Shown one piece after another: positions 1 through 64,000 of a stretch of DNA of 64,000 nt. This DNA comes from Pocillopora damicornis (Eukaryota). Each line of letters opens with the position of its first letter. Within the stretch, counting starts at the first letter, position 1. The position numbers were made by a program, and so were the translations under genes. The stretch is taken from positions 310,001 to 374,000 of the forward strand of contig NW_020846475.1 of assembly GCF_003704095.1 (NCBI RefSeq). The letters are read 5' to 3'. The notes below the pieces were generated by a model. That model was not told the DNA's origin, ran no database searches, and saw only the letters and a list, made by a program, of their open reading frames with translations.

Positions 1-363
1 AACGAAACTACCCTTGATATGAAAGCCTGTTAGATTGCTGCTGATGGCTCCCTCTCTTAATTAAATGGGACAGATTGTCTTGGATATCTAGAAGCTTCCA
101 CTGTGACTAGCCTGAGTACCACCCCTTAGCTGCCTAATCCCTACAACCCAGCTATGAGTCTGCATTCCAGGCACCCATCATCACTGATTAGATCAAGGGA
201 AGGAACAAGGAGGAAGAACATCAAAGACAACCGCAATAAAACCACTTAAAACTTCTTAAAACAGCACATACCAGATTGATGGTAACTGCAACTGAGAATA
301 CTCTGACGTTGTGACAGTAAACAAAGCCAAATTGTCATTTTACTTAGTTCTACCTATGCTCAC

Positions 364-3300
364 CTCTCCTTTTCTGTGATCCAGCAAGTCATAACCTTTC
401 TTCTTTACACTTGTCACAATAGAGTTGTAACGAACTATCATTGTCTCCATGCCCTGAAAAAATTCAACACAGTTTGTATTGGAGAATCATTGGGAAAAAC
501 TGAAAAAAGGCTAAATTTAAAATGGACTCTAAATAGAAGTTAGGGGTAAACTTGGCTAAAGTGCTTTAAAGATAGTTCTTCCCAAAATTGTTTCTATAAA
601 CTCTGATTAGCCAAAAAAATATATATAATATTTTTAAGGAATATTTCTCAACAAATTAGGTTTGAGAATCAAGAAATGTGAAATAGTTTACCCAGTCAAA
701 CCTTAGGTACTTAACCCTTACAATGATCAAACTGTACATTCTCCTCTCAGTCTCCAAATACTATAAAGATGAGAAGTAATGAGAATTACAGTATGTAAAA
801 CATCAAGCCTTGTTATGATCGTGGAAGTGAGAAGGCTTAAGGTAAAGATTTATTCAGGCTTGAGTGACCTTGTTTGCACTGTACCTCAATTTTGATGTTA
901 TTGACCCCTGCAAAAGTCTCCATTGTGTTTAACATGTCATTGATCTTTTCCAGCCTCTTGCAAAATGCATCAAATTTTCCAAAAATATAATTCTCACTGC
1001 AGGAAGAAATTGAGAGGTTATCAGTAGGTTATCAGTCTCTTTTGTCCACAACACAACTGACATGTCCAAATCAAGTCTCAGTGATATTCAGGATAAGTTA
1101 GTACAGTACTCTAAAATGTAACCACAAAGGCAAAACATGTAGGAACAGTGAGTTGAACAGCTTACCTGAATTCAAACTGTCTTTCACTGGGATTTTCTCT
1201 AAGCTTTTGTTTGGTTCGGTGAAAGCACCTCTGATACTCCTCATTGAGTCTGATACACTCATTCAATCTTCCTGATAAAACCTCCCTGATGATAGAATAA
1301 AAAGTAGTTTAGTGCTTTTGCTAAATTTATGACAGTTTTTTCTGTCAACAGAGTCACTACTAACAACAAAATTAGCCAATTGCAGTAAAAGAAGACAGTA
1401 GTTACATGGTGAAACAGAGCAATAAAGCAGAATGATATTTCGTAATTTTATGACATTAATTTTTGACAATATGCCACAAAGTCATCAATTGTAAAATTAA
1501 CTTGATTCTCTGGTTAGGGTGTTCCATACCTTGGATGTTCCCATATCTTCATGACATCTCGGTTGATATAAGCCTTGCAAGTTGTTATCATTTGGTTTGT
1601 GACTTTGACAAAGAGAGATGTCATTCTTTCTGATGTGTTGTAGCACTGAGAGATACTGTGAATCATTCGGATGGCATTCATTAAGCTGGGAATGTGTTCT
1701 ACCATCTCTGTCTGCAAAATTCAATCACAAACATACCAGTTAAAATGAGTGAGACATTTAGTAATCATTAAAAAATTGTTATCAAGTGATCTTAGCCACA
1801 ACCTACCGGAGAGCACTTGATTAAAGGTCCAAAAAATTTATCCAGAGTGTACAAGTATTTCACATTGTCTTTGGCCTCATTAGCAGCATCTGTGATTTTG
1901 CTATCCTAGAAAGGGAAAACAATTAAACCACTTACTACTAACACCAAAATGTTGCTCCTAAAATTATACAGTTCTTAGCTAACTTGAATTACTTCTTACA
2001 CAAGTAGTCCAAGTTCACATAAGAATGAAAACAAGCCAACATATTAAATTAATCTGAATTTGAAGTCCAATACTCAGTTTACTGAATGGTAAGTAAACCA
2101 AATGGAAGTGCCCATTTGTAAGCCTGGGAACTAGTAGTGAAAGTAGAGTGTGTAATCAGATTCAATATAACCAATTAATATTAGTATTTATTCTCCAACT
2201 GCACTATGTAGAGTACAAATAATGTGCAAATTGTATACAGATGTATTATGATATTGGACAATTAATTGATTTGTGCTGTTAAAAAAACCTCTTCAAAGGG
2301 TGGCTGTAGGTGCTATGCTTCTCTTCCTGCTTCACCTCTCCCACATTTTAAAAAATGCAGCTATTCACCTAAATGTCCATGGCTAATAGTGGATGTTTAC
2401 CTTGCCACTTCATGGCTCGGTAAAAATCTACCACCAGCCACCTTCACTTGGGTGAATAGTTGTTGAGTAGCAATTAGGCAGACTTATAGATGTGAAATGG
2501 TTCAAATCTAATTCAATATATCTTTTACATAACTATGACAACAAGCATCATACCAGTTCTTTCCAGTGTTTCAAACTTCTTGACTTTGCTGCATGCAGAA
2601 CTCCTACAGTGGCCTTACAGTGATGACTTTTCACCTGATCAAGAAGGCTGGAAAAAAAAACATTGAGAGGTCATGTAAAAGTTGAAAAACACAAAAATAA
2701 AATAAAAATGAGAAGGATGAATTTTAAGTCTATAGTATTTAAATTTAAATAGGTAATTTTGTTTTAGTTTTAAGGAAAACATTTTCCTGGTTCAATTAAT
2801 TCCAAAGGAATGGCATTTCTGAAAAGAACTTATTTTTGAAGTTTTCTTTTCAAGCAAGGCAGAACAAAAACAACAAACAGGTGATTAACACATGACTTGA
2901 ATGTGCAGTTTTTTGGAAAATCAAATCTGAGAATTTAATGCTTTAATCAAACAGTACTTCTGTTAAGATGATTTGGTCTAATCGACTGAGTTGGTAATAT
3001 TTAATAAAATGTAAATTGGCCAGCACAGAGAAAATGGTGAGAGAATACTTCTGATATATTCTTTTTAATGTGTGATGGTGTGTAAACTTACACATTAAAC
3101 TTGGCCATTCTCTCTTTCCAGTGTTCAAGTTCAGCTGTGGGGCCAATATCATCAGCTTCTTTCCTCATCTAAAATAATCAAGCACCAGAAGTTTTTGTAA
3201 TTATGCAAGAATACTTGCACCTCAAGACCATACTTGACTCACTTTTGATGTGATAATGCAGTGATGTGGATTGACAAAATTAATAATAGTCATTTAAACA

Positions 3301-6300
3301 AGAACCACATTACTTGTTCACTCTCAGCTAGAACTTGTTCAATAACTTTGGACCACAAGGCAACAAGACCTTCAAGTTTGTCCAAAACATCTGGATTGTT
3401 GGCTAAAAAATAATGGCAAACAAACTTATTTCAACTTCTAAAATTCGATAGAAAGTTTGATAAAACTACAGTACTTAGATTTTTGTGTTGATTCATTTTC
3501 AACCCTTCATTGAATCATTGTGCATACACCACATAATGGTAAGGTAAAATCTGTAATTAAGCCAAGTGACCCACCCAGCTGAAGCTTTTCCCGGTTTCCT
3601 TAGGAAGAGACAAGGAGTATTCCTAATCCTCCCTGGATGAGATACCAGTCAGTTGCAAGAATACCCCCTAGCATTTCATCAGGCTTCCTTAACAATTCCC
3701 AGGAACCCCATAATACACCTGAGTGGAAACAGACATTATGAGAGTAAAGTGCTCTGCCCAAGAACACAACACATTGACCTCATCAGGTCTCCAAACCTTC
3801 CACTTGTGCACCACAAATAAAGCTGGCATGCCTTGTAAATACTCTGACCCTCACCTGCAAGCACATAATCTGTAGGAGTCCTTAGTCCATCAAGAAGTGG
3901 TCCTAAATCATGGTCCCCAAGATGAACCCTGTTAGAACAAAATTGAATCAGTTCAATTTGAATGTTTAACTCTTAGCTCTTGATTCACTCCCAGATCTCA
4001 TTTATTTAGTAATTCTCCCTTAACTGCCTCTCATGTAAGTTTGGAAAATTTGGTATTGGTTGAGCTAATAATCCCTGAATTGAAACATTCATTTATTCTC
4101 ATCACTTGTCTGCTTGATTTTCTCTCAATATTGTAAGGAGAAATTCTGTCTTCATCACTCATGTTCATATGTTTAAAAGTTTCCTTTGGTTGTTCTGAGC
4201 TATAAAGATCAAACAATGGTTCACTGTTTTCAGAATTTCACAATTTAAAATAGACCTAAAAATGTCTAATATAGGAAAATATAGAAATAAATGACAGAGG
4301 TAGTTTCCGAAGAAACTGTGGTGCTGCATCAGTAGGAGAGTATCACAAGACAATTTGGTTTTATCAACTGAGTTGATAACATAAATTTCCACTGTAAAGA
4401 GTTTGTAACACTGACGTTTGAAGAGTGTCACCCCTTTGTATGAGCAAAACATATTTATTTAAGAAACTCTCCTACAAAAGCATGTCAAATTGACACTGAC
4501 CTTCCTTTCATACTGCTTCTTGCTCCACCCAAAATTCCAACAAACTTTTCGAGGGACTCAAGAAATTCTTGCACTTGCCCACAGCTATTTGGAAGCTCAC
4601 CCCAATTCTATGAGTAAGTAATTAAAAAAGTTCAATTAAATAGCACAAAAATATTTCCCACTCTAGGTGAACATGTAAGCTAAACATTACTCAAAATACC
4701 TCTTGTTTCTGGAGTACAGGAACCAGGATACTTCCAAGAAGTTTCTGAAATCCCTCTAAAACATCACCTTTGGAAGTCTCCATGGGCATGAAGTTCACCT
4801 CCTGCCAGAAACCATCAAGAAAAAATTTTTTCAACAAACTGGTTTTAACTGAGTAACAATTACATCCTAGGTGTACCACAAGATCACTCATGAGCAAGAC
4901 AGTGATAATTGATAAATCACTTATTCCATTAGGAGAGCATAACCCATCACATTAGAAAAGGAATAATTAAAAATACCCTTTTCCCTAGCCTACAGAACCC
5001 TTGAAATTTTTGGCATTTTACAGGAAAATGGAGACAAGGGCTTGAGGAACATGAGGCTAGAGTCACAAGATTCTCTCCTTTCATCTTGATTGCTCTTTGA
5101 GCTTGCCTGACATGCTTGCCTCCATACATCAGAAATACATCTGTTCTGTTGGCTACCTTTTACCCATCACACCAATCAGCCCACATAAACATGTCATTTA
5201 CCCATACATAGACACTTTTGATTGAACACAGAAAACAGTCCAGGCATTTGTACGGTCATATTTATTTTGTTTTAATAAATATCTCAGCTCCAGAGATCAG
5301 CAGAATTTAATCTTTATGGATAATCACCCTTACAAATATTGCTTATAGACTTCAATGTGTAAAACTGTAAAATAATATGAATGACATTCACTAATCAATG
5401 TATATACTGCATATTGACCAATCAAAATTTACCAGGAGTTGGTATACTAAAACTTGGTAATTTAAAACAATTCTCAAAGGCTCTCCTTTTACAGCAATTT
5501 TCTCAACAACCACAATTTTTGGTTAAATCACCATTTCACTCATTCATCTTTCCCCCACTGAACTTATTACCAACAAACAAAACCTGTACCTGAGCAATGT
5601 TCTGTATAGTAATTGCCTTGTTTGTTGCACGGATAAACATAAGGCAGGTGCCACAGAGTTCCTAGGAGAAAATTTTATTTAGTGATTGTAAGACAAAACA
5701 ATATCACTTACAATGAATGCAGCCACTGTAATCACTGTAGCATAATCAAACCAAACCAATTTTTCACTTTCCACTCTGATCCTTCTATTATTTTTTCAAA
5801 CAAAAATTTAACAAAAAATTGTTGATTTATTCTACACCATGAAACTTTACCTCTGTATTCCCTCCTGTAATGAAGAGTTTCCTGGGAGAATTTGCTGCTT
5901 GTGAACTAAGATCAACTCTGTTTATCTGGGGATTTAACAAGTTGGGTAACAAGTATATGTTAATAACAATAATTTTTTCTTGTGCCCCATATCAGAATCC
6001 AAGATAAAAACTTTGAGAGTATTTTTACACATACAATGTTAACTGCCAGATTTTGTTCTTCTTTGTTTACATGTCCACAATTTGTCCTTGTTATTACCCA
6101 TCACCCTTACTCACACTATACAGATTTAGCCAAGCCTAAAAGCAGAGCTCACATTTTTTTTCCCCACACATCTCAAGGGCACAATGCCTTGCCCATGCCA
6201 GGACTAGAACCCAGGTCATCTGACTCAGAGCCCAGTGCACTGACCACTGGACTACTGAACAAAGCCATAGCATTGGCGTACCCGCAGTACAGTTGACCAT

Positions 6301-9300
6301 GCATGTTAAAAGTAGCACCTAGTACAGTTGTATGGTTGTACGGTCATACATCCAAATTTTTTTGGCTTGATAGGTTACTATTATTTTGTATAATTATGGG
6401 GCTACACTCTGCGAGCTCCGCTACCAGAAAAGGTGATTGATATATCAAAAACATCATTCTTCTTCTACAAAATTTCATCACAGAAACCATTCACTGGACA
6501 AATCATTTTTGATGATTAATTAAATGAAACTTAATATCATGCCATGCATTCTTATATCCAGACAAAATACAGTAGAATGCTTAAGCATCCCACAAATAAC
6601 AATCAAAACAACCTGTTCACAACCTCAAATCTGAATAAAAGAAAATATTGCAAAATGCAACTGAGATTTAAAATCATAACTATATATACATCGCTAAACT
6701 CAAACACAGGAAATGTGAGTATTGCTATATACCTAATATAAAAATGGTGTTTAATTTTACAGCTGAGAATTGTATGAAGCAGCACAAGTTTTGTACCAAT
6801 CCCTCACTACATTTAAAACGTGAAAGTGATACTGCCCTTCCCTGCCACATTTTAAATTACTTACAGTGCATTCCTGATAGAAAAACATAAGTTTTCTTGA
6901 TCCATCTGCAGCAAAGAAGTCTTCAATTTGGTCAAACTGTAGTACAGGAGAGAAAGAAAATTAAAATTATTAGTATATAATGAGTCAGCAAGGTCAAACT
7001 GAATAAATAAATCAAGACTAAATCTTTAAAAAAAGTTTGAGCTATAGAAAAGTACCTGGCAAGCAAGGTAAAATTACTATGTCAAAATAAAGGTACACTT
7101 TCAGAAGGACCACATTTTGATCCACCTGGCATCTGATAAGAAAAGACATGATAGCCATCATAATAAATGATGGAGAAGATGACAGCAACAATGATGATGA
7201 TGATTGCCAGAACGAGACAAAAATTCTGCCACAGTTGTAACCAAATTTCCAGACAGCTTTTTTTTTTCCTTGCACTGCACTGAAAACTATATTTTTTCTG
7301 CCTTGCACTCTGGACACTGAAACTATTCTTTTCTGCCTTGTACTCCACTGAAAACTATTCCTCTTACTGTCTTGCATTCCATTGAAAACTAACCTTATCA
7401 TCTCCCAAGATGAAATCCTCAACAACAGCACCATCTACCCCAATGTAGTCACTGATCTAAATAGTGAATCACATAATAAGCAGACTCTGAGGCAGTAGTT
7501 TTTTTTTAACAACTGGCACACAAAAAGTGATATCACCATTTTGCTTCTCGTTTTCTACTTTCTCATTTACACATACATCCTATTGAGGTTTCTAATTGAG
7601 AAATGTAGACTATCAGGAGAATGGAACATAGAGAAGAATATGCTGCATAACAACTCCACATTTGCATTAAAATAATGTTTGCTGGTAGGCAATCAAAATT
7701 TAGGCAGAGGGCTTTCCATAGTAGGCAGAGATTCTTTAATATCAACTGCCTAACATACACCCAAATGTTAATTTATATTCTTCAGTATACAATTGTAAAG
7801 AAATCAGTTACAGTGGAACCCCATAGATTCAAACTCATTTAACTTGAACTCCCTGATAACTTGAAAAAGATCTGACATTCCTTAACCCATTTTTTCAGCC
7901 ACTTACTATCAGCTTACTCAAACCGTTCTTTGTTTCCCTTAGGAGCTCAAGTTATCAGGGTTCTACTGTATACCAGTTGTGCATAATTACCTTGGATAGT
8001 ATAAAGTTGTGCCTAGAATCCATCTAAAAGAACAATAATGATTAATATTAAGTGAGTTATCACTGCCAAAATAGGTCCTACTGGGTGCAACTTATTAAAC
8101 TGTTAAATGAGACTCCCAAAAATAAATTACAGGACATGATAAGATCGAGCGACACAACTAATGCTCTGTTGCACTAAAAGTGACTGCACAATGCCCTTGT
8201 CCACTGAAATCAACTCTTCAGCTCCCAGAATATGTTTATTAATTCTTTCTGTTACTGGCTGCACATTCACAGGTTGATTAAAACTCTATAATTAGGCGGA
8301 TTTGGAACAAAATCAAGATGACACCAGGTAGATGAATTTCTCTATTTCATCATATGTTTCATGGATGATGTATTGAAACTGTAAGGATAAATTTTATGTC
8401 TATCACATCTAGAAATAAAAAATCTTTTTCTTTGAGTATATCTTTAATAAATAAACAACGAAAGGATAATCAATGATTTACCAACACTTACTAAAAGAAG
8501 AATTTTATCCCCCCCAACCGGGCTTCCCCAACCGGGCTTCCTGGGCTGACTAGCTATCCCTTCAGGCAACATTCCCTTTAATCGTCTGGGAGACAAAGAA
8601 CAAACTGCTTGTTTATCGAAGATCGATTACAAAACAGATTATATTTGTACCGTCATTTTTCGATGCTCCTTGAGGGCTTTGGCCTGCTTTTGTCTTTCCT
8701 TCATAGCTTCGGACCCTGTAACCAGTGTGACTGTTTTCTTCTGCTTAAAAACCCAGTTAAATAATATTGATCAACAGTAGAGACAATTAAATGAGTTGTA
8801 GACGAATAATAAATTAACAGGTGACAAAGTACACTTAACGAAACTTTAGATGCGGGAAAATATCGTCGTATGCCGAAGGTTTAAGACTAGCGAAGCAGTT
8901 CAAAGGTCCAAAACATGTACAGCATGACACAAACAATGGTTTTCATGTCAAACGGCAATATTAAAGAAAACTACGACATCAGATTATAAATGTTACATAA
9001 TTTGGAGATTCCAAATAACATATTCTGTTCGAAAACAAACTTCCAGCGTTCATAAGTTTATTTGTTGATCCCTCTCAGTTAGCTTTCAAAGAAATTTCAC
9101 TGTAAACAGGTAAAATAACATTACGTTATCTCTAAACAGAAAAATTAGATTATAATGGCGCAGATCCATTTGGGGTAAGTTCATAATTTCATTTCCAATC
9201 AAACCAATTGTCGCAGATTTGTTCCACTCACCGGGCCAGCATTTGCCGCCGTTCTTCCCGCCGATCTGGGAGCACCTCGGCGTTTCGGGCCTTTCTTTGC

Positions 9301-9668
9301 TTCTTCATCTGTGAACACGCAAAAAAAACTTTAAAATCCCTTAATCGTCCTGGGACACATCGAATATAGAGCGTGTTTACAAGCACCACTCAAACAAAAA
9401 ATACAGTCGATGTAAAATTAATGTTTCGGCGATCGAACACTGGATAGTGAAATAAGAGCTCTCCATGGGAGAATTAAGCGCACGAATGCGGATAAAGCCT
9501 ACAAAGACATCAAATAACGCTATTTTTGCTATTTTTCTTCTACGACGAAAGACAGTATTATTTCAAATGATTACCTTTTGCATTTGAGATCAACGGAGGG
9601 GCAACTTCGCCACTGGGAGGTGAAGCAGCTCTTGATCTTGCAGCTTCTTCTTGTGGAACCTCGGACAT
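364..9668 (-). CDS. DNAH5: Axonemal dynein heavy chain, outer-arm DNAH5/DNAH8-like; 5' portion (about 19 exons), continuing beyond the left edge
   Basis: ATG at 9668 ([13 protein letters not shown]). GT-AG exons at about 9575-9668, 9232-9308, 8651-8740, 7991-8023 ([11 protein letters not shown]), 7394-7456 ([11 protein letters not shown]), 6865-6936 ([22 protein letters not shown]), 5850-5935, 5590-5661, 4699-4801, 4501-4606, 3855-3929, 3314-3402, 3092-3168, 2554-2647, 1807-1906, 1529-1711 ([43 protein letters not shown]), 1166-1284, 885-996 ([18 protein letters not shown]) and 364-453 ([12 protein letters not shown]). These match the DHC_N1 region as recalled. DNAH5 versus DNAH8 is not resolved. 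Confidence 0.9.
3538..3800 (-). mobile_element. tRNA-derived SINE fragment (core and tail)
   Basis: The string 'gagagtaaagtgctctgcccaagaacacaacaca' and the flanking core resemble widespread invertebrate SINEs. It is intronic. Confidence 0.55.
6170..6256 (-). mobile_element. tRNA-derived SINE head
   Basis: The reverse complement has an A-box-like TAGTCCAGTGG and a B-box-like GGTTCTAGTCC, followed by SINE body sequence (CCCTTGAG) rather than a tRNA acceptor stem. Confidence 0.6.
7268..7390. repeat. Degenerate ~33-37 bp minisatellite (about 3.5 copies)
   Basis: The unit 'ctgaaaactatt(n)ttttctgccttgcactcca' recurs in a dynein intron. Confidence 0.7.
7811..7968. mobile_element. Tc1/mariner (pogo/Tigger-type) MITE
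   Basis: TA|CAGTGGAACCC ... GGGTTCTACTG|TA: terminal inverted repeats with a TA target duplication. Confidence 0.8.
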
Positions 9669-9838
9669 TTTCCTCTAAAATTCGAACCCGCGGGGCTTCG
9701 AATCTTCCCAAAACAACATCAAGCGAAAGTAGTATAGATCCTACAACGATAAATTATACTTTCTAGAGGCCTTCAAGGAAAATTTCATCTATATTTCAAA
9801 CGTAATTACCGCATGAATGCCTCAGCTGAACTCATTAT

Positions 9839-9852
9839 GTATCCAAGGCGAC
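9839..9852. promoter_or_regulatory. Candidate RFX X-box in the dynein promoter
   Basis: GTATCCAAGGCGAC lies about 170 bp upstream of the dynein ATG and resembles the X-box GTNNCCATRGNAAC. A CCAAT box (gattgg) is at about 9885 and forkhead-type TGTTTAC sites are nearby. Confidence 0.45.
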
Positions 9853-10339
9853 GTTGTGTTCAACACGGAGAGCTCTCTTCCATTTGATTGGCTCCCGTGC
9901 TGATGAACTCGATTACTCTCGTATTCATTTCATGGCATTCTATTGATTCTCATAAAAGAGAAATGACAACCATTATTGTAATTACCCGCAGGTAAAGAAG
10001 TAAACATTTAGTCAGCACTTTGATACCTAGGTTTTATCAGTGCTGCAATCAAACAATTTCCATGAGGAAGAACTAGCCAGAAATAGGGAGCTCGATTATC
10101 CTGCGGGTTTCGGACACGGTGATTTGGAATGAAACGAGGGCGGAATGATAATGTGTTTACAATAAGTTTCGCTAGACAGACCATCAACAAAAGTCCCAGT
10201 TGTTCTTTTTTTTTTTCTTTTTCTTTTTTTTTTTAATAATGATCTGTGCTCGCAACCACTGACACACATTTGATATGACGATGTAAAAGCTTATGAAGGC
10301 AACAACAAAAAAGAAGAGTACTTTAACGCGCAGTTTCCT

Positions 10340-10585
10340 TTTCACGTCAATCATTGCTTTTGATTGCTTTAAATACTCAAAAAAAAAACCGCGCCTCTCT
10401 CTCAACCAATCAGATGTAAAACAGAAACAAAACACGACTCGGTCCCTGGCGTTTTCCCGCGCTTTCTGTAGTTTGCTTGGTTTTCGTTGGAGTACTCATT
10501 GCTTCTTTAAAGTATTTTCCTTTCCTGTGATTGGTTATTGAAATAACTTTGGTTTGGTTTTACGAACCTCAATTGAAAAGCACTT
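10340..10585. repeat. Interspersed non-autonomous repeat (MITE-like)
   Basis: Contains 'caaccaatcagatgtaaaac...cgttttcccgcgc...tgattgg...tttggtttggttttacga..ctcaattgaaaa'. A related degenerate copy follows at about 10610-10760. Confidence 0.55.
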
Positions 10586-11425
10586 GAGCTGTAATAACAC
10601 TGATTTAATCTATAACTAATCAAAAATTGGTCACTCGCGTTTTCCTTTGCTTCAAGCAGGTTTGAGTTCTCATTGACTCTCCGAGATATTTTCCTTTGCA
10701 GCTTTGTATTAATTGTCCTCTGGGATAACTGTGGTTTGGTGTCATGACACACAAATGAAATACGCTCTTCACCGAAAGGAAACAAGAATGGTAAAGGATA
10801 GAGCACATTTCCAGGAAAAGCCGAGGACAACCCTTGAAATTAAAGCTGATTTTTTAAGAAGTATACCAATCGTAACCTCTATTTTTAGACATTTCTTTCG
10901 GGGGCAAATGTTGTCTCCTCTGCCCGTCTCCATTTAGGTTTCACATTTATCGTATACAAATTGGCGACGAGAACATTGGAAGGAGGAGAGAAACGAGCAA
11001 CAGCGCAAGTGGAGAGTACGGCTAGTTCATGGCATATTTTGAATAGAACTTAAAACACGGAGTCATTTAAAGCAACACTTTCCTTTCAACTTACACATCT
11101 TTAATTCGAAATGCTCATCTCGTTCATAACCGTGAACAGGTTATCGTCGCTGATAATCATACCGAGATAAAGAAATTACACCATTGAAGTGCGGCATCCA
11201 TGATTAAGAAAAACCTTAAACGCCACGCCCCATAAGCTACAAAAAGCCACAAAATCGACTTTGACAATGAGCAAGAAAGTGTCCGGCATAAACAAAAAGA
11301 ACTAATGTTTGTCTATTCATACGGGCTACCAAGCCCACGTTATAAGGGAAAATCACCCACGCTACGTGTGAAAGATTATCGGTTATCATCCCCTTGTATG
11401 TGTGCTTAAGTTAAGAAAACGTTCA

Positions 11426-13801
11426 TTATGCTTCCATGGGCTCGCCTTCCTGCTTCCTGACCACTTCGTCTTGCATGGCCGGAATGAGCCCCTTGCGGAA
11501 GGCAACAGAAAGGAGATCTTCAGAAGTCTTGGTCTCAGGATATTGTCGCATTGCCCACCTCAAGTACACGGCAAATTCATTCCAATCCACGGTTCCATCT
11601 TCATCCATATCCATAGCTTTCAAGGCTTGCTTCGTCTCGTCGCACCTGTAGCAACCAAAGTATGGTGCCAAGAAGCCATTGTAAAACGCATCAAATTCCA
11701 GCTTGTCATCTCGCTGGCCGTCCCTCAAATCCCATTCATCCCACATGTCACGGATCTCAGCTATCAATACCTGAGCATGGGCCCTCGTTGGTTCCTCCTT
11801 GGTTAGGACTTCGGCCATTTTTTCAGTGAGATGACCACCAGAACGATCAAACAGCATAGCTAGGCCTGCGGCACTCATGTACTCTTCTTTGATGTTTTTG
11901 TGAAGATCTTCCAACATCACCTCCTTCATTCTCGTGCCTCGTTCGATGGTAAATTGAGGATCTTCTCCAAAGAGATTTTTGAGCCTTGTTACAATCATTT
12001 CAGCAGAGGCCAGTGTGGTCATTCGCATCAGTGGCTCTTCCCCAAAGAACTTCGCCAAGTCGAACTCGTTTATTCCAAGTTTGGTAGGCATACCGAACAC
12101 CATGTCCAAGGCTCGTTCTCCGTATATGGGTTGCAGTGGATATGGCTCGTATCCAGTGGTGACCCTGCAGATCTCTTGTGCAGCTTCTCGGAGGGCTGTG
12201 CAATTGTACTTCTTGAGAACTTTCTTGTTTCCAAGGCGGACCAGGTTCATCAGGGTTACGGTAGAACTGGCTGCACCCATGGATGCTCCTTGTATGATCA
12301 TACTTGCCCAGATACCATTTGCTCCGTTGGCCAAACATGACAACTGAGTGGTGTCCACGTGTCCCCACTTTTCGTGCACGTGAACCAGCAAGTGGCCATC
12401 CTTGAAACCACAATCATCCATTTCTTTTCGAACAGCTCTTATCCACGCTGCAAGCTGCTCTGGGAAGTATTTTCCAGACTCCTCGGTAACGATTCCAAAT
12501 GGACGGATAGCTAGGGGCAAGGAAGATAAATGACGGATGACCTTGAAAACACGCTTTGGCTTTTTGATCATGCCGTCGGGAAGATCGCGCAAGTTGACCA
12601 CCACCTTGGAATCTTTAGCTAGGTTGGCATGGATCCACTTCAATCTCTCGGTAAGAAGGTCGTTGATAGCTTCAACTTTGAACTTCTTGTAATTGATCCC
12701 TACGTAAACCAAATCCATTTCGATGATGGCGTTCCTGATGCCGAGTTCTTTCATTTTCCGTAGGCCAACAGGAATGGTCTCGGTATCAGGAACCCCACTT
12801 TTGTCAACGGATTCAAGTAACTCTGTGAAGGCCCAGAGATTAGTGAAGTCTTCTCCTGCATCGTGTAGCTGTTTGATGAAAGTATCACCCAGGCGAGTCA
12901 TGTGGGAGAAGGAAGCGACGATGATGTCTTTGAAGCCGACTTTTTTTATCTAATTTAGAAAAAGAATCAAGGGAAAAACGTTTAGAAACGCTAAAACACA
13001 GCTGAAATTTGTTTCGATGATAAAGGCTCCCGCTGTGCCTCTCAAGCGGAGAGACGGTAGAATTCTGTCCACAGTCCTTCCTATTAAACACCCGTTGATT
13101 CAAAGCAATCCTCTCCGGAATTTTTCAAATGTGTTGTTATGACATGGAGCATTTCGACAAATTATCATACCTAAAGCTACGCCGACGTATCGTATAAAAC
13201 GGTTGCATTTAATCATTGATTGGGAAACACGTAAAATACATGCATATATTAGACAAATAACGTCACGGTACTCCGAAGATGCTGAATCGACGTAATGTGT
13301 GGGAATTGAGGCTCTCAAGCATTGGGCAAATTTGAAGGTTCAATTTGCATGAAAATTTTATTCAAGTGGCTCTTGGCACGCCTGTAGGCTTAACTCTTAG
13401 ATTAAGCAAACTGGATCTTTTTTTTGTTGACGCTTACAACTCCAGCTTTCATTTCTTGATGACAGTTGATAGTAGTAAGCTTCTTCATCCAAAGCGTTGA
13501 GTCATTATGATGTTATGTCTTTATTGATATGTTTTACAAATTCGTAGTCATTTCAGACAACAGAAGAATGGAAATCCAACTCAAGGATAAAGCATAATGT
13601 ACCCACCTCCTTGTAAATTTTCCATTTGTTTTCTATGGTATGCCCACGCAACTGACCCACGGTACTTTCACGGAGGGAATTGTCCAACACAAAGACGTCT
13701 AAATTTTTTAGAACCTTGGATTCTTTGCCAGCCTCGTCAATCTCTTTCTGCATTTTTTGGATTCGTTCCTTGTAGTAAGCTTTGTTTGCCATGACGCTCA
13801 T
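11426..13801 (-). CDS. Uncharacterised DRE-TIM metallolyase (2-isopropylmalate/homocitrate synthase-like) with C-terminal EF-hands, 572 aa
   Basis: Exon 13801-13607 (MSVMANK...VFVLDNSLRESTVGQLRGHT...YKE|gt) splices in phase 0 to exon 12949-11426 (ag|IKKVGFKDIIVASFSHM...). Motifs: DNSLRE (cf. DxTLRD), HVH metal ligands, GANGIWAS..GASMGAAS (cf. GA..V..T..GERxGN), QPIYGERAL (cf. KPIVGxNAF) and EF loop DMDEDGTVDWNE. Confidence 0.85.
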
Positions 13802-16800
13802 TTGATTTGAGAATACTGAAAGCAAAAAATTTTCAATTATAATTATACTAGCTAAACCATTAGCTGGGACAAAAAGAACTACATAGGATTAAAGCGTCTT
13901 TTTTTAATACCCTCATTAGGCTCGGTCTCATTTTTGGTAATGCATGGTCTTACTGGCCGAAGCCTAGTCTTTCGCGCAGTTTTCTAGAGATTTGAATAGT
14001 AATAATATTTCACGTCGGCGTCTCAAACACGTAAAGTATCGACATACTTAAAGAACTGCGCGGCATAAGATCTACTTGCGTCAAAAATATTTTCATAATG
14101 TGTTTCGGCTTGCTTTAGTTACATAATTTGTTACGTCTCTCGTAAAAAGTTTACAATGCGCGTTAAGAAAGGAATCAAGTCCTTAGTTCCAGTTGCTTTT
14201 CACTTTTTTGTGTCGTATTTGCTTGCACCTTAGTTCTGTTTAGTTTTCTTTCCTGCAATATTTACCCAAATGTCGCAGTCGGGAAGTAAAGTGAATATTT
14301 TAATTCACGACTTTAACTTCGTGTTATTGTCGATTTTTTTTTAATTTCATCTAATCTTTGCCAAGTTCAAAAGCGATTGATCGTTTTGTGAAGGAAACTA
14401 CAACATGCTACTTCGATGAATTTATAACCGACTATAAAAAATGGCTGCAGATGGCAAAATCTTCGAGGTGATTATTAGGGATTAGAAACCACTGAACTGA
14501 GGAATTTAGATTTGTATTTTTCAAGATCTAAATAGCATAACACCTGACTTTTGTTGGAGGAAATCGATGGTCCAAAAGATACTTTTTCAATCCCGCATCC
14601 CGCCGCCATTTGCAATGAACATTTTCATCTTGATCCCGCCAGGTTAAACCCAAGTTGTTTTGGTTCACCGCCAGCTGATGGACAAATTATAGCCTTTACA
14701 ATACTGATAATGTATTCTCGTTATGCCGAAATGCAAAGACTTGCTTAATGCATATTTAGCCGGCTTGAAAATCGGTTGTTCTTAGGTGCGTTTAAGTGAG
14801 ACAAAAGCTGCACCCAAGAAAAGACCAACAGAAAAGCTATCCTTGTTTAAATAAATAAAATTCTTCAGCCGATCGCACAACAACGGAAGTCATATCTCAA
14901 AGATATATCATCAACATCATAGAAAAAATAAAAGCTTCCGAAAGAAGTGATACTCGTCTCAACGGACGTTAGGAGTTTATACACGAATAATCGAATCTTA
15001 CTCTTTGTAATAACGCAATACTATCCAAAAGTTCCAAACTGCAAAGAAACCCTCATAAGCAAGTGGCATTTAGTTCTGCAACAACCATAGAAAGGGGCTG
15101 AATCACGCACACGTATTCAAGCGCACTATCTATTGTTAAAATTAACAGCAGTATTTGAAGGGTTGGAGACGTTCGTGACCAAACACATCGGTAACGGAAA
15201 TGGTGACAATTTCGCAAGTCATAAATATACCAATCAGGATTCTAGGTTAAATATTAAGCGATTGTCTCACTTTTTGTACAATTAGGTTGTTGATCCAACT
15301 CAACTTTATTAAGGACATTAATTTCATAAGTAAAGATTTTAAAAAGAGTAACTGATGATATCTTCGATACGGTTGTGATTTCTGGAAATACTTTTCAAGT
15401 CTCTGAGCTCGATAACGCTGTAAGCAGAGGTTTTAATAACTTTTATTTCATAAGCGGCTTCCGAGGATCCAAATAGGCGGCTAGGCCTGAGAAAGGACCA
15501 TAGGGCAAAACCAAAATTAAAAACAGTTCGCCAGACTGCCGCAGGGGTGACCGTCAGTAACAGGACCCCCTGTAAATGATTTACTAAAATCTTTGATATT
15601 CTATAGGTTAACTTAAAATACATGTCACGTCTAAATCAAACAACAGTCCTTGTACCTTTGTTATTAATAAACCAAAAGACAGAATTTTCGACGAGGTCAT
15701 TCGACCACGAAGTCGGGTTACGAAACGGCAGACGAACGCGATGAACTACACGAGGGACAGCCAGATATCGAAGAAAATCAAGGAAAGAGTTTAGAAGTCA
15801 TTACATTTCTCTAAAGTTTTCAATTAGAATTTAATTTGTCATGAGAGTGCCTTATCCATGCTTTAGGGTTTTTACAGTTGTAATTTAATAATATTTCGTT
15901 TCCGGGTAGCTCGATATGTTGCACGCTATAAGCTGTGAAATGTTGTCCTTATTTTACTAGCCTTTTATGATCAACAAAGCGTCATCGAGCAAACCATCTT
16001 CGTTTACAGTATTAAGACAAGCATGTAATGATTAATTGCTAAATCTCGTGCGTCAGAAACAATTAAAACACGAGCACAATGGTTTGGTAAGGGAAGCTTG
16101 GACTACTATCACACCAACAATGATATTGATATATTTTCAATCACAGGAAGAAGAAAAAAAAAGTTCAGCTCCTTCTGAAGAATGCCGATATTTGTCCATT
16201 TTTTTACTTCATTAAAACGTTCCTTCAGTAAAATAACTTTCATATTTAATGATAATAAACATTGTTAGCAACATAATACGAAGTTGAGCCCGTGTTAACT
16301 AGCAATGGAGTTATGTCGATTGATGCCCAAAGGGAGAGGTATGTTGCTTTCTCAATGGTCGCGATGATTGCAAAACAATAATTCGTAGCAGGAAGAACAA
16401 AGGGCAGGCGTTCATGGAAAAACAACACCCCATTCAGTGATTGAATATCCCGCACGTTTTGACCTGCAGGTTAAAACTACGATCGCAAACACGCCCCAAT
16501 TTTGACCAATCACAATCATCCGCGCGTTGACGTACAGTTCAAAGAGAAAGTCTGCTTAGTCGCTCTGATACTAAACTCGTTTACTCGCGGATATCACAGT
16601 GATAGCAAAGCAACTGCTTCAAAATAACAAATTAATAATAACTAGAATGCACTATAAAGTGAAATAAGCATTCAATGTCTATTCCGATAGTTTAAAACAC
16701 AGAGAAACCGCATTTAGGATACGTCTGCCATTAGTCATGTAGAATCATGTCTAATTAGATTCTGCTCACTGTAACAGAAAAAGATAATTCTCCGAAAATA

Positions 16801-16879
16801 AAATATTGAAGCTCGTGGACTTTGAACGAAGCTTTAAGTCTATCAAGTAACCTTACAGCTTGCCCTTGAAACACCTTAC

Positions 16880-17012
16880 CTGAAGCAATTGGTTTGCTAC
16901 TTGGGATCTCGAAGTACGCTTGCCCACCTCAGGCAGATGCGACACAGTGACACAAATAATTTATGGGTTTGGGGACCATATTTATGCTAAATTACAATCG
17001 CTCTGATTGGTC
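16880..17012 (-). promoter_or_regulatory. Probable promoter and non-coding first exon of the DRE-TIM/EF-hand gene
   Basis: On the minus strand: CCAATCAG (about 17003-17010), TATA-like CATAAATA (about 16979-16986) and a strong donor CAG|GTAAGG at 16880. A matching acceptor (tttttgctttcag) lies at about 13817, just before the ATG. Confidence 0.55.
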
Positions 17013-18712
17013 AATATTTATAGCCTGCGTGGGTTTGAAGAGCTGGCCACGGATCTTATTGAAATATATATTGTTTTCGATTCCACGCTTGATAACTTGA
17101 GATTAACTTCGTTAATGTACCATCAAGAAGTGTGCAGCCGTGCGTAACACATTGAAAATAGTGAATGGATTCTGCAAACGACGGAGTCAGGGAATGTCTA
17201 ACCACAAAACAATTTTCTTTGCTTCGTTTATTCAAGGTGGGCAAGTAGTATTTTAATGACCTTTATATGTAAAGATTTCGGGTCGTGAGGTATTTGTACA
17301 CCATTAAAGCAAGAGTTACCATAATTATTGTCCGAAGTTTTCATGCACGAGAGTTTTCAGCCATAAGTAGGGATGTACGCTTACAAGAATGCCGCATTAA
17401 ACAGCATCGAAGGTAATCATTTCCTCTAAATCCAACATCTCAGCTGAGAGGTCATATTTAATTCACCTTTCAAGTGGCAGTCTATTATTCCACGTGATTT
17501 TGATTTGTACACCTACGCAAAACAACGCCCGAATGCTCAATGGAATAAAACCACAGGAAACGGGGAGGGCTTAGAAGAACAGTTACGAGTGCAGCCTCTT
17601 TGTCACTAGAATTTCGCTCGAATGCACCGAAAATTGAAAATTTACGGGTAAATCCTTGACTACATGCCAGAATTTTTGCAATGTTATCGCGTTGAAGTTT
17701 GCAATAACTTGCAAACATCGGGAGACACTCCTGATGTCGTGCAATATTGTTAATTTAAAATGACTTGTTTGTCTAACTCGGTACATTTCATTTTCCATGT
17801 TTAAAATATATCTGCATAAAAATTAATGACCGCTTGGAATGACCGCAGTCGGTATTGCACTGGTAAAGTTACAGCTTTCGATATCAAGTGTCCACAGCAC
17901 TTCGGATATTCTACCTAACTAAAATGACGTTCCATAGAGATCGTAGGTAGCTGGCTATTTTTTTTTTCAGATTGTATTAAAACTTATTGACGAAAGTAAG
18001 CCGCAAAAGGCTAAGGGATCAATCCCTTGACCTTTTACGGCTTGGTAAACGTTGTGATTGGCCAATTTCCATGGTGTGTTCGAGTCTGATGCAAACACAA
18101 GACATGGTTGAGGTCATATCATCGTGGGATGTCAGACAATAGAGTAAATCAACAAGCCTTCTATTAACAAAAATTCTGAAATATGATTGGCCACCCCTCT
18201 AGTTCTCTGTTGCGTAGTAGGCAATGCAGAGAGTGAGTACGTGCGGTTGTAAAATATGAATTTGTTTTGATGTTAGGGCTCTAACTCCCAATATAAAATT
18301 CGTTCTCCATTTCTCTACGTGATATGTCTATGGAGAACAATATATTCGGCTTCGCCCTAACTTGCGATCATGTTTTTCATGGAGTCTGGGTTTGAGGAGG
18401 GCAGAGGCCTTTGTTCATTTTTTATGTGGTCACAATCTGCACTTATTTGTACATGAAAGCGCAAACCCGCGATTAGATGACAAAGTTTGCTGAACGGATA
18501 GTCGTCGAGAGTCCCGCCAAGTTGAAAGACTCTCGAAACACAAACAACTCGAGATTATTTTTTTCAGTTTATAGGTAGGGATCACGCCCTGAGCGTGCAC
18601 ACAAGTTTTTTTTTTCTAATTTGTTGTTTCTGACACAAAATCGACCTTCGTGTAATCAATAGCATATTATTGTAGAGCATGGCTCGAAACGTACACATTC
18701 CAGCACGTTTGC

Positions 18713-18914
18713 AATAGGCCTTATTCGTATTCCCGGACTGGTCTGGGACGAGTGTTTTGTTTCNNNNNNNNNNNNNNNNNNNNNNNNNNNNNNNNNNNNN
18801 NNNNNNNNNNNNNNNNNNNNNNNNNNNNNNNNNNNNNNNNNNNNNNNNNNNNNNNNNNNNNNNCGACATCGTGCACTCGCCCAAGGCCGTCCGGGAATAC
18901 GAATAAGGCCTATT
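18713..18914. mobile_element. TIR element (MITE) spanning an assembly gap
   Basis: A perfect 26-bp inverted repeat, AATAGGCCTTATTCGTATTCCCGGAC / GTCCGGGAATACGAATAAGGCCTATT, flanks the 100-N gap. Confidence 0.8.
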
Positions 18915-21900
18915 CTCGTAGCTTTGTAAGGAAATAAACTTGAGCGATGAGAATGCTTGCTATCCGAAGTGAGAAAACCGTGACAGAATTCGAGGCCAGG
19001 TAAGTTTTAATTTCAATGAGAAAAATTCGGAATTTAGAATGTTGGTTATATATCTAAAAAAAAAAACTTGGTATGAAAAAAAAAATCCTGTAAAGCATCC
19101 TTTGATGTTATCAGTTGTACTTTGCACGCTTTGTTCAGTTGACGTCTGGAACGCGCTATAAATAGCATATTTTCAGGGATCTGCACCCTGCTGGGAAACG
19201 ACTGTACTCAAAAAAGCTTGTTTCATTTAGGCTACAAAACGTGAGCTCGGTCTGATTGCATAACCAGTTTCAGAAGAATGAGACTTAAATCACTTTTAGT
19301 CTTATTTTTAAAAGGCAAAACGTTAACAAATACTTGTTATTCAAAGTCACGACGAGGCCAGCTGCTTATTGTAAACATAGACATAAGACGCATGCTAGAG
19401 TTACGTGTTTTGGATGGGTCGGTTGAAATGGGACTCTAAATAACTGATGTTTGCATCTTTATTGAAGAAAAATAGCATTTACTTTCAAAATATTCCGATG
19501 AAAATATCGTTCAATGGAGAGCACGCTCTCCAAGCACAGGAATCTTAGCTTCTTGACCGCGCTTCGGTATAAAGCGGAAGTCACATGAGGTCTCAACGGA
19601 CTTCTGAGTCTTCTTCTTCCGAAGAGGATCTATAAGAACTACCATTTGTTGATGTTTTGACTGCAGCCTGCAAGTCCTCTTCATCATCGTCTGAACAGCT
19701 GAAGAAGACTCGCGGTAAGCAGTCGAAACGTTGCGATCCACATCCGAAGTTCATCCAGGGACGAACGGTCACACATTACATGGAAAGTGTATTCACTTCA
19801 ACGATAAATCGAAATTTAGGAAGAATCTCACGCACACTTAACCGTCAGGTAGCCTGTAGTGCAGGTGCCTCATTAATGCGAGCTAACGTTATAAGCTCGC
19901 AATCGTTTATCCGACCGGCCATGTTTGAGTTGGAGCTAGAGTGGATGGTTGAGGTAGAGGGTAGGGGGCTGGGGAACGGCGAAAAAAAAACTCTGCACAC
20001 TTTTTATTAACAATTTACACACTAACATCAGTAAAGGTTTTCTCCATACTGTTTCCATACGTTCTTTAAGGTGCTGACAGGGAGAGTTTGTTTAACAATC
20101 AAAAGCTTCTCTAGCTGCTGATAATTTTCTTTATTCTCGTGACCTTACTGCATGATTCAGAGGTGATATTGTAAATCAGATGTTAGTCACTCTTAGGTGT
20201 TAAAGGGTTAAACTTGGAGCGTGACGAATTCGTTCTTAGCAGGCGTGGGCTTCTTCTTTTACGAATCCCGTATTGGTCCGTATTTAGACCTTTTTACGCC
20301 TGTTTCGCCGTGTTATATGACGGTGGATGGCAAACAAACTAAACAAATTGCGAGCCAAACAAGATACAGACTAAACAAACCCAGGAAAAAGCGACGCATT
20401 TTATTTTTGGACCTGTCATTTTTAAGTAATGCAGCCCTGACTTCAAATAGATTTGCATAATTCTGGAAGTGCTACAGCTGATTGCTTCTTCAACACCTGG
20501 CGTTGAATCCTGTATTGAATAAAGGTGTTATTTATTGAACTGTTTTTCATGCAAACCCAGCTAGCATTCTTTGACTTACTATAGCCTTGTGCAATCACTT
20601 CACCGAATTCCCTATGTCCCCCAGACGGAAAATTTGGTCTTGTTTGATTGATGGTTTATCTAAAGTTGTCGATGAAAATTCAACTCTTTGAACAAGTCGT
20701 TGATTGAAAATTCAATTCTTTGAATAAATTGAAAATTGAGGCAAACATAGCTTAAATACTCAAGCTTAAGACGCAATCCGTGAAACTTGCAGATTTTTCC
20801 TGAGCAGCTACCACATTGTTCTTTTGATAGACTGTAATACCGGCGGATAAACAAAATCAGGGGTGCTGGCTCGCTAGTTTTCTATCACAGTTTCTCGGTA
20901 GGTTGCTTAGCAGGAACTCGCGGTTAAATTGGTCGAAAGTTGGCAGTAAAATGCAGATGCCAAGTCGCGTTATGCACGTGCACGGCCGTGCGCCATGGAG
21001 ACGTAGACCCTTACAGCTCAATAGGAGTGAAATAAGAAAATCACACGCGCATGTTATAATTTATCCTTAAGCACGGAGTAGCAGCCATTAGTAAACACGC
21101 CCCTTAAGCAAGCGAATCTTAATTTCTTGACTGCGCTTCAGTATAAAACAGAATTCTCGAGAGGTTTTAACGAGCTCTTGAGTCTTAGAAAAATATGAAG
21201 ATCTCCATGAAATATTGTTGTTTGTCTCACGATGTCTTAACTTACGACGTAAAACGTGAAGTTTCGATTGCACGCCTTCTTCGTCGCTTGAAGGTAATAC
21301 GCCTTATGCAGTCGAGACGTCACGATATACTTTCGAAGTGAGGTAAACGATCCTAATTCATTTATGAAGTGTATTCACCATAATGCCGTGCAACCGCAAC
21401 CTATTTTACAGTATAAAGAAGACCATTTCACCTTACCTGAAAATTTTTGCGAAGATTCTTTTACGCCTCAGTTGCTGAAAGCGCAAAGACTGGTCGGTTT
21501 CCAGGAAATATAATGCGCTAAATAGAATCTTAGTTGTATTTTGCATAAGCTATCATAGCAACGGTGTTCTTTGCACAATTATGTCAAATTATAAAGGTGT
21601 TCATTGGCTAATTGATTAGCAGGCTAATCTCTAGAACAGTATCAATTACTTGTTTATCCGCATCTGGAATAATTAAAGATGTTTGACTTAGCTTACTAGC
21701 TATCTGTCTTTGACAAGCTTTTCGCTCGCACTTTCACAAAATTCCCTATTTCTGGCCTCGTCTCCGAAATTTTTTGTGTCTCTTCAGAATTGAAAGTATT
21801 CTTACCAGACAATTTTGGAAAAAATCTTTAACGCCTGGCTGAAAACTCGATGGAGACTAATCGGTTTCCAAGAAATTGTATGCACAAAATAAATCTTAGT

Positions 21901-21932
21901 TGTAAATATGCATATGTCATTGCAGCAACAGA

Positions 21933-22285
21933 AGGAAGTTTAAGAAACGACGATGGCGACGCCGTGGACGAAGTCGGTTAAAAAATGAACTTATACTTTA
22001 CCTCCAAATCTCGCGATTCTCTTAAGTTATTTAGTTTGTTTTTCACTGTTAAAACTATCTCGAAACTGAATAGGGAACACGGTGTTAAATTAGAAATAAA
22101 CATTTAAAAAATTAGCCGTCGTCGTTCACGTCCTCTAGACAAGTTTGGTCATTTCACGTTGTTGTTTTGCAGAGGACGCAAAGAAATTTATAAAGATTTG
22201 TAACGCACGTACACAGCCATCGTTCCTGCTCATTACCCTTTTTGTTGACGTTGCCGTTGCCGTTGCCGTTGCCGTCGTGGTTTCA
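21933..22285. mobile_element. MITE with GACGGC/GCCGTT-rich inverted ends
   Basis: The left end 'aagtttaagaaacgacgatggcgacgcc' and right end '(gttgcc)n gtcgtggtttcaag' are imperfect inverted repeats. Recalled as an abundant coral repeat family. Confidence 0.65.
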
Positions 22286-23341
22286 AGTGGTTCTCTCAAA
22301 CCCCCTAGTGTTCTTCTCACGACAACTCGATCTAAAGAAGGCCATGCTGCGAAATTTCGTGGGGTTCTTCTTAAATAACATGATTTTTAGGAAGACCACT
22401 GCAACGACTGAGCAGAAACTCGAGAAAATTTCCCGAGCAATTCCGATCTTTACAGTTAGGGATTCAAACCAGTAAATGACTTAGCGTTATTATTCCTCAA
22501 TTACACCATTTCACCATACTGGAGCACTGGAACGCTCTCAGAAACAAATATGTTGCTTCACAGCCTACGTAAGAGGCAAGGAACACTCCCTTTATTTTTT
22601 CGTTAAAACGCTCTGCGGCGTTGGGTCGAAAATCTAGTTGTAAAATTGAAAGACAGAGCAAAACCTATTTCTTTCGCGACCCCGCGCGCGTAAGAAGAAC
22701 CGCTGACATATCGTCATTCGCTTTTTCCTCTCCGAACGATCAAACGAAGAGCTCTTAACACTTTCTCTCCTTTCTTTGTCCATTTTGCTGATAAAATCAT
22801 GAAATTCAAAAGGCACATTACAGACTTTCAAACATGATTTATTGATATTTTTACAAACAAATGCGTTGTTGACAGTACACTTATTATAGAATATCCTCGT
22901 TGTTCTCAACTATTTGTTCCTATACTTTTCACATTTTTCCATTTTCCCAGGGAAATAATCGCCAGGGGGAGAATGAATGAACGCGAATACTCGCGAGCCC
23001 TGCTCACTTTCCTTTGGACACACAACTCGGGCACTCTCACGTGACACTTGGCCCATTATTCATTAATCGAGTTTTACTCAGGAGGCAAAACGAGTTATAA
23101 TCAATACAACCTGTTGGCATTATCTTATCAACCACGTCAGCCAAAATTCAGAGTTAAATAACTGTTATTATATCCCTAATTTTTGAATGAGAGTTTGACT
23201 TCACAGAAAACGTTTTTCCAATGTAACAACAATCTAGTAATTTCAGCACTATTTTTCAAACTCCTTCAAATGAAATGAGTAATAATCAGGCATGCAAAAA
23301 TTAACCCTAGATGTAAGCACAGTGTGAGGCATTCTTCTGTT

Positions 23342-26300
23342 TTAGGCCTTCAACTTAGCCAACATCTCCTCGATATCTGCATCCGATGTTCCCTTGGAAG
23401 CTGCCGCCCGTTGTCCTGTTGGTAATTTACCGCCATGCGCGGAAGGTGCTTCTGCCATCTAAACAAATGAATGCTCGTTTATTTAAAGGAATGAGTAAAT
23501 AAAATCTTGACGATTTCAAATGAAAACAACAGTCATGGCGTCTTGGACACCTTTCTTCGCCATTTTGGATCAATGTCACTGTCGGAGCAACTGCGCACCT
23601 ACCCCTCCCCTGACCCAACCACATTCAACTGATAACTAGTTAGAGTTAAAGTTGGGTTGGGGGAGGGGTACGTGCGCAGTTGCGCAGTTGCCCAAACACT
23701 GACATTTATCCGTTTTTTCCATAGACAATTCTAAATATAAAGTTCAGCTTTTTTGTCGTAGAAAAAAATTATTTATAATGGAAGGAGAACGTGAAGATGC
23801 ATGTTAAGAGGAAGACAAAATTAGCCACTTCTTTCTTCCCTGAGAAGGAGCCTGATCGAATTAACAATAAATGAATACATCGTATTTTACTTGAGGATGA
23901 GTTACCTAGCGGCAACTTGGTATTCAAATGCCATCTGCAGTTGAGACTTATGCATAAGAATAGGTTCAACATTTACAACTTTCTATTATTCTGATTGGAC
24001 TTCAATGATCACGTAATATGATGCCATCATGTGATTACACATGTCAAGCAGACCCTGATAGTAAATAACAGTTTGAAATTACCATACATAAGAAATGAGT
24101 TTGGAGTGAGAAAAGAACTAGGAAACTATGTTGAAGGAAGCAATAATGCTTTAGAGCCATTCCACATACCTTCCCAGATATTTCAATGCCGATCTCATCA
24201 AGAACTTGATTGACGATCGCATCCTGCTCCTCCTCATCTCCTGATTCATCTAATATTGACTCTAAAGTATCATTCACTAGAATAAAACAGAAAGAAGGGA
24301 AAATGCTAAAAACTTAGTTGATGTTAGATGATAAATATAGCTTAGTTTTATTTGTCAATGCAGTATTCCTTTTATCTGGCTTACACCAACAAAAGGCTAG
24401 CACTATGAAACAGTTTCAGATCAAGGAAAGGAAGAGCATACACTCCCTCACATCTCCTCCATAATTTTTCAGTAACCACCAACGTTCCTTGGCAGAAAGA
24501 GGCTCTGAAAAAAAATGCCCTGGTCCAGGTGCCACCACAGACCTTTTGATACTGACTCCAGTGTACAGCCTGCCACTATTTTGGTTGCCATGACAAGTGG
24601 AAAAAGTTTCAGCATTGGAATTTGCTGCAAAAGTTATCGCTTTGACAACTTGTGTTTGGTGGTCATGCAAACAAAGCTGTAATGTTTTTCTCACTTAGTT
24701 AAAGTGAGTTAATTTTATTTCATCCAACACTATCAATGTTTCCTCCTTTTCTTCAATAACAAACTGTGACTAAATACAACTTCTGGCAATTAGGTCACAA
24801 AATGCTTCTTTGAAAAACTTAAGTTTATTGCCCTGTTTATGTCATGAAAGGTGGAGCAATTCCAGTTTTTCAAATTAAATGAGGTTAAATATAATTTAGG
24901 CTAGGTATTAAAAACAAAAGAAAATAGCACCAGCTGGCTTTAGGGTCACCTTCTCAGGTGGGATGCAGCTCAGTTGCTATGATGACCTCCTTCTTGCCAG
25001 GAAGAATGCTTCTCTCCTTTGTGGCTACCGTCACCTACACTCCACCACAATTTACTAAGCATTTAAAAAGACTTTGAAAGAACTTACTCATTTCTTCCTT
25101 CATGTCCAATTTTGAAGATTCCATTTCAAAGTTCTGCAGAGTTTGTTGTAATTGTGCTGGATTCATCTGGGCATTTACACTTCCCATGGTCTACAGAAAC
25201 ATATTACAATATGATAATCTGATTAAAAAGGATTGCCAGAGTAAAAGGACATCATGATAAGCAATTATTCACCTAGTATGCCATTTTACTATATCAACTA
25301 AAGGCAACAGAACCCACAAAACATACACCTTGGAGCAGAGCAGCTCTCTGTCATTTTGAGCTGTTTAATTATCCTAGGGTGTAGGTACCCTCTAGTTTTT
25401 CGTAATTACAATTAATAATTATTTTCTGTTTAATACATCCTTAATTGTTGTTGAGCACATTTGAGTTGTTGTTGTTAAACAAAAATACAAACAAAACACT
25501 GAGCAACAAAATGGCCCCTGGTTTTTTTCCTGTTGTTTAGAATTCTGACTGTTTCACCAGAAAACACATCAGGGCTTTTGTTGGCCGTAGAGGACACTTA
25601 ACTGATTTGGTTGTGTTGTTTTCATCTTTCCCACACACCTTACGCAATTGATACCATGCTAAGATAAAGCTGTTCAAAGTAACTTAAAAACTAGAAGCCA
25701 AAATACTAGAAATTGAAACAATTATAAACTAATAAATCCTTAGTCATACCTTAGTAGCTGTAGACATGGCACCTGCCATTTTTGCTGACGCGTGCATGGC
25801 TTGTGACTGGTGTCCAATGGCCATCACACGGGAACTTACAGTCATATTTTTAGTTTTCTGTTTTCGTAGATTAACCAGCTGCTTGGCAAGTGTTGTTGCA
25901 GCCTAAGTAAATGAATTTTCAACAGATAGATGTTAACTTTCCATTTGGATGAAAAAAACTGAATAATTCTCAGTTGAAGATGGTTAGAAAACACAAGTCA
26001 AATGAATGGTAGACCTTAACTTAGACTTATCTTATGTTATAATTTATGAAGTTTGTTGTATTCCATGCTGCATGTAATAAAAGAAAGACTCTTGTAATAA
26101 ATATTCTAAATGTTTGAGATTGGTTACATTTGTTTTGTGTTAACACTGCAATTTCATGGACTAATCACAGTTTGGTTAGGTTGGTCTTCATTTTAAAGCT
26201 GTGTTTTGAATTGTGGTGGAAAGTACAATGAAGACATCAAGGAAAAACCATTTTGTAATATTTTCATATTTACAATTTGTGTGAATGACATCAAACCTGT

Positions 26301-29300
26301 TTGTTTCCAAGTCTTGCCATTTTCTTGATCTCTGCTTCCTAAGAGCATAATAAAAGAAAATGAATGACTCTAAGTGATGAACTGATTGACTGATTGATTG
26401 GCTGATTGGAGGAACAAATGATTAATCAACTGGATGACTGACAGACTAGGTGAATGAAATAGGGAATGAGTGAGTGAAAAATTGAATGAATGATCAACTG
26501 ACTTGATGAATAAATGAATTATAGATAAATAAGAGAGAGAGAGAGAGGCAGGGACCTAGCATTATGAGAAGTTATGATACTAAGATAGGGCATGAACTGA
26601 TGTTTGCATAGGGATTCAACATCATCGTCATCTTTAATTGCCCTATTTTAACAATACAAAAAAATTATTTACAGCATTAACAGCTAGAAGGTGAGGAGAC
26701 CCAGGAAGCCACTGGGCTTATGGGAGAGCCACCTCACTAACAATTATAATAAATCAAATGGAGAAAAAAAAAGTGCTGCAAATGTGTGGCTTGGCCAATT
26801 CAGTGATTATTTCAATAAAAACTCTTGCATTTTTGTCTTACAGCTAAAGTAGGTTTGACAAGCAAGTGACTGAAACAGGAAGAGAGTTCCAAATTTTAGG
26901 ACCTTGGTAGAGAATTGTAAATTGCTTGAGATTTGTACAGCACAAATGTGCTTGATAATTACTGGCTGTTCTGGTACCCTGTTGTGAATTTGGCTATTCA
27001 TTACAAAAAGATTGAAAAGCAATGGGGGAAATAAGTTATTTTTAAAATAAAACATAAATTTGGCAATTTCAAACGTATTGACTTGGAAAATATCTAAAAT
27101 TCTTTGATTGGAGAATAAAGAAGTGGACTGGGCTTGATAGTCTGAGTTAGTGATAGCCTGCACAGCTTGCTTTTGCAAGAAATAAATTTTATTTAAGTTA
27201 AATTTGGATAGATAATTGATTTTAATCAATTATTTGTCTCACCAGTTGTTTTTCTTGCCTCTCAAGAGCATTTTGATCCCTGGCTAATTCCCTCTGTGTT
27301 CTGTTCAGTTGCCTTTTCTGTTGTCTCATTTGTTCTTTAATCAAAAATGATTTAAATCAATTATCAAGAAAGATTTAGTTAATATACACAAACACATAAA
27401 AAATAGTGATATGAACCAGCATTCCAGGGTCTTCATGATGCCATTGTCAAGGTAAATGTTAGGGTAATGAATTCTGTGAGTATTGACAACTCCAGTAAAT
27501 TTACATGATAAAGAATGCAAGATTTAATAACAGAAATACTTTAACATGGATTGAGTCCAATTGCACATTCAGAGTTGCTTCTAGTTCTCTGATGAATAAC
27601 ATCTCATGCACTAAGCAATCAAATATATTTTTACATTTCTTTAAAACATAAAAGTGCCTCAGTAGGTCTTCAGAGACCATGCCATGTTTGTCTTGGTACT
27701 GTTTATATAAAGAAGATGACCATTGTTTATGTCCAACCACATGTACATGTAAGTGTACATGCGTATAGCCCACATAACCTGCATCACACAAGTCACATTG
27801 AAAACGATAAACAACACATTGTTGGCCTACAATCTGTGGCTTTTTCTCTTCCACTTTTAGGTGTCGGTTAATTTTACAGCTAACAAACACGGGTTGGACA
27901 GTTGTTTGTACTTGTAGGCTGAGGTCCTTGAGCTGTTTCTTGACATAATTTGCTGATTCTTGGTCCTTGATTGGTATGAACACCGGAACAATGGCCCTCT
28001 GTTCTTTTAGCACCTGTGAGGAGTGTTGGTCTGCTACTCTTGAATGAACAAAATTGTTGATGGTGGAATTAATCAGACATTTTGGGTATTTAAGTCTTGA
28101 AAAAAATTTCTTTAGGCAATCACACTCATCAGAGAAATATGTCCAAGAGGAAGATAATTGGTGTGTGTGATCAAGCATGGTTGTCCGTAAGCTTTGTTTG
28201 TAACAATTGTCTACATGGCTTTGATAGTGTAATAGTAGACCTGTTTTAGTTGGTTTTACATAAACATTGCTTTTCACTCAGGCTGCAATTATGGTTGAGT
28301 AGTTGAGTGCCAAGAAAAGGAAGCATGCTGTTCTTTCCTACCTCCACAGTGAATCTGATCAAAGTGTGGACATTATTAAGAGTGCATTGGAAATCAGTTG
28401 CTGTTGGTACATCAAGAATTATGGTGAGTGTGTCATCAACATATCTGAAGTAGAATGAAGGGAGCTGGTAAAGGGTTCCATCATGCTAAAGGGTTTCTTC
28501 AGTAGAGGACATGAGAATTGGCAAATTATGTCAAGAAACAACTCAAGGACCTCAGCCTAAAAGTACAGACAGCTGTCCAACCTTTGTTCATTAGCCGTAA
28601 AATCAACCAACACTTAAAAGTATCATGAACCAACAACACATTGTTTATCATTTTTGATGTGACCTGTGTGAGGTTATGTGGGATATAGGCACACACACTT
28701 ACACATACATGTGAACAGACATAAACAATGGTCATCTTCTATACATAAACACTACAAAGACAAATATAGCAAGGTCCCTGAAGACCTACTGAGGTGCTTC
28801 AACAGGGCATGAAATTGCGCCAAATACAGGCACCATTGTGACTAAATTTTTCACTTTGGCAACCAAATCCTGAAAAGTAATCACCAAACTGGCAACTAGA
28901 ATCATAACCATACCTAGAGATGTAGTGAATTAAAAAGATTTGCAAAGATAAATCCACGGCAAACTTCCTTGTTAAGTTTGTTTCCAAAATGCAGCACATG
29001 CATCTCGGTCTAAAACTATTCACCATCTTGGATTTAGGTGAGCTTGAAATTTGTATATCATCCATCCTAGTGTCCACTTTGTAGAACTTAATTTTGGAGG
29101 GTTTATCTAGAACTCTGATAGCATAAAAAAGAAAGGTTTTTTTTTTCTCTAAAAATGATGATCAATTTTTTTTTTAATTGGCTACCACTTTGAAAAATTT
29201 AGGAGCCAAGTGGCTATCAGAAAAAAAATTAATTTCACACCCTGTTCAATGTTTTAAATAAATGCAAAAATAAATTTGGTTGCTTTGTGCACAAGATATT

Positions 29301-30165
29301 GTTCATCTGAGAACTAAAAGCAACTCTGAACATGCCGTTTGACTCAATCTGTGCTAAAGAATTTCTGTAATTTAACCTTGCATTCTTTATTGTGTACTAC
29401 TTATACTTTACTACAGCGTAACTATACAGCAAGTTGGGAAGGCAACAATCAAAATTATTTTTCAGCATCAACACTTTTAGGATTCAATCAACCTCTAGTT
29501 CTCAACACTTATCAGGGCTTGTTTCATTTGCCAATAAGAAGCGGTAACCATCTGTTGTATCTAACCAAACTTAACAGATGAATCACTTTTACGACGCAAA
29601 CAGCAATTTTTCACGGGTAGCCCTTTTTAAATTTCACAATACCTCTCTCTTGCAGTCCACAGAAGTTATTTTATTTAAAATTCTTTATTCTTGAGTCAAA
29701 AGTTGTGATTAATTTAAATCTCACCTATGGTTGGTAACAGATGTAAAGAAATAATTATGCTAATAACGTAACTGAAAATATATGTATCTGACATTCAGCC
29801 GAACTGGCACGATTGGTCGAAATCATAGTTATACCTGAAAAATTTTGAGACCATCACCGTTAAAATAATAACATGGGAACTGATATACAGGCCATGCGTA
29901 TGAAGCAAGAGCTCGCAAAAAGAAAGAAATTTTCTCAAAATGGTACCCTGTATTTATCAATATAGGTTATATTAGATCTTCTATCCTTTAACATGACAAC
30001 CACAAACAAATCATATACCCTACCTTTCGGATCAGGTTTTTTCCTAAACATTTTGGAGAGATGATGATATATTTCTGTGTCTACAAAAGGCCAGTATTCA
30101 TTTGGCAACCTTTCCTAGTCGAGTTGACGTTACAGCATACTTCTCGTGACGAATCCGTCCGCCAT
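23342..30165 (-). CDS. CHMP2B: Charged multivesicular body protein 2b (ESCRT-III)
   Basis: Exons: 30024-30051 (MFRKKPDPK; possible upstream in-frame ATG at 30165), ~27244-27335 (EQMRQQKRQLNRTQRELARDQNALERQEKQL), ~26297-26338 (EAEIKKMARLGNKQ), ~25750-25902 (LAKQLVNLRKQKTK...KMAGAMSTATK), ~25089-25190, ~24170-24277 (NDTLESILDESGDEEEQDAIVNQVLDEIGIEISGK) and 23342-23458 (MAEAPSA...DADIEEMLAKLKA*). Confidence 0.95.
23568..23711. mobile_element. MITE with ~55-bp inverted arms
   Basis: GGATCAATGTCA..GCAACTGCGCACCTACCCCTCCCC versus GGGGAGGGGTACGTGCGCAGTTGC..TGACATTTATCC. Confidence 0.8.
26375..26548. repeat. Degenerate (TGAN)n tetranucleotide plus (AG)n microsatellite
   Basis: Runs of tgat/tgac/tgaa followed by agagagagagag. 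Confidence 0.7.
26680..27195 (-). mobile_element. 5'-truncated LINE (CR1/L2-like) 3' end
   Basis: The decayed ORF 'LNKIYFLQKQAVQAITNSDYQAQSTSLFSNQRILDIFQVNTFEIAKFMF' is typical of the post-RT C-terminus of CR1/L2 ORF2, and a 3' UTR follows. Confidence 0.75.
27430..28518 (-). mobile_element. Decayed Penelope-like retroelement (RT C-terminus plus GIY-YIG endonuclease)
   Basis: YFRYVDDT-like RT core at about 28430-28455, FLG motif, 'VYVKPTKTGLLLHYQSH', and the GIY-YIG segment 'VVYRFQCDLCDAGYVGYT...H...H...E..I'. Confidence 0.9.
28519..29370 (+). mobile_element. Inverted partial copy of the Penelope 3' (GIY-YIG) region, interrupted by a hAT MITE
   Basis: 'gcaaattatgtcaagaaacaactcaaggacctcagcct...gaagacctactgagg' matches the reverse complement of about 27655-27955. 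Homology resumes after 29250 ('tgttttaaataaatgcaaaaataaatttggttgc...gcaactctgaa'). Confidence 0.85.
28803..29244. mobile_element. hAT-like non-autonomous element with a 5-bp TSD
   Basis: TIRs CAGGGCATGAAATT / AATTTCACACCCTG, flanked by TTCAA on both sides. Confidence 0.8.
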
Positions 30166-30830
30166 GTCAGCTTCCAAAAATAACTCTTCCCCAGTTTTCC
30201 CTCCTCTAAAGAAAATAATCAGAGATTGACGTCATTAACTGAACTCAGGGATATTTTGAGTCACTTTTGAGCTGCTTGTGTTGATGCTGAGGAAAATTCA
30301 TTCTCATTTCTAAGTCTTCTTTATCGAAAACGTGTTGCTCTGGAAACAAGAACTAGGACGTGCCAAAAGCGGGGCGGATAAGAGAAGAAACGAGAGGACA
30401 CTAAGAATATGGTGGGGTCACTCCTTCTATAAAGCGATAGAACGTCGAATTGTTCTTGCCAGCTCAATCGTTTTCGCCGCAGATACAGTTTGAGTAATAA
30501 AATGAGATTTTGCAAGTGAATGCAATGATAATTCACGTCAAAATAAACTAAATGTTTCCGCCTTTTGTCTGATTAGGTCCCAGTTTATCGATCTGTGGAC
30601 GCAGCCAAGAAAAAAAAAGTATTATTTACAGTGGTTGCTAAGCAAATTGAATTTCTAATTCAGTAGCACTATCAGAACAAAGGGAATAATAGGGGTTTCT
30701 GATTTGCATGTTAGTAAGTTAGATTTTCTAAATTTCCTCGCTTAGTTTACAAACAAGGTTCCGTTACTAAACCGTGAGCGCTTTTTGGAAGAGGACAAGA
30801 AGAAACTACACAAAACTTCGTAGTCTCAAA

Positions 30831-31613
30831 ATGGGAGACGAACACCGTCCTTCGAGTCCACCACCGACATATGAAGAGGCCATAAATGATCGTCCACCGC
30901 CGCCATATTCAGAAAATCAGAACTCATTTGCGGTGGGATCAACACATAGGCAAGTTAGCTCGCATGCAGCAACGTGGGCGGATCACTCCAGAGTTTCACC
31001 AATGACCAGAAGCCCGAATAACGTCATAGTAATTCAACCAGGTCAGCGCGAGGGAAACAGTGAGAGAGAAAGACAATTTTCACGTGAATCACAGACAAGT
31101 GCTGTGATCACAACGCAGCCGCGCAAGAAGCGCTTGGGATGTAACTGTCTATGTTCGGCTTTACAGTGTACACCACGTACGTGTGATTGCGAAATATTTT
31201 GCTTCAATTGCTTGGGATTCTTATCATATCTACTCATTTGCGCTCCCGGAGTTTATTTATGCTGGGGGTGCAAAAAAACCTGCCCAGAAACTTTCGGCGA
31301 TTGTTGCACCAGGGAAACTAGGTTCATGGAGAGCTACGACGATCGAGAAGATAGCATAGTCGCTCAAATTTGCTGGTATTGCTTTGGACCGTGTTTTTGT
31401 TTCACGTGTGCTGGAGACAGCGAGGTTTGCCCGCTTACCGATATGTGCGTAAACCGATATGGTGTCCGCTCAGTTTTGAAGAAAATGACGTGTTACTGCG
31501 GAAGTAACAAACTGTGTGATTACAATTTGAATTTCATGGACGAACAAGCGGTTGGTTTTATATGCGACTTTAGGGAAGTGGGATGTTTATGCACAGACGC
31601 TTCGTCAAACTAA
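30831..31613 (+). CDS. Intronless PPxY-containing, Cys-rich putative membrane protein (260 aa)
   Basis: Kozak context aaaATGG. N-terminal PPPTY and PPPPY motifs, VIVIQP and VITTQP segments, about 27 Cys in the C-terminal ~160 aa with a hydrophobic stretch (CLGFLSYLLICAPGVYLCW). AATAAA occurs at the stop and at about 31778. Confidence 0.75.
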   Translation: MGDEHRPSSPPPTYEEAINDRPPPPYSENQNSFAVGSTHRQVSSHAATWADHSRVSPMTRSPNNVIVIQPGQREGNSERERQFSRESQTSAVITTQPRKKRLGCNCLCSALQCTPRTCDCEIFCFNCLGFLSYLLICAPGVYLCWGCKKTCPETFGDCCTRETRFMESYDDREDSIVAQICWYCFGPCFCFTCAGDSEVCPLTDMCVNRYGVRSVLKKMTCYCGSNKLCDYNLNFMDEQAVGFICDFREVGCLCTDASSN

Positions 31614-32246
31614 TAAACAAAAATGTGCGAGATTCCCTATTTAGCGAAAACAAACCTTTTTGCAAAATTAGCTCCTCAGTTTTCATAGAGTCCTCAGAAA
31701 TTTTTTACGGTAAAAATGGACGGTTAAACACGACGTTTCTTCTAAAAAGCATGACGTTAGTCAACAGCTTGAATTGAAATAAATTTCATTTTTGTCGGCA
31801 GTATTGTCGCCACAATCAAGTAAGGATGAATTCTAAGTATTTTCGAGGACACTTTCATCCAAAAACAGGAAAGTTAGAGGTAAAAAAAAGAAGTCAAGTC
31901 ACTGTTTACAACTCTTTAGAATGTCACACAACGTCTACCCAAAATTTTGGCGTTGCGTGATATCCCAAAGAGCGGCTGCAAGGAGGCTACACTTTGTTTT
32001 TTTTTTTTTCTTTGATCTCCTTCGTTGCTCTCTTGTTTGTTCTTATAACGCAAACGTTATCTCCAGAGTGTGTTGCGTAACAGACCAAGCCAAATCAGAA
32101 TTAAAATGGGTGAAATTAAAAAACTCATAAAACATTTTTTTTTAGTGTTATACCACTAGCTTTTCCTCCCACCCCTCCCCAAAAAGACCTAAGTCGACCG
32201 AGAGAGAACGGGCACTAAAATACGTACCGAAGTCGATTGCTTCAAG

Positions 32247-33460
32247 ATGGCGGATCGCTGGGGTAGATTCTCTTATCCCCACGGGCCCAGTCCTACCGAA
32301 GAAAGTCTTAAAATGCAGGTAAAGGCTGTTATTAATATAGAAAAGTGTTCTTTATCAACTATTCCTATCTTGAGTGTCTTTAATAGCGCTTAGTTCTTCC
32401 AAAATGAAACACTTCGTAGGCAAAATATGCTGCCCAATATAAAGCGACGGGAAGGATATATGCACCCGAAGACTGCGCTGCCCTTTTGGTAAGTAAAATT
32501 TCTGTAAGATCTCTCTTTAGTGGCCTCAATTTGTTGAATAATGCTTCCTTTATTCGTAGCACCTTCATGATTTAACTTGTATTGCTTGATGATTATCATC
32601 TAATTGTCCGAAGCATCTAACAAAATGCTGGCGGTAACTTGTGAGAGTGTTCCAAAACATTTCATGCCACAGAAACTGGGAAAAGTATAGACAGCCATGC
32701 AATTCAATTTCATGTAAAGTATACACCCTTTTACGACGATGTCAATGCTGAAAATTCGTTGATCTGTCTTTACAGAAAGATCCAGCTATTGAAAAGTTTG
32801 GTTGGATCAGAGAAAACACCGACCGGTTCTTTAAGTTCAAGCCTCGAAGTGTGCGTAATGCAGTTATTTGGGCCCTGCTTATACCTGGTGCTATGCTTTA
32901 TTTTATCAAGAAGACTCCGGTATGTCAGCTTTCCGTGTCAACATAACAGGATGTCTATTTAATCATCAAGGCAATATACTTGCTTCTACAGGACTTAAAA
33001 TTATCATTGTTTTGGTTGCCATGTTAGAAATTTTTTTTTTTTGCGCTTGAATTTAAAACAAAAGTTGCAGAGTTAGCAGTATGACAGTCATTCAGCAAGT
33101 TGTGTTTCTTCTATAACATGGAATTTATGATGCAAAATAAATTAAATCGACTTTCCATTGCAAGGAAGGAAAACAGATTCTACCCATTCTCCTTATAGTT
33201 ATCCAAGGGCAATAATCTCCTATTTTCATGACCTTGCCCTGTGGACAAAGGTACTTATGCTGGAAATCACTACATCATGCGGACTAAACTCTATTTGCTA
33301 ATTGATCACTTATTTACTATTGAAGGTATTGCTGGAGTATTACAGTACTTTTTTGTAATCATTAGTACTTCAAATTACAGATCAAATGATGTTTTAACCA
33401 TTTCTTTTTTCATTGCAGTATCTTAAGCCTGAGCACTCTGTAACAACTCTCAATGAATGA
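32247..33460 (+). CDS. NDUFB4: NADH:ubiquinone oxidoreductase subunit B15 (NDUFB4-like), 85 aa, 3 exons
   Basis: Exons 32247-32318 (MADRWGRFSYPHGPSPTEESLKMQ), 32776-32919 (KDPAIEKFGWIRENTDRFFKFKPRSVRNAVIWALLIPGAMLYFIKKTP) and 33419-33460 (YLKPEHSVTTLNE*), all phase-0 GT-AG. The DPA..(W)..REN...F.F.P motif followed by one TM helix is the B15 pattern. AATAAA at about 33554. Confidence 0.75.
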
Positions 33461-34243
33461 GGGCATGCTTCTTCAATTGGGATCTCTTTATCAACACACC
33501 TTCTTTTCTTAATGTTGTTAGATCAAATATTGTTAATGTGATCATCTGGTGTAAATAAAGTTTACAAACAAACTGAATTGTTCATGTGTTTAGTTGCTGT
33601 CAGTGGCAATGCATTTGTGATTCAGCACAAGTTTTTAAACTTTGGCCTAGTCACCTATCCAAAACATGAAGCAAAAAAGAGGGACAACATATATTTCATT
33701 TAAAACAGTTCCCATCATGGTAGAAATGAGAGAAGGTCTTCAAGAGAAAGGATCTTATATACAAAATCTGTCAGAAAATCCTATGAAAATAGTCCTTTAA
33801 TTTAGTTGGCCAAAGTACAGAACCAGTGATGCACTCTCTTTAGGTCTGCCCTGTTTCCTATTCTTTCTTGACATACTTACAAGTTTTTTTCTTGAAAAAG
33901 CCAGCAAAGTGGGGGTTTTTGAGTTCCCAATGAAGATGTAGGTATAAAAGCTGAACTCATGAGCTCACAGCTATGAGTCAATGAACTTTTCTTTAAAATA
34001 TGTATTTTTTTCAATGGGAAATGTTCTCTTCTAATTAGTTAATGATCACAGTAAAAACTGTATGTCTCGAACTCAACGAAATTTCCCTATCAATTCAGTC
34101 TTCCTTATATGCATATAATTTCTACCCACCCCTCCCTTACATACTTTAAATGACGCTAAAAAGTTGACAAGTTGAAGATGCGAGAAGCTGGGTCGAGATA
34201 TACCCAGCTGTCTTTGCGAAATACGAATGTGAGTGATTTGGTT

Positions 34244-34257
34244 GTTGCCAAGATAAT
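34244..34257. promoter_or_regulatory. Candidate RFX X-box upstream of CEP126
   Basis: GTTGCCAAGATAAT lies about 140 bp upstream of the proposed ATG of a centrosomal/ciliary gene. Confidence 0.4.
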
Positions 34258-34393
34258 CGCTGAGGTTGCTCGGTTTGGAGGCTACAAATAACGGGTTTAA
34301 TTCCCTTTTGAAATGAATATAAAAATTCAATGAACCGTACGATGGCGGAGTCATCATACTTGCAGCCTTTTGCGGATCTCATGAGGATGTAGC

Positions 34394-37300
34394 ATGTTAA
34401 AGGGCGCTTATTCGTATCCTTTTGGGTGATCGACAGTCGACTGCATACGAATTTTGTTTAGCTTTTTTGTTAAGGAAAATAATAACATGGGTTTGATTGA
34501 TTCCTTCCTCCTCTTTCGAAGTTTTCTGAATAGGTAATACAGAGGCGGGAAAATTACGATTTTATTCCTTGTTCCTTTTACAGTTGTGAGATAACGTTCA
34601 CATGTAACATTTGCACTGAGATCTAATGTTTAAGCTGATTTGTTACCACTCTATAAATCGGCTTCTTTGCGTCTTTTAGAGATGAATTGAAATTATGGCA
34701 TTGGTATATATTGTAAGGGTAGTTTTTAATCTAATTAGATTTTCGTAGCTTTCAAACGCATAGTTGAACTATTAGCGTACCTTCGGTGTCAGCAGACCTT
34801 TGTCTATCGTACATAATTAAACCTGTAAATTCATTCTGTCAACATACGAGGAAAAATATGTAGTGAGGGGCAAATCGTCTGGCAAAGAAAAGTTCCTTTT
34901 TCACCTACATATGCTTGACCAAAAACAACGCAGCTCTTATTTCAAACAGTAATTGTTGTCACTCTTTTTCCCTTGAAGGTAAAATTAAAACAGAAAGCTT
35001 GTAATCAAACAGTTGCTATTTTTACAGTTTTTGATGTATACAAAGTGCTCTCTCTGTCTGAATTTCTCTGAAGGTAGGAATTAGAAGGAATTTAGAGATT
35101 GAGATGCCCATTAACAACTTTTCACATGAAACTCTGTGAATGGTTAAGCAATTTTTCTTTTTAAGTTTAACAAACAGGAAAGCACGTAGTGCAAAAAATG
35201 CGTTCCACAGTGGATTCTAATAGTGACACTTTGTAATCGGAGGACTCTGCGACATTTTGTGTGATTTTCTGTTGTATCATTTTAGATCACAAGTCTGCTT
35301 TGTTGGCATTGACTGATACAGATAATTATTCATCAAAATTTACACTCATTAACAATTAATAGCTTAAGATGATGATCTTTTGTGTTCATCACCACAGCCA
35401 TACTGTTATTGGTTTTAATAACTAAAAATCACAACTCAAAGATTTGTAGTATTCTGTTAAGCAGTTATTTGGTACTACACTGTAAGTCTTATTTCTGTGG
35501 CTTTCAAGCACCAATTCCACTTTTGTTGCATTGATTTGATTTTCTTGTTCCACTACAGCAAATTGAAAATGCTGTACTACTGGTTAGTATAATTATAATA
35601 ATAACATATTAGGTTACCAAGCTTTCAGACACACAACATTTGATATTTAGTCTGATGATAAGGTCATTTTGTAATAAGTTGGTTAACATGCATGCGTTTA
35701 AGTCTAACTTTTGTGTGCTTGTATTTTATTTTATAAGACAACAATCTTTGTATTATGTAGAAAAACTGCTGTAACTTTGTCCTATTTTAAATTACGGTAC
35801 TAATTTTGCCAAACAGTGCCCAAGGATTGAGCATTTTTTTTAACAAAATTAACATTGCAACTTATTAAGAACTTCTCTCAAGATCTAATTTTTTATTTTG
35901 TAATTTTGAACTGGAAAAAAATTGTGTGAAATGAATAGGGATACATCAATGGAAATGTGACATAATTATTGTACTTTACAATTGTTACACTTTGTTTTCA
36001 CTCTCAATTCTTCCAATCATGAAAAAAATGAATGAGGAATATAGGTTGGAACTGTTTCGATTTTTCTTGACCTTATAATGAATGATAAAGGAAGAATTTC
36101 TTTAACACTTTTTATTACTCATAGACTTTATACAATTAGGAGAACAACAATTGTCAGCAGTTTCATTTAATATTTACATGTTGTGGTGTTTTTGCATGGC
36201 ATGTTTTCTTTGACAATTGTGTAGTGACAAATTCAAAAGCATCCAGAAAGAGCGATTGGAAAAATTTAAAGAAGAACAGAAGGATTCTTTGAAATCAAGA
36301 AGTGACAGGGCCAAGGAGCTTTCAAAGGAAACCAATCGTAGGAGAAAGTAAGAAGACTTGAAGTATATTCTCAAGGGTTGTTGGTGGAACAAATTAATTT
36401 ATTTACAATACTGACAATATTGCATCACTCACTAGATAGTACTGTGACTACAGGGTGAAATGTCATCAGTGTTACTGCAATTATTTCACTAAAAATACTG
36501 CATTAAGTTTAGATAATAAGAACTATAGAGAATATTCACAGTGATGTTAGATTGTTAAGGATTATTGAAGATGTAGTTTTTTTACATGACTTAAATCTCA
36601 CAAGTACACCATCACCATGTTTTGATGTGACCTTTTTGTGTTGAAACTCATGCTTTCCTTCATGTTTTCATTTTGAACAACAAAGCGTTCCTAATGGTTT
36701 ATGATAAAAATAGATAAATTTGTCACTGAAGGGTGTTCTGATTGGAGCATAAAAGTTTTTAGGGCATGTTGTTAAATGATGAATATGAATTCTCCATAGA
36801 GCTCTTGAGGATAGGAAAAAGGAACTGCAAAACCATGAGGAACAATTAAGAGACAAAGTCTTGTCAAAGAGGAAACAGGATCAGCAAGAGGCAACACAGA
36901 GATTCCAAAAGGACTCTTTACAAAAGAAGGCACTGAAACAACATGATCTTGTGAATGGACCTAATACAGGTACACCTAGCAATAGAAGTTTAATGTAACT
37001 GATTAGTTATAGAGTGAGGAAGACATTCCAGAAGTCTTGGTAGGTTCTGGGAATCCTGTTGTGGGTCATAAATTTGTTTCTAGTCCCTTGTTTTGGGTTA
37101 CCACCAATTGCAGTCACAAGAGGATTGGAAAGAAGAGGAGAGGCTATGAACTCTTGTTACAGGTGCTCCTATAACCCTTTTAGCTGTAAAGTGACTACAT
37201 CTAATTTCTCCTTACAGAGAAGCTTTGAAGAAGCTCTTGATTGTCAAGCGAGTTTTCTTGTCGGCACCTTAAGAGATGTAGAGAGAACAGTATGGAGAAT

Positions 37301-40300
37301 ATGCATACTGATGTTAGGGTGGAAAGGGTGAATGATAACTAAACCCAAAGTCCTTATAGGGTGATGTCAATTCATGTACCTGTATTAGTCACTGTTATAT
37401 CTTAGCTTTAATATTTTTTCATCAGAGCCAGTTTCGGTAGTTCGTGATGGTTACCATGTTGTCCGGGGCCACTTGGTAGAAGTGAAGGATGGAAAGCAAG
37501 TGCCACATAGTGCTTCAGTAGGATCAAAAAGACTTCAAGAAGATGGATTAGGAGTTTGGGGAAATGAAATGCCAGACAATTACGATTTTGAAAGGACATA
37601 CAAAGATTTTTCATACAATAATGCAAATAGTGGAATCCTGTATGCAATGAATGAAGATAAGCTGTATTCAACAGAGCCAGTGTTTGATACTTACGCAGTA
37701 CAGCCGCTATATTATGCAACTGATGGAACGGAAAATGGGCCTGTTAATGATTCATGGACATTAGCACAACAAGAAAAGTTTCGAGCTGATGCCATCGCCA
37801 AAAGTGGACCGAAGCTGGCTTTTATCAAGGACGAATCTCAAAGGGACACTCCTGAAGGGGCTTTGCCGTGTATCATGGGCAGGGACTCACCAGCAGGGAG
37901 CCTCACTAGCTTAGATAGCTTAGACGAGGTTCCTCAGGTTGCAGGGTCTGGAACAGGGAGGGAATTGGGAGCCTCTACTAGGACCAGTATAATGGCCAAA
38001 AGAAATAAAGAAGTCAAATCTGCTGGTAAGAGAAGAGTCACTTTTTCTGATAGCATTGAATTTGATGATGGTGTTACTGGTCAGCTTGTTACAGAGGAGA
38101 AGCAAAGTACCAAAGTATACACCATGTTGTATGCTAGAAATTCCAACAATTTTTACAACACGTCGGTATCAAATTCTTCATCATCAACCGGACACTCGAG
38201 CATAAACCACAAGGGACACAAGCCGTCAGGAACGCATGTAACATCTGTGTCTGAAAAGCGAACAGAACAAAATCCCATTAGTTCAGCTCCCACTTTCATC
38301 AAAACCTTCGGGAAGGATTCCTCTGGGGTAGCTACCTCTGGTAGAGACTCGTCTGTGGCAACTGTTACTCACTCTGACCACCCAAGACCTAAACCAGTGC
38401 CTGTGGAAACTCAAGCAAATACACCCGAGAAAATGCAGGTTCAAGTTTCTTCCATTCACGAAGTGAATAGTTTAAAAGACTTAGGGGAACCCAGTCATTT
38501 AGGTGATGCTGTGAGTGATTCAGAGCTAAACGACAGTCTGGAGGTTGTTAATGATAGCTTAGATGTTGAAACTGATCGAGTAGAGAATGTACCTGGACTG
38601 AAAGATGAAGAAGACAAAACATACCCAGTAAGCAGTTCAGGAAACTGGACTTCTTCTTTCTCGACATCGATGGTGAAAGATTCTTTACAAAGGTTCGTGG
38701 GAAGCACAGCGGAAATCCCCCCTGAATCCCCCCCTGAAGAATATACTGAAAAGTTTCCGTCCAACGAGAATCGTGTGGCAGAGGAGTTACCTGTTCAATC
38801 GGAGCCAGTGCATGTAACCGCGTCACCAGTTGTCACATCGGAACATCAGTATCACAGTCCATTCTACAACACAGCAGTTTCTTCTATAACAACTTATCCC
38901 TACTATCACCGTCTTAATCCACAGGTTGCCAGTGGTGTGCAATTTCCTGCCCAAGGAACATTCCATCCCAGTTTCCCTTACCCTTTTTATACCACTGCAG
39001 GCTCTACGTTAATGGCAGAACCCGAGCAGCATGGAATCGAAAATACACCTGCTCCAATAACTTCGTACAGAACTACAACAAACTTTGGTAATGTTCAACA
39101 GGCTCTCAACTCAAGTGACCATCAGAGGAGATCTGCTTCGGAACCCGTTGTTCCTTCATCAACAGTTACTCACGCAGCAAACACGGGCCATAAAGTTAGC
39201 AGTCAAACCTCTGAGACCCCGAAAAGGCCTCCTAGCACTCAGTCGGTTGTAAACAGCAACGAAGCAGATAAAATGTCATTGTCCCCCAACAAGCTCTCAT
39301 CGTCACCTTCATCCACAGCATCAACATACTCTTCGGGTGTTAAATCTACTAGATCTTTTATTCCTCGGCCTCCTTCCACGAAGAAATCTGGCAGAAGTAG
39401 ACTTCATCCAGGTGGTCTTCACAGAAAGGAAGCTTCTACTCGTCCACGGAAGGGAATCAATAACCACACTGTCGTCTCAGATAGGAGTCAAGCTGGACGG
39501 AGTTTGAAGGCAAGTGCAAATCACAGGAATAGCCCAGAAGAAAGGGCAACTGAACAGCAAAACTTGGGAACCAAAAGATCAGAGAGTAAGAATGGAAAAG
39601 AGAAGGCCCATTTCAAACAGCCAAATAACAGCGATAAACACAACGCTTCCGATCAGGACGGTATCATGGAGAGTATTAAACGTAACATGGAGATGATGAA
39701 TATCAGAACGAGGACTACAGCTGCTCAAGAACAGCACCAACGAATTCTTAATTCGCTGAGGGTGGAGTTTGGTGGTGGCAGGAAGGTGCAGCAGGAGTCT
39801 GTGCACTATGGTATGGAGGCTCATGAGGATTTGATGAATGCAGTTAAGCATCACGCCAACACACAGGATGCAACCAGTCGAAAAATTCACCATCCTCGAG
39901 TGGGATCCGCTGGATCACGAAATGGTGCAAGACCTTCAGCTGGTGCAAGCGTCAAGCTGGATCTTGTTGATGATGCTAGTCACCCAGCAGGTTTTGATGG
40001 GTATCCCAACAGAGGTAAAGCAGATATGAAGAAGACCGCGCCTTTCCAAACAGTATCCAGCGAGGCAACGAAAGGAATGGTACGGAAGTCTTCGTCTGAC
40101 TCGGTAACGAATCATCAGTTCACTAACGAAGACAGACGGTTTGAATATCATGTGTCAACAGTCGGTCAGCCAACAAGTACAATTATAACAAGCCAAGAAC
40201 GCGAAGGTCCATTGCAGGCGAGAACTAGCACACGTTATGAACGAGATGACATGAGCATGAAGAGGTCTGTATCACTGGATAAGACACCCACGGATGAAGA

Positions 40301-42898
40301 AATCAATCACCTCTGGGCCCATGTTCGGTCGTACCTCCACGGTGGGAATACTAAGTCCGTCGGCTCAGACTCGTGTGTCAACAAAGTTGACGTACGGCGT
40401 TCCCGTACTCGCTCCAGCTCGACGCGGCAAGTCCACAATCCACCAGCTGTCCCACAGCATAATCAAGGAGGCAGCAGACAGCCAAATGGTCAACACGTCG
40501 GGGTCCCTCCGCAGACTGGGGGCAGTACACTGGGAGGTCTTCGGCGCTACGGCTCTCATGAGGTTCTTAGGAGGGACAGCTCTTCTGACAGTCTATCGTT
40601 GAAGAGGTCACCGCTGTTGCAACATCGTGCTTCAAGAGGCAGACGCCCACAGATCCACGTTCATGGCCAAAATGGCCGACCACCATTGCCGAGACCGTAC
40701 GAGTATAATCCGTCGCCAAGCCAGGCGGGTCCTACAGCTTCAATCTCATGTAGAGGTATAGGTATTAAAGTTCTAAGTGGATGCTTTTGCTTCTTTCTCT
40801 CTTTCTCTCTTTCATTTGCTTGTAGTATGGCTAAAGGGAATTCGATAATCTCTCAAGCGTCAGTGGGTGCATGAGAGCCACTGCTATTCGGACTGCAGAA
40901 GGGTGAGAACTCCAGCTCCAAAACACCTTGACCTGATTTGTTTCATTGCGTGTTTCTATGTAGTTCCTGGTCCGCAACCATTATCGCCGGCTGAGATGCA
41001 AGCTGTTATGATGGCGTCTGAGAAAGAAATGTTTAACAATCATCAACAAAATGCCTTCGCCGATATTTCTCCACATCAGCAGTATCAAGCAATGATGAAC
41101 GGCTTAACAGGTCAGTTTCTGGTCCGTCTGCTTGAATGTTTCGTGATAAGATTTTTCTTTGGCTCTGACCAACTCTCGAAATGGCTCTGTACTGTAAAAA
41201 TGCTAATTGGTGTTAATAGCTGTCATGCTCTTTCAAAACTGAAGAATTGACATTTCTATGATATTCAATAGCTGTAATTTTGCGCTTTTTTCCTTCGTGT
41301 TTTATGTAGGTCCTAGTGCTCTTTCATTGGAGGAACAAAGGTTGTTGCAGTCTTTGGATCGATTAAATGAAAGGCTTAAAGGTATCAGAACTATTCACTT
41401 CGTGCCTTTATGTACTTCTGTGTGCTACAAGTCGTTTCGCTTTGATTAGAAATAAAGGGGGTAAGTTTCTAGAGAAACTGTGGGGCTGCGTCGGTGGGAG
41501 AGCACCACAGAGTAATTTAGTATTATCAACTGAGTTGATAACGTGAATTGGCCACCGTAAAGAGTTTCAAAGCTGACGTTTCGAGCTTTAGCCCGTCGTC
41601 AGGGTGAAAGGCTAACGTCATACGTTCTGACGAAGGGCTAACGCTCGAAACGTCCGCTTTGAAACTCTTTACGGTGGCCAATTGACGTTATCAACTCAGT
41701 CGATAATACTAAATTGCCTACCTTTTACTAGAAAGTTTGGTTGATGACATCTCTGCGTTCTAGTCAAGGTTTCACATAGCGCCTGTTTCCTCTGTTAGAC
41801 TGTCCCAGCAACTCTACCAGTGATGTTAACACTACTAAAGACCTCTTCCTTGACCGTAAAGGAGGCATATCATGATATTTCGCGTTGTTTATCCCTAAAA
41901 AAAAACTATGCTCATCTTGCATGAAGTAGTCCAGAACATATCAACGTGTAAACAACAAAAACAACAAAATATAAATGGTTAGATATAATTTATGAAGTAT
42001 AAGAATGGTAGGTGGTCGTAAAATACAAAAAAATACTACAGAGGAGAAGGAAAAAACGTAGAAGGAATAGTGTTAAATTGAGATCAGGAAGATTTAAACG
42101 GGTGCAAATCAATAACTTGAAAAATTGAAATAAAATGTCACAATATCAGGGCTGTGATTTAGCGTTCTCATCTTACTCCCTAAAATGTTGTGATTCAAAT
42201 TTGACCTTTAATTTATTTGATTTATGTAAAGCTCAAGAAGAAGTCACAAAAGTCATTACTCAGAAACCCAGGATGAACGACAGTGGTTTTCGAAGGCCAC
42301 AACAGGTATCTCATTAACTGGTCATGAAAAAAAAAAGTGCTGGCTCTTTTCGGCCTAAATCGTGGGGCTTTCTTTATCGCGCAGTTTCAAGAAGAGCTAT
42401 GTCCTTTACTGAGAAATAGAGTTGGTCATGAGCACCAATAGAATTGGAATGAAGACTTCGAGTAGAATTTTGATTATACATGAAAACGGGCGTTAGTTAC
42501 TGTTACATAAGTCAGCTCCTCAGTGAGTTGCATTTGGTTCAGTTCATAAATCATCTGACTGCGAAATCGGATCTAGTGATTGTCTAGTTATTGAAGACTC
42601 AGATTTCTTTGGTCTGATGCTCTTGTAGTTTCGATTTCTGCTTTTTTCTCGAGTTCGCTCTGTGATCCTTCCTTGGATGTGAGCATGTCACTAACGTTTT
42701 ACCAGATTGTTGCACATCACTAGTCAGCTGGACTTCATGAATATTTCCTTCCATAGACTGTCATTGTGAAAAGCATTTCTATTCTACCTTTATTTATCAT
42801 CGTCAATCAATTTTTTTCAGAGTGCTCCTGGTTCGGGGATAAGAGGAACAGGGACTAAACAGAATTCTTCAGCCAGAAACTTCCTACATACGAGATGA
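34394..42898 (+). CDS. CEP126: Centrosomal protein 126 (KIAA1377)-like
   Basis: Exons 34394-34413 (MLKGAYS), 36225-36347 (DKFKS..RAKELSKETNRRRK), 36800-36970 (ALEDRKKE..EEQLRDKVLSKRKQDQQEATQRFQK), 37426-40755 (3.3-kb low-complexity exon containing LDKTPTDEEINHLW), 40963-41110, 41310-41381 (SALSLEEQRLLQSLDRLNERLK), ~42232-42305 and 42821-42898. The N-terminal coiled coil and C-terminal SLEEQ..L.SL..L.ERL motif match CEP126 as recalled. Confidence 0.8.
34414..36224 (+). other. U12-type (minor spliceosome) GT-AG intron
   Basis: 5' site GTATCCTTT; branch-like TTCTTTGAC (36206-36214) about 10 nt before the AG; no polypyrimidine tract; the phase-2 join keeps the frame (TC|T = Ser). Confidence 0.8.
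41514..41715. mobile_element. Foldback element with 89-bp arms, each carrying a minimal hammerhead-like motif
   Basis: Arms 41514-41602 and 41627-41715 are near-perfect inverted repeats. Each reads CTGACGA-nGGGCTAAnGCTC-GAAACGTC outward. A degenerate single arm lies at about 4350-4445. Confidence 0.8.
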
Positions 42899-43975
42899 TA
42901 TACAGAGAAACCTAGTTAGTCTCGTGAATCACGGCCCATTTGATAAGTCACGAAGGAAGATAACACTCCAATACGGAGGGGGCCACAGATCGCACGAAAT
43001 GAAACAGGGTGGAAGAACCTTTATTAAATAANNNNNNNNNNCCTCCTCTCTCCCCTCTTCCACGTCAGCCCTAGTTACCTTACATTCTCTCAGGACCCCC
43101 TTCATAGTGGTGGGCATGATTTGTTATTCCTTTAAGTGAATGCAAAGAAGCATAAGACTGACTGGCTAGAAAGGCTAAGTTACATGCATATAAAAGAAGG
43201 GTAATTCGTCCCGCCATTTATGATAGAAGTCTGTACACATAAAGGATGTAAGAAAAAAAACGCTACCTTTGTTCATTCAGTGCTGTTAGCAACAGATCCT
43301 TTTTCATTCGTCCTCCTTGGTTTTCAAAGGAGATGTGGTGTAATCAGTCAAGAAGTATTTCTTTTCTCATCATGAGCGCTTTATACCAGAGATGGCTTTT
43401 TCGTATTATTTCACGCATTGTACAAATTGTATAGCGACTAAAAACTCCAAAGTGAGTTATTTATTATTGTACAGCGAAATGTTACTAAGTGACAAGTAAC
43501 CGTTGTGGACTAGATTGTAGGAAGGGTGGTGTGGTGTGTGTAGAAGAGCTTGCTGTAGAAATATAAATCTAGAATAAAACGGGTGATTATTACAAATATC
43601 TTTCTAATGGTACACTGTTGAAGTTTGTTGACTATCGAGAAATTGTTCCGTGAACGTAAAACGTGAACAATAAGAGCCTTGTTTCGGATGATGTTTTCCA
43701 AACGTTTGGGCTTCAGTTTTGAAGACTGAGGTACAAGTTAAAAAACGCGACGGATTAACAGAATTGTAAAGTTGACTGAGCAGATGAGGGACTGGTGCGG
43801 AGCTTAAAGATTAAACGCTTCACTCGCATAAAATCATCATGATGATTAAAAGCTTAAAGAGTAAGGAATTCCCATAAGGGAATAGCTAATTTTAAATTCA
43901 AGTTTGCCCAAATCAAGATAACTGCAGCCGTTCATGACATTTGTTTGCCTCTTCGTGTTAAAAAGTTCTGCAAAG

Positions 43976-45025
43976 ATGCACATGGAGGAAGCAGCGAACC
44001 TTCTCTCCGCTCTTCAGGAAACGTTAACCGACATTGACACAGTCGTAACAAACGTGAACGAACACTGCAGCCGAACCATTCTTAATATTGAAACTGCGGC
44101 GCAAAGACTCTTGCAAGCCATTGCAGATCACCGACACAAGTTGGTGTCGAAGGTTTGCGAAATCACTGAAGCAAAATTACACGCGTTGCAAGCCGAAAAG
44201 GATATCGTACAGGAGAATTTCAGAGCTCTAGAGCATGTGCTCCGCTGCGCCCAGAATACTGGAACAGTCGAGGATTCGACTGAATGGGACAACGCTTTGT
44301 CAAGGCATCTTCATGATCTAAAAGAATTGGTGTTTGATTTCCAGGATTACGACGAAGAAATGGAATTCCATTTTTTGTACCGTGATGAAAATATCTTGGC
44401 GGCAATTTGCAACTTCGGAGATGTTTTCACACTTGCAAATGACGAAGACTCTAAAATAGCAAGTCGTGATGCAAAGGCTGCTAGACTGGGTAAAAACATA
44501 ACCAGTCTGACAGAGGAGGAGGAAAAATTGGACGGCAAAACTGAATTCCAACACACTACCGACAGAGTCGCTTTACTACAAGAATTCCAAGAGAACTTCA
44601 AAAGCCCAGACCACACGACAGAAACCCAAGAGGCCGATTTAAAAAGAACAGTGCTAACCAAAGTTTTCGAAGAAACAGTGGATGTTGTTCAATTGATCGA
44701 GATAAAGGGCGAAAGCCAGGAGCTACGCTGCGAAGACGACTTAGCATCAACTTTGGAACTGGTTGACGGAGGGATTAGTGATTCGAGTGCGAGAGACATC
44801 ACCTGCAACGAAATTGAACAAACTACAGTTCTTAGGCAAAACTGGTCGGATGTTTTCACTCCTTTCGAACAACTTGTCTCCACTAATGAAGAGGTCGAGG
44901 TCTCGGCTTTTACTGTGGAGGAGACATCGAGCGCCGAACTCGAAAAGAAAGATGTAAACAATAATAACAAAATCGTCGTCGATAGGAGTGTTGTGACATT
45001 ACAGGAAGACAGTTTTTCAGCATAG
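43976..45025 (+). CDS. Coiled-coil (TRIM BBC / ARA70-like) protein with an acidic tail
   Basis: Single-exon ORF of about 349 aa. The N-terminal ~155 aa are heptad-rich and end 'MEFHFLYRDENILAAICNFGDV', similar to the ends of TRIM coiled-coil and NCOA4 ARA70 domains. No RING or B-box is present. AATAAA at about 45214. Confidence 0.65.
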   Translation: MHMEEAANLLSALQETLTDIDTVVTNVNEHCSRTILNIETAAQRLLQAIADHRHKLVSKVCEITEAKLHALQAEKDIVQENFRALEHVLRCAQNTGTVEDSTEWDNALSRHLHDLKELVFDFQDYDEEMEFHFLYRDENILAAICNFGDVFTLANDEDSKIASRDAKAARLGKNITSLTEEEEKLDGKTEFQHTTDRVALLQEFQENFKSPDHTTETQEADLKRTVLTKVFEETVDVVQLIEIKGESQELRCEDDLASTLELVDGGISDSSARDITCNEIEQTTVLRQNWSDVFTPFEQLVSTNEEVEVSAFTVEETSSAELEKKDVNNNNKIVVDRSVVTLQEDSFSA

Positions 45026-45107
45026 ATCGTGTTTGTGAGAAACGAAATGAGAATTGGAAGCCGAGTAAACGAGATACTTGCTTGTGGGGATGAATACTAA
45101 TGAAGAT

Positions 45108-45166
45108 TGTTATTCTAGTGTGTTATGTTTTGTTATTCTAGTGTGTTATGTTTTGTTATTCTAGTG
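45108..45166. repeat. 23-bp tandem repeat, about 2.6 copies
   Basis: ttgttattctagtgtgttatgtt repeated in the 3' UTR. Confidence 0.85.
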
Positions 45167-46418
45167 ATGCAATAATGATTTGATGACTTCAGTTAATCTC
45201 TGAAAAACAAACGAATAAACTACAAAGGAGTGCCGAGGTAGCTTTTTCTTTCACTGTTTCCAGGTCGAATAGCAAGTTGGAATGTTGGTTTCTATTCAAA
45301 CAAGGAAGCAAGTATTTCTAAGTAGTTGAAGTTATCCCCAAACGTTAAGCATATTCTTTCTCTGTCTATCTTACGCTATGACCGTTCTTCGAAGCTTAAA
45401 ACCGTTCTTTAACGTTAAAAAAAACCCGCAATAAGTTTAACGCCCATAACGACAGCTACTTCAAGCACCTTTAAAGCATTTTTATTCTATAAATTACCAG
45501 TCACATTAAAACATACCTTGTCCTACAGATTCTTGGATGTAATGGAAGTGCGGAAATGCGATCAGTTACAACACATTGGGCAAGCAGGTCGCTATAAGGC
45601 GGTTTCAAAACACCTCTGCGTTGATTGTCTCTCGCGAATACCGAAGATCACAAAACAAGAATATTTTCCTATTCCTTCTACCATTTTTTTGTCAGCTAAC
45701 TCTTCCGGAGGGCTGTTTGAAAACGAAGGTTCTCAAGATATGCAAACTCCAGAAATAATAATAATAAAAATTATTTTCTGGCCAAGAACTTTCATTAACC
45801 CTACTTGATTGCAAAAAAATAAATAATAAATAACTTTGGAATCGGTATCTAAAGATTACTTGTAAGGAACTACTGGAAACAATGAAGAGTCCTCTCCCAT
45901 GTTTGGTTCGACTTCAAAACCAATATTATTAGCGCAAAAAGCCTTAATGTGTATGTTGCAGAGTAAGTATCTCTTTTCATTCTGAGCTGCCATTCTGAAA
46001 CCGGCCAGCCACGGCGGGGTCTTGGGAAGAAGTGACGAGAAGGTCGTTCTCCTTAATCCCGCTTATTCTTTATCGTCGCTAGCCCCAGTTTTCGCTCGTC
46101 CCTACATATCTTATGCCAAGATGCTCCGTTTTCTTAAAAAGAAGGGACCCTTCCGACCAAAATTTGAAATTTATCACCAAGAAAAATAACCCTCGCAGTA
46201 AGAAGGACAGAGTCCGAACAGTATGCACGGTAAATTTTCCGAGTCAAACCAACCCATATCATCTGAATAATAACTGTTTGAAATTGATCGCAGATGAAGA
46301 CCCCTAAACGACTGGTGGTATAAAATCTGCATGTACCTTTGCACCTTGCCCAATAAGTTGTAACTAATCACATTTTCGCACTTTGCACAGAATAAAGAGT
46401 GGCTCTATAGTTAGGAAC

Positions 46419-49400
46419 TTAAGTTCCTGTTCTCTCTCGTACCACAGCCTGAAGTGCCCAGCGATCTCGGAAGAGCCTGTAGAGAATCAGGTAATTAAAC
46501 GTCAGGAGCCCAGTGACCGAGAGAAGCTGGTGCCAAGAGTGGGACCTTGTTATCATAAACAGCTGATATAAGACAAGTAACAACAGAACTGCTGCCATCC
46601 AGTTGACGAGTCGCAAGGGAGATTCGAACATGAACTACAAAACAAAGTTATTGCGCGTCAGTATCGATAGCAAATAAGCTCGCTAATAAATTTTCACCAG
46701 AAGCCATACAGTTATTATTTCCGTCAGCAAAAAGTACACATGAAATACCCAGTAAACAGGCTTCGGTTGAAAGGGTTGGGAAGGACCTGACGTCGACTGA
46801 GGGGGTAGGGGTGGGGGTGGGAAATGGTGAGCCCCCCCCCCCCCAGCTCTTTTCTTCCCGCGTGGGTGGGGAAGTGGTGGGTGATGCAATGTCTTCGGTT
46901 ACCCTTTTTTCGGCAACAAGTTGTTTTAAGGGGGTGGATCAGGGAATTCAAGCTACTGAGAAACTGCTTTTGGATCCATTCCGTAAACAAAGAGCAATAA
47001 TGTAAACGTATCAACCAGCACCGCTAAATGACGCTGATCTACAGTTCTACGGATGGGAACAGTCTTAACATAGCATTGCCCATTTCAAAAGAAAATCCAA
47101 AGGCAGAATGAAATAAAGCCAGGCAAGCAAGCCAGCAACTTGCTGAATAATTCTTAGTGTTTAAATACTTACGAAAAATCTTCCATGATGCGCGTCCCCT
47201 GGGATTGCAACATTGTGAATACCGAGCGCTCTGTATAGAAGTTTACCATGCCGCACCAGGACCCCCTGAGGCCATACCGTTAATGCTGACCATCTAGTGG
47301 TAGTGACAAAAGATACCGATTATCATGTCAGCGATTAATATGTTAACTAATAAAGTCGTGGACTAACGGAAAGAAGTACATAAAGCTTAAAATTAGCTTC
47401 TTGCTGATTTTTTTATTTACTCTTTCTGATTTGAACTAACCGAAAGTCCGTCAGGTTACAAACCACACTTTTAAAAGAGCTCCTGCGGAGGTCATCGGAT
47501 TAAAATGACCAACACATCTCAATATAAATATACAACTTACACATGTGGAGTGTCGCGGTGACCGCAGGGATATCTCTCCCATCCGCCAAGATGCAGTGCA
47601 CACTTATGTAAAGCGTCACAATAATTCAGCGGTAACATGTACATCATTAACATTAGCAAACAGCTCAGCCAAACGAAAAGCGTGTGCTGACAAGCCCACC
47701 ACATGTCGTAATACACATAATGTTGCTGTGAAAAGATCAAGAACTTACATAAATATATCAAGAAAGATGGCAAAATTTAGAAGGCAGTCGTCAAATGGAT
47801 AGTTTTTTTTCCTTTTTCTTGAACGTAAAGAAAACAATCTGAGTCCCCGTAGGAGCAATCAAGCCGCAGACCTCCGGATTTCCCGGTTCCATCCTCCAGT
47901 ACTGAGATGCACAGACCTCGCAGATAAGCAGGCCAAATTCAAGGTATACATGTGATAAACGTTCTGCATACTACTAAAATGACGCCGTTGTCAATTCCAA
48001 AGCATATTTCAAACTTCAACAAGTACCTACTCTTTCGGACAAATGAAGGATTTGCAAAGGACAGATATCATATACCGGTAGCCAGTTTTTCTAAGGGCCG
48101 ATAACTCGATCCAACAGATAAATTACTAACGGAATAAGTGTAAACAAAACGTACCACGCTATCCACCGGACAGAGATTTATCCATTGGATAGCGATATTA
48201 ACCTTTCAAACAACCTTGAAGAGGTTTGCAGAATAATTAGATAAAACACATAACAATATTCAACTCGTCACTGACCATCACGGAGTCAAGTTATAATCCT
48301 CACCTCTGAGAACTTCATCGGAATAAACCCAACATAGTAAGCGCATACGAGTGACTGAAATAGAACCTGTTTGATCCGAAGATTAAAATCGGTTCTCAGG
48401 CATTCTGTTTCGTATCGCACTGCATCCGGTGGCAGTGAACATGGTTGAGGAGCTGGTAGTTCCTGTTTAGAATTTCCGTTCACCATTACACCTTTAGCGT
48501 CCAGTAGGCTGCTCTGTAGTAGCTGTAGCTGTGATAATGGGCCTAGCTCTTGGTGTGGACTCAGTTTAAGCATTACTTTATTTCCCTGGGGATCCAGGGT
48601 GAAGCCAAACGTAATTATATACATCACTGACCTGGAGAACAAGAAAATCTCTATCATTAAACACTTAATGACTTTTCCGGATAAAATAGTTTGGTTCATC
48701 CGATGAAAATAATTGATGGAAAGTTATGTTTGCATAAAGGAAACAGCTCTAACACAAAAACAAAAAACGCACAGAAAGCTTCCACATTGTGCACAATTTC
48801 AATCTTCATTACCAAGAAGACAATAGTCATTTCATACAAAAACAACCCTTAATCAGAGAGATATTCAAGGAAGTTCTCTTAATCACTTATAGAAAGGAAA
48901 ATTACTCAAAGATATGCTCATCACTAAATAAATTTCATCCAAAATAAAGACATGAACATGATATAGTTATGATACTCACGGGTAGCAGAGAAAAAGGCAA
49001 TTTTGTATACTGTTTTGCTGAATAATTCTCCATGACAACCATACAAAGCTTGACACAAGTGATAGAAGAGCCACGCCCTTCAGGAAGAGGTTAACAAAAC
49101 ACTTGACAGTGCATAGTACTTCCGAGGCTAGTGTCTGTAAAAGTACAAAATAAATAAACAAAAATCAGGGATATAGAATGGATTTTCCAATGGGGGTTCC
49201 AAGACTAAAGTTTTATGGGTATTAAAACACACACTGATTTGAAGGAAGGGGTTCACATCAATCCAATGATGCTCGTCACTCCTAGGGGGTCAAGGTATTT
49301 ACCACTAAGAGTGACTAGCATCTAATCCCTCCTAACAGTACCATCACAGAACCAAACATTAAAGTCACAAGAATATGAATATAAATATGGACACAACCCC

Positions 49401-52400
49401 CAATCATTGATATTCTTGATGGTTAAACAAATTCTCCTTGTCAACGACAAAGGAAATATACAGAGAACAGTATGGAGAGTATGCATACTGACATTAAGGT
49501 GTAAAAAGTTAGAGAGGGGAAGAGCATTATTTTGCTTCAGCTCAATTGGAGGTTAAAATTTGAAGGGAAAAGTTTTAAGCAATAAATTCAGGTCAAAAAT
49601 GGTTGATTTAAAGCTCAACAGGCTACTAGTCAACCTCACTCATAAGAAACTTTGGTTGACCTTTAACCCCTGAGAGTATCTAATTTCTCCTTACAATATC
49701 GACACTGAATTACACATAAATGTCATGAGAATAAAGGCAACTATCACCAACTAAAAAAGCTCCTGATCACTAGACAAATTCTCCTTGTCAGCACATTAGT
49801 AAATGTACAGAGAGTACTGTACTGCAGAGTTTGAAAAGAATTACTAGTTCCTAAGAAGATTGTTGTGCTATATCAGTGCACAGGCAAAAGAAATAGTTGA
49901 GAAAGACTTGGACGTAACATGGAGCTTATGCAAAAGTAACAAAACATCAGTGGGAAGTTTTTTTTTCCCCCAAAGCCTCCCAACCCCTTGATCCCTAAGA
50001 GTGACTACCAACTAATTTCCCCTAACAATATCACCCATGAATCAAACATTACAGGAAAGGAAAAGGAGGAAAAGTTTTCAGCAATAAATTTAGGTCAAAA
50101 ATGGTTGATTTAAAGCCCAGCAGGCTACTAGTCAACCTCACTCATCACAAACATGGGTGGACCCTTTAATGTCATGAGAATAAAGGCAACTATCACCAAC
50201 TAAAGAAGCTCTCACTCATTAAACAAATTCTCCTTGTCAGTACCTTAACAAATGTATAGAGAACAGAATAGAGTGTGTCTACTGATGTTGGGGTATAAAG
50301 GGTTGATGTTTAGACAAATATGCATCATGATTATGCAATTCATCTACAATTACCTGTCCAATTACATTCCATGCCACTCTTCGACTCAGGAAAATGGCAA
50401 TGAACCACATAAGGTGGATATCAACCATGTGAATATTCTGCCATGAAAAAAAATAATTTCTCAGTCAAACTAAAATAAACACTGCAACAAATGACTTCAC
50501 AACTCATCACAAAAGTGATGAAAATTGTAGAAATATGAAGTTTAACCTCATTTATAACAAATGTGGGACACAGATACATATAATGCACTGTAGTAACAGC
50601 TGGAAAATTACAATAAGATGCACATCACATACAGCTTCAATTGTCTTAACCCTTTAACTCCCATGAGTGACCAAAACAGAAATTCTCCTTACAATATCAA
50701 TACAATATTGTGCAGACAAGTGATGAGAATAAAGAAAAATATCAGTTAGGGAATTTTTCAGTTGACACAATACCAAATTCTCCAAACTAACATCACAAGA
50801 ACTGTATGGCACATAGTTGGGAGAATTACTAATGAGATCTTGGGAGTCAAAGGGCTAATAGTTAATACTTTAATATTAATGACTTCTGTTACAGTTGTCC
50901 AAGTTTATGCCCTGTTCAGGGACTGCAGTGCTTCCTAGCTTTGTATTCACTGTATTGAAAAGATGCTTACACCCAAGAGCAATATCTGTACATTTGACAT
51001 TGGTTAGTCACTGTTTCATCTATTTTTAAAGACTGATTTTTGAAAGCTGATAACTAGCTTAAAACAGACTCCTCATGACAGATGTCTACAGTTAGCAGCA
51101 TTGTACAAACAAGTTACAAATGGCATTAAAATAGCAAATAAACTGAACAGAATGACCTAACTTTACAAACGAGACAAAAACTAGCTACTTGACTCCTATG
51201 GCAAAAAAAATCACAGCAAATCTGAACAATCAGTTCACATAACCCAGACTTGTAACAGTGAACTAACAAACAACTCCTTCCCTGATTCTAATGAAGACTT
51301 CAGCTCAGGTTGCTGAAATATCAGTCATTGCCATCAACAAGAATTCTTCCCTAGACTACTCTCACCAGCACGACCAGATGACAAAGTTGACTTTTTCATT
51401 AACCCTATGATCCTTTAGAGCATCAGGCATCTAAATTCTCCTTACAATATCACTCCTGAATCAAACATATAGGTCACAAGAATAAAGAAAATGATCCCAA
51501 ACTAAAGAAGATCATGATTGTGAGATAATTTCTCATGGTCAGTGCTTTTGGAATTGTTTAGAGAACAGTTAAGAGAATATCCATCCTGATGTTAAAGTGT
51601 TCCGGGTGAACACGGTAACATTATTTCTAAAGGTAGTCAATGTGTAAAATTTTGAAAGGAGAGAGGACTAGCAACACCTCTGCAACTCTGGAGAGGCCCG
51701 CTAAAAAGGCCTGAAATCAATATTGAAAGAAAAGGTTTCAGTCACTTTTTAAGTTTTTCCTATTGTAAAAACATCATTAAATTCATGCACTTTGACAAAC
51801 CCACTTTGATTAATGGGTCTAAAATTTATGTTTTACACTCCCTGAGGTGAGCATGAAACATTTTTATTCAAACCATAATATGGAACAAGTTTTACACCAC
51901 TTTGTAGAATTTCCACCTCACAAAAATACCAAAACATGAAGCTTTGACCATTCTACTCCCACGAGTAACAAAGACAAAAGTTGTCCTTACAATGTCAATA
52001 CAACATCAACCAGAAAAGTTATGAGAATAGAGAAAAATATTACTTGGGGGATTATTAGTTGATCCAATACCAAGTTCTCCAGATTTACAACAAAAGAACT
52101 ATATGGCAGAGGGTAACAAGAATTACTAATGCCATCTTGGGAGTGAAAGGATTTTAAGACATATCTTTAAATAAAACAATTTCCTACCCATGAAAAATCA
52201 CCAGTCACCATAAAAGCAGAAAAGTTGAAACACTGGCTAACTCATTTTTTGAGTCCATTTTCATCATAAATTCAAGAACACTAACAAGACTTCAGTAAGT
52301 CACCTACTGGTAACTAACATTAAAATTCTCATCCCCAACAATCAATTTTCGTCACACTGGGAACCAGCTGATTATAATTTTGGAACTACATAACTTTAAA

Positions 52401-53563
52401 ACTAAAAGAAAGAAACATCTGCTCCATAAATCTTCACATCCTTGAAGCTACATACATCAAAACAGCTAACCTGGTGGAGATCAGAACTCAAGGCATCTGA
52501 CCCTTTGAATGTTAGGTCATTTCCTGAACAACAATATACTACTCATGCGTTTTATAAGTAAAATGGTAGACCAAATCATTCATCTTTGAAAAAGAAGCTC
52601 ACATATATTATATTTGACAGGTTCAAAGGAAAAGAACAATGGCGTGTTGTCTCCATACCTACTCCACAATTAGCATCACAATTCATTTCCGTCAACTACC
52701 CACGGGGGGATAGGCGAATTAATAATAATGGTATACCGCACAACAATAATCATTTTCGTATTTTCAAATCTACCGATGTACAAAATACTCGAGCGTCACC
52801 CCAACTGGCTATTTCTGACAAGAATCGAGCGAGCGCTATTTTTAAAGGTTAATTTTTAGCTGCTGCTTAATAATCAATGAAATGGAACACCTGGTACAGA
52901 AGTAGGGAGATAACCAGTTTGTAAACTATACACGGGAAAGGAATAATTATTTGAACAACGCTAATTTTTGACAATCAATTGATTTTTTAATGGTCGAGAG
53001 AAGTCGATATATTGTACCATCATCCATACTAAGAACGGAATTAGAGTTACTCAACATTAAGTGCACCTACCGTTTTGTAGATGTTGACATGCTGAAGAAC
53101 AAGCGCGCTGACAAGATAGCAAAAAAATAAAATTTCGAAACCCATTGAGGTAAACACAGGCAAGTTAGGATGAGGATAGTGGTACAGTGGAGGGATCGTT
53201 AACAACGAAGAGATCGAATGTATTCCACTGGTAGATGGGGGCGATCCGTTTCTGTGGAGAACAAATGAATCGAAAGCGAAATTTAGCGTTCATTATGCAG
53301 TCGCGCGTGCCACTGGACACATGTAGTTAGGTTTCATCAAGAATTCTTCTTCGCACGGGCAATCAGGCCTTCGATTTCTGCAGACGTTACACTCTAAAAT
53401 AGAAACGAATGACTTTACAAATTGTAAACAATATTATCGAAGAAAAGAACAAAGATTGGCTACAAGATAAAACTTACCGATAACCTCGTACAGCGTTCTG
53501 AAGACTTCGTATACTGGACGGGCAACTCGCCTTGACGGTGACAAATTTTCTCCCTCCCGGCAT
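46419..53563 (-). CDS. TMEM39A: Transmembrane protein 39 (TMEM39A/B homologue)
   Basis: ATG at 53563 (MPGGRK). Exons at about 53478-53563, 53071-53251 ([23 protein letters not shown]), 50354-50437, 48980-49134, 48304-48631 ([34 protein letters not shown]), 47542-47723 ([11 protein letters not shown]), 47173-47293 (WPQGVLVRH) and 46419-46634. Confidence 0.93.
48070..48216. mobile_element. Degenerate MITE
   Basis: 'gccagtttttctaagggccgataac...ctatccaccggacagagatttatccattggatagcg...ctttcaaacaacc', with internal ATCC/GGAT palindromic repeats. Confidence 0.5.
49560..50305. repeat. Local tandem duplication (~500-bp period) mixed with MITE copies
   Basis: 'aaagttt..gcaataaatt.aggtcaaaaatggttgatttaaagc..a.caggctactagtcaacctcactcat' occurs at about 49568 and about 50070. 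Confidence 0.8.
50650..50854. mobile_element. piggyBac-type MITE (best-preserved copy of a family with about 10 copies in this window)
   Basis: TTAA|CCCTTTAACTCCCA ... TGGGAGTCAAAGGG|CTAA. Related copies at about 710-800, 3965-4175, 20008-20212, 37170-37330, 49300-49510, 49660-49810, 49985-50305, 51400-51600 and 51950-52150. Confidence 0.8.
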
Positions 53564-56491
53564 CAAACGACACAGCCACAGGAAAATATGATCCAGAATG
53601 GAAGAGCTGGCGACCAGATAGAGGATGAACGGCCAAAGTAGCGTTCCAAACATCTACATTAACGATCTCACTCCTTATAATGTTTCTTTATTCTTCTCAC
53701 CACAAAGTCAGCCGTCTGCTTGAACTCTTTTGGAGATGCCCGCTGATCATATAAACGCAGTCTCACGTAAATTCTTGGAAGTTCCCGAAAAATGCCATTC
53801 AAAATGTTTAAAATGTTCAGTTAAGGAAGTTTCAAGTTGTTTTTCTTCCGAACATTCACTTCTTTTAGGCAGCGATCGAATTGAAAGTTCCTTCTAAATC
53901 CGGATTTTAAAGCGTAATTCCCTAGTGATTAGATTCAACTTGAATCACGCGCGTCTCACAAGATTTGTCTTTGTATGGTGAACAGGAAGACACAATAACA
54001 CACGAGGCATTGCTGATAGAAATTCCATATAATAAAAAACCACGATGCTGCCTGAGTCAAATACGAATCTCGCATTAAAAAATGTCCACTCCTGCATCAT
54101 AAATTTTACTTACACTAGACAGAAGTTAGTCTACAAATTTATGTTGGATGATGGTTAGGGAAGAAGTGACTTAAAACGATCGGCTAGGGTTAAGAATCTA
54201 AAAGAGGCAAATGGAATGCATTGGATGTCTTTTTTTTTAGCAGTTCAGCTAATCAATCAGTCGACGAGGTAGCAGGAAGTGCCAAAAGCCACATATAATC
54301 AAGAATCATGATAGTGTAGGCAATAGTCAGTGGACACGACAAGGTTCGTTTTCAAAAGAGTGGACTGGATCCGACTAACACGCGCACAGTACGTTATGAA
54401 CTGTGAGTGTGACGTCAACTTTCACTTCAACAGTTTTGCAGAATGAAACAAACAGTGGGCTTAGGGTGAAGAGCGAAAGTTTCCTCATAACATGAAGAGT
54501 AAGGCTGCGACTGCAGCGCTTTCACTTCCCTTTTTTGTTCAAGCTGAAAAGGTAAGATTTTTTTAATTGTTGTGAAATAGTAGAAAGAGCCTGTTGTTAT
54601 TCTGACATATATTTCTCTCTCATCTATGAAGCTATGAGAATTCAAATTCCGTGGATTATCGTAAATAAGGGTAACTTTCCCGGATAAATTACCCTGTTGA
54701 AAACTAACCTTGTTTCATTTCTCAAAACTATTTGGTACCAGTTTTCCAAAAGGATTTTTTTTCGGCAAAATAGCAAACAAGTCTTACTAATTTCTTCCCG
54801 GTAAACAGATACTTCTCCTGTTGCCATGGTGGTTTTCACACGTGCGTGCGAAGTGTGTGCGTACAACGGTCAACCGCCTCGTGCTTTTCTGATCTATAAC
54901 ATTCATTTTTAATTTACTGGAAATAATTGTAACCTGATTGGCTCTCAGCTGTGCGATTTATTTACGAATTGCACTCTCTTTTCTCCAAATCGCTTCTTTT
55001 TCCTCGCCCATGAGAAAGCAACATTACAAAAATTCAACCAATATGATTCCAAGACTTATTTAAAGTAACCAATCAAATTTCAGGAAAATAGAAGCCCAAG
55101 AAGCTTTTATGTGGCAAATTTGGCTTTCGTACCCACAACATTTTCGAGCAATTTTGGTCCAAAANNNNNNNNNNNNNNNNNNNNNNNNNNNNNNNNNNNN
55201 NNNNNNNNNNNNNNNNNNNNNNNNNNNNNNNNNNNNNNNNNNNNNNNNNNNNNNNNNNNNNNNNNNNNNNNNNNNNNNNNNNNNNNNNNNNNNNNNNNNN
55301 NNNNNNNNNNNNNNNNNNNNNNNNNNNNNNNNNNNNNNNNNNNNNNNNNNNNNNNNNNNNNNNNNNNNNNNNNNNNNNNNNNNNNNNNNNNNNNNNNNNN
55401 NNNNNNNNNNNNNNNNNNNNNNNNNNNNNNNNNNNNNNNNNNNNNNNTTTAATGACAAATAAAAATCAAATAAAGACTCCAAAATTAGAATTAAAGCGGT
55501 TCAGACCAAGCAAACTGAATAAAAAAAATGGAAAAAAGTGAGCAAAATGGAGAAAAAACTTGCTTGAGTTAGCCTCGCATAAGAAATATTTAGTATGTGT
55601 AGGAGAGAGGGGGCTGGGGTAGGAGAAAGATTTAAATAAAATTTGGGAGAGAAGAGAACACAGTTCTACTTCGCATAACTAGCTAAAAAGAATGATATTT
55701 AGAAACAGGTTAAAATGCAGTCTTTTCATTAAAAAAAAAATTACATTTATGGGCGACTGAGGACTCCCAAAGGGGAAAACAATCGATAAAGGTCTTATGA
55801 GCATACTTAGTTGGGGAGTTACTATACAATTATCAGAGCACTGAGTATAGATTATAGACAGGAAACTTTGTTCTCAGATTTTTAACCGATAATTTAGGTC
55901 TAATACATGATCTTGTACAGACTCTCCTAAGTAGTGTCCTAAATTGCATTTATACCTCTCAAGTCGACGAGGTTTCCCTGGCAACTAATTTAAATTTATG
56001 ATATGAAAAGTACTCCTTTGGAAAATCCTCCCATCCAAAGACTGGACGAAAGGACTTTGAACAAGGACACTTGTCGAGGGAAAGCTTGTCCAGCGAAAAC
56101 TTTGGTGGTCTTTTTGAAAAGTCTGCTTTATTCATCTGAATGGCGTGCTTCATATTTCTTTGGTGGCCTGTGATAAAGCGTGCGTCCAAATTGAAGCGAA
56201 ATGCATGGAGGGAATTTCTTTGGCTAAAACATTTAAATTACCGCGTTGAAAATGTTACAAAATAAGTATTTCACACTTCAGCGTCCGTTCATCGATATAT
56301 GAAATACTCGGGGAGCAAGAGCAAGAGAGTTCATTATGAATTTCTTGAGGCGAAGCCGAAAAAAACGCTAGCTTCTTGAGTGCTCTCCAAACTTCGTAGG
56401 GGATTCTTGTATCGATGGACGTGCACCCCGCATAAAACAATCGTTAACGCTGATTTAGAATTTTTCCAAACAGAATAGAGATATCCTCAGA

Positions 56492-57517
56492 TTAAGACGA
56501 CTTCCGTGATGTTATTTCCGCTTGTTGGATTTTGTTCGCTCTGATCTGAGAAAAAGACCTGCGCGTATTTGTCCAGATAGTTTTAAATTCTCTTTTTATA
56601 ATCCTGTTCAAGTATCCGTATAAATAAGGATTTATAACTCCCGTGGAGTAATAAAGTCCAGAGACAATGGACTGTAGTAATTCCGTCCCATAATTTCTTG
56701 TGTGTGAGGACCACAGGTTTACCACTATATATGGTGTCCAGGCGATAAATAACACTCCAACGATCGAGGCCAATGTCAAAGCTGTCTTGATATCTGCTCT
56801 GAGGGCAGAATGCGGCTTGCGCATGCAATATTGTCCCGATATGACCGCCGCTGACACTTGTGCACCAAGTTCGGGCTCAAGTACTGCAGCCATTTCCCTT
56901 TGACGCAATGCCTTTACTTCGCGGGCGATTTGCTTCGAATGACGTAAAGCTACTCGCAGTATACTGATGTAAATAAAAATAATAGAAACCAGCGGCATAA
57001 AGTAGATTGTAGTCATTTTGAAGTATGTAAAACTAACGGATATGTGGTAATTGGATTCGCAAAGCCACTGTCCAGGGAAAGCATAATAACGACTCCATCC
57101 CAGAAGAGGATAACACGCTGATAACAACGCATAAAACCAGATGAAGAATATGCATAAAACGGTCCTGTTACGGGTTACCCAGCCTTTGTATTTCAGAGGA
57201 GTTAGTATGGCTAGATACCTGTCCATGCTAACTGATAAAAGCGTCAAAACTGAGACTGCGCTCGTAGCATGTTGGAAGAATCCAATGATGTCGCAGCCAG
57301 TTTTACTCACGACAACGTAATTACTTGCCGTGGTTGCGATGCTGAATGGTAGTAGAAACAACGCCACCAGAATGTCATTGATGGCCAAATTCACAAGGAA
57401 AATACAGGAAGGAGAATGAAGACGCCTCACTCTATAGATAATGTAGCAGATTGCAGTGTTCCCAATGACTGTAGACACGATCATAAACACTATCACCACA
57501 ACTAAACCCACAGCCAT
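56492..57517 (-). CDS. Orphan class A GPCR (GPR161/GPR101-like features), intronless CDS
   Basis: 341 aa with 7 TM segments: GN (TM1), NLAIND (TM2), C3.25 and DRY, W4.50, PLLGWS, AWTP and NPYLY. An acceptor at about 57604 and upstream donors (about 57746, 61600, 61774) suggest 5' UTR exons. Confidence 0.92.
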   Translation of the reverse strand: MAVGLVVVIVFMIVSTVIGNTAICYIIYRVRRLHSPSCIFLVNLAINDILVALFLLPFSIATTASNYVVVSKTGCDIIGFFQHATSAVSVLTLLSVSMDRYLAILTPLKYKGWVTRNRTVLCIFFIWFYALLSACYPLLGWSRYYAFPGQWLCESNYHISVSFTYFKMTTIYFMPLVSIIFIYISILRVALRHSKQIAREVKALRQREMAAVLEPELGAQVSAAVISGQYCMRKPHSALRADIKTALTLASIVGVLFIAWTPYIVVNLWSSHTRNYGTELLQSIVSGLYYSTGVINPYLYGYLNRIIKREFKTIWTNTRRSFSQIRANKIQQAEITSRKSS

Positions 57518-60500
57518 GGTGATAACTTGTCCTAGCTTTCCATCATCAGTCAGTCTCTGTTAATATTATTGAATCCTTCCTTTCTTTAGAAACTTATTAG
57601 AGACCTGGTAAGAGAAAACAGAGTCTCACATACACTTCGCTGTCACTGAATTATAAATGACCCGCTACAGAGCAGATCTGAACAATAACCCGAACCATGG
57701 AAATAAAGAATGGATAAACAATACGAGATAACAAACAGAATCTCACCTTTTTGAGACTAGAGAATTTATCATCTCCTTTGAAATTATGGCCGGAAGAGCT
57801 AGCGGTTTTTTAACACTCAGTGAAATAAGGGTCAGAAAAAGTAAATTATCCCGCTCTCATCTATCCTATGCCCTTCGTTTTTAAACCGACAACTAAACAG
57901 GCAATTTAAACTATATTTTCCAGACTTTTCGCCTCACGAAAGAACGTTGCCGGCAAAGTGTGCACCAGGTTAATTAAAGCACAGAGGGTAGTTTTACAAA
58001 GTCTAAACCTTAGGTTACTAATTGAACATTTACATACGCATTCTTCCTAGGGTACTTAGGAACGAGAGTCGACAGAAAGAGCTGACCTCGTGGGAGAGAA
58101 ATTTTCTGGATTTGATACAGACAAATAGATGCTTCTTCATCAGCCAAAAAAGTGGTAGTTTGGCTTTTGGTAAATGAAATTATTTGTTAGATGATAACTG
58201 GTTCGTGAAAATTTCTTAACAATGATGAATGTCTGTTTCGGTGTCGCAAAGAATAATGAATTAATTGTGCCAAAATAATGGACACTTTTACATGACAAAA
58301 CGCATTCTTTGTGCCGTATTTTAGTTTCCATTGAAGATTCCGTGCAATTCTGCGGCGGTTTGATTTTTTATCAAGGGCGCCTACAAACATAAATATGACC
58401 AAATTTCCAAGGAAATAATTTCTCCAGAAGTCCCATACGATATCTAGAAAATTACGCAAGTAAGGGAGAATGATTTGTCCGCGATGGAAGACTTCGTTAC
58501 TGAGGACTTCCTCCGGCCTGGCAATTCTGTTTCATAAATAGCAATTTTCTTAAATTGTAACTCCTTGTGAGCACAATCTTTAAAGGAAATTATTTTGAGG
58601 CAGTTGCAAACCCTTCAGCCCTTAAGCTTGTGATCTTCATTTCAGAGGCTTTTCTTCTAGCATAGGTGGACATTAGGTAACAAAAGAATAGAATTTCTTA
58701 GCTTCCTCAATTATTTGACGTCTTTCATCTAAGCTTTCCGAAAAAAAGATAAAAGCCAGTTAACACTTAATTGCCTCCAAAATTTCTCAATCTGTTTGCT
58801 GACTGCATGCCTCAGCTCTCTTGTTTTGGTGAGCCTAATTATTTTGAATAAAATTGTCTTTTGGTTTGTCTAGTCTTTAGAGAGTTAAATTGGCCAATTT
58901 TACTCTTCCGATCACTTAGTTTTTTAGCAACGGCTTTCTTTGTCGCAATCCGATTTTACCCCGCTTTGGTCTTTATCAGTTTATCTACAGATCAAACGCG
59001 CTGTAGGTACCTTCTTCCTTGTGTCTGACATTTCCAATGTTGCTAACCTGGCGACGGTCTATCTCTCTGAGGAACAAATAAAAACAACACAGGATCGCCT
59101 GCGGAAACAGGAACAAAGCGCTTACGCTTTCATGTGAAATTTTCGCTATTTTCACTGATGAATTTAAAAAATAGTTTTAATTCGGAAAAGCCGGTCCGGT
59201 TTGGAAAACTTCCGAATAAAAATTAATCAAGTTTTGCCTGCAGAGTTCAAAAATCCTCAAACAGTTGATATCCACGATTTCACACGAAATGCTCTTGAAT
59301 ATTAATTCAGTGTCTTTTCATCCGAACACCTGTCATATTTCATAATTTTTAGCCTCGAATATATGTTACCACCTAAATGTGGTGCAGAAATGTTAAGAAA
59401 CAGACTTACAAAGCAGTTTTAGTCTGTAGGAAGTTTTTTTCTAATGAGGACTAAAAAGGTCTACTTTTTCCTTTTCCACGCGCCACAGCTAATCCAAATT
59501 CGAAAATTTCAAAAGTTAAAATGTTGCATTTACATGAAACCGTCTGAGTTGCACTTTCGACCTCTTTGAGTTGTGGAGTCTGCTTTGTTAAATTTTGTCC
59601 TCCAATAGCTATCGCATCACAGCAAAAGCATGCTTATCTCTGTAATGTAGGTTTATAAAACAGTTAACTGTGTTGCTGAAGGTTTTTTGTGCGCAAAGCC
59701 ATGAATAGAGGAACCGCATGTGTAATTAGCACACACAAAGCCACCGGCCCCGCTATGAAGTTGTGGATTAAGATTATATCCTCTGATTGTAGGGGACAAC
59801 AAATGTTTATCACACAGACCTTTCAGCAATTTTATTAAAAAGCCGCTAAACGAAGACGAACATTTAAAAACTTGGTTTCTTTTTCAACCTGTAGACAAAA
59901 AATGCTGCACTGTTGAAAAAATTTTTTTTCCTAGGCTTTTTCGGAAAGTGCTTTCCTATTAGAGAGAAGGAATCCCATCATTTCTTTCCTATAAAAAATC
60001 ATTTGATCATAATAAATGGGTGATATTCTAATAATTCATGTTGAAGTTATTGCACTTCCTCGTCAGCCGGAAAAAATTATTCAATATTTGGAAAAACCAA
60101 CAAAGTATTTGATAATTAATTCCTTTCATTGTTTACTAAGGATTATTTATTCTACCAGAAAAAGACTAGAATATTCCAAAATGAGGCAAATCCTTCCCGA
60201 AAGTCAGAGACTCAGTCGCTTTTAAAAGGAATTAACGTAGTATTTGTGGTAACATTGGTGTACATTTGCCTGCGTGAAGGAGGTGTTATCCTTAGAAGGA
60301 CTAGTTTAATAGAATGCTTGTTTAATGTCACTGATATGAATGGTTTTAAGTAGTATTTGTTTAGTACATGTAGTTAACGAGAAAAATGGCGCTCAAGTCG
60401 TCGCAATGGCTTCCATTTCGAAGCCTGATTTCGTTGAAATGAAAAAGAAAACGGAGAAGTTAACTGGCTTTTTTTTACGTATTTTTACGATATTTCGTGA

Positions 60501-62910
60501 TTTTAACCTCCCCAAAAATGAACTTATGAAAATAACATTTATCAACGAATATTATATGCGCCGCTGTGGAGATGAAGTCAAAGAAAATGTATTAACTCAC
60601 CATGATAGGTAGATGCTCGTTAAGGAGAAAAAATGAAATGTTTTTTAGAGCACAGACTTTTTTTCTACCTATTAAAGTCGTAATAGAACGTTACGTGTTA
60701 ATCGAAAGGTATAAAACTCCAGCTCACAGCTATTTCTCATATTTCGGTGCATTTTCAAGAGTGTTTTTTTAAGTAATTCGTTCCGAAGGGACTAGTTAAA
60801 TGGATGAAAACTAAAGCAACTAATCTTTCACAGAAGTAGGAAGAGAAGAATAAATAACCGAATTTTGAAATTAATTAAAGTCGACAGTAAAGATTAAATA
60901 TTCAAAAATAGACATTGCAAGCTTCAAGTCAGTTATTTAAACAAGCTCAAACAACTCAAATTAGTGCTGTTTCCTTTTTTTCTGCATGAAGCTTCGAAAA
61001 TGAAACTTTGCGGTTTCAACTTAATTTTTTTTCACTTTACACATCGATTTTAGAGTGCATGACTAACAATTCAGCGCGCCGTCAACACAACTTATTGTGG
61101 TGTAATAAGTAAACAGAATGGCCTTTACTTTTCTCCCAAAACACCAGGTGCTAGGGAACGAATACAGCTGAGTACTGATAAACCAGCCTTTCTAGAAAGA
61201 AGAAATATCTACTGAAGCTCGATCGGCAAAATCTAAGGGTTCCGTCCCGGTCGTTTTTGACATCCAGTCTCTATTCCCGTTGCTTTTGAAGGTGTTTGCA
61301 TCTTAAATTTTAGCTGAGTTAAATGCAAAATACAAAAAACATTTTGATCAGAGAGTAAATTCAAATTAATGTTTTGCAGACGCTACATAATTTGTAGGTA
61401 GGTGGCAAAATTGTCGCCCCGCGAAAAATAGATACCTCTAAAAATTAATTGCCTTCATCAATCTTAGGTAGAGAATATCAGGAATTCTCGGAGGCGTTTA
61501 TTCCCAAGGGAAACTAATTTTTGAACGGGATACGAAATGTTAAAAAAATAACACCGAGAGTGCTGAAAATGTTTAATGAAAAAGAGGCTGGAGTACTCAC
61601 CTCATCAGTTAGTTTTGCTGTTAGTCAGAGTTTTTCTTAAAAGAGAACTAACTGATTTTGGTCAGATTGAAATATTAAACGTATGCGCAGGACGAAATAG
61701 AAACTTCAGGCAAGACACAAATAATTAAAAATCAACCTTTAAATAACAAATTAACTGCTTCAAAATTTTCTTACCGAGTTGGGCTTCACACTTGCAAAAT
61801 TCAGTTTTAGATCGAAAATTTCCTCACGCAAGGAAAATTCTTCGTCGAAGCTCGAATCGCCCTTGGCATTCGACTGGTATTTCAATTAGCCAGTGCCTCC
61901 TAAACATAATGGTTCGCATCTTAAGACCCTTGGAGCTTGTGAATAACTAAATTGGACTGCGTATAACGTACATATCCGGTCAAATATAGCGCTCTCTCTT
62001 ACGGGTTATCTGTCATGTAAAATGCATTTTCATGTGATTGGTCCTTTTTATGTAAAATACCGGTTCGCAGGAAGCGAGAGGGGAATTAAATTATGTCATG
62101 TCTAATATTTAGCATGAAGAAGAAATAATGTAATTATGTAACGAATGCACATGTAAAACAACCTCTGTCTATTGTGAACTTTCTTCAGGTCATTAAGGAA
62201 TTAATTTATATTTTGGAGCTCACTAGGGGGGCTGAACTTATGTTTTTATTAAAACGGTTTGTTACCACTTTGAAAGGTTGGGGCGGAAAATGGGTACAAA
62301 AAGGTTTTACAGATCACAATTAACTCCACTGCTCACCATGTAAGGATTAAGATTACCTTTTCCGTTTGGGATGAATCACGATTTGCTGCCAACAAAGCTT
62401 AAGAAAAGTCTGGCAATCTTCGTAGAAATGGCTTTATGATTATCGTGCAATGAAGATTTTTGGGGGAAGAATTTGCGATTATCAAGTTGTTATCTTATAA
62501 TCAGGCGCGAAGAAGTAAGACCCTAATCGCACATTGTCATAACCCATTAGTAAAGCAGCAGTAGAGTACAAAAAGAAATATATCTCTTCTTGATCTGCTT
62601 TGAAGCTGATAGTTGATGTGTCTTTATTGGCTAAACTTATTAGACAAATAAATGTTATGTTGCCCTGGTGATAGCATAGCTGACGCATGCATTCATCTTG
62701 ATACTGTAAATGTTGTTTTCCTTCCCAAAAGTAGGACTTGTCAGCTTTAAAATCAAAGGATTAAATAGCATTTGGCTGTGATATTCGCTGGTATATTTAA
62801 ATCTGAGCCTTAAATTCTTAACGAATGGAATACCAACCGATGAATCACTCATTCCACAAGAATCTTGGAATTATCCTGAAGCACCCAATGATTGAACAAT
62901 AAAATTTTAC

Positions 62911-63260
62911 TTGTGAAAAAAAAATTCTTTGTCGGTATGACGCTGCGTTATGTCTCGGCCAAGTGACTCATCGGATACTTCTCATAAACTTTAAGCGAAG
63001 TCGTCGAGTATCGCGCTCAAAGTCCCGTTCGCAAAGTCAAGAAGTTAGCAGTCTGGCCCTCTATCGCAGAATGATTCCCAACTGAACATTGACGGGTTAT
63101 GACGGGTTATGACATATACGACGAAAAATTGTCAAATACTAATGAAAAAATTTTTTGTACGATGCTCGAAAAGTTCGCTTGTAATTTACGAAACGTATCT
63201 GATGAGTCTCTCGGCCGAGACGAAACGCTGCGTCATACCAGCCACGATATTTTTTCACAA
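62911..63260. mobile_element. Foldback element with ~115-120 bp imperfect arms, each containing a hammerhead copy
   Basis: The left arm (62911-~63030) matches the reverse complement of the right arm (~63150-63260), e.g. ggtatgacgctgcgttatgtctcggccaagtgactcatcggatac versus ggtatgacgcagcgtttcgtctcggccgagagactcatcagatac. Confidence 0.8.
63195..63238 (+). ncRNA. Type I hammerhead ribozyme motif
   Basis: GTAT (stem I) - CTGATGA - GTCTC/TCGGCC/GAGAC (stem II) - GAAA - CG/CTG/CG (stem III) - TC^ - ATAC (stem I'). All conserved core nucleotides are present. Confidence 0.85.
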
Positions 63261-64000
63261 ATATCTTGCAACTTTTTACTTTAAATAAATTTGTTTCCAC
63301 TTTTTTTAACGGTATTAGGCATTCACTTAAAATAAAATGTCCCCAAAACTATTCAGACTGATCGAATCATAATTGTTTTAGATTGAGATATTAAGACAAA
63401 ATGTTTACATTTTAAAATTGTTACAAGTAGATTCCATTTTGTCCTGCGACTGTTGAGCAATGAGTCACAGATGAAATCCAAATCCTTTTGGTAAGGAGAA
63501 AAATTGTCAACAAACCACAGGCGGGTGAAACGGTCGTGGAACTGTGATTGAATTAGGCCAAATTTTTTATTTTTGTATGTTTTTAGTAAATCTCAGAACT
63601 CTAAAAGTATATGTTTCCTAAAATAAGATGGTAAGATGTACAAAAGCAATTATATATGGATGGAGAAGAGATATCCTTCTATTAATTACTGGTTGAATTT
63701 CAGTTTCCTGTCGGTCTTTCGATGTTCTAAAGCTCTTTTGTGCAAACAACTGGAAAAGTTAATTAGAGGTTGTGTGATTAACACACACACACACACAACC
63801 ACACTTGGGTCACCTTTTGCGGTAACAACAAGTTCTCATTAAGGCGTTCCTTACTGTAAGTGATACGTTAGCGATAAAATACCCTTGGAAGCATCCTTGC
63901 TTCGGTTGAGGAGAGATATGCTGGTGAAATGTGCGATTAACGTACCTCTAAGGGCTTTCATTTTAAACTGTTCCATCCCGTAAGCAAGTTCAAGAGTTTC

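Follow-up and report, generated by a model that had tools for sequence, protein, structure and literature searches.

The gene described here lies on the minus strand of the window, by which the whole analyzed stretch of 64,000 nucleotides from Pocillopora damicornis is meant (contig NW_020846475.1, positions 310,001 to 374,000). It is real, spliced, and expressed, and the explanation that we favor with moderate confidence is that it represents a stony-coral paralogue of ilborin with a predicted Ca2+-responsive, metal-dependent C–C bond chemistry. Ilborin was first described from larvae of Halisarca dujardini, whose flagellated cells have it as their major protein (Borisenko et al. 2022, Open Biol 12:210336; PMC8864356). 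It was published as a TIM barrel with an EF-hand, with HHpred matches to homocitrate synthase and HMG-CoA lyase and conserved Arg/Glu/His/His residues, and was proposed to be a Ca2+-regulated enzyme held by sponges, cnidarians, ctenophores, echinoderms, and two cyanobacteria (PMC8864356). The novelty of the architecture is not supported; the combination of calcium sensor and synthase fold has been in print since 2022 (PMC8864356), and the window adds one more member of the family and no discovery. Overall, what stands of the earlier interpretation is the animal gene, the synthase-type barrel, and the EF-hand pair, while novelty and bacterial transfer do not. No literature joining “DRE-TIM” with “EF-hand” was found under those terms. 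Use of the name ilborin in the literature was traced to PMC8864356 only.

Gene structure and expression

The gene consists of two coding exons on the minus strand (65 + 507 = 572 aa), which agrees with the spliced 572-aa reading frame first noted in the sequence. All features below are on the minus strand.

13607..13801, minus strand: coding exon 1 (65 aa; ATG at 13801), with the N-terminal helix and barrel strand 1; sequence and RNA joint
13667-13684, minus strand: DNSLRE, residues 40-45
12950..13606, minus strand: intron of 657 bases, donor GT 13606-13605, acceptor AG 12951-12950; RNA contigs
11426..12949, minus strand: coding exon 2 (507 aa, 12949..11429, and stop TAA 11428-11426; open reading frame), with barrel strands 2-8, the helical subdomain, and the EF-hand pair
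12374-12382, minus strand: HVH on strand 7, residues 255-257 (His255 and His257), predicted metal ligands
12272-12289, minus strand: GASMGA within QGASMGAASS, strand-8 loop, residues 286-291
12092-12157, minus strand: post-barrel linker TGYEPYPLQPIYGERALDMVFG, residues 330-351, without HxSGxH
11687..11731, minus strand: first EF loop, non-canonical, DLRDGQRDDKLEFDA; paired EF-hand in the model
11684-11731, minus strand: DLRDGQRDDKLEFDAF, from residue 472, the divergent partner loop of the initial annotation, which spans the first EF loop above
11576-11611, minus strand: canonical EF loop DMDEDGTVDWNE, residues 512-523, with D1, D3, D5, G6, V8, D9, and E12

All of the motifs listed initially (DNSLRE, HVH, GASMGA, and the linker and EF-loop sequences given above) were found in the window protein. 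The joint 12949->13607 was present in RNA-library contigs from four runs of four studies, each of which carries exactly this splice. It skips 657 bases whose ends read CT..AC on the plus strand, which is GT..AG on the gene strand, and contig depth was 4-9 within the intron versus 700-2700 within the exons. The RNA contigs make an additional non-coding 5' exon likely, so that the single intron of the initial annotation holds for the coding part only. The expressed product, of 572 aa, is probably cytosolic. The neighbors of the gene are animal genes (GPCR, Tmp39, and dynein), with the dynein heavy-chain exons found on this contig shortly before the left edge of the window.

Predicted fold, EF-hands, and chemistry

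Structure work was based on a natural orthologue (P0002) that is 91% identical to the window protein, and the exons were used for the sequence searches. The AlphaFold2 model of the orthologue (pLDDT 91.7, pTM 0.84) predicts three parts, numbered as in the model: a DRE-TIM (HMGL-like) beta/alpha barrel of the homocitrate/citramalate/isopropylmalate synthase type (residues ~35-346), a helical subdomain as found after the barrel in those synthases (residues ~347-450), and an EF-hand pair with one canonical predicted Ca2+ loop (residues ~455-535). A Foldseek search with the model matched homocitrate synthase (probability 1, E 4e-13), and VIA-align gave Z scores of 32.6 for LiCMS (rmsd 2.5 A over 297 residues), 31.9 for homocitrate synthase, 31.6 for IPMS, and 26 for HMG-CoA lyase. 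The alignment extended as far as residues 434-446 with IPMS 4ov4, MAM synthase 6e1j, and SaHCS 6ktq. The model thereby bears out the Claisen-synthase-like layout read initially from the motifs, and supports a DRE-TIM barrel that is nearest to the Claisen-condensing synthases and clearly ahead of HMG-CoA lyase. The features of the superfamily are present (TIM barrel, R-[DE] after strand 1, HxH on strand 7).

The barrel was not detectable by sequence: searches of PDB sequences with phmmer and with the family profile returned EF-hand proteins only. Both domains of the initial reading were matched in Pfam, weakly and below the cut-off in each case. The HMGL-like model (PF00682) reached 13.2 bits (E 0.061) on the coral exon where its gathering score is 29, a value that some relatives exceed (P0264, 36.5 bits; P0141, 30.2 bits), and EF-hand matches in the exon search ranged from E 8e-4 to 4e-3, under the curated cut-offs. 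The best NCBIfam match of the exons was weak and sub-threshold (TIGR03217, E 0.017). The family profile matches calmodulin, centrin, and troponin C, and an EF-hand pair at the C-terminus, in the position of the LeuA regulatory domain, is supported. When Leu is placed at position 8 of the first EF loop, positions 3, 6, and 12 are occupied by Gln, Asp, and Ala, and this loop probably does not bind Ca2+.

Profile alignments were used to pair the motifs with those of LeuA and homocitrate synthase. DNSLRE aligns to DSTLRE(GEQ), and HVH to HAH(ND) of a homocitrate-synthase-like protein and HGH of LeuA. The Arg-Glu pair, which had been listed as a deviation from Arg-Asp, is the homocitrate synthase state (profile alignment; PMC8864356). 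The strand-8 loop GASMGA pairs with GERAGN of LeuA; the loss of GERxGN noted initially is seen, but GASMGA itself is limited to the coral copy and its two nearest orthologues, and the family reads GA[AS]xGH. The hhalign partner of the post-barrel linker is PNKAIVGANAFAHESGIH of LeuA. Within it, AFAHESGIH is aligned to ALDMVF (family consensus ALDxVF), in line with the proposed replacement of the histidine motif, and HxSGxH was not found anywhere in the ilborin family, which carries LDMVFG in its place throughout (profile alignment, family consensus). In a low-confidence hhalign alignment with the homocitrate-synthase-like protein (probability 13.7%), the strand-2 Glu (IEV) pairs with Ile74 and the strand-5 Glu (S-x-ED) with Arg186. 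Several residues of known DRE-TIM enzymes are therefore missing, and strands 4-6 share no substrate-lining residue with the Claisen synthases.

Under the favored explanation, Glu45, His255, and His257 would hold a divalent metal beside Arg44, the metal would polarize a 2-oxo-acid-like substrate for enolate (C–C bond) chemistry, and Ca2+ on the EF-hand may alter activity or partner binding. That Glu45, His255, and His257 meet at one site is predicted from homology and not from measured distances. Against this explanation stand the Pfam HMGL-like score well under its cut-off, the apparent loss of the strand-2 and strand-5 Glu, the loss of HxSGxH and, in the coral copy, of His291, and the abundance of sponge ilborin in larval flagellated cells, which also fits a structural or buffering role.

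It is unlikely that the protein is a true Claisen-condensing synthase that joins an acyl-CoA to a 2-oxo acid, with Ca2+ replacing amino-acid feedback. Such an enzyme would agree with the nearest folds (Z 30-33, ~6 Z above HMG-CoA lyase), with the retention of the linker and helical subdomain, with the combination of R-E and HxH as in homocitrate synthase, and with the fusion of one relative (P0129) to an Abhydrolase_2 esterase/thioesterase-type domain. It conflicts with the family-wide LDMVFG, with Arg186 opposite the strand-5 Glu in the low-confidence alignment, and with the changed substrate-lining residues. In LeuA, HCS, and LiCMS, it is through HxSGxH that the partner subunit contributes a catalytic His. 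With this motif absent and Arg apparently standing in for the strand-5 Glu, the coral protein probably does not act as an acetyl-CoA Claisen synthase of the classical kind, and the missing histidine narrows the chemistry to be considered.

Conservation was assessed in an alignment of 52 sequences with identities down to 27%, in which D40, N41, R44, E45, E142, D187, E221, H255, and H257 are invariant. The family-specific invariant set comprises Glu142, Asp144, Asn184, Arg186, Asp187, and Glu221, with His291 in most members. Position 291 is His in 50 of the 51 aligned relatives and Ala in the coral copy and its two closest orthologues; H291A and T326C are the only departures listed for the coral copy. 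This substitution favors a non-catalytic, Ca2+-binding or scaffolding pseudoenzyme, at least for the coral copy without His291, as do the status of ilborin as the main protein of flagellated cells in sponge larvae (PMC8864356) and the very high word depth of the RNA contigs, though contig depth measures expression poorly. Such a role is nevertheless improbable: all other invariant pocket residues are retained, and from animals to protists and cyanobacteria there is no variation in the charged residues that sit at the C-terminal end of every barrel strand, a pattern that marks an active site. Furthermore, dN/dS against the 91% orthologue is 0.13 for exon 2 and 0.06 for exon 1, values by which the coral copy, otherwise intact, is judged to be under purifying selection despite Ala291.

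Family spread, the ovoA neighborhood, and origin

A total of 655 homologues were identified, the top matches being from stony corals, octocorals, and Nematostella, and a search of 1.84 billion representatives gave 724 clusters at E<=1e-3. Further relatives occur in diatoms, dinoflagellates, and labyrinthulomycetes, and the diatom and dinoflagellate members make the family broader than published. The prokaryotic holders found were one narrow cyanobacterial clade and one distant homologue only. Fusion relatives are mixed (rhamnosidase+PAN, SnoaL-like, Abhydrolase_2) and may be merged gene models. Homology to the published ilborins is indirect and threefold: a relative with E 3.5e-89 (P0135) is Hondaea A0A2R5GS87, the protein found by HHblits in the ilborin paper; the Okeania hirsuta and Moorena homologues named there were recovered again; and Nematostella and Dendronephthya proteins show 62-66% identity to the coral protein.

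In seven of eight Moorena/Okeania/Dapis-type loci, the homologue follows ovoA directly downstream and in the same orientation, and in the eighth genome the two genes lie on separate contigs. The cyanobacterial OvoA scores 621 bits on TIGR04344 (cut-off 400). Among 401 sampled cyanobacteria ovoA is present in 66, and one of these 66 is the single further member of the sample in which a homologue was found; the coral genome has its own ovoA. These observations, together with the overlap between the animal phyla that hold ilborin and those that hold OvoA (PMC8864356; PMC4768315), would fit a function of the family in thiohistidine (ovothiol) metabolism, acting on the product or a by-product of OvoA, a function that we regard as very unlikely. 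The seven loci with this linkage share 87-94% identity and so represent a single evolutionary event, and linkage was not found in Myxococcota (whose ovoA is the nearest outside the cyanobacteria, at 70%), in a tar-biofilm MAG, in the cyanobacterium with the distant homologue (G301), or on two contigs of the diatom-type clade. OvoA occurs in molluscs and annelids (PMC4768315), for which ilborin is not reported (PMC8864356); DRE-TIM chemistry has no evident place in the known OvoA/OvoB pathway; and the marine prevalence of both families confounds their co-occurrence. The possibility that a eukaryote donated ovoA together with the ilborin-like gene was tested and rejected, the nearest kin of the Okeania OvoA being bacterial (Myxococcota 70%, Competibacteraceae ~55%). 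The neighborhood is a weak functional lead and a cheap hypothesis that is testable in bacteria. In its boldest form, a long shot, ilborin-type DRE-TIM/EF-hand proteins would be Ca2+-gated thiohistidine enzymes, the ovoA pair their surviving operon form, and the Ala291 copy a variant with altered metal or substrate handling; the pair would then make visible a connection concealed in eukaryotes.

The phylogenetic tree places the window gene deep within a cnidarian clade whose branching tracks the coral, octocoral, and sea anemone groups, and places the cyanobacterial proteins (31-32% identical to the coral family) with the diatom-type clade and not with the animals. The RNA-confirmed GT-AG intron, the animal neighbors, and the coral orthologues uphold the claim of a genuine animal gene. 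An old horizontal transfer from bacteria, suggested initially from the low intron number, is not supported: the gene nests within the cnidarians, the family is present in protists, and few prokaryotic holders were found; few introns are a family trait here, as a paralogue on another contig (C1129) matches inside a 644-aa open frame. Contamination from a prokaryote or a symbiont, or else a recent bacterial transfer, to which the low intron number and the cyanobacterial homologues might point, has a negligible probability and is refuted by the splice in RNA, by the tree, in which orthologues from Desmophyllum, Oculina, Porites, octocorals, and Nematostella are arranged by group and the cyanobacterial proteins stand apart, and by the Desmophyllum locus, where a DHC_N2 (dynein) gene is called beside the orthologue. 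GPCR, Tmp39, and dynein genes flank the Pocillopora gene.

Comparison with known systems

To our knowledge, enzymes of the isopropylmalate- or homocitrate-synthase type are not known from animals. A conserved and apparently well expressed family with this fold and a calcium sensor suggests that corals, sponges, and marine protists have a metabolism not yet recognized, a point already published in 2022 (PMC8864356).

With HMG-CoA lyase and 4-hydroxy-2-oxovalerate aldolase (DmpG/BphI), the coral protein has in common the DRE-TIM barrel and the metal site (Z 24-26), and its weak best NCBIfam match (TIGR03217) also belongs here, but these enzymes are weaker structural matches than the synthases, lack the post-barrel subdomain, and have other C-terminal domains. 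The Claisen synthases (PDB 2ztj, 3ivs, 6ktq, 3ble, 4ov4, 1sr9) resemble it over ~300 residues in barrel, linker, and helical subdomain (12-17% identity, Z 30-33, rmsd 2.5-3 A) and share LRE after strand 1 (homocitrate synthase), HxH on strand 7, and a Gly-rich strand-8 loop. They differ in having HxSGxH and GERxGN, where the coral protein has GASMGA and the ilborin family GAxxGH, in keeping the strand-2 and strand-5 Glu that the coral protein apparently lacks (low-confidence alignment), and in carrying a LeuA_dimer or RAM regulatory domain where the coral protein has the EF-hand pair.

The closest system is ilborin itself. Members from diatoms and dinoflagellates, a gene structure poor in introns, and the ovoA neighborhood in cyanobacteria do not appear in the published account, and the family His in GAxxGH is Ala in the coral copy. 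The two agree in a length of 560-610 aa (572 here), the same order of aldolase-type TIM barrel and EF-hand, a C-terminal DxDxDG Ca-loop (514-526 in Hdu_ilborin A, 512-523 here), Arg-Glu after strand 1 (R44, E45), His-x-His (H255, H257), paralogues in cnidarians, the Hondaea and Okeania/Moorena relatives, and a remote relationship with homocitrate synthase and HMG-CoA lyase (PMC8864356).

Gene structure, paralogues and neighbours

The gene comprises two exons on the minus strand within 11426-13801 of the window and encodes 572 aa in all.

13801..13607, minus strand: coding exon 1 (65 aa), with GT directly after the exon end
12949..11429, minus strand: coding exon 2 (507 aa), preceded by AG; stop codon TAA at 11428-11426

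The two-exon, 572-aa reading frame described in the initial annotation is confirmed by the exon and intron boundaries in the sequence and by the joint 12949->13607, which removes 657 bases (GT..AG on the strand of the gene) and is present in contigs of all four RNA libraries (4/4), each from a different study. Every motif quoted there was also found at its position in the window sequence. The depth of the RNA contigs, which is not a measure of expression, is 4-9 in the intron versus 700-2700 in the exons, and the contigs clearly show that a spliced transcript exists. Some of them diverge from the genomic sequence near 13817, immediately behind a ttcag acceptor, so the gene probably has an additional non-coding 5' exon upstream.

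The coral genome contains paralogues on two further contigs (C1129 and C4382) and a fragment on a third (C3685).

C1129:796621-798360 (loci L002/L005): paralogue; its match, which carries an insert of ~69 aa, falls inside an open frame of 644 aa
C4382:832680-836315 (loci L003/L004): paralogue in pieces, with a TAA inside the match in one piece

The TAA could reflect an intron or a broken copy. The small number of introns had been read as a possible sign of old horizontal transfer; since the C1129 paralogue is likewise intron-poor, with its match in a 644-aa open frame, few introns are a family trait here rather than a mark of recent transfer. The window gene has ordinary animal neighbours.

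48286-48699, minus strand: Tmp39-family membrane protein, one exon (E 3e-22)
56492-57517, minus strand: rhodopsin-family GPCR, single exon (7tm_1, E 6e-47)

At a distance of 10-13 kb to the left of the window there are dynein DHC_N2 exons, and the Desmophyllum orthologue adjoins a called gene with a dynein DHC_N2 match. An uninterrupted ORF of 1133 aa (37473-40874, plus strand) falls in the region of highest GC content in the window (0.45); neither this ORF nor one of 363 aa (43934-45025) has a match in Pfam.

Family membership and distribution

Judged by its sequence, the protein is a member of the ilborin family, to which it is tied by three anchors. The name was given to the major protein of the larval flagellated cells of Halisarca dujardini, and ilborins were described as 560-610 aa long, with an aldolase-type TIM barrel followed by an EF-hand at the C terminus (PMC8864356). 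The same study reported HHpred matches to homocitrate synthase (2ZTJ, 2.9e-21) and HMG-CoA lyase (1YDN), conservation of a substrate Arg, two His and a metal Glu "as in homocitrate synthase", and orthologues in sponges, ctenophores, echinoderms, Macrostomum and many cnidarians including stony corals, with Pocillopora damicornis among the species listed. It also named two cyanobacterial homologues (Moorea producens and Okeania hirsuta) and a full-length match in Hondaea fermentalgiana (A0A2R5GS87), and proposed that an enzymatic activity is switched on by Ca2+ (PMC8864356). The Hondaea protein was recovered from the window gene (P0135, E 3.5e-89) and is an anchor shared with ilborin; the Okeania and Moorena homologues were recovered again as well, and the third anchor is the position of the Ca2+ loop. 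The barrel with EF-hands and the idea of a Ca2+-switched enzyme, put forward in the initial annotation, have thus been in print since 2022 (PMC8864356), so that the window gene belongs to a known family. A literature search found no biochemical characterization and met the name only in PMC8864356. The gene is real; what is useful beyond the published description is the narrower choice of chemistry, the broader range of holders, the variant with Ala291 and the neighbourhood of ovoA.

A homology search returned 655 relatives, the top named ones being from the stony corals Oculina (78%), Desmophyllum (78%) and Porites (73%), followed by octocorals and Nematostella (62-66%), which places the window in a scleractinian coral. 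An exhaustive HMMER search returned 724 clusters at E<=1e-3. Further holders are the diatom Pseudictyota (P0247), the dinoflagellate Gymnodinium smaydae (P0141) and MMETSP transcriptomes. Three relatives carry additional domains: Abhydrolase_2 (carboxylesterase/thioesterase type) C-terminal of the ilborin-like part in P0129 (901 aa), rhamnosidase and PAN domains ahead of it in P0150 (1459 aa), and a SnoaL-like domain behind it in P0142 (1070 aa). These may be true fusions or merged gene calls.

In a quick IQ-TREE phylogeny (67 rows, midpoint root only), the window gene is sister to its natural orthologue P0002, followed by P0003 and then by Desmophyllum, Oculina and Porites. This stony-coral branch is nested in an anthozoan group together with proteins of octocorals and Nematostella, the C1129 copy falls in a second anthozoan paralogue group, and the cyanobacterial clade joins a diatom-type clade (SH-aLRT 100), not the animals. 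A single-pattern search of the genomes of 185,579 species found only 8 prokaryotic loci, all (8/8) Moorena/Okeania/Dapis-like and mutually 87-94% identical. Among 401 evenly sampled cyanobacteria, matches occur only in Okeania itself and in one distant homologue without an EF-hand. This tight distribution gives no support to a transfer from bacteria into the coral. The distant homologue (genome G301, L026:417-7838) lies beside DUF1156 and HEPN_Swt1+DUF499 genes, surroundings that look like a defence island, and is also near psaA/psaB.

The ovoA neighbourhood in cyanobacteria

The ilborin-like gene lies directly downstream of ovoA, on the same strand, in seven of the eight cyanobacterial loci.

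L010:2232-6331: ovoA-ilborin pair, Moorena/Okeania/Dapis-type
L011:3347-7746: ovoA-ilborin pair, same type
L007, L008, L009, L013, L014: further ovoA-ilborin pairs, same type

OvoA is a 5-histidylcysteine sulfoxide synthase with an N1-methyltransferase domain, scoring 621 bits (cut-off 400) for the former and 215 bits (cut-off 170) for the latter. The eighth genome holds both genes on different contigs, ovoA is present and unlinked in G301, and OvoA scores above the cut-off in 66 of the 401 sampled cyanobacteria. At L009, an insertion of ~2.2 kb splits ovoA. At L010, four further genes come after the pair in the same orientation, encoding a sarcosine/dimethylglycine-type N-methyltransferase, an M24 peptidase, an SbnA-like PLP enzyme and a PLP decarboxylase. 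The coral carries a multi-exon ovoA on a contig other than that of the window gene. The linkage would favour a function of ilborins in ovothiol metabolism, but the seven linked loci count as a single event in evolution, no ilborin-like neighbour accompanies the nearest outside OvoA (Myxococcota, 70%), and molluscs and annelids have OvoA with no ilborin reported there (PMC4768315; PMC8864356). A functional link is considered very improbable.

Fold, putative active site and predicted calcium binding

Full-length analyses used P0002 (574 aa, 91% identical, database orthologue). An AlphaFold2 model built on an alignment of 52 sequences is confident (pLDDT 91.7, pTM 0.84) and displays an eight-stranded beta/alpha barrel (strands 37-40, 73-78, 103-108, 138-144, 181-186, 217-222, 251-257 and 277-281), then a helical subdomain and a paired EF-hand. 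The closest solved structures in Foldseek are homocitrate, methylthioalkylmalate, citramalate and isopropylmalate synthases (probability 1, E down to 4e-13), and with the longer synthase structures the VIA-align match extends to residues 434-446, into the post-barrel subdomain.

Structural matches by VIA-align
LiCMS: Z 32.6, rmsd 2.5 A over 297 residues
Homocitrate synthase: Z 31.9
Isopropylmalate synthase (IPMS): Z 31.6
HMG-CoA lyase: Z about 26
DmpG-type aldolases: Z about 24
Carboxyltransferases: Z about 20

In a profile alignment with a homocitrate-synthase-like protein and LeuA, both from an Okeania genome, DNSLRE pairs with DSTLRE(GEQ), HVH with HAH(ND), GASMGA with GERAGN, and PLQPIYGERALDMVF of the window protein with PNKAIVGANAFAHESGIH. 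The reading as a synthase-type DRE-TIM barrel with EF-hands, given in the initial annotation, is therefore right, as model, structural matches and motif mapping agree; in Pfam, the HMGL-like and EF-hand models were the only ones to match the gene, but all matches were below threshold.

In structures of LeuA, HCS and LiCMS, acetyl-CoA is deprotonated by a pair of residues, the strand-5 Glu and the His of the HxSGxH motif. This motif is lacking across the family in the profile alignment and the family consensus, and the strand-2 and strand-5 Glu of the synthases pair with Ile74 and Arg186 in a low-confidence alignment, so that a classical Claisen condensation by ilborins looks unlikely. Ilborins have invariant charged residues of their own where the strands end (E142, D144, N184, R186, D187 and E221), which speaks for an active site that is genuine but of another kind. 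For the fold in general, enolate chemistry on a 2-oxo acid with the help of a metal would still be expected.

Compared with 51 relatives at positions conserved at >=85%, P0002 departs only by His291->Ala (His in 50/51) and Thr326->Cys, both also present in the window protein; Ala291 also occurs in the relatives P0001 and P0003. The strand-8 loop, where found in the paralogues (C1129 and one C4382 piece), is GAALGH, with the His kept. Despite Ala291, the window gene is under purifying selection (dN/dS 0.13 in exon 2, 506 codons; 0.06 in exon 1). In the profile alignment, His291 pairs with the Asn of GERAGN, a metal ligand in HMG-CoA lyase but not in the synthases, and the loss of His291 may thus be tolerable.

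The second EF loop of the window protein is canonical (D1, D3, D5, G6, V8, D9, E12), and the first is non-canonical, with Gln at 3, Asp at 6 and Ala at 12 (register with Leu at 8). With these loops, a single Ca2+ would be expected to bind per chain, which agrees with the "single EF-hand" of the ilborin paper (PMC8864356), although the P0002 model has the usual paired EF-hand fold. The Ca2+ loop lies at 512-523 in the window protein versus 514-526 in the Halisarca family member Hdu_ilborin A.

What the first reader, a model, noticed from the sequence alone, without database searches (positions are those of the whole stretch)
63195..63238. Intact type I hammerhead ribozyme with a self-complementary stem-loop II
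Seen: the complete core CUGAUGA...GAAA...GUC with predicted cleavage after C63234, a 4-bp stem I (GUAU/AUAC), a 5-bp stem II and a very short stem III (ACG-CUG-CGU). Stem-loop II contains a perfect 12-nt palindrome, TCTCGGCCGAGA (63209-63220), and stem III is near-palindromic (ACGC-T-GCGT). Established: short type I hammerheads with weak stem III occur in Penelope-like elements and retrozymes of metazoans and often cleave as dimers. Inference: this copy may be active and may dimerise through two palindromes.
Basis: partly seen in the sequence, partly recalled or inferred. Interest (0 to 1): 0.7.

Follow-up and report, generated by a model that had tools for sequence, protein, structure and literature searches.

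The report
Coral retrozyme relic with antisense hammerhead
This hammerhead motif is one arm of an old head-to-head insertion of a small ribozyme-carrying repeat shared among corals; it likely lies backwards to the host transcript, is predicted to be locked in a long RNA hairpin and likely does not cut, and its perfect palindrome is a rare variant rather than a family trait.

Summary
The type I hammerhead at 63195-63238 is real (Rfam 25.3 bits, below cut-off). It is the + arm of a head-to-head insertion (62897-63290) of a ~215-225-nt hammerhead repeat: about 50 decayed copies here, younger subfamilies and short tandems in coral metagenomes. Stem I covaries between subfamilies. The family is unrelated, beyond the core, to the published coral retrozyme, which this genome also carries. 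Copies end 15-70 nt past the cleavage site, have ragged 5' ends and are often head-to-head, which is Penelope-type geometry (this scan has seen that on other DNA). The perfect loop II palindrome occurs in 5 of 107 copies. The family loop UUGGCC instead fits a 4-bp pseudoknot with the 3' tail (no real covariation), which this copy's U-to-C change weakens. The locus likely lies antisense in the 5' region of a GPCR transcript. The arms form a -140 kcal/mol hairpin that abolishes the ribozyme fold, and one RNA run shows clustered T>C changes suggesting ADAR editing (no matched DNA). Verdict: likely inactive relic; new family of a known kind.

The parts
63195..63238 (+). Type I hammerhead with intact core and stems; predicted cleavage after C63234
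   Evidence: only 1 of 27 aligned copies from this genome with core and all stems intact; only exact hit of the core + stem II pattern in the assembly
63241..63244 (+). GCCA tail, predicted pseudoknot partner of loop II (63212-63215); here 3 of 4 pairs, because C63212 replaces the family U
   Evidence: searches (89.7% of cells paired, no shared compensatory change; 4.9% chance for a Watson-Crick match), look-alike L090
63209..63220 (.). Perfect 12-nt palindrome; rare variant, out of register with stem II
63160..63290 (+). Right arm: 5'-truncated repeat copy (about 0.6 unit) running through the hammerhead to the 3' tail; outer end approximate
   Evidence: L001 1811-1941, 86% to a natural unit from L154
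62897..63158 (-). Left arm: about 1.15 repeat units on the - strand; outer end approximate
   Evidence: L001 1548-1809, 86%
62935..62978 (-). Second hammerhead, broken (three core changes, one stem II mismatch); it would be the sense copy in the host transcript
62918..63255 (.). Long fold-back hairpin between the arms; candidate A-to-I edited sites on the - strand RNA at 62985, 63186, 63187, 63196, 63200, 63229
56492..57559 (-). Rhodopsin-family GPCR reading frame; its likely 5' region (intron or long UTR) covers the insertion
   Evidence: Pfam 7tm_1 E 1e-46; RNA cover and a GT-AG joint 58959-57605

Best explanation
The hammerhead is a well-preserved but likely inactive relic in one arm of an old head-to-head insertion of a ~215-225-nt non-coding hammerhead repeat (retrozyme type) that was likely copied into DNA by Penelope-like retrotransposon enzymes. 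Shown: the repeat family, its tandem units, the fixed 3' ends, the ragged 5' ends, the head-to-head pairs and stem I covariation. Inferred: in active parents the ribozyme cut multimeric transcripts into units, probably helped by a loop II / 3'-tail pseudoknot and possibly by stem III dimers; a Penelope-type RT/endonuclease primed on both sides of a DNA break and copied the RNA twice, some copies passing the cleavage site twice (circular or uncut template). At this locus there is one + strand hammerhead, so no unit-length RNA or circle can be released. The host transcript likely runs on the - strand, where the hammerhead is broken. Either strand is predicted to fold into a long hairpin, which on the - strand is likely edited by ADAR.
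For: Family: 76, 45 and 47 matches in three capped searches of G000, 67-95% identical; 94 of 120 metagenome loci score as family, with tandem periods of 214-216 nt and 225 nt in L009. Geometry: 3' ends 15-70 nt past the cleavage site in 30 of 34 (G000) and 90 of 102 (metagenome) segments, at the site itself in 0 of 34 and 1 of 102; head-to-head in 4 of 30 and 21 of 86 loci, tail-to-tail in none; one long and one short end in 13 of 18 scorable pairs. This matches the PLE traits in PMC8557442. Decay: mean 14% divergence in the hammerhead region, so 0.6 copies as well kept as this one are expected among 27 by chance. Hairpin -140 kcal/mol, z -10.4; stem II probability 0.85 to 0.000 with the left arm. 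Transcript: - strand splice joint and RNA cover falling towards about 64.3 kb; RNA contigs bridge the cleavage site in 3 of 4 runs. Editing: 7 of 8 substitutions in X1 are T>C, 6 in the arms (0.47 expected, P 1e-5; P 1e-4 without 63229), none with a 5' G on the - strand, one at an A-C mismatch.
Against: No cleavage assay. Contigs cannot show strand, ends or level, so a + transcript starting inside the insertion is not excluded. The T>C cluster rests mainly on one contig at depth 7.8 with no DNA from the same animal; X10 shows 2 of 3, and X5 and X9 show none (X9 covers only the left arm); 63229 C is also the family's majority base. The pseudoknot lacks shared compensatory changes. Circular folds of three natural units are no more stable than shuffles (z -1.4, +1.8, +0.7), unlike the published-type unit (z -3.2), so a circular RNA is not shown for this family. 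No parent PLE was found: no significant family hit in 30 + 30 PLE-ORF loci. No clear target-site duplication. Metagenome loci were picked by an intact-hammerhead pattern and several share flanks, so they are not independent.
Confidence: 0.72

Rival explanations
1. The repeat is not a circle-forming retrozyme but the detached terminal repeat (pLTR) of a Penelope-like element, or a protein-free mini-PLE, so the hammerhead trims PLE transcripts and no circle is involved.
For: PLE geometry; units not unusually structured as circles; mostly solos and short tandems; L066 joins a GIY-YIG-like frame (Pfam E 0.0084, below cut-off) straight to the family sequence.
Against: The G000 relative of that PLE (L254, 90% DNA identity) has its own, different terminal repeat and minimal hammerhead; only 1 of 67 upstream flanks held such a frame; no family hit in 60 PLE loci; the hammerhead has a true stem III, unlike the minimal PLE type (PMC4209133 passages); whole-unit tandems exist (L149, L154, L181).
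Confidence: 0.25
2. This copy is an active monomeric ribozyme that cuts a + strand (antisense) RNA starting inside the insertion, kept intact by selection.
For: Only fully intact copy among 27; 4% divergence in the hammerhead region against 14% mean; 3 of 4 pseudoknot pairs remain.
Against: 0.6 such copies expected by chance among 27, and it was picked for being intact; no sign of + strand RNA; stem I probability at most 0.003 even without the left arm, in a model without pseudoknots; RNA contigs run through the site.
Confidence: 0.1
3. One reading: the ribozyme works as a dimer held by two palindromes, loop II and stem III.
For: Stem III self-pairs between two molecules (-10.5 kcal/mol) but not within one (0.0); the loop II region cofolds at -24.9, and the family form at -20.7 with two G-U pairs. 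Stem III dimers are established (PMC4209133, PMC3088659 passages).
Against: Perfect palindrome in 5 of 107 copies; most of it follows from stem II itself plus GGCC; the duplex shifts stem II out of register; no tandem partner at this locus; loop II has another candidate partner in cis. A stem-III-only dimer in tandem parents stays plausible.
Confidence: 0.08

Closest known systems
Metazoan non-LTR retrozymes, coral type (Cervera and de la Pena 2020, PMC7229834; sections 13 and 17 and passages read, supplement not readable; PMC4918200 passages and Additional file 11 read as jumbled text)
   Same: 220-245-nt non-coding units with one type I hammerhead, GC under 50% (44-47% here), tandem and dispersed copies, coral host.
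   Different: Different family: no similarity beyond the core to the published-type unit in this genome (score 20 against 19.8 for shuffles); 5-bp stem II with a candidate pseudoknot; not tied to (TA)n as the published type is here; circle fold not unusually stable; decayed in this genome; frequent head-to-head pairs ('inverted' does not occur in the main text of PMC7229834).
EN+ Penelope-like elements and their pLTR hammerheads (PMC8557442 passages; PMC4209133 passages)
   Same: 5' truncation, partial tandems, inverted 5'-truncated neighbour, one-sided tail, hammerhead near the 3' end.
   Different: No reading frame; hammerhead has a stem III, not the minimal form; no parent element found.
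Vertebrate retrozymes derived from PLE pLTRs (bioRxiv 10.64898/2026.07.22.740005; parts 1-3 of 5 read)
   Same: Proposed PLE dependence; solo 'monomer' offspring regarded as unable to move; 8 of 9 predicted elements did not cleave in vitro there.
   Different: That work argues from co-occurrence and Xenopus sequence trees; here the argument is insertion geometry in a coral family with no matching pLTR.
Pseudoknot-stabilised hammerheads (Perreault 2011, PMC3088659 passages)
   Same: [quoted passage not shown]
   Different: Not reported for coral ('coral' 0 occurrences); here predicted only.
ADAR-edited inverted repeats in coral non-coding RNA (PMC5850803 abstract and passages)
   Same: Clustered A-to-G in non-coding regions with a nearby inverted match, 5' G depleted.
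   Different: The source of the hairpin here is a single head-to-head retrozyme insertion; the evidence is one or two contigs.

Membership tests
Type I hammerhead ribozyme | Core CUGANGA, GAAA, NUH with stems I-III, stem I open | tested here: met
   (25.3 bits, below the gathering score of 34)
Type I hammerhead ribozyme | Covariation of stems | tested here: met
   stem I A-U 49 / C-G 44 sequences, essentially one event between subfamilies; stems II and III show only single-sequence double changes
Type I hammerhead ribozyme | [quoted passage not shown] | tested here: inconclusive
   4-bp loop II / tail complement, 89.7% paired, 4.9% by chance, no shared compensatory change
Type I hammerhead ribozyme | Self-cleavage | not testable with these tools
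   no assay; contigs cannot show ends
Non-LTR retrozyme | 150-450-bp non-coding unit, GC under 50%, one type I hammerhead per unit | tested here: met
   214, 216, 225 nt; GC 0.44-0.47
Non-LTR retrozyme | Tandem units with consecutive complete hammerheads | tested here: met
   met for the family (L149, L154, L157); not met at this locus, which has one hammerhead per strand
Non-LTR retrozyme | Unit folds into a stable, highly paired circle | tested here: inconclusive
   57-64% paired, z -1.4, +1.8, +0.7 for three natural, partly decayed units; published-type control z -3.2
Non-LTR retrozyme | Expressed as circular and linear unit-length RNA | not testable with these tools
   only contigs of poly(A)-type runs were served; no RNA 'goes back' joint among the 12 rows shown
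Published Acropora/Pseudodiploria retrozyme family | Sequence homology of the unit | tested here: not met
   that family is present separately, 39 exact motif hits
Autonomous EN+ Penelope-like element | RT and GIY-YIG frame upstream of the hammerhead repeat | tested here: not met
   none at this locus; 1 of 67 upstream flanks, and that PLE has its own pLTR
PLE-mobilised non-autonomous element | Fixed 3' end, 5' truncation, partial tandems, head-to-head pairs, one-sided tail | tested here: met
   against PMC8557442
PLE-mobilised non-autonomous element | 3' similarity to an autonomous partner | tested here: not met
   no significant hit in 60 PLE-ORF loci, the top 30 of 143 and top 30 of 134 matches

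The most novel reading that the evidence does not exclude
A second coral-wide retrozyme lineage, with a pseudoknot-stabilised hammerhead, is copied by Penelope enzymes from both sides of a break, so that about one insertion in five is a ready-made RNA hairpin; these act as the coral counterpart of inverted Alus, silencing their own ribozyme and feeding ADAR, and this one shapes processing of a GPCR transcript.
Probability: 0.25. Interest if true: 0.55.

Novelty: new member of a known kind. Interest (0 to 1): 0.3.

Why it matters
The single motif is ordinary: corals carry thousands of hammerheads (PMC7229834). The family adds a coral case for the proposal that Penelope enzymes move animal retrozymes, with insertion ends that can be scored, and a testable pseudoknot hammerhead in an animal repeat. 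If the editing holds, it names one source of the double-stranded RNA that coral ADAR edits. It is also a caution for motif scans: an intact hammerhead can be a chance survivor on the silent strand.

Tried and rejected
Rfam Hammerhead_1 search of the whole genome found nothing and its controls did not ring, so it is uninformative. Parent PLE: no significant family hit in 60 PLE loci; L066 looked like the parent, but the PLE's relative has another pLTR and the L066 downstream flank does not match it. Target-site duplication at this locus: best exact repeat 8 nt of T-rich sequence, lying inside the arms, rejected. Selection on this copy: explained by chance plus ascertainment. Identity with the published coral retrozyme: rejected. 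Head-to-head calls for the published-type family were confounded by (TA)n self-matches and are not used. Circularity and RNA ends: contigs only, no verdict. Twin-priming of the L1 kind was set aside because both arms carry their own 3' end. The supplement of PMC7229834 could not be read; it lists 16 Acropora hammerhead families and other coral retrozymes, so this family may already be drawn there. Repbase and Dfam were not available. Five paper searches were run; none of the listings or passages that I read described this family, but none was a sequence search.

Full report
Observation. The motif is as described. Rfam Hammerhead_1 matches 63195-63238 over the whole model at 25.3 bits, E 0.0077, below the family cut-off of 34. 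The 44-mer alone does not fold as a hammerhead in the energy model (z 0.23). The host is likely a stony coral: the RNA runs that hold this DNA are labelled coral or marine metagenome, and the genome has 39 exact hits to the published coral retrozyme motif.

What surrounds it. The hammerhead lies in the right arm of a 96-nt, 77% complementary inverted repeat. Against a natural repeat unit, the locus is about 1.15 units on the - strand (62897-63158) followed, after one base, by about 0.6 unit on the + strand (63160-63290), 5' ends meeting. The left arm has its own hammerhead with three core changes and a stem II mismatch; that such core changes kill cleavage is recalled knowledge. The locus therefore cannot release a unit-length RNA or offer a tandem partner.

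The family. Three capped DNA searches of G000 gave 76, 45 and 47 matches at 67-95% identity, with no young group; I analysed 30 distinct loci, median 83.5% to a natural unit. A pattern scan of metagenome contigs stopped at 120 loci; 94 scored as family, 26 were left out (mostly bacterial-looking hammerheads), 8 duplicates were dropped, 86 remained; some of these still share flanks. They fall into two main subfamilies with tandem periods of 214 and 216 nt; L009 in G000 has 225. The published-type coral retrozyme is a separate, younger family in the same genome, sits in (TA)n and has no similarity beyond the core.

Structure. I aligned 106 of 119 distinct hammerhead segments (13 with large indels or truncation left out) plus one distant relative. 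Stem I covaries, A-U in 49 and C-G in 44 sequences, in effect one change between subfamilies. Loop II is UUGGCC in 13 of 27 G000 copies and 56 of 79 metagenome copies; a perfect palindrome is found in 5 of 107 rows, by two different changes. The family form still self-pairs with two G-U pairs (-20.7 against -24.9 kcal/mol), but that duplex is out of register with stem II. Loop II UGGC is complementary to GCCA just 3' of stem I: 89.7% of cells paired, like stem III (90.7%), yet without shared compensatory change; a Watson-Crick match of that size arises in 4.9% of random tails, and in 52% if G-U is allowed. Such pseudoknots are common and rate-critical in hammerheads (PMC3088659 passages), and a likely bacterial hammerhead in the scan, L090, has the same loop with five such pairs. 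The U-to-C change that perfects the palindrome here breaks one of the four pairs. Stem III pairs between molecules and not within one, as known for animal type I hammerheads (PMC4209133 passages).

How it moved. 3' ends lie 15-70 nt past the cleavage site in 30 of 34 G000 segments and 90 of 102 metagenome segments, and at the site in 0 of 34 and 1 of 102; 5' ends are spread. Head-to-head pairs occur in 4 of 30 and 21 of 86 loci, tail-to-tail in none. Of 25 pairs, 18 had both ends in range and 13 of those join a long to a short end; this locus scored as symmetric (51/60), with uncertain A+T-rich ends. These are the listed traits of Penelope insertions (PMC8557442 passages). I infer priming from both sides of a break by a PLE RT/endonuclease. 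Copies that cross the cleavage site twice (L009, L013, L017) need a circular or uncut template. PLE mobilisation was proposed in PMC7229834 (section 17) and argued for vertebrates in bioRxiv 10.64898/2026.07.22.740005. No parent was found in 60 PLE loci. In L066 a family copy replaces the normal end of a PLE, right at the last codons of a GIY-YIG-like frame; this single case could be a template switch, an insertion or a misassembly. The circle criterion is open: three natural units fold no better than shuffles.

Is this copy alive? It is the only one of 27 with core and stems intact and the only exact pattern hit in the assembly, but at 14% mean divergence 0.6 such copies are expected. A GPCR frame lies on the - strand at 56492-57559. 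RNA contig cover runs from it through the insertion and stops near 64.3 kb in X1, X4 and X5 (X1 keeps scattered low cover beyond; the control run X20 also has a contig break there, so this is a weak hint), and X4 shows a joint that fits a - strand GT-AG intron. Whether the insertion is in an intron or a long 5' UTR is not shown. RNA contigs bridge the cleavage site in X1, X5 and X10; X9 does not cover it. The arms fold at -140 kcal/mol on + (z -10.4) and -146.8 on -; stem II probability drops from 0.85 to 0.000.

Editing. In X1, 7 of 8 substitutions over 62700-63500 are T>C, 6 within the arms against 0.47 expected from that run's background over 8.3 kb (P 1e-5; 1e-4 for five). On the - strand these are A>G, none has a 5' G, one sits at an A-C mismatch, and five move away from the family majority. 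X10 has 2 T>C among 3 differences; X5 and X9 have none. There is no DNA from the same animals; X20 has only 3 differences over a contig that spans five of the six sites, so the reference bases exist in another sample. Clustered editing of coral non-coding dsRNA is known (PMC5850803). I hold editing at about 65%.

Earlier notes of this scan describe the same Penelope-type geometry for retrozymes in other genomes and for a tRNA-like element in this one; none matched this sequence. I had scored the geometry; the long/short-end count was prompted by those notes.

Verdict. Real hammerhead, new family of a known kind, likely silent at this locus. The two-palindrome dimer idea is unlikely. Interest 0.3.

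Noticed in passing
window 41565-41664: Head-to-head pair of minimal hammerheads (no stem III) in an inverted repeat, of the kind found in Penelope terminal repeats; the same motif occurs in PLE locus L203.
   Followed up: partly
window 27501-28277 (-), with + strand pieces at 28494-28821 and 29242-29394: Fragment of a multi-copy Penelope-like frame (143 matches in G000) with inverted pieces beside it; no relevant Pfam hit, the label rests on recalled motifs and a weak match to L066.
   Followed up: partly
window 11426-12949 (-): Uninterrupted 507-aa frame with only weak EF-hand hits at its C-terminus; the N-terminal part recalls a metal-dependent TIM-barrel lyase (recalled, untested).
   Followed up: no
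window 63090-63109: 10-nt tandem duplication in the left arm; X1, X5 and X10 have only one copy.
   Followed up: partly
window 62877-63027: Run X10 has a contig that skips 151 nt covering most of the left hairpin arm, without splice-type ends: deletion allele or reverse-transcription skip.
   Followed up: no
runs X1 and X4, laid on L062 6995-7247: A contig from another family copy has higher depth (27 and 84) than this locus; loose ends in X4 suggest unique flanks, so likely a solo copy inside an expressed transcript.
   Followed up: no
L216-L252 (G000): The published-type coral retrozyme is young here (mostly 90-98% to one unit), ends in and inserts into (TA)n, with one tandem of 225 nt.
   Followed up: partly
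L066:147-632: GIY-YIG-like frame joined through a 12-nt fold-back to a 5'-truncated family copy, in place of that PLE's own terminal repeat; possible template-switch chimera.
   Followed up: yes
L071-L078, L090, L091, L145-L156 and others: About two dozen bacterial-looking type I hammerheads share the same stem II; L090 has the same loop with a five-pair tail complement.
   Followed up: no
L255-L281: An abundant, near-identical PLE family in G000 with its own minimal hammerhead about 170 nt past the matched endonuclease stretch, often on both strands.
   Followed up: no
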